From the NCBI GenBank assembly GCA_002269645.1, contig NIVC01001679.1, positions 62,001 through 126,000 on the forward strand: a stretch of DNA of 64,000 bases, written 5' to 3'. This DNA comes from Macrostomum lignano. Taxonomy: Eukaryota. Under the pieces are notes generated by a model. The model was not told where the DNA came from and ran no database searches. It was given only the letters and a program-made list of their open reading frames with translations. The stretch's first letter is position 1; each line of letters opens with the position of its first letter. This document shows, in pieces, positions 1-64,000 of this stretch. The position numbers were made by a program, and so were the translations under genes.

Positions 1-69
1 ACTTCCTGCTGCTCTCGCTGGTCTGCTACGACTATGACCTGCCCCTGCCGGCCATCGCCTCCGCCATGG
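1..69 (+). CDS. GNPAT: GNPAT exon (partial, runs off the window start)
   Basis: Translates (D)FLLLSLVCYDYDLPLPAIASAM, matching GNPAT [23 protein letters not shown] just after the HxxxxD motif; donor G|GTGAGC at 70. Confidence 0.9.
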
Positions 70-221
70 GTGAGCCTGGGGTGGGCCGAGTTTAGAGGCG
101 TTCTGAGAATCCACTGAGGCTTTTAGAGATATCGAGAGAAGCGTTTGACCTGTTTTGTGATGCAACTGGCGTCTTTACTTTAGCCTTGCATGATACCCCA
201 GTACTCCAGCCAACTCTCCCG

Positions 222-760
222 CTCTCCCTCTCAGCCCTCCACTCTTCCCTCTCACCCTCACACTCTCCTCTCTAACCCTCCCACTCTCCTCTCTCACCCC
301 CAACTCACTCTATCACCCTCCCACTCTCCCCTCTCACCCTCCCACTCTCCCTCTCACCCTCCCACTCTCCCCGCTCTCCCCTCTCACTCTCCCACTCTCC
401 CCGCTCTCCATCTCACCCCCGCTCTCCCCTCTCACCCCCGCTCTCCCCTCTCACCCCCGCTCTCCCCTCTCACCCCCGCTCCCTCCTCTCACCCCCGCTC
501 TCCCCTCTCACCCCCGCTCTCCCCTCTCACCCCCGCTCTCCCCTCTCACCCCCGCTCTCCCCTCTCACCCCCGCTCCCTCCTCTCACCCCCGCTCTCCCC
601 TCTCACCCCGCTCTCCCTCACTCTCCTACTCACCCTATCACCTTCCCACCCTCCCACTCTCCCCTCTCACCCTCCCACTCTCCCCTCTCACCCTCCCACT
701 CTCCCCTCTCACCCTCCCACTCTCCCCTCTTAGCCCTCCGATCTCCCCTTCTCACCCCCA
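222..760. repeat. CT-rich low-complexity repeat (CTCTCACCCC-type)
   Basis: Direct inspection. Confidence 0.9.
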
Positions 761-984
761 CTTTCTCCCTCTCAATTTTCCGGGATGCTTTGACAAACTC
801 TAAACTTCAAAGGCCTTAAGATTACATTTATTACACACTTTCACAAAGCCAAAATGAAATTTGTATGGGAAGTATATTTTGCCTGTGTGATTGAAATGCT
901 TTTAGGAGCAGCTTAAAACAACTCACCTTCCCCCCCCCATTCTCTTGCTCTAATAAAGTCCCGTGTCCCTCGCTTTTATACTAG

Positions 985-1188
985 ACTTCATGGGCATGCA
1001 GCTCATTGGCAGCATCCTGCGCAACTGCGGCGCCTTCTTCATCAGGCGCAGCTTCGCTACAGATAGAGTCTATTGGCTCACCTTTGTTGAATACGTCAAA
1101 ACCCACGTGCGCGACGGCCTGCATCCTGTGGAATTCTTTATCGAAGGCACCCGCAGTCGGACTGGGAAGTCGCTGTACCCCAAGACAG
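985..1188 (+). CDS. GNPAT: GNPAT exon (acyltransferase motifs II-III)
   Basis: Acceptor CTAG|AC; DFMGMQLIGSILRNCGAFFIRRSF...PVEFFIEGTRSRTGKSLYPKT contains the GAFFIRR and FxEGTRSR PlsC-family motifs; donor G|GTAAGT; phases match both neighbours. Confidence 0.95.
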
Positions 1189-1444
1189 GTAAGTTCCGTG
1201 CTCCTGACCCCGTGACCTCAGTTGACCCCTTGACCTCTCTTGACCTCATAACTCCACTTTACCCAATAAGTTCGGTTGATCCGACGACCTCACCTGACCC
1301 CATGACCTCAGTTGATCTATTGACCTCCCATGACCGCACTTTCCTAATGACCTTTGTTGATCCAATGACCCCACTTTACCTCGGACCTGACGAGGCCTTT
1401 CTTGCTTTGACTCGTTGCCTCACCGGATTTCACTGACACCTTTC

Positions 1445-1853
1445 TCCGCCTCCCACTTTCCTTCTCCCCACCTCACTCTCCTCTACCCCTCTCACTCTCC
1501 CTCTCCCCCTCTCACTCTCCCTCTCCCCCTCCCGCTCTCCCTCTCCCCCTCCCGCTTTCCCTCTTCCCCTCCCACTCTCCCTCTCCCCCTCTCACCCTCC
1601 CTCCCCCTCCCGCTCTCCCTCTCCCCCTCTCACTCTCCCTCTCCCCTCCCACCCTCCCTCTCCCCCTCCCACTCTCCCTCTCCCCTCCCACTCTCCCTCT
1701 CCCCCTCTCACTCTTCCTCGCCCTCTCCCACTCTCCCTCTCCCCTTCCACTCTCCCCATCCCACTCTTCCTCTTCATCTCTCCCTCTCCCTCTCACTCTC
1801 CCTCTCTCTCTCTCACTCTCCCTCTCCCCCTCTCACCCTCCCTCTCCCCCTCT
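1445..1853. repeat. CT-rich low-complexity repeat
   Basis: Direct inspection. Confidence 0.9.
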
Positions 1854-2779
1854 AACACGGTGGCCTGGTAGTGACCTCATTAACATGTTAAAGTATATTT
1901 TTTAAAACTAATTACTTGGTTCTGCTAGTCTTTTATTGATGCGCAAATTCTTAGCTTAATTTCTATAGGTACTACTGGTCGTTTGTAGTAGCATAGCAGG
2001 ACAGTAATTCAAATACGTTTCAACGAATTTTTGGGCCCAATTTCAAGACAATCTATTTCACGGTTGAAGAAGTGACCATGAATTGTAATAAAGAATAATT
2101 TCAACACCTTCGTAGAAAATTGTGATTTTTCGTTACATTTTAACCGACTCTTTTATTAAAGTAGGAAAACTTTTAAATTTTTGCAACATCTCAGCCTGGC
2201 GCACGTCGCCCAGGCCTCAAATTGCTGTGAAATTTGCAGAGTAAAAATCTACCGTGGTCTTGTAGGTTGGCTCTTCTTTTGCTTATTATGATAATTATTA
2301 TAGCGATCATAAAGTGGCCAACAGAACCAACTCGAGGCAGGTTTTTTAGTTGCTATGCGGGGACATCCTGTCCCTGTGCTGTGTGTCGAGCTGAAGATTC
2401 CAGTTGAGTTGAGGTGCTACCCTCCACTCCCTCCCTTGTTGTTGGCGGTTGGGTGGCCTTTGGTCTGGGGAGCCGTCCGTGTCTCAGTCTGTTCTCCAAT
2501 TCTCAACTCTAAGTGTTGCGCCTGAGTGTGAAGAAGCATGGCATGGCCCAGTTTCCCAGCCAGCATCAAATCGCTAAGTCTGAAAGGTTGCTAACCTGCT
2601 CGCGCGTGTTTTCTCAGCCAGTGGGGTCTGCGTCTGTCTGTCTGCCGTCTTGTCCGGTCTTTTGCTTTTATGCATAATAATAATCATATTTAATATTTGG
2701 GCACATTTACAACTCACGGTATTTATGACTTATGACTGTTCAGGAGCAGTCCAGGAGTTAGAGAGTAGGCAGGAATGGG

Positions 2780-2803
2780 ATCTATCTATCTATCTATCTA
2801 TCC

Positions 2804-2846
<43 letters not shown>

Positions 2847-2867
2847 CATCTATCTATCTATCTATCC

Positions 2868-2898
<31 letters not shown>

Positions 2899-2967
2899 CA
2901 TCTATCTATCTATCTATCTATCCATCTATCTATCTATCCATCTATCTATCCATCTATCTATCTATCC

Positions 2968-3054
<87 letters not shown>

Positions 3055-3055
3055 C

Positions 3056-3103
<48 letters not shown>

Positions 3104-3167
3104 GTCTATCTGTCTACCTATCTATCTATCTATCCATCTATCTATCTATCTATCCATCTATCTATCC

Positions 3168-3243
<76 letters not shown>

Positions 3244-3315
3244 GTCTATCTGTCTACCTATCTATCTATCTATCTATCTATCTACCCATCTATCTATCTA
3301 TCTATCTATCTACCC

Positions 3316-3412
<97 letters not shown>
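2780..3412. repeat. (TCTA)n microsatellite
   Basis: Direct inspection. Confidence 0.97.
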
Positions 3413-3413
<1 letters not shown>

Positions 3414-4299
3414 TACACTTTAATTTTTCGTTCTTGGCCATATGATCATTTTTCAAGTTTTAGGCTGTTAAAAAAAATATGAAACAAGCCGAATACGTTC
3501 AAGCTTAGAAAAAATAATATCTGCAAGCCAGATAGAAGTCTAGTTTGCAGTCCGGCCCTGCTGCTCTTATAGAGAACAATTTACCGAAATGTATGAAACG
3601 ACAGAAGCTCAACATGACCAATAGAGCGACATTATGAGAGCCCAGTGAATATAGCTTGAGACGAGAGAGAGTCGGGGAATTTGAAATTTGACACAGCTGC
3701 TGTTGCAAGTGGAAATTGAAAAAGAAACAATAAGTGCTCGCATCAGGTGTTCCGGGGCTCTCCCTCACCTCCCTCTCTCACCGTGTCTTTTTCTGCGCTC
3801 AGTTTTTGTTTCGGCGGTTTTGATCGGAATTGGTTTCCATAGAATTTAGTATATCCTATAATTCAAACCGAAGGAAGTAACGACAGGTTTTTCTAAGAAT
3901 CTCAAAGCAATGAAAGTTGAACTGCTCTGAAAATATGTTTTAGATATGGCAAGAAGAAGGAGAGAGAGAGAGAGAGAGAGAGAGCGGGGGATCTGTTGAA
4001 GTGAGCATTTTCGTTATAAACTGGCGTATATTATTATAACTGAGAAGTGAGGAGTTCCCGGCCTCACACACAATGCTCTGCTCAATTGCAGCTGTCCGGG
4101 GGTTCTCCGCTACAAGTGGGCAGCGGTAGTGCTCGTGCGGGCGAGGGTTAGCCGCTCTAAGGAGGTGTTGAAACAGCGTTTTCGGCTGTAAATCCGCAAT
4201 AGCTTCTCTCTGTGTCTCTTTGGCATGTATCCATTTCTGCAGTTTTGTTGCGATGCGGCCTATAGCCAGATGGGATTGACAGCTCTGCACCCCAGCTTT

Positions 4300-4920
4300 C
4301 ACACTTCTTGTCACTCCGCTATTCACTCTCCTTGTCACTCTACCTGTCACTCTCCTTGTCACTCCGCTATTCACTCTCCTTGTCACACCGCTATTCACTC
4401 TCCTTGTCACTCTCCTTGTCACTCTCCTCGTCACTCCAGCTTTCACTCTCCTTGTCGCTCTCCTCGTCACTCTAGCTTTCACTCTCCTTGTCACTCTAGC
4501 CGTCACTCTAGCTTTCACTCTCCTTGTCACTCTAGCCGTCACTCTCCTTGTCACTCTTCTTGTCACTCTCCTTGTCACTCTAGTTTTCACTCTCTTTGTC
4601 ACTCTAGTTTTCACTCTCCTTGTCACTCTTCTTGTCACTCTCCTTGTCACTCTAGCTGTCACTCTCTTTGTCACTCTAGTTTTCACTCTCTTTGTCACTC
4701 TAGCTTTCACTCTCCTTGTCACTCTCCTTGTCACTCTCTTTGTCACTCTAGTTTTCACTCTCTTTGTCACTCTAGCTTTCACTCTCCTTGTCACTCTAGC
4801 TGTCACTCTCCTTGTCACTCTAGCTGTCACTCTAGCTGTCACTCTCCTTGTCACTCTCCTTGTCACTCTAGTTTTCACTCTCCTTGTCACTCTAGCTTTC
4901 ACTCTCCTTGTCACTCACTC
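4300..4920. repeat. 12-bp minisatellite (TCACTCTCCTTG)
   Basis: 4-aa periodic translation. Confidence 0.92.
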
Positions 4921-5451
4921 TCTCTATTAGCTTTAAAACGAAAGCAAGTTTTTAACCGTCTGCAAAAGTAAAACGAAAAAAAGACAGAAGAACCTGCCAG
5001 CCTACAGCTGTCTGAAAAAAAACAGTTTTTGCAATTCCTAACTGCCACTTTGCATGCTTATTATAATCCTAAGTGTAGCGCTCCGTATTTAATATTATAT
5101 CGTCGTGGCTGCTCATACTTGAAATTATAACATTACAGAAATGCAAGTGTGAGAAATTTTTCTAATGCAGCTGGTTTCTCTCTCTGCGTTTGCTTTGAAT
5201 ATCTTAGTTAGCCATTCTGCAAGTCTATTATACTGGCTATGATCTCGTATTCTGGCTCTGAGGTGTTGGGGGGGGGGTGTTTGTGTCATTTGTGTTAGTT
5301 TGCGGGCGATACTTATAAGATCCGTATATTATTATAACACTTGTTTGGGCGATTCATGCGCTGCGACCACGTTGCAGTGCGTTTTTAGCGGCTTGGGATC
5401 TGCTATATCTGAAATTTTTCTAGGTGCTATAATATACATGTAGGGTTTTGT

Positions 5452-6620
5452 AATATAAGGTTCTGTAAGGGTTCTGTAATCTAGGGTTCTGTATGGGTTC
5501 TGTAATCTAGGGGGTTCTGTATTCTAGGGTTCTGAAATCCAGGGGGTTCTGTATTCTAGGGTTCTAAAATCCAGGGGGTTCTGTATTCTAGGCTTCAGTA
5601 ATCTAGGGGGTTCTGTATTCTAGGGTTCTGAAATCCAGGGGGTTCTGTATTCTAGGGTTCTAAAATCCAGGGGGTTCTGTATTCTAGGCTTCAGTAATCT
5701 AGGGGGTTCTGTATTCTAGGGTTCTGAAATCCAGGGGCTTCTGTATTCTAGGGTTCTGTAATCCAGGGGGTTCTGTATTCTAGGGTTCTGTAATCCAGGG
5801 GGTTCTGTATTCTAGGGTTCTAAAATCCAGGGGGTTCTGTATTCTAGGCTTCAGTAATCTAGGGGGTTCTGTATTCTAGGGTTCTGAAATCCAGGGGGTT
5901 CTGTATTCTAGGGTTCTGTAATCCAGGGGGTTCTGTATTCTAGGGTTCTGTAATCCAGGGGGTTCTGTATTCTAGGGTTCTGAAATCCAGGGGGTTCTGT
6001 AATCTAGGGTTCTGTAATCCAGGGGGTTCTGTATTCTAGGGTTCTGTAATCCAGGGGGTTCTGTATTCTAGGGTTCTGAAATCCAGGGGGTTCTGTATTC
6101 TAGGGTTCTGTAATCCAGGGGGTTCTGTATTCTAGGGTTCTGAAATCCAGGGGGTTCTGTAATCTAGGGGGTTCTGTATTCTAGGGTTCTGTAATGTAGG
6201 GGGTTCTGTATTCTAGGGTTCTGTAATGTAGGGGGTTCTGTATTCTAGGGTTCTAAAATCCAGGGGGTTCTGTATTCAAGGGTTCTGTAATGTAGGGGGT
6301 TCTGTATTCTAGGGTTCTGAAATCCAGGGGGTTCTGTAATCTAGGGGGTTCTGTATTCTAGGGTTCTGTAATGTAGGGGTTCTGTATTCTAGGGTTCTGT
6401 AATGTAGGGGGTTCTGTATTCTAGGGTTCTGAAATCCAGGGGGTTCTGTATTCTAGGCTTCTGTAATCCAGGGGGTTCTGTATTCTAGGGTTCTGAAATC
6501 CAGGGGGTTCTGTAATCTAGGGGGTTCTGTATTCTAGGGTTCTGTAATGTAGGGTTCTGTAATCTATGGTTCTGTATTCTAGGGTTCTGTATTCTAGGGT
6601 AGGGGTTCTGTAATCCAAGA
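5452..6620. repeat. 15/17-bp alternating minisatellite (GGGTTCTGTATTCTA / GGGTTCTGAAATCCAGG)
   Basis: Direct inspection. Confidence 0.92.
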
Positions 6621-7469
6621 TCTTCAACCTACAATCGCTAATCTAGGATCTCTAATCTAGCATTTCCGATCTTGGATGTTTAATCTAGGATTTTTGCTAT
6701 AGGATCTCTAGTCTAGGATCTCTAATCTAGCGTCTCTAATCTTGGAACTTATGGGAACTAAGCTCAGTATTTCTCTTCTCTTCACCCATCCTATGACTAA
6801 TTATTGGCAAATAGTTAATATTCCTGTAGCAATGTCACCCGCAAAGCAAGAACTGGTGCACTTGTACTCAACTTTAGACAGACTCATATGAATAAGTTTT
6901 GTTATAACAGCAGACAAATTCTATAATTGGAAATAATTAAGATTTCATTGAATCTGTAATAATTGCTGTCTAAATCCTTCATTGGGTCGGTTTCATCTTG
7001 GTTGTTAAATTTAGCGATGCCATATATTATAATATATATTTTGATTGTGCTGTGATGATTAGATGGGAAAAATAGTGTTAATTAAAGAGCTTTGCCGACA
7101 AACTATAGAACTAGTGCTAAAAGTGAATTATTAATTAGATTGAGGTGTGCACGTGTTTTGCTCTCGGAGTAACGCAGCATTATTTCTCTGGGTTTGTTGC
7201 CGCTGCTGTTAAGCCTAAAAAGCAATTTCTTTACGAATCCCTCACTCACAAGCTGCAAAGCCGCTCTACCAGCTGAGGGTTCTTCATCAACTAGCTAAAT
7301 TGCAGGTGTTGAATTACAAACACTCAATGCCGACACTTAATAATGTAGAGAGGATTTTCTACAGCCATTTCTCTAGTCCAATTTTGCCATCTTCTTTCAA
7401 GCTCATTTTTGTTTCCTGAAATTCACGATACTGACAATTTATAGTTTATCCAACATTGAGAGAGTCATT

Positions 7470-9112
7470 GAAGTGAGAGTCTGGTCATTGGGAGTCTGGT
7501 CATTGGGAGTCAGGTCATTGGGAGTCTGGTCATTGCGAGACTGGTCATTGGGAGTCAGGTCATTTGAGAGTTTGGTCATTTGAGAGTCTGGTCATTTGAG
7601 AGTCTGATCATTTGAGAGTCTGTTCATTGAGAGTCAGGTCATTGAGAGTCTGGTCATTTGAGAGTCTGGTCATTTGAGAGTCTGGTCATTGGGAGTCTGG
7701 TCATTGAGAGTCTGGTCATTTGAGAGTCTGGTCATTTGAGAGTCTGGTCATTGGGAGTCAGGTCATTGGGAGTCTGGTCATTTGAGAGTCTGGTCATTTG
7801 AGAGTCTGATCATTTGAGAGTCTAGTCATTGGAAGTTAGGTCATTTGAGAGTCTGGTCATTTGAGAATCTGGTCATTTGAGAGTCTGGTCATTTGAGAGT
7901 CTGGTCATTTGAGAGTCTGGTCATTGGGAGTCAGGTCATTGGGAGTCAGGTCATTGGGAGTCAGGTCATTTGAGAGTCTGGTCATTTGAGAGTCTGGTCA
8001 TTTGAGAGTCTGGTCATTGAGAGTCTGGTCATTTGAGAGTCTGGTCATTGGGAGTCAGGTAATTTGAGAGTCTGGTCATTTGAGAGTCTGGTCATTGGAA
8101 GTTAGGTCATTTGAGAGTCTGATCATTTGAGAATCTGGTCATTTGAGAGTCTGGTCATTGGAAGTCAGGTTATTTGAGAATCTGGTCATTTGAGAGTCTG
8201 GTCATTGAGAGTCTGGTCATTTGAGAGTCTGGTCATTGGGAGTCAGGTAATTTGAGAGTCTGGTCGTTTGAGAGTCTGGTCATTTGAGAATCTGGTCATT
8301 TGAGAGTCTGGTCATTGGAAGTTAGGTCATTTGAGAGTCTGGTCATTGGAAGTTAGGTCATTTGAGAGTCTGGTCATTGGAAGTTAGGTCATTTGAGAGT
8401 CTGGTCATTGGAAGTTAGGTCATTTGAGAGTCTGGTCATTGGAAGTTAGGTCATTTGAGAGTCTGGTCATTGGAAGTTAGGTCATTTGAGAGTCTGGTCA
8501 TTGGAAGTTAGGTCATTTGAGAGTCTGGTCATTTGAGAATCTGGTCATTTGAGAGTCTGATCATTGGAAGTTAGGTCATTTGAGAGTCTGGTCATTTGAG
8601 AGTCTGGTCATTTGAGAGTCTGGTCATTGGAAGTTAGGTCATTTGAGAGTCTGGTTATTTGAGAGTCTGGTCATTTGAGAGTCTGGTCATTTGAGAATCT
8701 GGTCATTGGGAGTCTGGTCATTTATGAATCTGGTCATTTGAGAGTCTGGTCATTTGAGAGTCTGGTCATTGGGAGTCTGGTCATTGAGAGTCGTGTCATT
8801 GGGAGTCTGGTCATTTGAGAGTCTGGTCATTGGGAGTCTGGTAATTGAGAGTCTGGTCATTTGAGAGTCAGGTCATTGGGAGTCTGGTCATTGAGAGTCT
8901 GGTCATTTGAGAGTCTGGTCATTTGAGAGTCAGGTCATTGGGAGTCTGGTCATTGAGAGTCTGGTCATTTGAGAGTCTGGTCATTTGAGAGTCAGGTCAT
9001 TGGGAGTCTGGTCATTGAGAGTCTGGTCATTTGAGAGTCTGGTCATTTGAGAGTCTGGTCATTTGAGAGTCAGGTAATTGGGAGTCAGGTCATTTGAGAG
9101 TCTGGTCATTGG
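7470..9112. repeat. 15-16-bp minisatellite (GTCTGGTCATTTGAGA)
   Basis: Direct inspection. Confidence 0.95.
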
Positions 9113-9897
9113 GTGTTTATTGGAGTCTAGTAGCTAGTAACTAACTCGCAACGCTTAACAAACATCAACAAACAGACTGCCAGAATCCCATTGTCACTGG
9201 CACAATATAATTATACTCATAATCCTTACTTTCTGATTGCTTAGTCATCCGTGTCAAGCCTTTCTGACACTCTCTTTCATTTGTATATAGCAGATTGATT
9301 TCAGTAATTGAGACAAGAGGTGGAATCCTCTTGTTTTTGTTGCTTACAGCGCTGTTAGGGCTGACCCACTAGCACAGGTAATAAAGGGATCTCATCTTCA
9401 TTTACAGTCGATGCATATTTCATTTCTTGCCACTATGATAGTTTAGCTATACTCTCTAAGCTGAAAAAACACTCACACAAAGTATGCAATGCAGAAAATT
9501 GCTGACACACACATGAGCTCACATTTGGCATGGCAATTGAGGCTTGGGACAGAGAGTTGTTGGCCACTCACTCCCTCTATGCACCCGCACCTCCCGCGCC
9601 TCTCGTTCCCCCACCCTGCAGCCCAGCGGCCACCCGTTTTTAACCAAACTAATATAATAGTCCCTGGTTTATGGCGCCCGACTGTCTGCTGGAGTTTCCA
9701 AGACTTGACTGCGATGCCCTCCTCCCGCTGCCTTCATTCATTCATTTCCAGTTCACGCTGTATTTTGTCCTCTCTGCTCTAGCCCCCTCTCTCTGCAGCT
9801 CTTCATTTTGACAAGTGGAGCTTATTTATATATATACATATATAGCTACTGCTAAAGGCTGTAGTGTCGCGATTAAACGGCCAAGTAAATTTCAGTT

Positions 9898-10006
<109 letters not shown>

Positions 10007-10329
10007 AGCTGTGACTATGCAGCATGCATAGGCATTTTTATAGTGTAGTCTTCTAAACCCGCTGGAGTTAAGCTTTAAGCCCGCTGATGGTAATTTTCTC
10101 GCATTGTGCGTTTGGGATTGCTAGTACCGCTCCTTGCCCAACTTGGCTTTTCCCATGCAACTCTCTCGCGCACTGGTATTAATAACCATATAAAAATAAT
10201 AACATTTGTTTTTATGAATCATCCGAGTGTGATTGAGACGAGTGAATGCTAGGGATTTGAGGGTTCGGGATTGAATTTCTGGCCAAGCTGTCATTGATGA
10301 TTTTAGCTTGTGTAATGACTGCTTCTGGT

Positions 10330-11170
10330 GGCTGACCTGAGTCAAAGATGGTGGCTGACCTGAGTCAAAGATGGTGGCTGACCTGAGTCAAAGATGGTGG
10401 CTGACCTGAGTCAAAGATGGTGGCTGACCTGAGTCAAAGATGATAGATGAACTGAACCAAAGATGGTGGCTGACCTGAGTCAAAGATGGTGGCTGACCTG
10501 AGTCAAAGATGGTGGCTGACCTGAGTCAAAGATGGTGACTGACCTGAGTCAAAGATGATAGATGAACTGAGTCAAAGATGGTGGCTGACCTGAGTCAAAG
10601 ATGGTGACTGACCTGAGTCAAAGATGATAGATGAACTGAGTCAAAGATGGTGGCTGACCTGAGTCAAAGATGGTGGCTGACCTGAGTCAAAGATGGTGGC
10701 TGACCTGAGTCAAAGATGGTGACTGACCTGAGTCAAAGATGATAGATGAACTGAGTCAAAGATGGTGGCTGAACTGAGTCAAAGATGGTGGCTGAACTGA
10801 GTCAAAGATGATAGATGAACTGAGTCAAAGATGGTGGCTGAACTGAGTCAAAGATGGTGGCTGAACTGAGTCAAAGATGATAGATGAACTGAACCAAAGA
10901 TGGTGACTGACCTGAGTCAAAGATGATAGATGAACTGAGTCAAAGATGGTGGCTGAACTGAGTCAAAGATGGTGGCTGACCTGAGTCAAAGATGATAGAT
11001 GAACTGAGTCAAAGATGGTGGCTGACCTGAGTCAAAGATGATAGATGAACTGAGTCAAAGATGGTGGCTGACCTGAATCAAAGATGGTGGCTGACCTGAG
11101 TCAAAGATGGTGGCTGACCTGAGTCAAAGATGGTAGATGAACTAAACCAAAGATGGTGGCTGAAGTTAGT
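10330..11170. repeat. 23-bp minisatellite (GATGGTGGCTGACCTGAGTCAAA)
   Basis: Direct inspection. Confidence 0.95.
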
Positions 11171-11494
11171 CAAACATTGCGGATGAAGATAAGTGAAGTG
11201 TGTGACGCAAAACTTGTCAGTGGGATGATTCGAAATCAAATGCTGATTAAAAAGAACTGCATTAGTTAAGTTCCTATTGTCTCAGTCTCATCCAGCTCTG
11301 TAAAAAAATCAATCAAACAGTAAATTGAGCAAGTTTAAAGCAGAACCGGAATCAATATGTATATATAAATATATATAGGCCCGCTTGGCACTTCATGTTT
11401 GCAAATAAAGTAGGAAAAAACGTAGAGAGACACAGTAAACACAGAGGAAATTGGGTCGAATTCTAAAACTCATTTCTTTTTAGGCATAGTTAGC

Positions 11495-11594
<100 letters not shown>

Positions 11595-11892
11595 TTAAGT
11601 GGCTGCTTGGGTTCCTGTTGAATTGTCAGGTAGGTTGGTTGGCTGGTGTCGACTTACCCACTTGTGCTGAAGTCGATTCTGCCAACTGAGTGAGTCTATA
11701 ACCAGTTCAAACAAAAAAGTTATTTACCGTATCACCACCAGCTTATGTAGAGTTTGGGAAGCGAAGTCAGCTGGTGGTAGAGGGAAGAGAGACTCATTGA
11801 TCGAATAGGAACTGTGTATTTATTTTGGAAATCGAAAGAAAAGCTTCTACATGTATCTAAACCTTTGTTATCTGCTGGTGGTTAGTTGGTGG

Positions 11893-14800
11893 TGGAATCC
11901 CATTCCCCTGATATTCAGGAATCCCATTTCCCTGATATTCAGGAATCCCATTCCTCTGAGATTCTGGAATCCCATTTCCCTGATATTCAGGAATCCCATT
12001 CCTCTGAGATTCAGGAATCCCATTCCCCTGAGATTCAGGAATCCCATTCCACTGAGATTCAGGAATCCCATTCTTCTGAGATTCAGGAATCCTATTCCCC
12101 TGAGATTCAGGAATCCCATTTTCCTGAGATTCAGGAATCCCATTCCCCTGAGATTCAGGAATCCCATTCCCCTGAGATTCAGGAATCCCATTCCCCTGAG
12201 ATTCAGGAATCCCATTCCTCTGAGATTCAGGAATCCCATTCCCCTGATATTCAGGAATCCCATTCCTCTGAGATTCAGGAATCCTATTCCTCTGAGATTC
12301 AGGAATCCCATTTCCCTGATATTTAGGAATCCCATTCCCCTGAGATTCAGGAATCCCATTCCTCTGAGATTCAGGAATCCCATTCCCCTGATATTCAGGA
12401 ATCCCATTTCCCTGATATTCAGAAATCCCATTCCTCTGAGATTCTGGAATCCCATTTCCCTGATATTCAGGAATCCCATTCCTCTGAGATTCAGGAATCC
12501 CATTCCCCTGAGATTCAGGAATCCCATTCCACTGAGATTCAGGAATCCCATTCTTCTGAGATTCAGGAATCCTATTCCCCTGAGATTCAGGAATCCCATT
12601 TTCCTGAGATTCAGGAATCCCATTCCCCTGAGATTCAGGAATCCCATTCCCCTGAGATTCAGGAATCCCATTCCTCTGAGATTCTGGAATCCCATTTCCC
12701 TGATATTCAGGAATCCCATTCCCCTGAGATTCAGGAATCCCATTCCACTGAGATTCAGGAATCCCATTCTTCTGAGATTCAGGAATCCCATTCCCCTGAG
12801 ATTCAGGAATCTCATTCCCCTGAGATTCAGGAATCCCATTCCCCTGAGATTCAGGAATCCCATTCCTCTGAGATTCAGGAATCCCATTCCCCTGATATTC
12901 AGGAATCCCATTCCTCTGAGATTCAGGAATCCTATTCCTCTGAGATTCAGGAATCCCATTTCCCTGATATTTAGGAATCCCATTCCCCTGAGATTCAGGA
13001 ATCCCATTCCTCTGAGATTCAGGAATCCCATTCCCCTGATATTCAGGAATCCCATTCCTCTGAGATTCAGGAATCCTATTCCTCTGAGATTCAGGAATCC
13101 CATTTCCCTGATATTTAGGAATCCCATTCCTCTGAGATTCAGGAATCCCATTCCTCTGAGATTCTGGAATCCCATTTCCCTGATATTCAGGAATCCCATT
13201 CCTCTGAGATTCAGGAATCCCATTCCCCTGAGATTCAGGAATCCCATTCCCCTGAGATTCAGGAATCCCATTCTTCTGAGATTCAGGAATCCCATTCCCC
13301 TGATATTCAGGAATCCCATTCCCCTGAGATTCAGGAATCCCATTCCCCTGAGATTCAGGAATCCCATTCCACTGAGATTCAGGAATCCCATTCCCCTGAG
13401 ATTCAGGAATCCCATTCCTCTGAGATTCAGGAATCCCATTCCCCTGATATTCAGGAATCCCATTCCTCTGAGATTCAGGAATCCCATTCCTCTGAGATTC
13501 TGGAATCCCATTTCCCTGATATTCAGGAATCCCATTCCCCTGAGATTCAGGAATCCCATTCCACTGAGATTCAGGAATCCCATTCTTCTGAGATTCAGGA
13601 ATCCCATTCCCCTGAGATTCAGGAATCCCATTCCCCTTAGATTCAGGAATCCCATTCCCCTGAGATTCAGGAATCCCATTCCTCTGAGATTCAGGAATTC
13701 CATTCCCCTGAGATTCAGGAATCCCATTCCTCTGAGATTCAGGAATCCCATTCCTCTGAGATTCAGGAATCCTATTCCCCTGAGATTCAGGAATCCCATT
13801 CCTCTGAGATTCAGGAATCCCATTCCTCTGAGATTCAGGAATCCCATTCCCCTGAGATTCAGGAATCCCATTCCTCTGAGATTCAGGAATCCCATTCCCC
13901 TGAGATTCAGGAATCCCATTCCTCTGAGATTCAGGAATCCCATTCCTCTGAGATTCAGGAATCCCATTCCCCTGAGATTCAGGAATCCTATTCCCCTGAT
14001 ATTCAGGAATCCCATTCCTCTGAGATTCAGGAATCACATTTCCCTGATATTTAGGAATCCCATTCCCCTGATATTCAGGAATCCCATTCCTCTGAGATTC
14101 AGGAATCCCATTCCTCTGAGATTCAGGAATCCCATTCCTCTGAGATTCAGGAATCCCATTCCTCTGAGATTCAGGAATCCCATTCCTCTGAGATTCAGGA
14201 ATCCCATTTCCCTGATATTTAGGAATCCCATTCCTCTGAGATTCAGGAATCCCATTCCTCTGAGATTCTGGAATCCCATTTCCCTGATATTCAGGAATCC
14301 CATTCCTCTGAGATTCAGGAATCCCATTCCCCTGAGATTCAGGAATCCCATTCCCCTGAGATTCAGGAATCCCATTCTTCTGAGATTCAGGAATCCCATT
14401 CCCCTGATATTCAGGAATCCCATTCCCCTGAGATTCAGGAATCCCATTCCCCTGAGATTCAGGAATCCCATTCCACTGAGATTCAGGAATCCCATTCCCC
14501 TGAGATTCAGGAATCCCATTCCTCTGAGATTCAGGAATCCCATTCCCCTGATATTCAGGAATCCCATTCCTCTGAGATTCAGGAATCCCATTCCTCTGAG
14601 ATTCTGGAATCCCATTTCCCTGATATTCAGGAATCCCATTCCCCTGAGATTCAGGAATCCCATTCCACTGAGATTCAGGAATCCCATTCTTCTGAGATTC
14701 AGGAATCCCATTCCCCTGAGATTCAGGAATCCCATTCCCCTGAGATTCAGGAATCCCATTCCCCTGAGATTCAGGAATCCCATTCCCCTGAGATTCAGGA

Positions 14801-14962
14801 ATCCCATTCCTCTGAGATTCAGGAATTCCATTCCCCTGAGATTCAGGAATCCCATTCCTCTGAGATTCAGGAATCCCATTCCTCTGAGATTCAGGAATCC
14901 TATTCCCCTGAGATTCAGGAATCCCATTCCTCTGAGATTCAGGAATCCCATTCCTCTGAGAT
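11893..14962. repeat. 24-bp minisatellite (GATTCAGGAATCCCATTCCYCTGA), about 128 copies
   Basis: 8-aa periodicity RFRNPIPL. Confidence 0.97.
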
Positions 14963-15034
14963 CCTCTTTATATTGCTTAAGAAAATTTTGTTTAGTGAGA
15001 TACTAAATCATAGTTTATTTCATAATCTGTTGAT

Positions 15035-16968
15035 GAATACTCAAGGCGCCATTGACTGCGCGCCATTAAATACTCAAGGCGCCAATGGAACAGGCGCTCT
15101 ATTAAATACTCAAGGCGCCAATGGAACAGGCGCGCTATTAAATACTCAAGGCGCCAATGGAACAGGCGCTCTATTAAATACTCAAGGCGCCAATGGAACA
15201 GGCGCGCTATTAAATACTCAAGGCGCCAATTGACTGCGCGCGCTATTAAATACTTAAGGCGCGAATGGAACAGGCGCGCTATTAAATACTCAAGGCGCCA
15301 ATGGAACAGGCGCGCTATTAAATACTCAAGGCGCGAATGGAACAGGCGCGCTATTAAATACTCAAGGCGCCAATGGAACAGGCGCGCTATTAAATACTCA
15401 AGGTGCCAATGGAACAGGCGCGCTATTAAATACTCAAGGCGCCAATGGAACAGGCGCGCTATTAAATACTCAAGGCGCCAATTGACTGCGCGCGCTATTA
15501 AATACTCAAGGCGCGAATGGAACAGGCGCGCTATTAAATACTCAAGGCGCCAATGGAACAGGCGCGCTATTAAATACTCAAGGCGCGAATGGAACAGGCG
15601 CGCTATTAAATACTCAAGGCGCCAATGGAACAGGTGTGCTATTAAATACTCAAGGCGCCAATGGAACAGGCGCGCTATTAAATACTCAAGGCGCCAATGG
15701 AACAGGCGCGCTATTAAATACTCAAGGCGTCAATTGAACAGGCGCGCTATTAAATACTCAAGGCGCCAATGGAACAGGCGCGCTATTAAATACTCAAGGC
15801 GCCAATGGAACAGGCGCGCTATTAAATACTCAAGGCGCCAATGGAACAGGCGCGCTATTAAATACTCAAGGCGCCAATGGAACAGGCGCGCTATTAAATA
15901 CTCAAGGCGTCAATTGAACAGGCGCGCTATTAAATACTCAAGGCGCCAATGGAACAGGCGCGCTATTAAATACTCAAGGCGTCAATTGAACAGGCGCGCT
16001 ATTAAATACTCAAGGCGCCAATGGAACAGGCGCGCTATTAAATACTCAAGGCGTCAATTGAACAGGCGCGCTATTAAATACTCAAGGCGTCAATTGAACA
16101 GGCGCGCTATTAAATACTCAAGGCGCCAATGGAACAGGCGCGCTATTAAATACTCAAGGCGTCAATTGAACAGGCGCGCTATTAAATACTCAAGGCGTCA
16201 ATTGAACAGGCGCGCTATTAAATACTCAAGGCGTCAATTGAACAGGCGCGCTATTAAATACTCAAGGCGTCAATTGAACAGGCGCGCTATTAAATACTCA
16301 AGGCGTCAATTGAACAGGCGCGCTATTAAATACTCAAGGCGTCAATTGAACAGGCGCGCTATTAAATACTCAAGGCGTCAATTGAACAGGCGCGCTATTA
16401 AATACTCAAGGCGCCAATGGAACAGGCGCGCTATTAAATACTCAAGGCGTCAATTGAACAGGCGCGCTATTAAATACTCAAGGCGCCAATTGAACAGGCG
16501 CGCTATTAAATACTCAAGGCGCCAATGGAACAGGCGCGCTATTAAATACTCAAGGCGTCAATTGAACAGGCGCGCTATTAAATACTCAAGGCGCCAATTG
16601 AACAGGCGCGCTATTAAATACTCAAGGCGCCAATGGAACAGGCGCGCTATTAAATACTCAAGGCGTCAATTGAACAGGCGCGCTATTAAATACTCAAGGC
16701 GTCAATTGAACAGGCGCGCTATTAAATACTCAAGGCGCCAATGGAACAGGCGCGCTATTAAATACTCAAGGCGCCAATTGAACAGGCGCGCTATTAAATA
16801 CTCAAGGCGCCAATTGACTGCGCGCGCTATTAAATACTCAAGGCGCCAATGGAACAGGCGCGCTATTAAATACTCAAGGCGCCAATTGACTGCGCGCGCT
16901 ATTAAATACTCAAGGCGCCAATTGACTGCGCGCGCTATTAAATACTCAAGGCGCCAATTGAACAGGCA
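15035..16968. repeat. 36-bp GGCGCC-containing minisatellite
   Basis: GGCGCGCTATTAAATACTCAAGGCGCCAATGGAACA; 12-aa periodicity. Confidence 0.97.
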
Positions 16969-17854
16969 CCACTAATTAGTTGCTAAACGCTATAAAATGT
17001 GTCAACCAGTTAACACTCGGCAGAAAACGCGGGGCCCTGATAAAATTCAATTGAAAATCGTTTCCAACTGAAGTTTGAACGGGAATGTGAGGGGGGGGCA
17101 TAGTAGCCAGCATGCACACACTTAACTTCAGCTGTTGACCGTTTCAATTCAATTCGAATGGTGAAAATATGTGTATATATATGCATATCGGTAGAACCAA
17201 AGCCCAGGATCGACGCAGAGAGCATCTACTCATAGAGAGGGAATAGACTCAAGATGATGACACTTCAATTCGTGCGTTAAAAATTAGCCGAATTGCGATA
17301 TAAATAAGGCATTCTTGAGCTTTAGACATAGCTTGATATATAGTGTTTCAACAACTGGAGTGGGGGTTGGCTGAGGAGGTCTTTTACACACACACGCGGC
17401 CGTGAACTGAGATTGAGTTGGGAATTTTGGGATCCAAGTGAAGCCATTTGGCGTGTAATATTTACGTGTGATATATGAGGGCTTGGTTTGGCTTGAAATA
17501 TTGAAAAAGAAATTGGGAAGCGGCGATCTCGAAAAAAATTCCCATACTTAAGTTGCTCACATCTGGGCGTTTAGTAACTCAATCTCCTCTGACGCGGCCG
17601 GTCACAAAAATGGGAGAGGAGAACAGGGGGGGGGTTGAGCAGCATGACTGACATTCGATTTCCTAATGAGGTTAATTTTCTTACCCTAGAGACTCTTCCA
17701 GTTCGCATAGTTAACGGTCCCAGAGATTTATAATTCGAGTAAATAGAGCTTGATTTCAATATTAATTGATTGATGACACACAATATGCTACCAGTTTTAT
17801 TTTCTTTACTATATGCTGCTCCTTTACTTCATGTTTTGCTCTATTTTTTATTTG

Positions 17855-19875
17855 TTGGCGCCATGAGACAGAGTAGCCAGTGTTTGGCGCCATGAGAAAA
17901 GCCTGTGTTTGGCGCCATGAGACAGAGTAGCCAGTGTTTGGCGCCACGAGAAAAGCCTGTGTTTGGCGCCATGAGACAGAGTAGCCAGTGTTTGGCACCA
18001 TGAGAAAAGCCTGTGTTTGGCGCCATGAGACAGAGTAGCCAGTGTTTGGCGCCACGAGAAAAGCCTGTGTTTGGCGCCATGAGACAGAGTAGCCAGTGTT
18101 TGGCGCCACGAGAAAAGCCTGTGTTTGGCGCCATGAGACAGAGTAGCCAGTGTTTGGCGCCATGAGAAAAGCCAGTGTTTGGCGCCATGAGAAAAGCCTG
18201 TGTTTGGCGCCATGAGACAGAGTAGCCAGTGTTTGGCGCCATGAGAAAAGCCTGTGTTTGGCGCCATGAGACAGAGTAGCCATTGTTTGGCGCCATGAGA
18301 AAAGCCAGTGTTTGGCACCATGAGAAAAGCCAGTGCTTGGCGCCATGAGAAAAGCCAGTGCTTGGCACCATGAGAAAAGCCAGTGTTTGGCACCATGAGA
18401 AAAGCCAGTGTTTGGCGCCATGAGAAAAGCCAGTGTTTGGTGCCACGATAAAAGCCAGTGCTTAGGCGCCATGAGAAAAGCCAGTGCTTGGCGCCATGAG
18501 AAAAGCCAGTGTTTGGCGCCATGAGAAAAGCCAGTACAGTGTTTGGCACCATGAGAAAAGCCACTGCTTGGCGCCATGAGAAAAGCCAGTGCTTGGCACT
18601 ATGAGAAAAGCCAGTGTTTGGCGCCATGAGAAAAGCCAGTGTTTGGCGCCATGAGAAAAGCCAGTACAGTGTTTGGCACCATGAGAAAAGCCAGTGCTTG
18701 GCGCCATGAGAAAAGCCAGTGCTTGGCACCATGAGAAAAGCCAGTGTTTGGCACCATGAGAAAAGCCAGTGTTTGGCGCCATGAGAAAAGCCAGTGTTTG
18801 GCACCATGAGAAAAGCCAGTGTTTGGCACCATGAGAAAAGCCAGTGTTTGGTGCCACGATAAAAGCCAGTGCTTAGGCGCCACGAGAAAAGCCAGTACAG
18901 TGCTTGGCACCATGAGAAAAGCCAGTACAGTGCTTGGCACCATGAGAAAAGCCAGTACAGTGCTTGGCACCATGAGAAAAGCCAGTACAGTGCTTGGCAC
19001 CATGAGAAAAGCCTGTGCTTGGCGCCATGCGAAAAGCCAGTGTTTGGCACCATGAGAAAAGCCAGTGTTTGGCGCCATGAGAAAAGCCAGTACAGTGTTT
19101 GGCACCATGAGAAAAGTCAGTACAGTGTTTGGCACCATGAGAAAAGCCTGTGTTTGGCACCATGAGAAAAGCCAGTACAGTGTTTGGCACCATGAGAAAA
19201 GCCTGTGTTTGGCGCCATGAGAAAAGCCAGTACAGTGTTTGGCACCATGAGAAAAGGCAGTGTTTGGCGCCATGAGAAAAGCCAGTACAGTGTTTGGCAC
19301 CATGAGAAAAGCCACTGCTTGGCGCCATGAGAAAAGCCAGTGCTTGGCACTATGAGAAAAGCCAGTGTTTGGCACCATGAGAAAAGGCAGTGTTTGGCGC
19401 CATGAGAAAAGCCAGTACAGTGTGTTGGCACCATGAGAAAAGCCAGTACAGTGTTTGGCACCATGAGAAAAGTCAGTACAGTGTTTGGCACCATGAGAAA
19501 AGCCAGTGCTTGGCACCATGAGAAAAGCCAGTGTTTGACACCTTGAGAAAAGGCAGTGTTTAGCGCCATGAGAAAAGCCAGTGTTTGGCACCATGAGAAA
19601 AGCCTGTGTTTAGCGCCACGAGAAAAGCCAGTGTTTGGTGCCACGAGAAAAGCCAGTGCTTAGGCGCCATGAGAGAAGCCAGTGCTTGGTGCCATGAGAA
19701 AAGCCAGTGCTTGGCGCCATGAGAAAAGCCAGTGCTTGGCGCCATGAGAAAAGCCAGTGCTTGGCGCCATGAGAGAAGCCAGTGCTTGGCGCCATGAGAA
19801 AAGCCAGTGCTTGGCGCCATGAGAAAAGCCAGTGCTTGGCGCCATGAGAAAAGCCAGTGCTTGGCGCCATGAGAG
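17855..19875. repeat. 25-bp (28/30-bp variants) GGCGCC-containing minisatellite
   Basis: GAAAAGCCAGTGTTTGGCGCCATGA. Confidence 0.96.
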
Positions 19876-21086
19876 TTGTCAGTTTAAAATCATGTTATTA
19901 TAGTCAGGCAGCCCTAGAGCTGTAAATTCAGAATCCAGAAAAGAAAAGGCCAAGAAAGCCAGCACAGGAAGTCGGCAGTTGAAGTCCGGCCTTGACGAAG
20001 AAGGAAGGAGTCGTTAAAAAAGCCACAGCCAAAAAAAAGGCTCGGAAGTGACAATGCAAAGTCGTTAAAGAAAACATTTTATTAACTATTTTAATCCGCT
20101 TGCTGCTACTGCAAGCAGAAAAGAATCAAATTTGCACACAGGAGGCAGCTGAGGGGTGAGCGTCATTAAAATCGAAGGAGGAGAAAGCTTGGGAAAAAAG
20201 GCAAACACGTCTTAAACACAGAATATTGGATATCATAAATTCAGGCTTACCCAAACTGGTAATTCACCATAAATCATTTTTCCTCAATGCGCATCTGCGT
20301 TGAGAATGCGAATATTTCTACCTATACTCCTTGGTCTTGACTTTATGTTGTTGTTTAGAACTAAATTGAAAATATCTCACCTTCTGGACTGGAATTTCTA
20401 ATTTAGCTGTCCATGAACCTTATCAAAGACCTCAGTTGCTTGCGGCACGGCACGTATTAAGCAGTCTAAATGCAATTTCGCTTAGCTAACAATCCTTAGA
20501 AACCCTCCAATTCTTTTTGGCATTCATCGCAGCGCTGCCTAAGCATCACGCACTGCTCTTATTTGTGCTGTTTTACTATCTAAATCCTTTTTCTACACAG
20601 TTTTAAACGAACCAAGTTGTGACCCTTGACATCGCTGGGCGCGTGTTAAGTGTATCAGAAACTGTGCGCCTCACTGGCCTCAATTTAAGAGTATCAGTGC
20701 TTTTTTTCTCTCTTCTGTGTTTCTATACTAGCGCCATGGCTCGTTAGGTGACAGATTACTCGCTTCAAGGCGGGCGAGTGGGTAATTTCAGTGTCTAAGA
20801 AGATGACGCTCCAGTTCTCGTTACCTTTGCTCAGCTCGCTTCTTAATTGTTTTCCTTCTACTCGTAATCAAGCGAATGGCGTTGCTTTTCACGCTTTTCT
20901 CTAGAATCTGATACGAGTATTCTGTCTCTGAGCAGGCTGTCTTTTTTTCTCTATTCTGTTAACGCCATTGTTAGCCGTATAACATATATCACAATTTATA
21001 ACTAATTACTGTTTATATATTCTAGGCTAGTTTAGGGTTCAGCTTAGGATGGCTTAGCTGTAGCAGTATGTAGCTGTTCAGCTTTT

Positions 21087-21985
21087 CCTGGTTGCTATCG
21101 GCGCCTTTCCTGGTTGCCTCTTGGCGCCTTTCCTAGTTGCTATCGGCGCCTTTCCTGGTTGCTATCGGCGCCTTTCCTGGTTGCTATCGGCGCCTTTCCT
21201 GGTTGCCTCTTGGCGCCTTTCCTGGTTGCTATCGGCGCCTTTCCTGGTTGCCTCTTGGCGCCTTCCCTGGTTGCCTCTTGGCGCCTTCCCTGGTTGCTAT
21301 CGGCGCCTTTCCTGGTTGCCTCTTGGCGCCTTCCCTGGTTGCCTCTTGGCGCCTTTCCTAGTTGCTATCGGCGCCTTTCCTGGTTGCTATCGGCGCCTTT
21401 CCTGGTTGCCTCTTGGCGCCTTTCCTGGTTGCTATCGGCGCCTTTCCTGGTTGCCTCTTGGCGCCTTCCCTGGTTGCCTCTTGGCGCCTTCCCTGGTTGC
21501 TATCGGCGCCTTTCCTGGTTGCCTCTTGGCGCCTTCCCTGGTTGCCTCTTGGCGCCTTCCCTGGTTGCCTTGGCGCCTTTCCTGGTTGCTATCGGCGCCT
21601 TCCCTGGTTGCCTCTTGGCGCCTTCCCTGGTTGCCTTGGCGCCTTTCCTGGTTGCCTGGGATAGCTTAGCTGTAGCAGTATGTAGCTGTTCGGCTTTTAT
21701 AGATATCTTTGTTAGACACCCTTCACTGGTAGCCTTTGGCGCCTTCCCTGGTTGCTATCGGCGCCTTCCCTGGTTGCTATCGGCGGCTTCCCTGGTTGCT
21801 ATCGGCGCCTTCCCTGGTTGCCATCGGCGCCTTCCCTGGTTGCCTCTTGGCGCCTTTCCTGATTGCTTTGGCGCCTTTCTGGTTGCCTCTTGGCGCCTTC
21901 CCTGGTTGCTTTTGGCGCCTTCCCTGGTTGCTTTTGGCACCTTCCCTTGTTGCTTTTGGCGCTTTCCCTGGTTGCCTTTCGCACC
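21087..21985. repeat. 22/23-bp GGCGCC-containing minisatellite
   Basis: GGCGCCTTTCCTGGTTGCTATC / GGCGCCTTCCCTGGTTGCCTCTT. Confidence 0.95.
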
Positions 21986-22699
21986 TTCTCTCGTTGACTC
22001 TTGCGCTTTTCCAGTGTTTCTTCCCGATGTCTTCCGGATGATCATGGCAAAAATCAGTGGAACACAGTTTGTTTGATCAGTATAACGCAGCTACTCAAGA
22101 GACAGTGGAATTTGTGCTGGTATCCTGCTGTGATCTTAAACAGAAGTGTTTGCCATAAGCGCGTTGCCAGGCCTCGAACTTATTGCAACTGTCAAATTAA
22201 AGCGAGTTAAAACAAAAAATCTTGCAGTTGGTAAAACAAACAGTTGGCCTAAAACCCGAAGACTTTTTTTAATATTTGACAGTGTGGCCATGAAGTTTAG
22301 TGCAGTTGATTATTGATGGTTCCCTTTTTTGTCCAACTTAAAACACCTGCTTAATTTTGCTAGCCTTTCACGGGCGGCACGGAAACCCCTTTTACCTACC
22401 GCGAAGAAATTGTTCTCAAGCAAATAAAGAAAGTTCAATGAATGCTTTGTTTAATCCGGCTGTTTGAAATAAGTGATTTTATTGAGTTGCTCGGGCGCGT
22501 GACAAATTGTGTGATTGTTTGAAGCTGGGGGGAATTTCTCACTTGATGCGAATTTTTATCTCACAACTATCGCCTAATGGCTTGGGGACAGATAATATCG
22601 AGCGCTGTTCTCTGCTTGGGAAGTTTTTCTTGTCTACAAAAGTTGCCAGAATGGGAATGGCTGTGAAGGGAAGTGTGAAGAATAGAGAAAGACAATGAG

Positions 22700-23020
22700 A
22701 AAGAAGGGGAGACAGAAAATGGAGAGGGGGAGAGGAGGCAGAGAGGTAGACAGTGGAGAGACTGAGGACGGTGAGAGGGAGACAGAGGAGACAGATAGGG
22801 AGACAGAGGAGACAGAGAGGGAGATAGAGGAGACAGAGAGGGAGATAGAGGAGATGGAGAAGACAGAGAAGACAGAGAGGGAGACGGAGGAGACAGAGAA
22901 GGAGACAAAGGAGACAGAGAGGGAGACAGAGGAGACAGAGAAGGAGACAGAGAAGTAGACAAAGGAGACAGAGAGGGAGACAAAGGAGACAGAGAAGGGT
23001 AATGGAGCAGTGGACGGGAA
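22700..23020. repeat. GA-rich low-complexity repeat (GAGACAGAG)
   Basis: Direct inspection. Confidence 0.85.
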
Positions 23021-23494
23021 GACAGAGGCAGAGGATGTAGCGATAAGGGAAGCAGGTGAGGGAGAAAGGAGTAGGACAATTATGCAGGTATTATTTATCC
23101 CATCAATAAAAAGCCGCCCAGCGTCAAAAAAGCGAGAGAGACTAAGCGCAGAAAAGTGAGCCACCTCAGTTTGATAGAATTAAATTGTTCAAACTGCGTT
23201 AATGTCACGTTTTCATCTCGTCCAAAGAACTCGTTTTTAACACTTGGTTAGCAGAGTCTCTTTTGTCTGCACGAGTTTACCAGTAAGTAGATAGGCTCTA
23301 AGTTTTTAATTCGTCTATTTATCAGTCTGCAGTGCTGCTTCTATTTTGTTTTAAATAGATACGGTTGTGTTCACAATGCCCCCTCCCCCGTTTGAAAACT
23401 TTGCTTGCTTGAGTTTTTGTGGTTGGAGTGGCGACACATGCTGCTGGGTATATGCCATCCTTTTTTCTCATTTCATTTCATTATTCTTTCCTCT

Positions 23495-23531
<37 letters not shown>

Positions 23532-23964
23532 CAGATCGTGCTCTCTGCATGAATTTTTGATTCTAATATTGCTCTGCATCTGTCCACAGCCTGGGCGCGA
23601 CATTTTGTCTGGGGGCGATTCCTGAGGTTATGCTGCTCTGCTCTTGTGGACAATTAACACACACACACACCTGAAATTTGATGCAGCACTGAGAGTATGA
23701 GTGAGAGAGAGAGAGGGCTTACAGCCAGGCTTACAGCTTGTATCTAAGAGTTTTAAATTGATTGTGTCTGTAATAAGGAAGCGACTTCAACTGCAATTTC
23801 AATGATTGACTAAGTCCAGTTGGAATTCCAACGCTAGCTGGGCACATAGTGGGCGGGGCATGTAGGGGCATTTCGGGGCCCGCGCCCACCAACCAATTTC
23901 AACTAATATCAGTAGCTCAACTTTTGCCACCTCTTGGACGAAGCCATTCACCAGCCTAAGCGGC

Positions 23965-24365
23965 AGGGGGCGCCAACCAAGAGACAGGGGGCGCCAACCA
24001 AGAGACAAGTGGCGCCAACCAAGAGACAGGGGGCGCCAACCAAGAGACAGGGGGCGCCAACCAAGAGACAGGGGGCGCCAACCAAGAGACAAGTGGCGCC
24101 AACCAAGAGACAGGGGGCGCCAACGAAGAGACAGGGGGCGCCAACCAAGAGACAGGGGGGCGCCAACCAAGAGACAGGGGGCGCCAACCAAGAGACAGGG
24201 GGCGCCAACCAAGAGACAGGGGGCGCCAACCAAGAGACAGGGGGCGCCAACCAAGAGACAAGTGGCGCCAACCAAGAGACAGGGGGCGCCAACCAAGAGA
24301 CAGGGGGGCGCCAACCAAGAGACAGGGGGCGCCAACCAAGAGACAGTGGCGCCAACCAAGAGGCA
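23965..24365. repeat. 21/22-bp GGCGCC-containing minisatellite
   Basis: GGCGCCAACCAAGAGACAGGG. Confidence 0.95.
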
Positions 24366-24681
24366 GGGGCACTCATTAAAACACAAATATTGATGCGTGT
24401 GTTTGTTTTCCTAAAAAGCTGAATAATAAGGTGTGGAATGTTAAGTAGAAAACTTATGCCATTATATTCATTTATATTAAAACAATAATATAAATGATAA
24501 AGAAATAATAACATACATATTTTTGTATGTTTTAAAACTGTATTATCTCTTATTGATTTCTCTAACCGGATTTTAGGCTTGTACAGGAAATTATCATAAT
24601 TTCTAAGGGAATCGCTTGTTCAAATAAAATTAGTCAATATTTATGTTTTGGCTTGTTGCCAATACAATTAGGAATCCGTAA

Positions 24682-26224
24682 TGGAAGATAGAACAGCTAG
24701 AATCGGAGATAGAACAGCCATAATGGGAGGTAGAACAGACAGAATGGGAGATAGAACAGACAGAATGGGAGATAGAACAGACCGAATGGGAGATAGAACA
24801 GACAGAATGGGAGATAGAACAGACCGAATGGGAGATAGAACAGACCGAATGGGAGATAGAACAGCCATAATGGGAGATAGAACAGACAGAATGGGAGATA
24901 GAACAGCCATAATGGGAGATAGAACAGACAGAATGGGAGATAGAACAGCTAGAATGGGCGATAGAACAGCTAGAATGGGAGATAGAACAGCCATAATGGG
25001 AGATAGAACAGACAGAATGGGAGATAGAACAGACCGAATGGGAGATAGAACAGACCGAATGGGAGATAGAACAGCCATAATGGAAGATAGAACAGCTATA
25101 ATGGGCGATAGAACAGCTAGAATGGGCGATAGAACAGCTAGAATGGGAGATAGAACAGCCATAATGGGAGATAGAACAGCCATAATGGGAGATAGAACAG
25201 CCATAATGGGAGATAGAACAGCTAGAATGGGCGATAGAACAGCCATAATGGGAGATAGAACAGCCATAATGGGAGATAGAACAGACAGAATGGGAGATAG
25301 AACAGACAGAATGGGAGATAGAACAGACCGAATGGGAGATAGAACAGACAGAATAGGAGATAGAACAGACCGAATGGGAGATAGAACAGACAGAATGGGA
25401 GATAGAACAGACCGAATGGGAGATAGAACAGACAGAATGGGAGATAGAACAGACCGAATGGGAGATAGAACAGACAGAATGGGAGATAGAACAGCCATAA
25501 TGGGAGATAGAACAGACAGAATGGGAGATAGAACAGCTAGAATGGGCGATAGAACAGCTAGAATGGGAGATAGAACAGCTAGAATGGGCGATAGAACAGC
25601 TAGAATGGGAGATAGAACAGCCATAATGGGAGATAGAACAGCCATAATGGGAGATAGAACAGCCATAATGGGAGATAGAACAGCTAGAATGGGCGATAGA
25701 ACAGCTAGAATGGGAGATAGAACAGCCATAATGGGAGATAGAACAGCCATAATGGGAGATAGAACAGACAGAATGGGAGATAGAACAGACCGAATGGGAG
25801 ATAGAACAGACAGAATGGGAGATAGAACAGACCGAATGGGAGATAGAACAGCCATAATGGGAGATAGAACAGCTAGAATGGGCGATAGAACAGCTAGAAT
25901 GGGAGATAGAACAGCCATAATGGGAGATAGAACAGACAGAATGGGAGATAGAACAGACAGAATGGGAGATAGAACAGACCGAATGGGAGATAGAACAGAC
26001 AGAATGGGAGATAGAACAGACCGAATGGGAGATAGAACAGACCGAATGGGAGATAGAACAGCCATAATGGGAGATAGAACAGCCATAATGGGAGATAGAA
26101 CAGCCAGAATGGGAGATAGAACAGCCATAATGGGAGATAGAACAGCCATAATGGGAGATAGAACAGCCATAATGGGAGATAGAACAGCCATAATGGGAGA
26201 TAGAACAGCCATAATGGGAGATAG
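24682..26224. repeat. 21-bp minisatellite (ATGGGAGATAGAACAGACAGA)
   Basis: 7-aa periodicity MGDRTDR/MGDRTAI. Confidence 0.97.
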
Positions 26225-26804
26225 TACTATAATTAAGTTTAAAGCACTGTTCTGCACTTTATTAAAATCGCCCCTAGAATAAATATGACTGAATTTGCAG
26301 TATGTTCAATTCATTAAATTTGAGAACAAGTGAGCGATAGGAGAAGAGAGATGACAGATTAGATATAAAATTGCCAAACAGAAAATTGTCAAACACACAC
26401 GCGACACTGCTACCTGTTCAGCTAGTTAATCAGCTTGTCAGAGAAATTGTTTTGTTGAACGGATTCCTACTAAATTACTCTTTAACCAAATCTTGTTCTC
26501 TTATCTGCTCAGCAATTTGAGCAGCTAATTTTGATTTCTAATAAGGGGCTCTCTTTCTCTTTCAGCGCGATAAAAAGCATAAAAACTATATTGAAATCAT
26601 GCCTGTCTGCTTATCTTTAGTCAGCAGTGCTGCTCTGGCATTCTTTGTGGCTGTTAATTATTCGAAATTGAAATCTTTTTAATTTTATTGCCTGGCTAGT
26701 ATTTTAGTAATTTTGCACCTGCTGGGTCTGCTTTTGATAGCGCAACTTTATAGCTTAATCAATGGCGCCTCTTTAAAGCAATTGGCTTTCATTGGCCATC
26801 TTGG

Positions 26805-27135
26805 TGGGGCTACTTGTGGCGCCTGTTTTGTTTTACATCTAAGTGGCGCCTGTTTTACATCTAGGTGGCGCTACTTGTGGCGCCTGTTTTGTTTTACATC
26901 TAAGTGGCGCCTGTTTTACATCTAAGTGGCGCTACTTGTGGCGCCTGTTTTGTTTTACATCTAAGTGGCGCTACTTGTGGCGCCTGTTTTGTTTTACATC
27001 TAAGTGGCGCTACTTGTGGCGCCTGTTTTGTTTTACATCTAAGTGGCGCTACTTGTGGCGCCTGTTTTACATCTAGGTGGCGCTACTTGTGGCGCCTATT
27101 TTACATCTAGGTGGCGCTACTTGTGGCACCTTTTT
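26805..27135. repeat. About 39-bp GGCGCC-containing minisatellite
   Basis: TCTAAGTGGCGCTACTTGTGGCGCCTGTTTTGTTTTACA. Confidence 0.9.
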
Positions 27136-27599
27136 GGCGCTAAACTTTGACGCAATTTTTAGTTAATTTCAGTTCCATTTGTATCAGCTAAATACAGGCA
27201 GAAAGGCAGAAATTAAGGGCCTTGGCTAAACCCAAGGAACACAAAAAACAATTGGTTTGTGTGTGCACACTGATTTCGGTGGTCGGTATTTAATGTTCCA
27301 TAAAGAGACACTCTGACCTTTGTATTCTTTTGCAGCAATTAAAGACTGTATACTGTATAGCTAGAGAAACCATACTGACTTTGCCAACACCTGATGCAAG
27401 CTGTCTATCAAATATTGTGGCTTAATCGGATTCAACTTTCTCTTGCATATTGGCTTCATTTATCTGTTCAAAGAAAGTTAAAACCTTAGGCGCTGTCCCA
27501 TTGTTGATATTGCATGCCTTCAAATAAACAGATTGCATTAAACAAAGAATTAAATGACGTTAAAAACTCAATCAACACGGATAAAGAAAAGAATTTCCG

Positions 27600-27864
<265 letters not shown>

Positions 27865-28621
27865 AGGACAGGAAGACTGAAATGATCTCGCAATATCGTT
27901 ATAAAGCTAGCAGTGGGACTCCAGATTTCATTAATAATTTTGTAAGCAGCACTTTTTACACGCGCAGAAACATTTTCAACAAGTTTAATCAATGTTGAAT
28001 TAATATTTATATTTCATATTCGTATACTCATATGCACTTGATAGTTTTGGGTAGGCAATGTGCACAATTGAAGGCAGAAATTTTGTTCATTTGTGACAGT
28101 GTTAATTACAATTCCATTAATATGCGATAGATTCCTATTATAATTATGAACAATAAAATGACTGTTACACACGCTTAGTTAAACAAATAAACAAATTATT
28201 AGTTTAAGTACAAATAAAGTCCACGTGGAGCTAAATTCTTCACCCGCATGGGGGGCTTTAAACAGAAAAATTGATCTAAGTTCTAAGTCATTTGTCTGAA
28301 CTGACTAGTATTAACAAAACCATTAGACATAATATTAATTAACAATTGATAGCAATGCGACCATTTTCGATAAGCAAGCTAATTTAAAAGTAGATTTTTT
28401 TGTACTTTTTTTCAATTAAAAAAGTAAAAATTAAATATGAAGTTACCTGTTGGATCTGTACAACATTGGGAGCAAGCAATATGATGATGATTTATGAATT
28501 ATGAAACATTTCTCAGTCTAGATGGACAGAAACAGGCAGATGTATAAGGACACACGGAGACTTATAATTGTGATATAAGTTTCAGTTTATGTAAAATCAT
28601 ATTTATATCGGTGCATTTGCA

Positions 28622-29050
28622 CCTGTGTGTCTCTGTGTGTTTATGAGTGTGCCTGTGTGTTTATGAGTATGCCTGTGTGTTTATGAGTGTGCCTGTGTGT
28701 TTATGACTCATTATGAGTGTGCCTGTGTGTTTATGAGTGTGCCTGTGTGTTTATGAGTGTGCCTGTGTGTTTATGAGTGTGCCTGTGTGTTTATGAGTGT
28801 GCCTGTGTGTTTATGAGTGTGCCTGTGTGTTTATGAGTGTGCCTGTGTGTTTATGTGTGTTTATGTGTGTTTATGACTCATTATGAGTGTGCCTGTGTGT
28901 TTATGAGTGTGCCTGTGTGTTTATGAGTGTGCCTGTGTGTTTATGAGTGTGCCTGTGTGTTTATGAGTGTGCCTGTGTGTTTATGAGTGTGCATGTGTGT
29001 TTATGAGTGTGCCTGTGAGTGAGTGAGTGAGCGAGTGAGTGAGTGAGTGT
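28622..29050. repeat. 20-bp minisatellite (GTGTGCCTGTGTGTTTATGA) directly after the Irx stop
   Basis: Direct inspection. Confidence 0.93.
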
Positions 29051-29056
29051 GTTTAA

Positions 29057-29914
29057 TCAATTGCCTGTCGCCTGCTCCATCGCTGGCGAAGACTTTGGCT
29101 CGGGGCTGGCGTCGCCAAATCCTGCTGCTCTCGCTGATGATGAGGCGGCGGCCGCAGCTGCCGACCTGCTGCTGCTGCTGTTGAATGCATTGAATAGCGA
29201 ATAATACAACGGGGGCGGCAGGAGCAGCTGATGGTGCGGAGGCGGCGGCGGCATCGGCAGTTTCGCCTGCTGTTGGCTGAAGAATGCGAACGGCGACGAT
29301 GGATGATTATTGAGCTGGCCGTGATGCTGGAACTGATGATGAAGATGCTGATGATGCTGATGATGAGGATGGAGAGACATCGGCGGCAACGGCAGCGGCG
29401 GCTGCGGCGGCGGAATCTGCAGAGGTCGGTTTTGCTGCGGCCTTGGCTCCGCTTTGTTGAGCGTGTCTACGATGGACCAGATCCTGGGCTTGGCGACCTT
29501 CGCCGCTAGACCATCCTCGCCGTTAGTTGCCGCCGCTGTCGCCGCCTTGTTTGTCGGCGTCGACTTTGTCGATATCTCGTCGATTGGTCGCTTGCGCTGA
29601 TTCGTCAAGCTCTCAGGATGCGCCGGAAGCCCAGTGGGCGAAGAACTATTATCTTCGACGTAGCCGTCTTGATCATCGCCGAGAGCTCCGCCGCCGGTCA
29701 CGTCGATAGCGACACCGTCTTCATCGTCAAAGTCTTCGTCGTCTTCGTCGATGCCTCTGGCGGCAGCAGCGGCGGCGGCAGCGGCAGCGGCGGCTGTCGA
29801 AGTCGCTTCCTCGTCGTCGTCCTCGTCGTCCTCGTCTGGCCGGTTGCGCGGCACCCAGGTCATCTTGTTCTCCTTCTTTAGCCGGCGTCTGGCGTTGGCG
29901 AACCACGTGGACAC
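29057..29914 (-). CDS. Irx: Iroquois homeobox gene exon 4 (helix 3, acidic region, IRO box)
   Basis: Acceptor CGCCAG|GTG; [20 protein letters not shown], acidic stretch, IRO box [11 protein letters not shown]; stop at 29057. Spliced product about 525 aa. Confidence 0.95.
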
Positions 29915-30002
29915 CTGGCGAGGAGTAGGGGTCGCATTTTGATTAGTCTTTGATGGGGAGCGTGATGTCAACTTGACGACTTGTTTAACTTGATGTGGAG
30001 GA

Positions 30003-30510
30003 TAGGGGCGGATGAAGGGGAGGAGAGAGGGGCGGATGAAGGGGAAGAGAGGGGCGGATGAAGGGGAGGAGAGAGGGGCGGATGAAGGGGAGGAGAGAGG
30101 GGCGGATGAAGGGGAGAAGAGGGGCGGATGAAGAGGAAGCGAGGGGCGGAGAAGGGGAGGAGAGAGGGGCAGATGAAGGGGAGGAGAGAGGGGCAGATGA
30201 AGGGGAGGAGAGGGGCGGATGAAGAGGAAGCGAGGGGCGGAGAAGGGGAGGAGAGAGGGGCAGATGAAGGGGAGGAGAGAGGGGCAGATGAAGGGGAGGA
30301 GAGGGGCGGATGAAGGGGAGGAAAGAGGGGCAGATGAAGGGGAAGAGAGGGGCGGATGAAGAGGAAGCGAGGGGCGGAGAAGGGGAGGAGAGAGGGGCGG
30401 AGAAGGGGAGGAGGTGGGCGGATAAAGGGGAAGAGAGAGGGGCGGATGAAAGGGAAGAGAGGGGCGGATGAAGGGGAAGAGAGGGGCGGATGAAAGGGGT
30501 AGGAGAGGTG
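30003..30510. repeat. About 22-bp purine-rich minisatellite in Irx intron 3
   Basis: GAGGGGCGGATGAAGGGGAGGA. Confidence 0.9.
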
Positions 30511-30965
30511 AGCAGAGAAGTGGGAGGCGATGGATGAAGGGCAGATTGGGGGGGGGGGGGATTTGATGCGCAGTAAAATATGATTTTGTCGCTATACCAC
30601 GGGCTAAATTAGGGCAAGTGCTGCTGCTGATGCGGCTTCCCACTTGAAAATATATCGAATAAAATTGTCTGAGAAACTTTCCCTATACCAGTGTATAAAA
30701 TAATTTTTCAAAGTCGATTAACATTTTGAAATAGTTGCTATGCTTAGGGGAATAACGAGACAATAAACACAAGTTGATCGATAGCTAAATGACGGCGTAA
30801 TTAAGATGGCGCGCGAGCTGAGCGCGGTGAAAAATTCGCAATTTTTTGCTTCTGGCTTATTTTGTTTGTAAAGTAAACTGTATGAACTGCAGCCGGAGCC
30901 ACGCAGATGCGCAATTGCTCTTAGATAGGGTAATACAATAAGACACGCCCCCCTTAGCAACCAAC

Positions 30966-31312
30966 CTGCGTTAGCGTCATAGTTGTGATAATTGCCAGCA
31001 TAATCTTCTCTCCCTTAGTGGGATAGGGATTCTTCTTGTGCTCGTTTAGCCAGGCCTTCAGGATGCTGGTTGTCTCTCTGGTTGCATTCTTCCTGCGGGC
31101 GCTGAGATCGCCTCGATGATGATGGTGATGATGATGCTGCGGATGATGCGGATGCAGGGGATGCTGGCCGCCGAAGCCGAAGCCACCGCCGCCTCCAATG
31201 ACTGGAGGTGGGCCGCCGCCGCCGCCGCCGCCGCTGCCGTACATCGCAGCCAGCATTTGCGGGTCCAGATTGTAGTTGTAGGCCGCTTGTTGAAACTGCC
31301 GCCAGTTTTCGG
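30966..31312 (-). CDS. Irx: Iroquois homeobox gene exon 3 (homeodomain N-part)
   Basis: Acceptor TTATCCAG|CC; ...[44 protein letters not shown] is the diagnostic Irx TALE homeodomain; donor CAG|GTTGGT. Confidence 0.95.
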
Positions 31313-31419
31313 CTGGATAAATTAAATGTTTTTTTACTATAAAGATTGTAAACTTTCTAGGAATTCATGTGCATGCGCAATGGATTCTGAATTTACAGAA
31401 TATGTAATCGAATCTATAA

Positions 31420-31940
31420 ATAGTAGACTCTGAGATTGAATATTCTGTGATATATTCTCTACAGATGGTAGACTCTGAGATTGAATATTCTGTGATATAT
31501 TCTCTACAGATAGTAGACTTTGAGATTGAATATTCTGTAATCTACTCTCTACAGATGGTAGACTCTGAGATTGAATATTCTGTAATCTACTCTCTACAGA
31601 TGGTAGACTCTGAGATTGAATATTCTGTAATCTACTCTCTACAGATGGTAGACTCTGAGATTGAATATTCTGTAATCTACTCTCTACAGATGGTAGAATC
31701 TGAGATTGAATATTCTGTAATCTACTCTCTATAGATGGTAGAATCTGAGATTGAATATTCTGTAATCTACTCTCTACAGATAGTAGACTTTGAGATGAAT
31801 ATTCTGTAATCTACTCTCTACAGATAGTAGACTTTGAGATGAATATTCTGTAATCTACTCTCTACAGATGGTAGACTCTGAGATTGAATATTCTGTAATC
31901 TACTCTCTACAGATAGTAGACTCTGAGATTGAATATTCCA
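31420..31940. repeat. 45-bp minisatellite in Irx intron 2
   Basis: 15-aa periodicity VIYSLQMVDSEIEYS. Confidence 0.93.
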
Positions 31941-32009
31941 TACTCTGCATCCTACAGAATCCATCCGATAGATGTAGAATTTGATCAAACAAAAGTACAC
32001 TAAACTTAC

Positions 32010-32247
32010 CCAGCGATTCAGTTTGCGGATCCATAGGCAGCAGCGCTGGGTGACCATAGGCCCAGCTAGGTAGAGGTGCCAAAGGTGGCTGCTGCTGCTG
32101 TTGTTGTGATATCGGCGGTGGCGGCGGCTGCGGAGAAGAGGTTGGCACTGTTGGCAGGTTGGGCGGCGGTGGGGCAGCCATCTGGGCAGCGGCCGCCAGT
32201 TGAGCAGCGGCGGCGACCGCGGCTGCCGCAGCGGACGAAGGAATCGC
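32010..32247 (-). CDS. Irx: Iroquois homeobox gene exon 2 (Ala/Pro/Gln-rich)
   Basis: Acceptor GTGCAG|GCG; AIPSSAAAAA...WAYGHPALLPMDPQTESL; donor G|GTAAGT. Confidence 0.78.
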
Positions 32248-32332
32248 CTGCACATTGCGGATGCAGCGCTAATAAATGAATTCAACTGACGGAAAAGTAA
32301 AATGCAACACAAAAGAAGCGCCGCAAACTGAC

Positions 32333-32467
32333 CTGCATGTGGTGCTGGTTTAGAAAAGTCATCGGTAGAGACAGAGGCGATTGAGTCTTCTGACCACCGC
32401 CGGGACTTGTCGCCGCAGTCAGCTGACTAACTGCGTATCCGTGACTTGTTGTAGTCGATGTGGCCAT
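32333..32467 (-). CDS. Irx: Iroquois homeobox gene exon 1
   Basis: ATG at 32467, MATSTTTSHGY...NQHHMQ, donor CAG|GTCAGT; phase 0 fits exon 2. Confidence 0.7.
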
Positions 32468-34224
32468 TAAACAGTTTGAGAAGGGTTTAGATGGAGAATT
32501 TGTCCTGACAGGTTGTGAATTCTGGTCTGCTGACTCTGCTTGAGAATGATGGAGGTCTGTCTCTCTCGCGCAGTGGCGTCCGTCTGTCTGTGGGGCGGCC
32601 CCCGCTCAATTTAAGGCTCTATAATAGTCTGCCACTCCAGTTACCCCAACTCCCTCCCTCCCCACTCTCCACTCTCCTGTCAGCCACCCCCAGCTGTCTC
32701 TCAGCGGAGTTGAGGTTGCTGCACCCGTTTGGGGTTGGTTAGATTTTTAATTTTTGCTCTTCAATAGGAGGGTGGGACAGAGGCTTGGGGGGCAGGGCGC
32801 GGCGGTGCGGGTTGGTCGGGGGGTTTGGTTAGAGAAATTCTCTCTCAACGAAAATAACAGGCAACCAACGCTCGTATTTCCGGTTTAGTTTAGGCTCCCA
32901 AAACTGAGGGGTCTCCAGTCTGTCTGGGGGGTTGTCTCCCAACCACTCAAAGCTGGCCCCGCGCTATCCAACCCTCTACCCTCCTCTTACCATATAGTTC
33001 TTTTTCACCTTAATGCAATTCCTCTGCTTGCAAGAAGCAGAAACCGTTTTTGCAAATATGAGCCATGCACAGCACTTGCAAACCAACCCGGGCTCTGTCT
33101 TTCTCGCTCTCCCATTGGTTGCGACCTCTGGCCGAACAGCCAATGGCAAATGTTTTAGATTTTCAGTATCAACACTCAGAAGCTGATGATGTGCGTGTTG
33201 TGTGTGTGTTGCTGGTGTATAATTGTGTCTTTTATGCTGGTTAATGGCATGCTGGTTTGCAATGCGACCCCTTGTTTTTTTCCCTGCTGTCTTTTGTAAG
33301 TTTCCCGTGTCTTTTAATAGTTTTAGCAGAACTTTTGTTATATTACTTGAGCATATAGTCTAGGTGAGTGAACATCCGTCTGATAGAATACTCACAATTA
33401 TGAAGTATGAATAATAAATTAAGTAGAAGAGACTACAAAAAGGCGGGTATTCTGCGACCTGTCTTCCTCTGTCCTACTCTGGATGCAAGACAATAGAGCG
33501 CTTTATTGAAACTTGAATATCAACTCAAAAAGACAATCCTCAATTTATAGACAGAATCTCAAACGCCTTAAAAGTAACACTTAAGCACGAAACTTGAGTG
33601 GTTGACCTTCCCCTCATAGTTTATAATAAATGATCCCCGCACACCCCAGTTTTTCCTTTTTCCCTCCTATCCGGTCCATGCAAAGTGTTTTTATTTCTTC
33701 CTATCAAAGCTCCCGAAAAAATCCCAATTTAAGAAAAGGCAGAGGCAAGGGCTGTGAGAAAAACCTGATATTCAACTGAAATCTGTGCCCCTGTTTTATT
33801 GTTATAATATGCTAAACGAGTGTGAGTGTGTGCGGGCCAGACTGACGCAAGCGAACGAAGCATAGGAAAAGTATTGAGCACTAAACTTCGCACCAAGTTG
33901 GTATAATAAGAGAGAAACGGTCATGATGGAGCAAGCAGTTCTTTTACCCGACTCTATCATTTTTTATGGCTTAAGTGTCTTTCCACGCTTTTGAATAGTC
34001 GGGAGCTTCATCTTCATGGGCTTAATATTCAGAACCGCAATGCTCTAAGCATCGACATCTGTTGCTGTGTCTGTGTGTGCCTTTATAACTTGCTCTTTTT
34101 TCATGCAGTCTGCTCTTTCTAAGTTTCTTGTGCGCGCATATTTAGCTAATAATTTTATGCGCTTTGGGACACTTCTGACTTCTTTCTGCACAGTTAATTC
34201 ACCGTTTTGGTATAAAAAAGCTTA

Positions 34225-34742
34225 GAGTCTTCTGACAGATTCCTGATCAATCGCGCTTAGCGTCTTCTGACAGATACTTGAAATCTTGATCAATCGGGCT
34301 TAGAGTCTTCTGACAAATTCCTGATCAATTGGGCTTAGAGTCTTCTGACAGATTCCTGATCAATCGGGCTTAGAGTCTTCTGACAGATTCCTGAATCCTG
34401 ATCAATCGGGCTTAGAGTCTTCTGACAGATTCCTGAATCCTGATCAATCGGGCTTAGAGTCTTCTGACAGATTCCTGAATCCTGATCAATCGAGCTTAGA
34501 GTCTTCTGACAAATTCCTGATCAATCAGGCTTAGAGTCTTCTGACAGATTCTTGAAATCTTGATCAATCGGGCTTAGAGTCTTCTGACAGATTCCTGATC
34601 AATCGGGCTTAGAGTCTTCTGACAGATTCCTGATCAATCGGGCTTAGAGTCTTCTGACAGATACTTGAAATCTTGATCAATCGGACTTAGAGTCTTCTGA
34701 CAGATTCTTGGTCGTTGCGCTTAGAGTCTTCTGACGGATTCC
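34225..34742. repeat. About 35-43-bp minisatellite (GATCAATCGGGCTTAGAGTCTTCTGACAGATTCCT)
   Basis: Direct inspection. Confidence 0.9.
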
Positions 34743-36514
34743 TGCTCAAGCTCTCTTTGAGTTTTTTAAGGGACTGAAAGAGCAATCTTGATAATATTAT
34801 TTTAGTGGAAACAAAGGTTGTGATTTATAAATTATTCAAGCTTAAACCTTCCGACATCTCATGCTTTGGATTTCCCTAGCTAACAGGCTCATTTCTTGAC
34901 TTGAATAAATCTGTCACTGTTTCGTATGGTTTGCTTTAATTGGTTTGTCTCCATCCATCCGTATCTGAGCACAGTTGCTTTGCTCTTAGCGACTGGAACT
35001 GTTAAATAGCTAGTCAACTAGAAAAATAGATGCAGTTTGTAGAAGGAACTTGAATCCCTTCTGTCTATTGTCATAAATATAAAAGGCCCAACGCGAACGT
35101 GTGAAAGCAAGAAGGAGGAGTTGGAGACCGCTTTAGGTAATTAATATAAATCTTTGTGGGAGGATACCTGGGGGGTTGCTTCATTCGCCCGATTCTGTCA
35201 TTAATTCATTATCGACTTTGCCACATCTTCCCATGCGCGCGAAACAGCAATATTCCAGGGACCTTTTTATGTAAGATGGCGTTGGATTGGAAACTCGCAA
35301 TCTGGGCGTGCTTGTAGTAGGTAGCGTGTCCATTTTTTCGTATCCTGAATTTCGACCCCGGATGCCAGGCCAGATACCCGGGGAGGGGCCGTAGCCCATG
35401 CAGTGGTCCGGCGCGGCGCTCTGATGCGCCAGCGGCCCAGGCTCGATTCCAAGTGCAGTCGCATTAATTTGGGGCTGAATTGGAATCTCGGCTTGGCTCT
35501 GCTCGTGCAGTTAACGGCCTTAAGTGCCAACCCCCAAGGCGCAGTGAAGTGTACATGCCTAACGATAAATGAAGTTAGGGCCGCTGTACACTCCTGTGTG
35601 AGTGTGTGCTTGCGTACGTATCCGCGCGCTTGTATGCCTGCTCAGGGGAGTCGGGGGGAATGGACAGTAATGCCTCTCGCCGGTTGTGTGCCTATGTCGC
35701 TTAAAGTGCGCCAGGGTGCACATTTTCTGTAGTTCACATTTCCAATTTCATATTTCTTGGGATTCTATTCTGTTTCCTAAACGATTGTCAAATTTGATTA
35801 ATCTGTAAGCATGGAGTCTGCAGGTGGCTGCAAGTTCTGCGGGTCAGAGAGGCTCTGATTTTATTATTAGTCTTAGCAACAGGAAAGTCGATAATATCGG
35901 AAATATTCGGCTTGAAAATTGATTTCTACAGCCACCAGTCCAATTATGAACAGAAGTCCTTGAAGGCTTCAGCAACCGAACCGTGTGAATAAGTGTCTAT
36001 AGATAAAAAATCTAGATAAAAATACTGTTATTTTTTCTTAAATATTTTTGGAATTCCCCCCTCCTACGTATACGCTGAAAAGTTTCTCACGCTCTCTGCA
36101 AGTATAGAAATTAGACCAGATTTCATCAAAACTGATGCCTGCCGCCCAAAAGATACGTTCGAAATTTGGCTCGATTAAAAATGAAACACAAAGCAACCAC
36201 AATTTTGACAGTATTAAATATAACAATAAATAGTCTCTGACAATGATATTATAGACACTTGCGTGTTATGCCATAACACTTCAGAGAGGCTGGATTGATG
36301 CGGATTTTTTAATATTAGGTTTTGTCTGCGTGTTTGCAAACCGATGGATAGTGATAGTCTCTCTTATAAGCTGGTAATTTTGTTTTTTAAGTCCTGCGTC
36401 AGTCCAGATCTGCTGAGCCTATATTCCACTGATTAGTCCAGGGTTAGTGAGATCTGTACTGAGAAATGGGTTCATGAGGAGAGAGTTTAGGTAGAGAAGG
36501 AGAGAGTTTAGAAT

Positions 36515-38345
36515 AGAGACAGAGAGAGTTTGAGGTTGAGAAGGAGAGAGTTTGAGGTAGAGAAGGAGAGAGTTTGAGGTAGAGAAGGAGAGTTTGAGGT
36601 AGAGAAGGAGAGAGTTTGAGGTTGAGAAGGAGAGAGTTTGAGGTAGAGAAGGAGTTTGAGGTAGAGAAGGAGAGAGTTTGAGGTAGATGAGAGTTTGAGG
36701 TTGAGAAGGAGAGAGTTTGAGGTTGAGAAGGAGAGTTTGAGGTAGAGAAGGAGAGAGTTTGAGGTAGAGGAGAGAGTTTGAGGTAGAGAAGGAGAGAGTT
36801 TGAGGTAGAGAAGGAGAGAGTTTGAGGTTGAGAAGGAGAGAGTTTGAGGTAGAGAAGGAGAGAGTTTGAGGTTGAGAAGGAGAGAGTTTGAGGTAGAGAA
36901 GGAGTTTGAGGTAGAGAAGGAGAGAGTTTGAGGTAGATGAGAGTTTGAGGTTGAGAAGGAGAGAGTTTGAGGTTGAGAAGGAGAGTTTGAGGTAGAGAAG
37001 GAGAGAGTTTGAGGTAGAGGAGAGAGTTTGAGGTAGAGAAGGAGAGAGTTTGAGGTAGAGAAGGAGAGAGTTTGAGGTAGAGAAGGAGAGAGTTTGAGGT
37101 TGAGAAGGAGAGAGTTTGAGGTTGAGAAGGAGAGAGTTTGAGGTAGAGAAGGAGTTTGAGGTAGAGAAGGAGAGAGTTTGAGGTAGATGAGAGTTTGAGG
37201 TAGAGAAGGAGAGAGTTTGAGGTAGAGGAGAGAGTTTGAGGTAGAGAAGGAGAGAGTTTGAGGTTGAGAAGGAGAGAGTTTGAGGTAGAGAAGGAGTTTG
37301 AGGTAGAGAAGGAGAGAGTTTGAGGTAGATGAGAGTTTGAGGTTGAGAAGGAGAGAGTTTGAGGTTGAGAAGGAGAGTTTGAGGTAGAGAAGGAGAGAGT
37401 TTGAGGTAGAGGAGAGAGTTTGAGGTAGAGAAGGAGAGAGTTTGAGGTAGAGAAGGAGAGAGTTTGAGGTTGAGAAGGAGAGAGTTTGAGGTAGAGAAGG
37501 AGAGAGTTTGAGGTTGAGAAGGAGAGAGTTTGAGGTAGAGAAGGAGTTTGAGGTAGAGAAGGAGAGAGTTTGAGGTAGATGAGAGTTTGAGGTTGAGAAG
37601 GAGAGAGTTTGAGGTTGAGAAGGAGAGTTTGAGGTAGAGAAGGAGAGAGTTTGAGGTAGAGGAGAGAGTTTGAGGTAGAGAAGGAGAGAGTTTGAGGTAG
37701 AGAAGGAGAGAGTTTGAGGTAGAGAAGGAGAGAGTTTGAGGTTGAGAAGGAGAGAGTTTGAGGTTGAGAAGGAGAGAGTTTGAGGTAGAGAAGGAGAGAG
37801 TTTGAGGTTGAGAAGGAGAGAGTTTGAGGTAGAGAAGGAGAGAGTTTGAGGTAGAGAAGGAGAGAGTTTGAGGTAGAGAAGGAGAGAGTTTGAGGTTGAG
37901 AAGGAGAGAGTTTGAGGTAGAGAAGGAGAGAGTTTGAGGTTGAGAATGAGAGAGTTTGAGGTAGAGAAGGAGTTTGAGGTAGAGAAGGAGAGAGTTTGAG
38001 GTAGATGAGAGTTTGAGGTAGAGAAGGAGAGAGTTTGAGGTAGAGGAGAGAGTTTGAGGTAGAGAAGGAGAGAGTTTGAGGTAGAGAAGGAGAGAGTTTG
38101 AGGTTGAGAATGAGAGAGTTTGAGGTAGAGAAGGAGTTTGAGGTAGAGAAGGAGAGAGTTTGAGGTAGATGAGAGTTTGAGGTAGAGAAGGAGAGAGTTT
38201 GAGGTAGAGGAGAGAGTTTGAGGTAGAGAAGGAGAGAGTTTGAGGTAGAGAAGGAGAGAGTTTGAGGTTGAGAAGGAGAGAGTTTGAGGTAGAGAAGGAG
38301 AGAGTTTGAGGTTGAGAAGGAGAGAGTTTGAGGTAGAGAAGGAAA
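36515..38345. repeat. 22-bp purine-rich minisatellite (GAGAGTTTGAGGTAGAGAAGGA) with shortened variants
   Basis: Direct inspection. Confidence 0.95.
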
Positions 38346-38972
38346 GAGTGCAATCTACCCACACTATGGCAGAAGCCACTAACATTAACTGATAAGTGAC
38401 AATGGAATTCCTATACGTACTGGTTGGTTGGTGCTCACCAATACCTTTATATTCCTTGTTTCTTTGCTAAGCTGAGCAAACTTATTGGGCCTGCACAGGT
38501 GATAGAGGCAGAGAGGCAGACAACGAGAAGACCTGAGCTGGCCGTGTGCAAAAAGTGGTGCTACAACTTGTAAAAGCGAGCCCAGCGGGTGTTAGGGTAA
38601 ATCAAGTTAGCCAGTCAGTCATTGAAAGAGCTTTCTGCGTGTACCATCTAGTGCGCCAATTGGCGTTGGTAAACATTGTGAGCTTCTGGTCTGATAGAAG
38701 CAGAGCATTCTTCTTCTCTCAAAAGTTGAATTGAGTGAAAGACAAAGAGTGAGTGAGAGAGGTGAGTTTAGGGAAATTCAACTCTAAAAATTGTACGTTA
38801 CACAAATTTGCGCGCCGCACAGGCATTAAAAATGTGCCTTGTATGCGTAGCTTTGTATAGGTACTCAACAGAACCAACAAGTAGCTATGTTGTGCTGATT
38901 GTCTCAGCTGTGCTATTCTCAACAGTTAAAATCATTTGATTGGCTCAGCTTTCTATCTGCTGCTTTGATTGA

Positions 38973-39346
38973 AAACCCGAAATATCACAAACCCGAAATA
39001 TCATAAACCCGAAATATCATAAACCCGAAATATCACAAACCCGAAATATCATAAACCCGAAATATCACAAACCCGAAATATCATAACTCCGAAAGTTCTA
39101 GCAATGTCCAACACTAGTTTGGTTTTCGGAGTTATGATTTTTCGAGTTTATGATGGGCAATGCTATTTTGGTTTTCGGAGTTGTGATTTTTCGGGTTTAA
39201 GATGTGTGTTGCTATTAATTTCGGAGTTATGATATTTCGGAGTTATGCTATTTCGGAGTTTATGATATTTCGGGTTTATGATATTTCGGGTTTATGATGG
39301 GAAGTGCTTTCGGAGTTGTGATTTTTCGGGTTTATGATGGCGACCC
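38973..39346. repeat. Inverted pair of 16-bp sub-repeat arrays (AAACCCGAAATATCAT / ATGATATTTCGGGTTT), MITE-like
   Basis: Forward units 38973-39092, reverse-complement units 39124-39340. Confidence 0.75.
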
Positions 39347-40851
39347 CTACTCTACTCTACTCTGTGTAGAGTATTCCCTACCCGGTCTCACAACCAGCGT
39401 TGATGACAATTCTGCCCAATCCCGCTGACTCCTGAGAAGATACGAATACAAGCGCGCCAACACTGTGCTGTTATCACTGATCAGAAGCTTTGCAAGCTTA
39501 GAAATATCGATTTCTACACAGTGGTCACCTGTTTGTGAATAGCCAGACTCAGCTTCCATAGAAGTTGAGATCGGGTCGGGTGTTTTGCAATTGGGAAGTC
39601 AAACTTCTAAATCAGATCGGAAATCCCCTCTTCAGCTGGTCGCGGCTAGCATAATGGATACTGCTTTGAAAAGGAAAACTGAAAGAAAAAGTTAGTTGGC
39701 CAATTTCAAACCCAAGCCACTTTTATAATATAGAGCTGAAGTGACTTTATGAAGTGGCGGCAGTTGGAGAGATTTGCCTCCCAGGAAAATTCTTTCACAC
39801 CAGCCTCTCGTCATTGGTAACTGTTGTTGACCTGAAGTGAGTCGAGTTCTCAGGGTGGACAGCTTTCTTATAGGGGTGAGACCTGACTGGAGAGAGCCGT
39901 ACTGGTCTCAGAGGCAACAGGACCTTCAGAAGTGGTCAGGGATCGGCTCACGCTAAGGACCTCTGCATCATTTGGACAACCTGGATTGGAACTGCGGACC
40001 GCGCCAAAACACACACACGCGACTAACTAAATAAAGTTATAGAATTTTTAACATTTCAACAATCTTGAGGTCCTTGGCTTGGAGGCGTTTTATGAGTTGA
40101 GAAGGCAGGCGCAAAACTGAAACTGACGCAAAACTCTAAGTGTGTTCAATCACTCTCAGGTGCTGTATTAGTAATATATTTACTAGTTTGTGTAACAGTA
40201 TTCAGTTAGTATTGGTCTTTTGCCTTGAGCAGCCTGTTGCTCCACTCTTGCCCTGTCGTGTGGTCAGGCAAACTGAAGTTGGCCTCCTTGAAGATTGAAT
40301 TGTGCCTGCGGACATTCAGGCAGCAGCTATGCCAGCTTTGGAGAGCGAGTGGCTGAGTGGCTTTGCGGAGGAGAGAGTGAAGTTGGGAAGGGTTTAGGGT
40401 GTGAGGCAGGGGCACACACCACACACACACACCTTTGAAGTGTCCTGTGTGTATGGGGGGAGGGCGTTAATTCAGGGATCTCTAAACTGAACCGTTTTTT
40501 AATTAACCCCCGTCTCGCCTCGACTGCCCCCCCCCCAATATCCCATTCTTAACCGTTCATTCCTAAGCATTGAATAGCAAGCGCTCAAGTCGAGACCGGC
40601 AAGGATCAAGTCAGGAAGTTCGCCCCCCCCCCACCGAACCAGCCCTCCGCCTCAGTGACTGAGCTGGGGGGAAGAGGCCAGAATGGACAATCTAATATAG
40701 TTGGCAAAAAGAGTGATTTCCAAAACCCTTCACTTATAAGACTATAATTTCCTAACTTCCTACGGTGAGAAGGGCGTTGAAGTGCTGCTCTGTAGCTCAC
40801 TGCAACACCGATTCAGTAGAGGTAAACAAGTTTGAAAATTGTGGTTTCATC

Positions 40852-41440
40852 ATAATCACATTTCTTGATAATCACAATTCTTGAGAATCACATTTCTTGA
40901 TAATCACATTTCTTGAGAATCACATTTCTTGATAAACACATTTCTTGAGAATCGCATTTCTTGATAATCACATTTCTTGAGAATCACAATTCTTGAGAAT
41001 CACAATTCTTAATAGTCACATTTCTTGATAATTACATTTCTTGAGAATCACAATTCTTGAGAATCACATTTCTTGATAAACACATTTCTTGAGAATCACA
41101 ATTCTTGAGAATCACAATTCTTGATAATCACATTTCATGATAATCACATTTCTTGAGAATCACATTTCTTGAGAATCACATTTCTTGATAATCAAATTTC
41201 ATAATAATCACATTTCTTGAGAATCACATTTCTTGAGAATCACATTTCTTGATAGTCACATTTCTTGATAGTCACATTTCTTGATAGTCACATTTCTTGT
41301 TAGTCACATTTCTTGATAGTCACATTTCTTGATAGTCACATTTCTTGATAATCACATTTCTTGATTTTCACATTTCTTGATAGTCACATTTCTTGAGAGT
41401 CACATTTCTTGATAATCACATTTCTTGAGAATCACATTTC
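40852..41440. repeat. 16-bp minisatellite (ATCACATTTCTTGAGA)
   Basis: Direct inspection. Confidence 0.93.
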
Positions 41441-42444
41441 TAAAAGGTACCATGCTTCAGAGTCAAGTTTTCATGCTTAATTGGTCAGCAAACCTTTATT
41501 AATAAAAATTGTCTTGGCGCCACTGCAGCCCAGACTCCCGCCGACATCATCAGCATCAGCTGCTTGATTGACGCTTTACAATTGCTGATGTAGAAGTTTT
41601 TCTCCTTGAAGTTTTTTTGATTGTTATTGTTGGCATCGGGGCCTTCACTCATCTCTCTCTTCTCTCTCTCTGTGTCTCGGTCTTTAGTTAACATAACGGC
41701 AGATATTCAGCCCCAGTTTTCATTCAATCAGTGTTGTTGGGACACAGCTGAGAGTTAAGGTAAATTATTATGATTTCAGCATCTACCTAAGCAAGCAGAA
41801 CTTATGGCTGTATAAGTCTGAAAACAAACAGAAAGACGCAAAGAGAGGACACGGGCATCGGGTGACAGACAAGTTGTGTGTGGGAACTCTCTCTGTGTGT
41901 GTCTAATCTCTGTGATGGACAGAAGGCAGCAGACACAGGCCCTATTTGATCTGATGATCTCGTTTCGGGTTAACCCCCCCCGAGTTCGGGAATTGGAATG
42001 GCAAATTAAATCGCAAAGCTCCGTCTTTCACACTCTCCGCGGTGTGTTTAGCAACCTTTTTTATTTACTAAAGAGAATATCGCTATGTGTGTCCCCTATA
42101 GTATGAATCATAATCAATCCATAGGCTTGCAAATCTTATGTTTGCTTTTAGGGAGGTTTATATATCAGGTTGATACACCACTAGTAAGTGTGTTTAACAT
42201 ATGATTATTCAAATATATTGAGCTGGCATGGACAACTAATCAAAAAATTTATTATGCGAAAGAGATAGCTTTATTCTCTCATTAGTCAAAATAAAACATT
42301 ACTTACTCACATTTCTAATTGCACTACTTGCATTAGTAGCAATGGTAGGGTTTTTTAACTAGCTAAATGCATTGAAAGTAGGTAAAATTGTGTAGATTAT
42401 TTAAAACAGCGAAAAGATTACCGTAATGAGTGCCAAACCTTTAT

Positions 42445-42785
42445 TTATACTAGCATTGGCGCCAAATTTTATTCATGCTAGCATTGGCGCCAAATTTTAT
42501 GTAATTGGCGCCAAAATTTCTTCTTGCTAGCATTGGCGCCAAATTTTATGTAATTGGCGCCAAAATTTCTTCATGCTAGCATTGGCGCCAAATTTTATGT
42601 AATTGACGCCAAATTTTATTTAATTGGCGCCAAAATTTATTCATGCTAGAATTGGCGCCAAATGTTATGTAATTAGCGCCAAAATTTATATTCATACTAG
42701 AATTGGCGCCAAATTTTATGCAGTTGGCGCTAAAATTTTTTATTCATACTAGAATTGGCGCCAAATTTTATGTAATTGGCGCCGC
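42445..42785. repeat. Degenerate TTGGCGCCAAATTTT array
   Basis: Direct inspection. Confidence 0.85.
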
Positions 42786-42846
42786 ATTTCTGTGTAAACC
42801 TGCAAAATTATTTCAAAACTTCTCAATTCAAACCTCACCCGCCCAG

Positions 42847-43136
42847 GTATGCTTGGCGCCATCCTTGAATCGTGGTTCATGTGCGAAGTCCCTGACGTCT
42901 ACCTGGTGCCCGTGAGCATCAGCTACGATAGAACCCTTGAGCAAAGACTTTACGCCTACGAACTGCTTGGGGTGCCGAAGCCAAAGGAGAGCACCTCGGG
43001 CCTGTTGAAAGCTCGCGCCCTGCTAGACGAAGACTTTGGCAGTGTGCACTTTTATTTTGATCAGCCAATCTCTTTGAGAAAATTTGCGACCGAGTATGGC
43101 GGTGTTGACAGATCTGTGCACAGCCTGGCGCCTAAG
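42847..43136 (+). CDS. GNPAT: GNPAT exon (motif IV and downstream)
   Basis: Acceptor CCCAG|GT; [11 protein letters not shown]...[16 protein letters not shown]...[20 protein letters not shown]...[10 protein letters not shown] is the direct continuation of the 985-1188 exon in GNPAT; donor AAG|GTGAGC. Confidence 0.95.
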
Positions 43137-43164
43137 GTGAGCCGCCTGATTTTTTTACTGCCAG

Positions 43165-44300
43165 CGCACTCTGTCCAATGTACACTCTGTCCAATGAACA
43201 CTCTGTCCAATGTACACTCTGTCGAATGAACACTCTGTCCAGTGTACACTCTGTCCAATGTACACTCTGTCCTATATACACTCTGTCCAGTGTACACTCT
43301 GTCCAATGTACACTCCGTCCAATGTACACTCTGTCCAATGTACACTCTGTCCAGTGTACACTCTGTCCAGTGTACACTCTGTCCAATGTACACTCTGTCC
43401 AGTGTACACTCTGTCCAATGTACACTCTGTCCAATGTACACTCTGTCCAGTGTACACTCTGTCCAATGTACACTCTGTCCAATGTACACTCTGTCCAATG
43501 TACACTCTGTCCAATGTACACTCTGTCCAATGTACACTCTGTCCAATGTACACTCTGTCCAATGTACACTCCGTCCAGTGTACACTCTGTCCAATGTACA
43601 CTCTGTCCAATGAACACTGTCCAATGAACACTCTGTCCAGTGTACACTCTGTCCAATGAACACTCTGTCCAATGAACACTCTGTCCAATGAACACTCTGT
43701 CCAGTGTACACTCTGTCCAATGTACACTCTGTCCAATGAACACTCTGTCCAGTGTACACTCTGTCCAATGTACACTCTGTCCAATGTACACTCCGTCCAG
43801 TGTACACTCTGTCCAATGTACACTCTGTCCAATGAACACTCTGTCCAATGAACACTCTGTCCAGTGTACACTCTGTCCAATGTACACTCTGTCCAATGTA
43901 CACTCCGTCCAGTGTACACTCTGTCCAATGTACACTCTGTCCAATGAACACTGTCCAATGAACACTCTGTCCAGTGTACACTCTGTCCAATGTACACTCT
44001 GTCCAATGTACACTCTGTCCAATGTACACTCTGTCCAATGTACACTCTGTCCAATGTACACTCTGTCCAATGTACACTCTGTCCAATGTACACTCTGTCC
44101 AGTGTACACTCTGTCCAGTGTACACTCTGTCCAATGAACACTCTGTCCAGTGTACACTCTGTCCAATGTACACTCTGTCCAATGTACACTCTGTCCAATG
44201 TACACTCTGTCCAATGTACACTCTGTCCAATGAACACTCTGTCCCATGTACACTCTGTCCAATGTACACTCTGTCCAATGAACATTCTAATGTACACTTG
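43165..44300. repeat. 16-bp minisatellite (TACACTCTGTCCAATG) filling a GNPAT intron
   Basis: Direct inspection. Confidence 0.96.
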
Positions 44301-44334
44301 GTCACTAATCGCCATCACCAATATAAAACTGCAG

Positions 44335-44726
44335 GTGAAAGCCCAGCTCACGGACGCGGAGACCAGAATGCTCAAGGCCATGGCTCATCACGTGGTGTCC
44401 CGTCACTGCTTAAACGCCGTCGTGTCGCCCTTCTGCCTGCTCGCCGCTCTGCTGCTGGCCGACGGTCGAGCCTGTCGGCCGGTGCCGTTGACGGAGCTGG
44501 CCGCTGATCTGGAATGGCTGCGCCTGCGGCTGGCCGATGTTGGCAGCTTGGCCAGTCTGGACTGGCCGGCCCAGCTGTCAACTGAAGCCGTCATCGCTGA
44601 GCAGTGCCGGCTGCACTCGGATCTGGTAACTCTGCTGACTAAGGATCAGGCGGTTGCCTTGGTTACCGCGCCGGATTCCGATCTGGAAGCCAGGGCGGCC
44701 CAGCGACTGCAGCTGAGTTCATACAG
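44335..44726 (+). CDS. GNPAT: GNPAT exon (C-terminal domain)
   Basis: Acceptor CTGCAG|GTG; ...NAVVSPFCLLAALLL...EWLRLRL...LDWP...LSSYR parallels GNPAT NMVLSPWTLIVAVLL...WLKGL...LIWP...SAYR; donor AG|GTGAAG. Confidence 0.88.
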
Positions 44727-44827
44727 GTGAAGTGCAATGGGCCCTACTTGTGTAGTGTTTGAAGTTATTTTCGTTACATGTCGGTGACTCATCACGCTGT
44801 GGCTATTTGAATCTACTACTGCCACCA

Positions 44828-44946
44828 CCACTACTACTACTACGGTACTACTCTACTATTACTTTTACTATTACTACTACTACTACTACTACTATTACTA
44901 CTACTACTACTCCTACTACAACAACAACAACAACTACTACTGCTAT

Positions 44947-44989
<43 letters not shown>

Positions 44990-44994
44990 GCTAT

Positions 44995-45049
<55 letters not shown>

Positions 45050-45054
45050 GCTAT

Positions 45055-45106
<52 letters not shown>

Positions 45107-45147
45107 GCTATTACTACTACTACTATTACTACTACTACTACTGCTAT

Positions 45148-45196
<49 letters not shown>

Positions 45197-45201
45197 GCTA
45201 T

Positions 45202-45256
<55 letters not shown>

Positions 45257-45287
45257 GCTATTACTACTACTACTACTACTACTACTG
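44828..45287. repeat. (ACT)n microsatellite in a GNPAT intron
   Basis: Direct inspection. Confidence 0.96.
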
Positions 45288-45298
45288 CAACCCACCAG

Positions 45299-45807
45299 GA
45301 ACCACATCATGTGTCACGTGATCGAGCTCGCTCTGTACGACGCCGCGACTTTAAAATCGTCGGATGGCGGCCTCGGCGCCGCGGCCGTATTCGACACGCT
45401 GCGCCATCTGCTGCACCGGGAATTCCCTACGATCTCAGACGTAGAAGAAATGCCGGACATGGCCGATGCGCTGCCCAGACTTCGCAATTTCGCCCGGGCG
45501 TGCCTGCGGCCGAGCCTGGCTGGCTGTAGCCAGGTGTGCTCAGTTCTGCTCGAACAGCCCGAGCTGGCTGCTCAAAGCTCCGAGCGGCACATCGCCATGG
45601 CTGCTCAGAAGCGGGCATTTGCTAATCTGGTTAGTAACCCGAGTCTCTGGGACGACTGGGAGAGCGTCTCTCTGGACCTGCTGGTCAACGCTGTGCACGG
45701 CCTGCATCGATTGAGGATTCTGACCAAGTCGAGAGGCGCCGCGGCCACGGGCGATGGCGGCTCGTCGTGCGATTTCGAGAGGCTGCGTCGGCTGCATCTG
45801 ATTCTGG
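45299..45807 (+). CDS. GNPAT: GNPAT exon
   Basis: Acceptor CACCAG|G completes YRNHIMCHV (cf. YRNQLLNIF); open GC-rich frame; donor CTG G|GTGAGC at 45808. Confidence 0.82.
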
Positions 45808-45874
45808 GTGAGCACTTCAGCTGTGACCGGGGTGACCGGACAGAACTCTTTAAATGCTAGAAAAGCTGAGGTGC

Positions 45875-46262
45875 TGACAGCCAATCACAGAACAGATAGA
45901 GTGATGTCAGCCAATCACAGAACAGAGGTGGTGGCATCCAATCACAGAACAAATATTGGTGTCAGCCAATCGGAGAACAGATAGAGTGACGTCAGCCAAT
46001 CACAGAACAGATAGAGTGATGTCAGCCAATCACAGAATAGATAGAGTGATGTCAGCCAATCACAGAACAGAGGTGGTGGCAGCCAATCACAAAACAAATA
46101 TTGGTGTCAGCCAATCGGAGAACAGATAGAGTGATGTCAGCCAATCACAGATCAGATAGAGTGATTTCAGCCAATCACAGAACAGATAGTGGTGTCAGCC
46201 AATCGGAGAACAGATAAGAATGGTGGCAGCCAATCACAGCACAGATAAGGTGATGACAGCAA
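45875..46262. repeat. About 30-bp CCAAT-containing minisatellite in the last GNPAT intron
   Basis: GCCAATCACAGAACAGATAGAGTGATGTCA. Confidence 0.9.
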
Positions 46263-46290
46263 ATCAAAAAAACCCGCTATTTGCTTTCAG

Positions 46291-46355
46291 ACCCGCTGAC
46301 CAGAACCCAATCAGATGGCGTCCATGAAGTGCCGTCGACTCGATCGAGGCTCTGA
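46291..46355 (+). CDS. GNPAT: GNPAT terminal exon with PTS1 (SRL*)
   Basis: Acceptor TTTGCTTTCAG|AC, phase 1 matches the 45807 donor; DPLTRTQSDGVHEVPSTRSRL*; C-terminal SRL is a canonical PTS1, as expected for peroxisomal GNPAT. Confidence 0.8.
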
Positions 46356-47253
46356 TGACTTCGATGTGTTTGCCAGTAATGGATGACATTATTAGTTTTA
46401 ATAAGACAGGGATCAACTTTCCTGTTGTCGTAAATTTTCGCAATATTTTTAAGTTATAACAAATCGTATATGAAGTATTATATTTTATCGTACGTATTGA
46501 TTATTTCGATTTAATTTTTTGCTGCATGATCAACGTTATTAGCTAGCTACTCATAAAGAAGAATAATTTTAAGTCATAAATTATCATTGTCATTGCAATC
46601 TACGATGACTACTATTGTTAGTAGTGCTTGAAGTAAACGGCTAAGTCAATAGTTTTTAGGTTAGAAAAAACATGCTGGTGCTACATAAACTATAGCTACT
46701 GTTGGCAGTAGTACTTTTTGTAACATTGATTTACAGTCATGACAGGTTAATTCATAACTTCATACGTTGTAGTTTTTACTATTTTAATTGGGTTAAAAAG
46801 TTGTCAATAAAACAGGCTCTTTTCTAATCATAAAAAGCAAGAATTCGTTTCCTTCAATTAGCAGTCATTTGCATTCAATAAAAACGTGTTTTTTAAATAC
46901 CTTTTATTTTTTTAACTTTTCGACTATTTTTGAACAGAACTAGCATAACAAAAAAAGGAAAAGTGATTTTACCGGGCCAGAAAAGTATTAAAAAAACATG
47001 ACACGCACAGATAACCGAGCACCAATGTCTTAAACAAACTAGATGAAGTGATTATTTTTTTCAAACCATTGATACAAGCATTAAAACTATATTGGGTGAT
47101 TTTTTGGTTTTGTAAGAAATTGCATGAGATCCGTATCTATGCCGTTACTATGGTAACTAGGTCTATGTACGTTGCTGATGAGAAACAAAGGCAAAAACAG
47201 CTGCAGAAAACTAACAAGTTATCCACTTTTTAAAAGTACATCGAGTCCTTTTC

Positions 47254-47494
47254 TCAGCGAGACCCCCGGGAAGACGAACTCGATTTTTCGTTGCTTCTCC
47301 GAGCTTGTCGACAATTCGGCGACGGCAACGGCGACTGCGGTGGCGATCGGCGGGATCGGCGAGAGGTCGACAACGAATTTCTGGGCTTCTGTTTGTCTCC
47401 TGAGATCGAGGATTTGCTGGACTTTGCGGCTGGCGAGGCGCTGCTGCGGCGGTGGCCGGAGCGGCCGCGACTGCGACTGTGGGAGCGGCTGCGG
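47254..47494 (-). CDS. SRSF10: SRSF10/12-like SR protein, exon 4 (RS domain, stop)
   Basis: Pyrimidine-rich acceptor CTTCGCCTGCCCCCTCCGCCAG|C; RRSRSHSRSRGRSGHRRSS...SRRSRRSPP...SRGSR*. Spliced product about 190 aa. Confidence 0.82.
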
Positions 47495-47579
47495 CTGGCG
47501 GAGGGGGCAGGCGAAGTCACGTGATGCGTTTTTTGGCAGGCGAGTTATTAATATTTTAGGTGTGATTCCTGATTGATCT

Positions 47580-47972
47580 GAGATGCTGGCCCAACAACTG
47601 AGGATCTGGGAGGCTGGCCCAGCAACTGAGGATCTGGGAGGCTGGCCCAGCAACTGAGGATCTGGGAGGCTGGCCCAGCAACTGAGAATCTGGGAGGCTG
47701 GCCCAGCAACTGAGAATCTGGGAGGCTGGCCCAGCAACTGAGGATCTGGGAGGCTGGCCCAGCAACTGAGAATCTGGGAGGCTGGCCCAGCAACTGAGAA
47801 TCTGGGAGGCTAGCCCAGCAACTGAGGATCTGGGAGGCTGGCCCAGCAACCGGGGATCTGGGAGGCTGGCCCAGCAACTGGGGATCTGGGAGGCTGGCCC
47901 AGCAACCGGGTATCTGGGAGGCTGGCCCAGCAACCGGGGATCTGGGAGGCTGGCCCAGCAACCGGGGATCAG
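47580..47972. repeat. 28-bp minisatellite in SRSF10-like intron 3
   Basis: GGAGGCTGGCCCAGCAACTGAGGATCTG. Confidence 0.94.
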
Positions 47973-47992
47973 GGATCGCGCAGCAGCCTCAC

Positions 47993-48163
47993 CGTCGAGT
48001 CCCGCCAGTGTCCCGCCCGGAACCCTCCATCCGCTCCATCCGCATCATCTCAGCGGGAGTTCGCCGCTGCCCTCTCGCAAACTCGATCTCGATAGCTCGG
48101 CCAAGAAAATTGGTCCCATCCAGCCGCTTGTGCGCCTCTTTAGCGTCGCTCGAATGATTGTAA
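47993..48163 (-). CDS. SRSF10: SRSF10/12-like SR protein, exon 3 (5' boundary 48163 if AC acceptor, 48202 if AG)
   Basis: YNHSSDAKEAHKRLDGTNFLGRAIEIEFARGQRRTPAEM matches [39 protein letters not shown]; donor CG|GTGAGG. Confidence 0.85.
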
Positions 48164-49845
48164 GTGAAATTTTTGTCCGGATTGGCAATCGATGGGGATT
48201 GCCTTTGTCGGTGAGTTAAAGACTCATTAATTGATGTTATTTGAGTGATAGAATTTACACATTATTACACAACTACCTACTACAAGCCTTACTATACAAT
48301 TACTTAGCTATGACAGCTCCTTAGTTACTCCTTCCTACAGAAGGAGTAATTCTAAAACTGAATAGGGTTTCAGAACCCTTACCGTACAGATCGGCTCATT
48401 TTTTAACTACAAGTCGAGATAGAGAATCTAGCGTCTGATTGTGGGCCAGAGAGGGGAGAGGAGAAAGGAGAGAAGGCAGGGGAGGGGAGAGAAGATAGGG
48501 GAGGGGAGAGAAGATAGGGGAGGGGAGAGAAGATAGGGGGTAGGGGAGAGAAGATAGGGTAGGGAAGGGGAGAGAAGATAGGGGGGAAGGGAGAGAAGAT
48601 AGGGGAGGGAAGGGGAGAGAAGATAGGGGAGGGGAGAGAAGATAGGGGGTAGGGGAGAGAAGATAGGGTAGGGAGAGAAGATAGGGGTAGGGGAGAGAAG
48701 ATAGGGGGTAGGGGAGAGAAGATAGGGGAGGGGAGAGAAGATAGGGGAGGGGAGAGAAGATAGGGGGTAGGGGAGAGAAGATAGGGGTAGGGGAGAGAAG
48801 ATAGGGTAGGGGAGAGAAGATAGGGGGTAGGGGAGAGAAGATAGGGGTAGGGGAGAGAAGATAGGGGGTAGGGGAGAGAAGATAGGGGAGGGAGGGGAGA
48901 GAAGATAGGGGAGGGGAGAGAAGATAGGGGAGGGGAGAGAAGATAGGGGGTAGGGGAGAGAAGATAGGGGAGGGAGGGGAGAGAAGATAGGGGAGGGGAG
49001 AGAAGATAGGGGGTAGGGGAGAGAAGATAGGGGGTAGGGGAGAGAAGATAGGGGAGGGAGGGGAGAGAAGATAGGGGGTAGGGGAGAGAAGATAGGGGAG
49101 GGAGGGGAGAGAAGATAGGGGAGGGGAGAGAAGATAGGGGTAGGGGAGAGAAGATAGGGGGTAGGGGAGAGAAGATAGGGGAGGGAGGGGAGAGAAGATA
49201 GGGGTAGGGGAGAGAAGATAGGGGAGGGGAGAGAAGATAGGGGGTAGGGGAGAGAAGATAGGGGAGGGGAGAGAAGATAGGGGAGGGAAGGGGAGAGAAG
49301 ATAGGGGAGGGAAGGGGAGAGAAGATAGGGGTAGGGGAGAGAAGATAGGGGAGGGGAGAGAAGATAGGGGAGGGAAGGGGAGAGAAGATAGGGGAGGGAA
49401 GGGGAGAGAAGATAGGGGAGGGAAGGGGAGAGAAGATAGGGGAGGGAGGGGAGAGAAGATAGGGGAGGGGAGAGAAGATAGGGGGTAGGGGAGAGAAGAT
49501 AGGGTAGGGAAGGGGAGAGGAAACAGGAGAGAAAAGAGAAGAGAGATGAGACCAGGGAACAGAGGCGTAGTGAGGGGTGATGGGGGGAGGTGTTTCACCT
49601 CCTTCGAATAGCCAAAACGTGTTTTCAGTCTGTATTTCTCCTAGGGGCAGCCTATCCCCTAAAGAAGAAATTTCTGGCTACGCGCCTGCAAGAGAGAGAT
49701 TAGTGAGAAGAGACACAAACCCTGAGCAAGCCGCAGTTTTCCAACCCCTGCTTTATCTTTAAAGTATAACAAGTAAAATTCTAGCAAAGATTAGCCGAAC
49801 AGTTAAAACAGTTTCAGATGAATTCATATTTATTTAAAAGGATAT
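48164..49845 (-). other. U12-type (minor spliceosome) intron, AT-AC or AT-AG
   Basis: 5' end ATATCCTTTT is the exact U12 donor consensus; in-phase AC at 48165-48164 and AG at 48204-48203; branch-like TCTTTAAC at 48222-48215. Confidence 0.8.
48450..49545. repeat. About 21-bp G/A-rich minisatellite inside the U12-type intron
   Basis: GGGGAGAGAAGATAGGGGGTA variants. Confidence 0.93.
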
Positions 49846-49950
49846 TGCACAAAAGCGTAGCCCTTCATTCGACCTGAATAATAGTCCAGCGGCACAGTCA
49901 GATCATAAATCGAGCCGTATTTGGAGAATAAGTGACGAATCTCTTCGTGC
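49846..49950 (-). CDS. SRSF10: SRSF10/12-like SR protein, exon 2 (105 nt)
   Basis: Acceptor CTTTCAG|G; HEEIRHLFSKYGSIYDLTVPLDYYSGRMKGYAFV aligns without gaps to [34 protein letters not shown]; followed by ATATCCTTTT. Confidence 0.92.
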
Positions 49951-50284
49951 CTGAAAGTTTTCAAGTTATAAGCAGGTCAGTAACTCTTAACAACTTCAAT
50001 ATGCAAAGAATAAGGTTTTCAAATAATTTAAGATAATTAAAATTCCTTCAAAAATCAACTTCCCAGCATAGTGATTTGAATGCAAAATTTAATATGCATG
50101 TATGCACTTTATGAAGGCAAACGTGTACTCTTTATTGTACTTACTTTATGTACTTTACGCACATGCACTTTTACATTTATTACTTTTTAATTCTACCTGC
50201 AAAATACATTGCCTGTGAAGTATCTCTGGGTGGATTCTGTACGTTTTGGATGAGTTATGTATGTTTTGGATCGATTCTGTATGG

Positions 50285-50600
50285 TTTTTTATGGATTCTG
50301 TATGCTTTGAATGAGTTTCTGTATGATTTTGGATGAGTTCTGTATGCTTTGGGTGAGTTCTGTATGCTTTGGATGAGTTCTGTATGCTTTGGATGAGTTC
50401 TGTATGCTTTTGATGAGTTCTGTATGCTTTGGATGAGTTCTGTATGCTTTGAATGAGTTCTGTATGCTTTGGATGAGTTCTGTATGCTTTGGATGAGTTC
50501 TGTATGCTTTGGATGAGTTCTGTATGCTTTGGATGAGTTCTGTATGCTTTGGATGAGCTCTGTATGCTTTGGATGAGTTCTGTATGCTTTGGATGGATTC
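50285..50600. repeat. 20-bp minisatellite (TTCTGTATGCTTTGGATGAG)
   Basis: Direct inspection. Confidence 0.92.
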
Positions 50601-51044
50601 TGTGCGAATGGTGCGAATGCTACTTCAACTGTCACTTTATAAGTCGAGGAAGCAAGAGACAGCAAGCACAATGTCCTTGAATAAGCATGCCCTCCCGCCT
50701 GTTGAAGCAATACCTGTAATTGATTTCTCGCTAGTTTGAATTGAATTGCAACAGGAAGGAACCCACATTAACTTCTTTCAATCTTCATAATCGATGCTTT
50801 GCAATTGAAAATTCAAACCGGAAAAATTTGAATTGAAAACAATTTGAATAAAATGTTTCACTGAATCAAAACGCTTTTATTTGCGACAGACAATAGGGGG
50901 TGGCGACAGACAATAGGCTATTATAGGAGCGACTAGTCCAACACAAAATCATTCAAAACACAATAAGATTCAACCGTTAACTGTGACAAATTTCACTATA
51001 ATGAGAGTCCATTCCAACTGACTTTCTCAACACGTCCCATTTCC

Positions 51045-52139
51045 TCAGTTTTCGTTTATTAACATTAAACGCTTGAAGCATTGCCGGAATTGCGGACTAC
51101 GACGCAGCAGCACAAAGAAACTCGCGCACTGATTAACGAGAGCCAGAGTGAGGCTGCAATAAGCAAAGTTAGTTATCATGCTTAAATAGTCAATATAGTC
51201 GCCCATGTCTAGCAGATTAACGGAGATTTCGCCAGCAAGCCTCAGAGTCATAGCTGGCAAGTTTAGTGCCAAGTAAACAATCGATAGAATAAAAACAATT
51301 ATTGTTCCATTAATTTCGGCAATCGAGTAGCGCATAGCAACGCTTTGAGGCGACAGAATTCGACGCCTATTGTTGGCAGCCAGTCGAACCCGACTCAACA
51401 GAAATCCATTCAGGCCCAACATCAGTAGCATGAAAACCAGTGGAGGATTTGACAGCAACGAAGTGTAAGCCAGCATGGCTAATCTAACCTCGTGGCCGCG
51501 ATAGCAATACTTCAGCACTGTTCCGTCTGGCATGGTGGCAGTCACGTGACCAACTAGAATCCCATTCGGCAGGGCAATTAAAACCGACAGCAAGAATGAA
51601 GCAACCAAAGCTTTAATGGCCCATCGTATGCCTACTTTTTGCATGACGAGCGGTCGGTGAACAACCAAAACCCGGTCGATCACCAGGACTAACATCCATA
51701 AACACGAGAGCGTGTGACAGAAATTCAGAGCATAGCGAGACACTTTGCACATGTTATCGCTCAGATTGTAGCTGATAAAAGCCAGTCGACCTCTAGTGAT
51801 CCACGGCAGGCCTTTGGTGAGGAACACGTTAAACACTCCAATAACTACGAGGCTCAATATGTCGACAATGGCATTGCAGCCAAGGAAAAGATTCTGCCGA
51901 GTTAGCGGTCGAATCCGGTTCAGCATGATATGAGCAACAATGATGTTTCCAATTGCTCCAACAATTATTATAATTGGTAGCACGATGCCCGATATTGAGC
52001 CAACCACGTGAGACATGATGCAGAATAAGCGCCTGGATGGATCTCCACTCAGGCAGTCTCTCACCATTTGCATTGCATTCTCAGTGTATCCGGTTTTTAC
52101 TACCACAGTTTCAGAGTTGTTTTGAGCACCTTGCAGCAT
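51045..52139 (-). CDS. Intronless rhodopsin-like (class A) GPCR, peptide-receptor-like orphan
   Basis: Seven hydrophobic segments; TM1 GAIGN, TM2 NAIVD, TM3 C...VIDRV (DRY-like), TM4 W, TM6 LNLP, helix 8 SPQFRQCF. First ATG 52139 (track ORF starts at TTG 52166). Confidence 0.88.
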   Translation of the reverse strand: MLQGAQNNSETVVVKTGYTENAMQMVRDCLSGDPSRRLFCIMSHVVGSISGIVLPIIIIVGAIGNIIVAHIMLNRIRPLTRQNLFLGCNAIVDILSLVVIGVFNVFLTKGLPWITRGRLAFISYNLSDNMCKVSRYALNFCHTLSCLWMLVLVIDRVLVVHRPLVMQKVGIRWAIKALVASFLLSVLIALPNGILVGHVTATMPDGTVLKYCYRGHEVRLAMLAYTSLLSNPPLVFMLLMLGLNGFLLSRVRLAANNRRRILSPQSVAMRYSIAEINGTIIVFILSIVYLALNLPAMTLRLAGEISVNLLDMGDYIDYLSMITNFAYCSLTLALVNQCASFFVLLRRSPQFRQCFKRLMLINEN

Positions 52140-52343
52140 TTCACTGTACTTGTCAGTGTCTAACAAATTCCAAAGACGATTTTTGCTTTGCGCAAAGGTT
52201 TTGAATGCAAGCTATTATTAATGAAAATTTCTTCGATTCATCATCCAATAAGAATGATGATGGCAGCACAAGCACAGCTGTTCAATCTTTCCTGGTTGAT
52301 GATTTGCTGACAAAAAAAGAATGTATCGCTGGTATGCTGGTTG

Positions 52344-53891
52344 CCCCAGGAACCCGGGTCCTGCACATAATAGTGTGATGAACTACAGATATCTGTGCAG
52401 TATGAGTCTGGTATGGTCTCTTTCCCAGCCAGCGATGCTCACACCTGTCTCATCAGACGGGTTGATAGTTCAAGAGACTCCGCGGCCATACCATCTGCCA
52501 CCATCGGGGCGCCCCAGCGAGACCAAGCAGCTGAGTACCATTGCCCACGACAGCGGAAGCTTCCCAATCTGGGGCCCTGAGCCCACTGAAGTCCCTGCCC
52601 AGGATAGGGAGGCTGATGCAGCCGGAAGGGTGGACAGTTCACCTGATGAAGGCTCCACCGAACCCCGGGCCCCCTACGCTGAGGCGGCAAAGAGGCAACC
52701 GGCGGTTGTCATCCTGGGGAAGGACGTGCGCCTGTTCCCCGACCAGTTGAAGCAGAAGAGCTGCACTGTTGATGGCCTACTGTGGAAGCTCACTCTGAAA
52801 GGCACACCTCTGAACATTCACTAGAATGCGACGAGGGACTCGTGCCTTCTTATTTGGCCCGTGATGCTGACCCGGGATGGCGGCTCCTTTGAGCTGCTGC
52901 CCTAGCAGAGCTGGGACCTCAAATTAGCCTTCTGTGCAGAGGACGAGCGCCTCCGGACCAAGAGGCATAGAATCTGGGTTCTGGCCAGGAGCGTCGTTAC
53001 CTCTGCTGACGAGCTCCGGAAGAGACTGCTTTCAGTCAACCGAGAGCTTCCCGCTAGTGGTGCATGACACCCTAAAGCGCACCGACGGAACCGGGAATTT
53101 ACTTTTTTTTCACTCCGACAGCCAAGCAGCCCTTCGGGCCCTCTGCCGCAGCACCACCAGCTTCAGATCTGTCCCGGACTGCAACGCTCAGTTCAATGGA
53201 CTCGCTCAGGGCAACCAGGTGGGGCTCAGATGGATCCCGAGCCACGCTGGTTTCCTCGGCAACGAGCGCGCTGACCTGCTGGCCAAGGCTGGCTCCGCCG
53301 GCGCGCTGCTGGGGCCGGGCCCAGGGATCCCCATCCCCGCCTCGGTGATCAAATCCCGCATCAAGCGCTGGACTGACTCCAAGCATCTCCAGAGGTGGCG
53401 CGACACTTGGAACGGCAGGCAATCCCGTGCTGCCGTCCCCTGTCTCTCTCCCCTCCTGCGTAGAGCCCTCCTCAGGCTCAACCGCAGAGACTTCAGAGCA
53501 GTCAGCATGGCCCTCTTCGGGCATGGCTGCTTCTCTCGCCACCGTTTCCTTCAGGGCCAGGTACCTGAGGAGCGGTGCCCCTTCTGCCGCTCAGGCAGTG
53601 AAAACGCTGAGCACTCATCAGGGCCAAGCTACCTCGGGCCAAACCCGGTTCTCTCAGACGTTTTCAGACCCGAGAGCATCCCGCTGCTCCCCCGGTACCT
53701 CAAGGACACGGGACGAGCTGAGTTCTTTCCCAACGCCGGTAAGGAGGACCGCGCTGCAGGCGAGACCGACGGGTCCCCCTGAGCGACAACGCTTCGACGG
53801 AAGTCATTGGTCGCCAGAAGCCAGCGAAATGGGCGGTCTCCTCCACCTCCTCGCTGCATCCGCCGGCCGATGCCCCCTGCAGCTGAGTCAA
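52344..53891 (+). mobile_element. 5'-truncated, decayed non-LTR retroelement with RNase H and C-terminal Cys/His knuckle (R1/LOA/I-like)
   Basis: ORF 52934-53782 has FHSDSQAAL...LRWIPSHAGFLGNERADLLAK (RNase H) and CPFC...ENAEH; flanked by the 13-bp direct repeat GGTATGCTGGTTG (52331-52343 and 53892-53904). Confidence 0.8.
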
Positions 53892-54160
53892 GGTATGCTG
53901 GTTGATGATTTGCTCACAAGAAGAGAGAAGGCGTCATTGGTATGCTGGTTGGTGATTTGCTCACAAGAAGAGAGAAGGCGTCATTGGTATGCTGGTTGGT
54001 GATTTGCTCACAAGAAGAGAGAAGGCGTCATTGGTATGCTGGTTGGTGATTTGCTCACAAGAAGAGAGAAGGCGTCATTGGTATGCTGGTTGGTGATTTG
54101 CTCACAAGAAGAGAGAAGGCGTCATTGGTATGCTGGTTGGTGATTTGCTCACAAGAAGAG
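53892..54160. repeat. 47-bp minisatellite, about 5.7 copies
   Basis: GGTATGCTGGTTGGTGATTTGCTCACAAGAAGAGAGAAGGCGTCATT. Confidence 0.93.
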
Positions 54161-54171
54161 AACGTATCGCT

Positions 54172-54315
54172 CAGTGGCGTAAACAGAAATTTGTTGAAGG
54201 GGGTGGATTCTAGAGGGTAAAACCCAAAGGGGGCGGAGTGAGTGGCTCTGTATTTTGGCGAAAATGGGCTTGGAAAATGCACAGAACAGAACACCCCCTC
54301 CCAGTTACGCTAAAG
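54172..54315. mobile_element. Short hAT-like MITE
   Basis: Termini CAGTGGCGTAA / TTACGCTAAAG (8/11); 8-bp TSD GTATCGCT (54164-54171, 54316-54323); diverged relative at about 63548-63660. Confidence 0.65.
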
Positions 54316-54909
54316 GTATCGCTGATATGCTGGTAGGTGATTTTCTTACAAAGAAGAGAAGGCATCGACACTCAAGGAGGCAATCTATTTTGCTGAAATC
54401 TTTTGATTCAAAAGGAACCTGTCAGTAATTATGTAAGTGTGAGAAAAACAAGCACAGGTATCTATTAGTACTAGCTTCAGGCGTGCTCTTGCAGTGCCCT
54501 TTTTTTCTTGCAAGTCTCATGCAAGTTTTAATCCAACTCTATAGTTGTGCAATGTGATTTACTGCTTGTTCTGTCTTAATTGTCTCTAAATTCTATAAGT
54601 CCTAGAGAATTTCTATTTGATTACTCCGGTTCAATACTTGAGTTTGCTTTTCTTTTACCATCTTAGGTTACTTCATGATTCAGTTTTCAAACAGTTTTCA
54701 ATTCTGACTTCTTATCAAAGGCTAACAGAAATTTTCTACTGGCACTCATAGTACTCAGTCAGTTTGTTTGTTGCATAGCATAAGGTATGTAGCTTGGTGC
54801 TGCTAAAATAAAAAAGTTGACCCACAAACATTGAGGGGACAAGCAGTTCTGCTTATTCTGCAAACCAATGACAACATACATGAAATATGATAATTCAGAT
54901 GACCAAAAA

Positions 54910-55560
54910 TTAAGTTTTTATAATTTTTCAAGGACAACTTAAGTAGAATAGAAAACCTTGTTTCTTGGAAATTTTTTTGAAGGCAATACATTACAGAGAT
55001 AAGAAATTTTCATCTTTATAGCACAAAAATTGTTATTGCTTTTGATAGGAGGCAGATCCAGCATTCACCTTTTGATATGTTGTGCCTTTCTTATTGCTCT
55101 ATTGATATTCATAAAGCTTTTTGTTCAGAAAATTAGGATTCTATGTTAATTTTTATTCTATATACATTTGCACATATCTTATGCCGAGAAACCCTTATAA
55201 TGGCACAGCTAGGCTCTTTGGTTTTGAGTCTATTTTATCATTATTAGCTGACTGTGTAACATGGGTAGCAGAGATGATACAATAGATTAAAAAATATTGG
55301 AACTATGCATGATTAAAAAATTAACATGGAATCCTAATTTTCTAACCAAAAAGCTTTATATCAATAGAGCAATAGAAGGGCATAACATATCAAAAGATGA
55401 ACATTGGATCTGCCTCCTATCAAAAGCAATAACAATTTTTGCATTGAAAAATGAAAACTTCCTATCTCTGTAGTCTCTTTAAAAACTGCCTTCAAAAATT
55501 TTCTAAGAATTGAGGTTTCCCGTCCTTCTACTCAAGTCATCTTTGAATTTTTTATTTTTA
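54910..55560. mobile_element. Old foldback element, about 250-bp diverged inverted arms
   Basis: TTGTTATTGCTTTTGATAGGAGGCAGATCCA (about 55030) pairs with TGGATCTGCCTCCTATCAAAAGCAATAACAA (about 55405); complementarity extends both ways. Confidence 0.75.
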
Positions 55561-56698
55561 TGAGCAACATAAATAATTATTCAAAATAAGATTTTAGCTA
55601 AAAAACTTGCATAATTTCATTTTAAAATTTTGCATATTTCACATTTTAGATGTAAAGCAAATTTATTGCATTTAGAAGCAAAGCCACTAAGCACAATATT
55701 AACATTTAAGAAAGAAAAGAAAAGAAAAAAAGAAAGAAAAGAAAGAAAGAGTCTTATAAAATTATATTTGATACACAAAAACAATTCCATACACTATGCA
55801 GTGTGAACAAAAAGGCAGACATCAAAAGTGCTCATTTTAACCATATAGAAAAGTTAAATTAAAAGGCAGAATATGAGTATATAAAATTATATACTAAATT
55901 TCTTATTGTTTTTTAAATGTCTAATGCTCATTTTTTTATATCATTGCAATGGCCTCCAGGCCATCGTCAAGAAGGTGCAATCTTTGCACTAGATTAAATT
56001 TATCCCATTTTTTCCCATTGTGCCATGCACTAAAGCATTTTTTCCTTGCGCCATATATTGGCACTTTGGGTTGCCATACCCCAAAATTAAAAAAGTAAAA
56101 AAGCTGTTTTAACTTTTAGTACTTTTACTATTTTATTATTTTTCCTAGATTCCAATTTTTGTCTAAGCCAAAAATAGTAAATAGCAATTTTGAATAGCAA
56201 ATTAGTGGCAAATTGAATTTGAACTTCAAGGAGTCTTTTATGTTTGTAATAAAATTAAATATTGTTGTTGAGTTATAACTATAACAAACAAACTTCCAAA
56301 AATACAAAATATATATAGCATGGGCATATCACAAAATCTGCTTAATTCTTATATTATTCATAATCAAAGAAATCTATACCATGTGTCTATAGTGCCAAGT
56401 TGCAGGCTCTCATTATTCATTTTATACTAAATGCACTGAGTATGCCAGAGAAATAGCCTATTTGTAGCAAAAAATTGATGAAATCTATTGCCTTTTTGAC
56501 CATGGCCTTGCTTGAGGTTATCACTATATTCTTAAAGTATTGTTTGAATTATTCTTAAACATTATTTTTTTTTTATTAATGCATCTGTAGTACACCTTAA
56601 TTTCATAGTTTAAATTGGTGCCAACTCGAGGCGGGTGTTAAGTAAAGCAAAGTAATCACATCGCAATGTAATAATACTTGTATATTTTTGTTTCATTC

Positions 56699-59600
56699 AA
56701 TACTTTATATTCGTAACTTTATATCAGCTGAATTTCATCGCCTTAGCTCGATGGTGAGTCCAATAAATGCTGAATCATAGCTCATCATCATCATCACAGA
56801 TTCCTGGCAGTGACCTGCATCAGCGCACCGGTAATCCTGGGCTGCAACTTCCTTAACAAATTTGACATTTCGATTCACCTGAGATCAGGCATTCTCGAGT
56901 TTAATGGCCTTAGCATCACCTTGCCAATGCGGACATCCAGGCAGGCGGCCCAGACTTGCAAGCTAGCAGCGGCAGCCACGGTTCGACTGCAGCCAGGCAA
57001 TGGCTGGATCATTCCGGTGCAGCCAGCGAGCGTGGCAGCGTGGACGAACTTGGAGGCACCAGGCATTGTCTGCGGCAGCAAGGCTGGTTGACCAAGCTGG
57101 TTGACCACGGAATGGGGGTTGCTGTCATCAACACCAGAGATGAGACAGTCAAGATCAAGGAGGGCGACATTGTCGGCAACTTCAACCTGCTGTCTGGCCG
57201 AGCCATGGCGCACCTGCAAGCCGGAGGATCTGGTGATGCCAGCGAGGCAGATCCGACTACTGCAACGACCTGGCAGGACAAGGTGCAAATCGCCGATGAC
57301 ATCCCAACTGAGGAGCGGCAGCAAGTCGAACGCCTTCTGCTAGAGTTCAGTGATGTATTTGCGAGCCCCAGCAACCCAGGCCGCACCCAGTTGTTAAAGC
57401 ACGAGATTGACACAGGCAACACCAGGCCAATTTGCCAAGGACTGCGGCGCTTGGCTCCCACAGCAATCGCACAGCAGAAGGAGCTAGTTAACAAGATGCT
57501 GGCAAAGGGAGTTGTCCAACCATTGTCATCACCTTGGGCATCTCCGATAGTTCTGGTTCGCAAGAAGGACAGGTCGGCCAGATTTTGCTTGGACTACTGC
57601 CTGCTGAACGCGGTGACCAAGCCCGATGCCTTCCTGATGCCCCGCATCGATGACACTCTGGATGCCCTCGAAGGAAACAGCTACTTCTCAGCGCTGGATC
57701 TCGAAAGTGGCTATTGGCAAGTCAAGATAAATGACCGGGAAAAGGAGAAGATGGCATTTGTATGCCATGAAAGCCTGTTTGAATTCAATGTGATGCCATT
57801 TGGACTACGGAATGTACCAGCCACCTTTCAGCGGCTCATGCAGCTGGTACTCCGGGGACTGACATGGCAGGCCTGTCTGGTGTTCATTGACGACGTCATT
57901 GTGATAGGCCAGACCATCGGCCAGCACAACAATCGGCTGCATTCAGTTCTGGAGCGACTGCGCAAGTTTAACCTGTGCCTCAAGCCATCAAAGTGCCAAT
58001 TTGCAAATACCAGCATGTTAGTCCTGGGCCACCGCGTCAGCAAGACCAGCATCACTGTCAATGAGGGCAAAACCGCGGCTGTGCGGGACTGGCCGGTGCC
58101 CCAGAGCTTGAAGGACGTCAAGAGCTTCCTTGGCATGACCTCCTACTACTGAAGATATGTGTGCGAATACGCCAAGATTGCCGAGCCTCTGCGCCGCCTT
58201 ACATTGCTGACGCCCATGCATGCGCAACCCCCCTGATTTACACTGGCCATGCGACTTACTTTTTGAACAAAAATGCGACTTACCTGTAAAAAAAAACCTG
58301 ACGCAATTTTGGGTAAACGGCAGGAGTAACTTTAACTGTCTTATTAGGGCTAAATGCCTCGTCATCTAATTAGTAATACGTCTGTATTCTTTAGGCTGGG
58401 CATTTTTGCGACTTACCCCTGGTCCACCACAATTTACGGTGGCCAGATCGGCCAGGTCGGCCAGCAGTTGCGCATTTATGCTGACGCCCTTCGAGTGGAC
58501 GCCAGAAGCCGAGACGGCCTTCAACCAGCTGAAGCAAGCACTGCTATCAGCTCCGATCCTGGCGTTCCCGGACATGAGCAAGTTGGGCTCCGAATTCATC
58601 CTCGACACTGACGCAAGTGACTGCGGCCAAGCGAGAGCAAGGACTCCAGCAAAGACAAAATCAGCAACGAGGCCATTCAGGAAGGCAAGGCGCTGTCAGA
58701 TGCGCCTCAGTCACTGCGTGAACTGCAGCTCCGTGATCCAGACATCAGCCCAGTGTTTCGCCTGCTGTCTAACGGCAAGACAAGGTTCAGTGCCAGCAGA
58801 CGTGACCGACTGTCGCCTGAGAGCCTAATTCTGGCACAGAAGATTGGCGACCTGTATTTTGTTGATGGCGCCCTGAACAAGCTGGTGAAGTCCAAGTCTA
58901 TACCTGTGATTCCGCGCTGCAGACAGGAGGAGTTCATCAAGGAGGTCCATGAGCTTGGGCATCTGGGCGAGGACAAGATCTTGGCAGCCCTCAAGCAGCG
59001 TTGCTACTGGCCGAAAATGGCGGAGAGCATTCGCCTAGCGGTCAGGTCCTGCCAAGTGTGCCAGCGCACTAAGACACCAAGTCAGCACCGAGCTCCACTG
59101 CAGACTATGGCCAGTGGATTTCCTATGCAATGCGTAGGCATTGACGTGGTCAAAGTTGGACTGTCACGGCGGGGAAACGATCGGCTGCTCACCATTGTCG
59201 ACTACTTCACCAAGTGGGTCAAGCTGGTGCCACTCCCTGACAAGAAAGCGGCCACCATTGCCAAGGCACTGTTTGACAACTGGGTGACGCGTTTTGGAGC
59301 CCTGCACATTCTGTACTCCGACTGTGGCAAGGCCATGGATGGCAAGGTCATCAGGAGTCTGTGCTGGCTGCTGGAGATTCAGAAGACGCGGACATCCGGC
59401 TACCATCTGCAGTGTGACGGCCTAGTTGAAAGGTTCCACCGCACTCTGCACCAGATGCTCCACTGCCACCTGCAGTCAGTCCAGCCGGATGACTGGGTAG
59501 AAGTGCTGCCTCATTGTCTCCTGGCCTACCACAGCAGCATCAATGCTACAACCGGGTTTACTCCTCACTGCCTGCTGACTGGCCAGGAAATGACGCTTCC

Positions 59601-60731
59601 AGTTGACGTTGTCTACCAGACACTAGAGCCGACAATGACAGTCCGCCAGTTCGCCACCAACAACCGCGACCAGCTGCTTTGTGCCTACAACTCTGTGCGG
59701 CGATCAATAGCGACGGCACAACGATGCCAGCGGTGGTACTACGACCAGAAGGCCAAGCGGTGCAGATTCCAGGTCGGCGACCTCGTATGGGTTTTTGTTC
59801 CATTGTCGGCACTTTCAAGGACAACTGGACTGGCTCCGAAACACTAGGCACCCTGGACCGGCCCATTCCGGGTGCTGCAGCAAACGTCGCCGGTGAACTA
59901 CCTGGTTTGTCCTATCAATTACAAGGATGGCGACACTGGTCGGGTGGTCCATGCAAACAAGCTGAAACGTGCGCACCAGCCCTGCACTCCCAACCTGGCG
60001 TGGAGTAAGGCGACCAGTGACTGCAGCAGCAAAGTTCTTGACGATGGCTGGGTCCTAGTGTGAGTCTGACAATCTTTTTTTGCCAATTTCTGCAACCTGC
60101 ACAGTTTGTGCTTGAGTTGTGCATTTGTGCGCTGTTCCAGCAGAGCTGCATTTGCGTGTCACTTGGCTAAATATTTTTTGTATCTAATTTGTTTTTAAGA
60201 TTCAAATCTGCTGTCTTTTTAAGTTTTAGTCAGTTGTTGTGGTTTCCGAGTTCTAGGCTGGTGCTTTATATATTCCCTTATATATTAAATTGCATTTTGC
60301 TATCAAAATATTTATTTTCGATTTCAACAATATTTTCTAAATTAAAAAATGGTAAATTTTCGCATTGGAGTGAATATTGCATTTCTATTCTGCATTGACA
60401 TAATTGTTTGATTTTTAGCATCCCTTAGGGTACATGCATTGATCATCATCCGATATTCTATTGAATTAGACTTGAGCATTTTTGTTCTGCATTATGTTCA
60501 AATTGCATTGGTGAAGTCCTAAATTGCTGTGGTTGAAGAATTTTGCCGCTATTTTTGAAGTTGGCTTTATTTAACTTTTGCTCATACGCGATTCAATCCT
60601 TTAGTGTCCGTCTTGTGAGCGTGCATTGAACACAACTTGTATTGTTTAATACTTTATATTCATAACTTTATATCAATTGAATTTCATCGCTTTAGCTCAA
60701 TGGTGAGTCCAATAAATGCTGAATCATAGCT
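56699..60731 (+). mobile_element. Decayed Ty3/Gypsy LTR retrotransposon (protease end, RT, partial RNase H, integrase); gag absent
   Basis: PVILGCNFL (protease end); SPWASPIVLVRKKD, MPFGL, FIDD (RT); DTDASD (RNase H); HELGH...CQVC, GIDVV/SDCG/GLVERFH (integrase); GPF motif near 59860; 84-bp direct repeats with AATAAA at 56699-56782 and 60648-60731. Stops and frameshifts present. Confidence 0.9.
58215..58480. mobile_element. hAT-type MITE inserted in Gypsy pol
   Basis: 14-bp TIR CATGCATGCGCAAC / GTTGCGCATTTATG (12/14); 8-bp TSD CTGACGCC (58207-58214, 58481-58488); removal restores EPLRRLTLLTPFEWTPEAE. Confidence 0.85.
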
Positions 60732-61289
60732 TGAACTGTTACTGGCTAGGCTTTAGACTGTGCCTAGTAAGCAGGGAGCTATGCAAACTTGTGATTGGGC
60801 GATAAAGGCTCAAAGTCAAATTTGGTGTCCTGCCTCCATTCTTGCTACACATCAGTGCAACTTAATAATCAGGGGCTTAGAATTTTTAGGCATTCTTGGT
60901 ATACACCTCAACTTTAGTCTAAAAAACCTCTTTGTATATACTAGATACCTTTTTGATGATGGAGTAGTAGGCTAGTAGCTCTAAATATTTAGTCAAAATT
61001 ATTTGATTTCATAAAATTTCAGAATGACCCTTATCATAATTTTGAATCTCTAGGAAATTTTGGTATCCAATGGAATTTACTTTAATCATTAATCAAAATA
61101 GCATCCCTTCGAGACAGAAAATCTCGAAGAAACTAAATCTCGAAGACACTAAATCGAAGACACTAAAAACTTTAGACACTAAATTTAAGTTAAACATTAA
61201 AACAATGAAAGAGGAACCTAAACTAAACCTGACTTAATAATTATTAGGGCAAAGATAAAATTTGATAGCAGCAATAAATTTATACTTAC

Positions 61290-61345
61290 TTAGCCTGATT
61301 AGAAATATTGCGAACATACAAAACACGATAATTTGTTTTCGACAT
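61290..61345 (-). CDS. SRSF10: SRSF10/12-like SR protein, exon 1
   Basis: MSKTNYRVLYVRNISNQA(K) has the RNP2 motif in register with SRSF10 SLFVRNVADDTR; donor AA|GTAAGT, phase 2 fits exon 2. Too short for the ORF track. Confidence 0.8.
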
Positions 61346-62345
61346 GTCTTTTATTTTTGTTTGCAAAAAGCTAAAAGCAAATTCAGATTGGTTATAGGGA
61401 TATTATGTAAGGCACAGGCTTTGGTTGGGCGATTTAATTGTCAGCTGTATTTGGTATTTTTTATTGAATTAAATAATTTAGAATAGTATAGTCTCAAGGA
61501 GGTCGCTAAGCCTACACTTTACACCGAGGCTTAAGTGCAGCGTACAGATTGGCTTGCTGCTACAAAAAAATAAAAATGTTATTAGGTAAAAGTGTAGACC
61601 TATCTTAAAATAGGAGATTAGATAAATAGAAATTTTTATATTAGCCTTAGGAAAGAAAATCACATTAGTGGTTAAATTTGGGTAAATTTTATCAATTCGG
61701 TCAACTAAGGCTGAAGTCGAAGACGACCTAAAAATCATTTCATTGTGAATGGAAAATGTTCTCAGTAAGCATATGTTTCTCTGAAAGCACGAAAGTCGAA
61801 ACTAGACAATTTTAAAATATGTTAACAAAGTTTAAAAGTTACATTTTGAATAATCTGAAAAAAAAGTTATTAAATTGTAGCTTTTAAACCAAAAAAGTTT
61901 TAACAATGTAAAAAATAAATATTGCTCATTTTGTGCAAACAAAATTTTAAATATTATTTTTTCCAAGACATTACACAAAGAGCACTATCACTTATTAACC
62001 TTCTTGACTAATTTATTGGCATCTTGAATAATGAATGAATGAAGTGAATCCTATTTAATTAGCGATTCATTCTGAGATAAGCCTAGATGTCATTACAGTA
62101 CTTTTATACAATTCATACAAGTACTTCCATGAATATAACGATTTCCATTGTCATTTTGAGTGGTAAATCTAAATCTAAAAGCTATGCTAAAATTAAACAT
62201 GATAAATGAATAAATCGTATTAGTCAAATCATTGAGTGTGCTGTGTGCTATGTGCTAAAGATTGATAAATGAAGTAAATGCATTAATATAGAAAGAAAGG
62301 TCTTCACATGTATTGCCATTGGGCTTTAATCAAACTTAACACTTC

Positions 62346-62530
62346 CATACATGCGCAACTGCTGGCCGACCTGGCCAATCTGGCCACCATAAATTGTGGT
62401 GGACCAAGGGTAAGTCGCAAAAATTCCCAGCCTAAAGAATACAGACGTAGTACTAATTAGATGACGACGCATTTTGCCCTTATAAGACAGTCAAAGTTAC
62501 TCCTGCCGTTTACCCAAAATTGCGTTAGGG
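62346..62530. mobile_element. Second, truncated copy of the same hAT-type MITE in reverse orientation
   Basis: CATACATGCGCAACTGCTGGCCGACC...TTACCCAAAATTGCGT is the reverse complement of about 58296-58480 with few differences. Confidence 0.85.
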
Positions 62531-62540
62531 TTTCTTTCAC

Positions 62541-62987
62541 GGCAGTTGTTATTTGTCCGGTGACCAGACGAATAGCAATGTGGTTATTTGTCCAGTTACT
62601 GGATCCTGACCATGCTTTCCTATTCATCTGGTTAATACCGGACAAATAGACATTTTGTTATTTGTCCGGTTAAATTGATAATGCTAAAATATCTAGTTTA
62701 TAAAAACCACAAGGGTAAATATTCCTAGACTTCAAAGACTTGTTACTTGTGTCTTGATTATTATATTGTTATACTAGTGTGTGTCTTATATCCCAAATTA
62801 TGCCGAATTGAATATACTGCTTTGCTTACACTCAAGTAATACAAGAAAATATTAATCAGTATATGAGAAAAGGTCTTAAAAGTCTAGAATATTTATCACG
62901 AAACAAATAAGATATTTGTGTTAGCAATTTAACCGGACAAATAGCAAAAAGGCTATTCGTCTGGTCACCAGACAAATAACAACTGCC
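62541..62987. mobile_element. MITE/foldback element with about 36-bp TIRs and inner inverted arms
   Basis: GGCAGTTGTTATTTGTCCGGTGACCAGACGAATAGC versus its near-perfect reverse complement ending at 62987; inner arms about 62654-62694 and 62911-62950. Confidence 0.8.
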
Positions 62988-64000
62988 TTCAATTTCCAAG
63001 TACAAAAATTACAATTGCAGTCAAATTCTAAAAATGCTATTAACTTTTCTATTTAGCAATTTTCATTATTAAGAAGACTTATTTTTTCTAATAACACATG
63101 TTACAATATGTTGAAGTGCTATTTTAATTGATATAAAATAATAGCATATTTATTTCTTTTAAAATCTGTTGTGGTTGGTTATTTGGTTATTATTTGAAAA
63201 GGTTTCTGTTAGTTTTTAAATATTTTTGCCTATTTTAGCAAGTTGTATCAAGTAAATAGTTTTTTTCCTTTTATTTTTAGCAATAGCATGTCAATATTGT
63301 CATTGATCCAATTACCAAAATGTTCAGTTAGTAGCCACTTAAAATCATTATTTTAATAATGAAATTTAGTGTTTTTAGCTTTACTTTCAAAAAACAATTA
63401 AAATATTTTATTTCTAGATTATATTATCATATATTATTATATTATAGCTGCTTGGTCTTGCTGGGTGTCCCTAATGGTGGCAGATATTATATTATTAAAA
63501 AAATTATTACCAAAGCTACTTAGTACTAATACTAGTAGTAGTTACTAGTGGTGCAACTAAAACTTTGTTGAGGGGGGGGGGCTAATTCTAGAGGGTAAAA
63601 ACTCAAAGGAGAATTGAAAGGGTGGCTTTGTATTTTAGCTAAAATATATTTGGGCCTCCCCCTTTGTTTTTTGTCTCAACCTAAGGTGGAAGGGACAACT
63701 GCTCTTTCTGCCCTTATCCCCATTGTCCTATTAGTAGTTATTTGATCTCTAAAAGCTTTTTTAGCTAAAAATTTAAATATAATTTTACAAATTAAATCAT
63801 TTTTCTAATTTTTTTTAGTTATCTCTAATCAGTTTTAATGCTATGACTTTTTCAGTTGTATTTATTTTATTTTCAACTGTTGAACATGTCCTGGTTTATA
63901 ATTATTTTTAATTTTTTATCAAATTTGAGATAAATAATACTTAGACTACTACTAAAATAAGTAGTATGTTTGTTTCATTTTTTAAGCTTTGTAGAAAATC

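What the first reader, a model, noticed from the sequence alone, without database searches (positions are those of the whole stretch)
48164..49845. U12-type (AT-starting) minor intron retained in an SRSF10-like gene at the vertebrate position
Seen: the 105-nt exon ending ...GYAFV-CA is followed by ATATCCTTTT, a perfect U12 donor, with no GT at the junction. Known: vertebrate SRSF10 has an AT-AC minor intron at this point (GFAYVQ|F), used to tie SR-protein levels to minor-spliceosome activity. Inference: this animal keeps a working minor spliceosome and possibly an ancient SRSF10 regulatory circuit. That matters if the host is a flatworm, because minor introns are lost in several invertebrate lineages. 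GT-AG-only predictors will mis-annotate this gene.
Basis: partly seen in the sequence, partly recalled or inferred. Interest (0 to 1): 0.78.

Follow-up and report, generated by a model that had tools for sequence, protein, structure and literature searches.

The report
Minor (U12) intron in flatworm SRSF10
The flatworm Macrostomum lignano keeps, in its SRSF10-type splicing-factor gene, the same rare AT-AC "minor" intron found at that exact spot in corals, annelids, tapeworms and fish: a real, correctly spotted feature, but an expected one, with one odd detail at its 3' end.

Summary
The window is Macrostomum lignano contig NIVC01001679.1. On the minus strand a 105-nt exon (49950..49846) ends ...GYAFV-CA and is followed by ATATCCTTTT. 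The intron (49845..48164, 1682 nt) ends TTTCAC. The RNA-evidence-based GenBank protein joins V-H-Y exactly across this AT-AC junction.

I fetched orthologue loci. The same U12 donor sits at the same codon position and phase in a coral, an annelid, a tapeworm and a fish. The intron is absent from a monogenean, an acanthocephalan and plant SCL33. It is therefore an ancestral animal minor intron. Flatworms were already known to keep minor snRNAs (Schistosoma, Schmidtea), so this is a new member of a known kind.

The vertebrate autoregulatory module was not found here: no competing GT donor and no purine-rich poison exon. It is visible in the fish and annelid loci.

One feature is unusual. The only U12 branch-site match (TCTTTAACT) lies 51 nt from the used 3' site, against the usual 10-20 nt. 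The spacer folds into a stable stem-loop (z about -4). That fold covers an optimally spaced in-frame AG and is flanked by two GACAAA motifs. Junction reads from public RNA-seq would settle which 3' site is used.

I also located the unannotated exon 1, 11.3 kb upstream.

The parts
61290..61345 (-). Exon 1 coding part (ATG at 61345; MSKTNYRVLYVRNISNQA + AA). It carries the RNP2 motif, and the donor is AA|GTAAGT. It is not in the GenBank model.
   Evidence: It is the only RNP2-like hit upstream on this strand and was read. The phase fits exon 2. With it the model gives a complete RRM_1 (profile positions 1-69 of 70, E 3.7e-17) and a 573-nt open CDS. This is inferred from sequence; I saw no RNA evidence.
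49951..61289 (-). Intron 1, GT-AG, 11,339 nt. Same position and phase as intron 1 of the coral and fish orthologues. It holds a GPCR-like ORF and retroelement ORFs.
49846..49950 (-). Exon 2, 105 nt, the first half of the RRM, ending GYAFV + CA.
   Evidence: Exon 2 is also 105 nt in the coral and the fish (counted by hand on the sequences printed).
49837..49845 (-). U12-type 5' splice site ATATCCTTT.
   Evidence: The identical motif sits at the identical codon position in Orbicella, Anabas, Capitella and D. latus.
48164..49845 (-). AT-AC minor intron, 1682 nt (the finding).
   Evidence: The RNA-based protein P0001 is spliced exactly here. The second genomic copy, L002, keeps both ends.
48467..49504 (.). 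Minisatellite, 19-20-nt unit x about 50. It is pyrimidine-rich on the transcribed strand and makes up about 60% of the intron.
   Evidence: TRF. Purine fraction is 0.05-0.09 on the transcribed strand. Copy number differs between the two genomic copies. It is probably neutral.
48214..48222 (-). Candidate U12 branch site TCTTTAACT (8 of 9 to TCCTTAACT; the C-to-T change keeps a G-U pair with U12). It lies 51 nt upstream of the 3' splice site.
   Evidence: It is the only T[CT][CT]TT[AG]A[CT] match in the whole intron. Its role as the branch site is inferred, not mapped.
48177..48211 (-). Predicted stem-loop in the spacer between the branch site and the 3' splice site: CCG-ACAAA-GGCAATC-CCCATC-GATTGCC-AATC-CGG.
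   Evidence: Spacer MFE is -12.7 kcal/mol, z -3.96, 1 of 1000 shuffles as stable. The 96-nt context gives z -4.24. It is not a repeat in the window. No covariation test was possible because the two copies are identical here.
48203..48204 (-). Proximal AG, 12 nt after the branch motif (the optimal U12 spacing). Use of it would add 39 nt in frame (13 aa) and break RNP1. Its G is the first paired base of the 7-bp stem.
   Evidence: No evidence that it is used.
48172..48209 (-). Span holding two GACAAA motifs (48209..48204 and 48177..48172). GACAAA is the core of the SRSF10 SELEX motif AAAGACAAA.
   Evidence: They are the only two GACAAA in the intron, and both lie in the 51-nt spacer (Poisson P about 1e-4, post hoc). 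The motif is cited in PMC8522700. Binding is not tested.
48164..48166 (-). 3' splice site CAC| (the intron ends in AC).
47993..48163 (-). Exon 3, 171 nt: second half of the RRM plus the SRSF10-type tail IEIEFARGQRRTPAEM. The donor is CG|GTGAGG.
47495..47992 (-). Intron 3, GT-AG, 498 nt, with a 28-nt x 14 minisatellite.
47254..47494 (-). Exon 4 coding part: most of the RS domain (81 aa in all, starting at the end of exon 3; 57% R+S; 15 RS/SR dipeptides). Stop codon TGA at 47256..47254.

Best explanation
This is intron 2 of the Macrostomum lignano SRSF10 orthologue. The gene encodes a 190-aa protein with one RRM and an RS domain. The intron is a U12-type AT-AC minor intron inherited from at least the cnidarian-bilaterian ancestor.

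Mechanism, with the status of each step:
- Shown by sequence and orthology: the donor ATATCCTTT is of the type recognised by U11 and then U6atac.
- Shown by the RNA-based annotation: the exons are joined at CA|T, giving the RNP1 motif KGYAFVHY.
- Inferred: U12 pairs with TCTTTAACT at 48222..48214. The 35-nt stem-loop at 48211..48177 shortens the 51-nt gap to the CAC| acceptor to roughly 17-19 nt, within the 10-20 nt that minor splicing normally needs. The same fold hides the nearer AG and AC.
- Generic consequence, not tested: if the intron is retained, the frame stops at once (VQYPF*). Output of this splicing factor therefore depends on minor-spliceosome activity, as for any gene with a minor intron.
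- The vertebrate-style poison-exon switch was not found here.
For: - Identity of locus and organism: L001 is 100% identical to the window and comes from GCA_002269645.1.
- Donor, acceptor and frame.
- P0001 (BOX15_Mlig026735g1) reads ...GYAFVHYNHSSDA.... The GenBank annotation comes from StringTie/STAR/BLAT transcript evidence (PMC5730564).
- SRSF10 orthology. The best named hits are SRSF10/SRSF12 of molluscs, coral and fish (E 1e-15 to 1e-13). TRA2 hits start at about 1e-9 and plant SCL33 at about 2e-8. The profile search gave SRSF10 orthologues, including flatworm ones that share the YYSGRMKG motif. The RRM is complete and the RS domain is 57% R+S.
- Positional homology: the CA|ATATCCTT or GA|ATATCCTT junction, in the same phase, occurs in Orbicella, Anabas, Capitella and D. 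latus. Their branch motifs ([CT]CCTT[AG]AC) lie 9-19 nt from the 3' site.
- Branch motif: unique in the intron.
- Spacer structure: z about -4.
- Flatworm minor snRNAs are published (PMC2770079, PMC6312358).
- The second genomic copy keeps all these signals.
Against: - The linear distance from the branch motif to the 3' site (51 nt) is outside the 10-20 nt reported for minor introns (PMC8199999).
- The bridging stem-loop is only a thermodynamic prediction. There is no covariation support, because the only second copy is identical in this region.
- I saw no reads myself. Junction use rests on a published annotation, and an alternative +39-nt isoform could exist unannotated.
- Minor snRNA and protein genes of M. 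lignano itself could not be searched with the tools available.
- Exon 1 is my own inference.
Confidence: 0.85

Rival explanations
1. The vertebrate-type autoregulatory circuit is conserved in M. lignano. In that circuit a downstream major GT donor competes with the minor donor and splices to an internal purine-rich, SRSF10-bound poison exon with a poly(A) site.
For: - Read-through past the minor donor stops after four codons (VQYPF*), as in mammals.
- One copy has AATAAA 12 nt into the intron.
- Two possible internal exons have good acceptor/donor pairs: 49685..49599 and 48434..48383.
- The layout does look ancient elsewhere. Capitella has TAG followed by GTGAGG 22 nt after the U12 donor and a CAAG-rich stretch. 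The fish and the coral have purine-rich peaks of 0.80 and 0.75 at 100-350 nt into the intron.
Against: - No GT donor above 2.6 bits lies in the first 246 nt of the M. lignano intron. The gene's own donors score 7.8 and 8.9 (crude PWM).
- There is no purine-rich window: the maximum is 0.56, and 60% of the intron is pyrimidine-rich minisatellite.
- There is no second U12 donor.
- The AATAAA is destroyed by a T-to-G change in the second copy.
Confidence: 0.07
2. The stem-loop and the GACAAA motifs form a lineage-specific switch. With the stem formed, the distal AC is used and the protein is productive. With the stem opened, or with SRSF10 bound to GACAAA, splicing shifts to the optimally spaced proximal AG (+13 aa, RNP1 broken) or the proximal AC (frameshift). 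That would give autoregulation by 3' site choice.
For: - The proximal AG lies 12 nt after the branch motif, the optimal spacing. It is in frame, and its G is the first paired base of the stem.
- The stem is unusually stable.
- Both GACAAA motifs of the intron lie in the spacer. GACAAA is the core of the SRSF10 SELEX site (PMC8522700).
- TCGATTGCC, the 3' arm of the stem, is shared with the D. latus spacer (23 of 5000 shuffles).
Against: - All of this is post hoc.
- No alternative isoform is in the GenBank annotation, which kept alternative transcripts when their CDS differed.
- The RNA-binding preference of the flatworm protein is unknown.
- In D. latus the shared 9-mer pairs, if at all, in a different topology.
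Confidence: 0.12
3. It is a U2-type AT-AC intron removed by the major spliceosome.
For: Rare U2-type AT-AC introns exist (general knowledge). The branch motif is far from the 3' site, and a very long pyrimidine tract lies in the intron.
Against: - U2-type AT-AC donors resemble ATAAGT (general knowledge), not ATATCCTTT.
- The donor here is 9/9 U12 consensus and is identical in five phyla.
- A U12 branch motif is present.
- The pyrimidine array ends about 270 nt before the 3' site.
Confidence: 0.02
4. It is an artefact: a pseudogene, a mis-assembly, or a chance motif next to an unrelated open frame.
For: The GenBank model is 5'-partial, and the region is full of minisatellites.
Against: - Two genomic copies, 98.3% identical, both have intact exons and signals.
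- The annotation is transcript-based.
- The 190-aa ORF is complete, with an RRM and an RS domain.
- Exon length, intron position and phase are conserved.
Confidence: 0.01

Closest known systems
Vertebrate SRSF10 (FUSIP1/SRp38) intron between exons 2 and 4: the AT-AC minor intron of Meinke et al. 2020 (PMC7244321)
   Same: The genes are orthologous. Exon 2 has the same length, 105 nt (hand count on the sequences). The donor ATATCCTT splits the codon after the RNP1 valine in phase 2 in both (fish locus). Minor splicing gives the coding mRNA, and read-through meets an early stop.
   Different: M. lignano has no detectable competing downstream GT donor, no purine-rich exon 3 enhancer and no second U12 donor. 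Its branch motif is 51 nt from the 3' site, against 10 nt in the fish. The split codon is His (CA|T) instead of Gln (CA|A).
The same minor intron in other invertebrate SRSF10 orthologues: Orbicella faveolata, Capitella teleta, Dibothriocephalus latus
   Same: The donor, position and phase are identical, and the termini are AT-AC. The cestode and M. lignano share the flatworm protein signature YYSGRMKG[FY]AFV and the spacer 9-mer TCGATTGCC.
   Different: Their branch motifs lie 9-19 nt from the 3' site. Their introns are shorter or lack the minisatellite. The GenBank models of Capitella and D. latus mis-splice this intron, whereas the M. lignano model does not.
Nested U12/U2 arrangements such as Drosophila prospero (reviewed in PMC8329584)
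   Same: An AT-AC U12 intron in a regulator gene, where the choice of sites could change the protein.
   Different: No nested U2 intron is evident here. Any alternative would be at the 3' site of the same U12 intron.
Structure-assisted 3' splice-site selection in yeast U2 introns (my recollection: Meyer et al. 2011, not checked here)
   Same: A stem-loop between the branch point and the 3' site would shorten the effective distance and mask nearer sites.
   Different: That case concerns the major spliceosome. Nothing comparable was found in the papers I read for a U12 intron. Here it is only predicted.

Membership tests
U12-type (minor) intron | 5' splice site (A/G)UAUCCUUU | tested here: met
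   ATATCCTTT at 49845..49837, 9 of 9. Consensus from PMC8199999.
U12-type (minor) intron | Branch-site sequence UCCUUAAC near the 3' end | tested here: met
   TCTTTAACT at 48222..48214. It is the only match in the 1682 nt, and the one C-to-T change keeps a G-U pair with U12.
U12-type (minor) intron | Usual property rather than definition: branch site 10-20 nt from the 3' splice site (optimum 11-13) | tested here: not met
   51 nt lie between the motif and CAC|. A predicted 35-nt stem-loop would reduce the effective path to about 17-19 nt, which is an inference. An AG lies at 12 nt but is not the annotated site.
U12-type (minor) intron | AT-AC termini (subtype) and no polypyrimidine tract before the 3' site | tested here: met
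   AT...AC. The last 250 nt are 48-56% purine.
U12-type (minor) intron | Positional homology with established minor introns in orthologues | tested here: met
   Same codon position and phase in coral, annelid, cestode and fish, all with ATATCCTT and [CT]CCTT[AG]AC. The mammalian intron is experimentally minor (PMC7244321).
U12-type (minor) intron | Removal depends on U11/U12 and U4atac/U6atac snRNPs, and these exist in the organism | not testable with these tools
   No tool scans the M. lignano genome, and the window itself has no Rfam hit. Other flatworms have the full snRNA set (PMC2770079, PMC6312358).
SR protein, SRSF10/SRSF12 subfamily | One N-terminal RRM with RNP2 and RNP1, followed by an RS domain of at least 50 aa with more than 40% R+S (definition from general knowledge: Manley and Krainer nomenclature) | tested here: met
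   RRM_1 E 3.7e-17, full length. RNP2 is LYVRNI and RNP1 is KGYAFVHY. The C-terminal 81 aa are 57% R+S with 15 RS/SR dipeptides.
SR protein, SRSF10/SRSF12 subfamily | Closest relatives are SRSF10/12 rather than TRA2, SRSF2 or plant SCL. The post-RRM motif IEI.FA.G.RKTP..M is shared. | tested here: met
   Ranking. IEIEFARGQRRTPAEM compares with IEIQFAQGDRKTPNQM. No tree was built.
Vertebrate SRSF10 autoregulatory module (Meinke 2020) | Competing major GT donor just downstream of the minor donor | tested here: not met
   The best GT in the first 246 nt scores 2.6 bits, against 7.8-8.9 for the gene's real donors (crude PWM).
Vertebrate SRSF10 autoregulatory module (Meinke 2020) | Internal exon with a GA-rich SRSF10-dependent enhancer, a poly(A) site and an unused minor donor | tested here: not met
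   No purine-rich window and no second [AG]TATCCT. AATAAA is present in one copy only. The same scans do detect these features in the fish intron.

The most novel reading that the evidence does not exclude
In Macrostomum the ancestral poison-exon switch of SRSF10 has been replaced by a structure-gated choice of 3' splice site inside the minor intron. A stable stem-loop flanked by two SRSF10-type GACAAA motifs bridges a canonical U12 branch site to a productive AC 51 nt away. The same stem-loop masks an optimally spaced in-frame AG whose use would insert 13 residues into RNP1. The protein could then tune its own output by opening or stabilising the stem. I know of no documented structure-bridged U12 3' splice site; I did not search the literature for one.
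Probability: 0.12. Interest if true: 0.6.

Novelty: new member of a known kind. Interest (0 to 1): 0.3.

Why it matters
**Annotation.** The locus now has a complete, checkable gene model for the M. lignano SRSF10 orthologue, because exon 1 was missing from GenBank. The same intron is mis-annotated in at least two other invertebrate genomes.

**Evolution.** The SRSF10 minor intron dates back to at least the cnidarian-bilaterian ancestor. It has been lost independently in a monogenean and an acanthocephalan. The vertebrate-like competing-site layout is visible in an annelid but not in this flatworm.

**Mechanism.** If the long, structured spacer between branch site and 3' site is real, it would be an exception to the distance rule of minor splicing. 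M. lignano allows transgenesis and RNAi, so it could be tested there.

None of this overturns current views. Flatworms were already known to have a minor spliceosome.

Tried and rejected
- **Premature polyadenylation at the AATAAA 12 nt after the donor.** Rejected, because the second genomic copy has AAAGAAA there.
- **GT-AG, GC-AG or other AT-AN alternatives around the junction.** 38 frame-preserving pairs were listed. Only AT(49845)-AC(48164) restores RNP1 and matches the deposited protein.
- **Vertebrate-type poison exon.** Scans for purine-rich windows, a second U12 donor and strong GT donors were negative in M. lignano and positive in the fish control.
- **A nearer branch site.** ATCCGGAC, 11 nt from the 3' site, was considered. 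It has GG where the two most conserved T's should be, so I rate it poor.
- **The stem-loop as a dispersed repeat.** There is no other copy in the window.
- **Plant SCL33 as a test for a pre-animal origin.** It has no intron at that point.
- **Rfam scan of the window for minor snRNAs.** No hits, as expected for 64 kb.
- **Literature pairing Macrostomum with U12 or minor spliceosome.** Nothing found. The supplement of Larue and Roy held here does not list species.
- **Search for M. lignano minor-spliceosome proteins.** Not attempted. A human query would rank the flatworm hit too far down the list to be seen, and each search is costly.
- **Locus look-ups that failed.** Three orthologue isoforms were not on record. 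P0047 turned out to be an unidentified metagenome eukaryote without the intron.
Full report
**What is in the sequence.** The gene lies on the minus strand. Exon 2 runs 49950..49846 and is exactly 105 nt. It encodes (K)HEEIRHLFSKYGSIYDLTVPLDYYSGRMKGYAFV and ends with CA. The next bases are ATATCCTTTT, with no GT at the junction. The intron ends ...AAAAATTTCAC at 48164, and exon 3 starts T TAC AAT CAT TCG AGC GAC GCT. The intron is 1682 nt.

RTATCCTTT occurs only once in the window on both strands. About 1.65 matches are expected somewhere by chance, so the motif alone proves nothing. Its position does (see "Positional homology").

I listed every GT/GC/AT donor and AG/AC acceptor pair within about 120 nt of the junction that keeps the frame open. 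Only AT(49845)-AC(48164) restores the RNP1 octamer KGYAFVHY and the usual spacing to helix 2. The junction cannot be slid by a base.

**Organism and gene model.** The spliced protein finds a 99%-identical GenBank entry, BOX15_Mlig026735g1 (partial) of Macrostomum lignano.
- The locus fetched for that entry (L001, contig NIVC01001679.1) is 100% identical to the window.
- A second copy (L002, NIVC01001380.1) is 98.3% identical.
- The deposited protein reads ...GYAFVHYNHSSDA..., so it is joined exactly at the AT-AC borders.
- That annotation is derived from RNA evidence: STAR and StringTie on RNA-seq, BLAT-mapped de novo transcripts, and TransDecoder (PMC5730564). It therefore counts as indirect RNA support.
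- The deposited model is 5'-partial and starts inside exon 2.

I found the missing exon 1 at 61345..61290 (MSKTNYRVLYVRNISNQA plus AA, donor GTAAGT). It is the only RNP2-like candidate upstream on that strand. The full model is:
- exon 1: 61345..61290
- exon 2: 49950..49846
- exon 3: 48163..47993
- exon 4: 47494..47254

This gives an open 573-nt CDS of 190 aa that contains the GenBank protein. It has a complete RRM_1 (E 3.7e-17, profile 1-69 of 70). Its 81-aa C-terminal domain is 57% R+S.

**Orthology.** The best named relatives are SRSF10/SRSF12 of molluscs, coral and fishes. TRA2 and plant SCL33 score worse. A profile search added orthologues from an annelid, a monogenean, a cestode and others. 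The flatworm sequences share YYSGRMKG[FY]AFV with M. lignano. The motif after the RRM, IEIEFARGQRRTPAEM, matches the SRSF10 motif IEIQFAQGDRKTPNQM.

**Positional homology.** I fetched genomic loci for orthologues and read the junctions.

| Species | 5' junction | Branch motif to 3' site | Intron |
|---|---|---|---|
| Orbicella faveolata (coral) | GTACA\|ATATCCTTTTTG | GCCTTAAC, 9 nt, AC\|A | 1894 nt |
| Anabas testudineus (fish) | ATTCA\|ATATCCTTTGAC | CCCTTAAC, 10 nt, AT\|A | 1665 nt |
| Capitella teleta (annelid) | ATTCA\|ATATCCTTC | CCCTTAAC, 11 nt, AC\|A | 506 nt |
| Dibothriocephalus latus (cestode) | GTTGA\|ATATCCTTTTCGG | TTCCTTGAC, 19 nt, AC\|G | 531 nt |

- In all four, as in M. lignano, the intron splits the codon after the RNP1 valine in phase 2.
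- In the coral and the fish exon 2 is also 105 nt (counted by hand on the sequences), and intron 1 has the same position and phase.
- The intron is absent from the monogenean Cichlidogyrus (L007), from the intronless acanthocephalan gene (L004), from an unidentified metagenome eukaryote and from Brassica SCL33 (L006).

The intron is therefore ancestral to at least cnidarians plus bilaterians and has been lost several times. Mammalian Srsf10 has the experimentally characterised AT-AC minor intron at this exon 2 donor (PMC7244321).

**The 3' end is unusual.** Minor introns normally have UCCUUAAC 10-20 nt from the 3' site, with an optimum of 11-13 nt (PMC8199999).
- In M. lignano the only branch-like motif in the entire intron is TCTTTAACT at 48222..48214. 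Between it and the used CAC| lie 51 nt.
- Two nearer sites exist. GAC| lies 8 nt after the motif; it is not among the frame-preserving joins, so using it would shift the frame. AAAG| lies 12 nt after the motif; using it would add 39 nt in frame but give KGYAFVQQ..., breaking RNP1.
- The spacer folds as CCG-ACAAA-GGCAATC-CCCATC-GATTGCC-AATC-CGG (48211..48177). Its MFE is -12.7 kcal/mol, against -4.8 +- 2.0 for shuffles (z -3.96; 1 of 1000 as stable). The 96-nt context gives z -4.24.
- The G of the proximal AG is the first paired base of the 7-bp stem.
- With the element folded, the path from the branch A to CAC| is about 17-19 nt.
- The only two GACAAA hexamers of the intron flank this element (P about 1e-4, post hoc). 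GACAAA is the core of the SRSF10 SELEX motif AAAGACAAA (PMC8522700).
- The 3' arm, TCGATTGCC, also occurs in the D. latus spacer (23 of 5000 shuffles), and CGATTGC lies near the 3' end in Capitella. The predicted pairing in D. latus has a different topology.
- The two M. lignano copies are identical over the last 150 nt, so covariation cannot be assessed.

I treat structure-bridging as the most economical explanation of the long spacer. It remains an inference.

**Is the vertebrate circuit present?** In mammals a downstream GT donor in extended exon 2 splices to a purine-rich exon 3. That exon carries an SRSF10-dependent enhancer, a poly(A) site and an unused minor donor (PMC7244321, PMC8329584).
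- My scans recover this layout in the fish intron: purine peak 0.80 at about 200-350 nt, GTATCCT at 477 and poly(A) signals.
- A purine-rich peak (0.75) is also present in the coral.
- Capitella has an in-frame TAG followed by CTTAG|GTGAGG 22 nt after the minor donor, and a CAAG/CAAAG-rich stretch.
- M. lignano has none of these. No GT donor above 2.6 bits lies in the first 246 nt. No window exceeds 0.56 purine. About 60% of the intron is a pyrimidine-rich 19-20-nt minisatellite with about 50 copies.
- AATAAA lies 12 nt after the donor in this copy but is mutated in the other copy.

The intron is conserved. The vertebrate-style switch is not evident in this animal.

**Minor spliceosome in the host.** I could not scan the M. 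lignano genome for U11, U12, U4atac and U6atac or for the specific proteins. The window itself has no Rfam hit.
- The published record shows complete minor snRNA sets in Schistosoma (PMC2770079) and Schmidtea (PMC6312358).
- Minor introns are reported in Schistosoma (PMC10639083).
- No paper in the library pairs Macrostomum with U12 or the minor spliceosome.
- An expressed essential-type gene has a perfectly conserved ATATCCTTT donor, AT-AC ends and a U12 branch motif. This is hard to explain without a working minor spliceosome. The conclusion is still an inference.

**Verdict.**
- The core interpretation is correct: a U12-type intron at the vertebrate position in an SRSF10 orthologue of a flatworm.
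- The suggested significance is overstated. Flatworms were already known to keep minor splicing. The M. lignano annotation already splices this junction correctly. The regulatory circuit is not detectable here.
- What is new and modestly useful: the completed gene model, the demonstration that the intron is shared from coral to fish and mis-annotated in two public genomes, and the long structured spacer between branch site and 3' site. The spacer deserves a look in existing RNA-seq data.

Noticed in passing
window 61290-61345 (-): Exon 1 of the SRSF10-like gene lies 11.3 kb upstream of exon 2 and is missing from the GenBank model, which is 5'-partial and starts at 49913 inside exon 2.
   Followed up: yes
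window 51045-52166 (-): A 373-aa intronless ORF with a rhodopsin-type 7TM match (7tm_1, E 1.4e-6, just under the Pfam cut-off). It lies inside intron 1 of the SRSF10-like gene, on the same strand.
   Followed up: partly
window 52934-53782, 56956-58152, 58753-59847 (+): Retroelement ORFs (RNase H, reverse transcriptase, integrase with H2C2 zinc finger; a Ty3/gypsy-like order) inside the same intron 1, on the opposite strand.
   Followed up: partly
window 47575-47975, 48467-49504, 50235-50603; also about 44000-44320, 44850-45290 and 45880-46290: Every intron of this gene, and the neighbouring DNA, carries long minisatellites with units of 19-28 nt and 14-50 copies. Copy numbers differ between the two genomic copies.
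   Followed up: partly
L008 (Dibothriocephalus latus) about 2195-2725; L009 (Capitella teleta) about 1908-2413: The GenBank models of both orthologues read into the U12 intron (...FAFVEYPFRDAEDA, ...SYIQYPSFSIDPRDAEDA). These are GT-AG-only mis-annotations of the same minor intron.
   Followed up: yes
L009 about 1908-1935 and 2120-2340: Capitella has an in-frame TAG and a strong GT donor (CTTAG|GTGAGG) 22 nt after the minor donor, plus a CAAG/CAAAG-rich stretch. This is a vertebrate-like competing-site layout in an annelid. The coral intron also has a purine-rich peak at 100-300 nt.
   Followed up: partly
window 48184-48192 (-); L008 about 2710-2718; L009 about 39 nt before the 3' end of the intron: The 9-mer TCGATTGCC is shared by the spacers between branch site and 3' site of M. 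lignano and the cestode (23 of 5000 shuffles). CGATTGC is also present in Capitella. This is unexplained.
   Followed up: partly
L005 (Anabas testudineus) 3129-4793: This fish SRSF10-like paralogue appears to end its minor intron in AT (AT-AT termini), not AC.
   Followed up: no
L007 (Cichlidogyrus casuarinus), L004 (Neoechinorhynchus agilis), L010/L011 (metagenome eukaryote): Orthologues without the minor intron. The acanthocephalan gene is wholly intronless. These look like independent losses.
   Followed up: partly
window 49599-49685 and 48383-48434 (-): Two stretches inside the minor intron are bounded by a good U2-type acceptor and donor: CTTGCAG|...GAG|GTGAAA and AATCAG|...ACG|GTAAGG (9.2 bits). 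They could be cryptic exons. No upstream U2 donor is available to use them.
   Followed up: no
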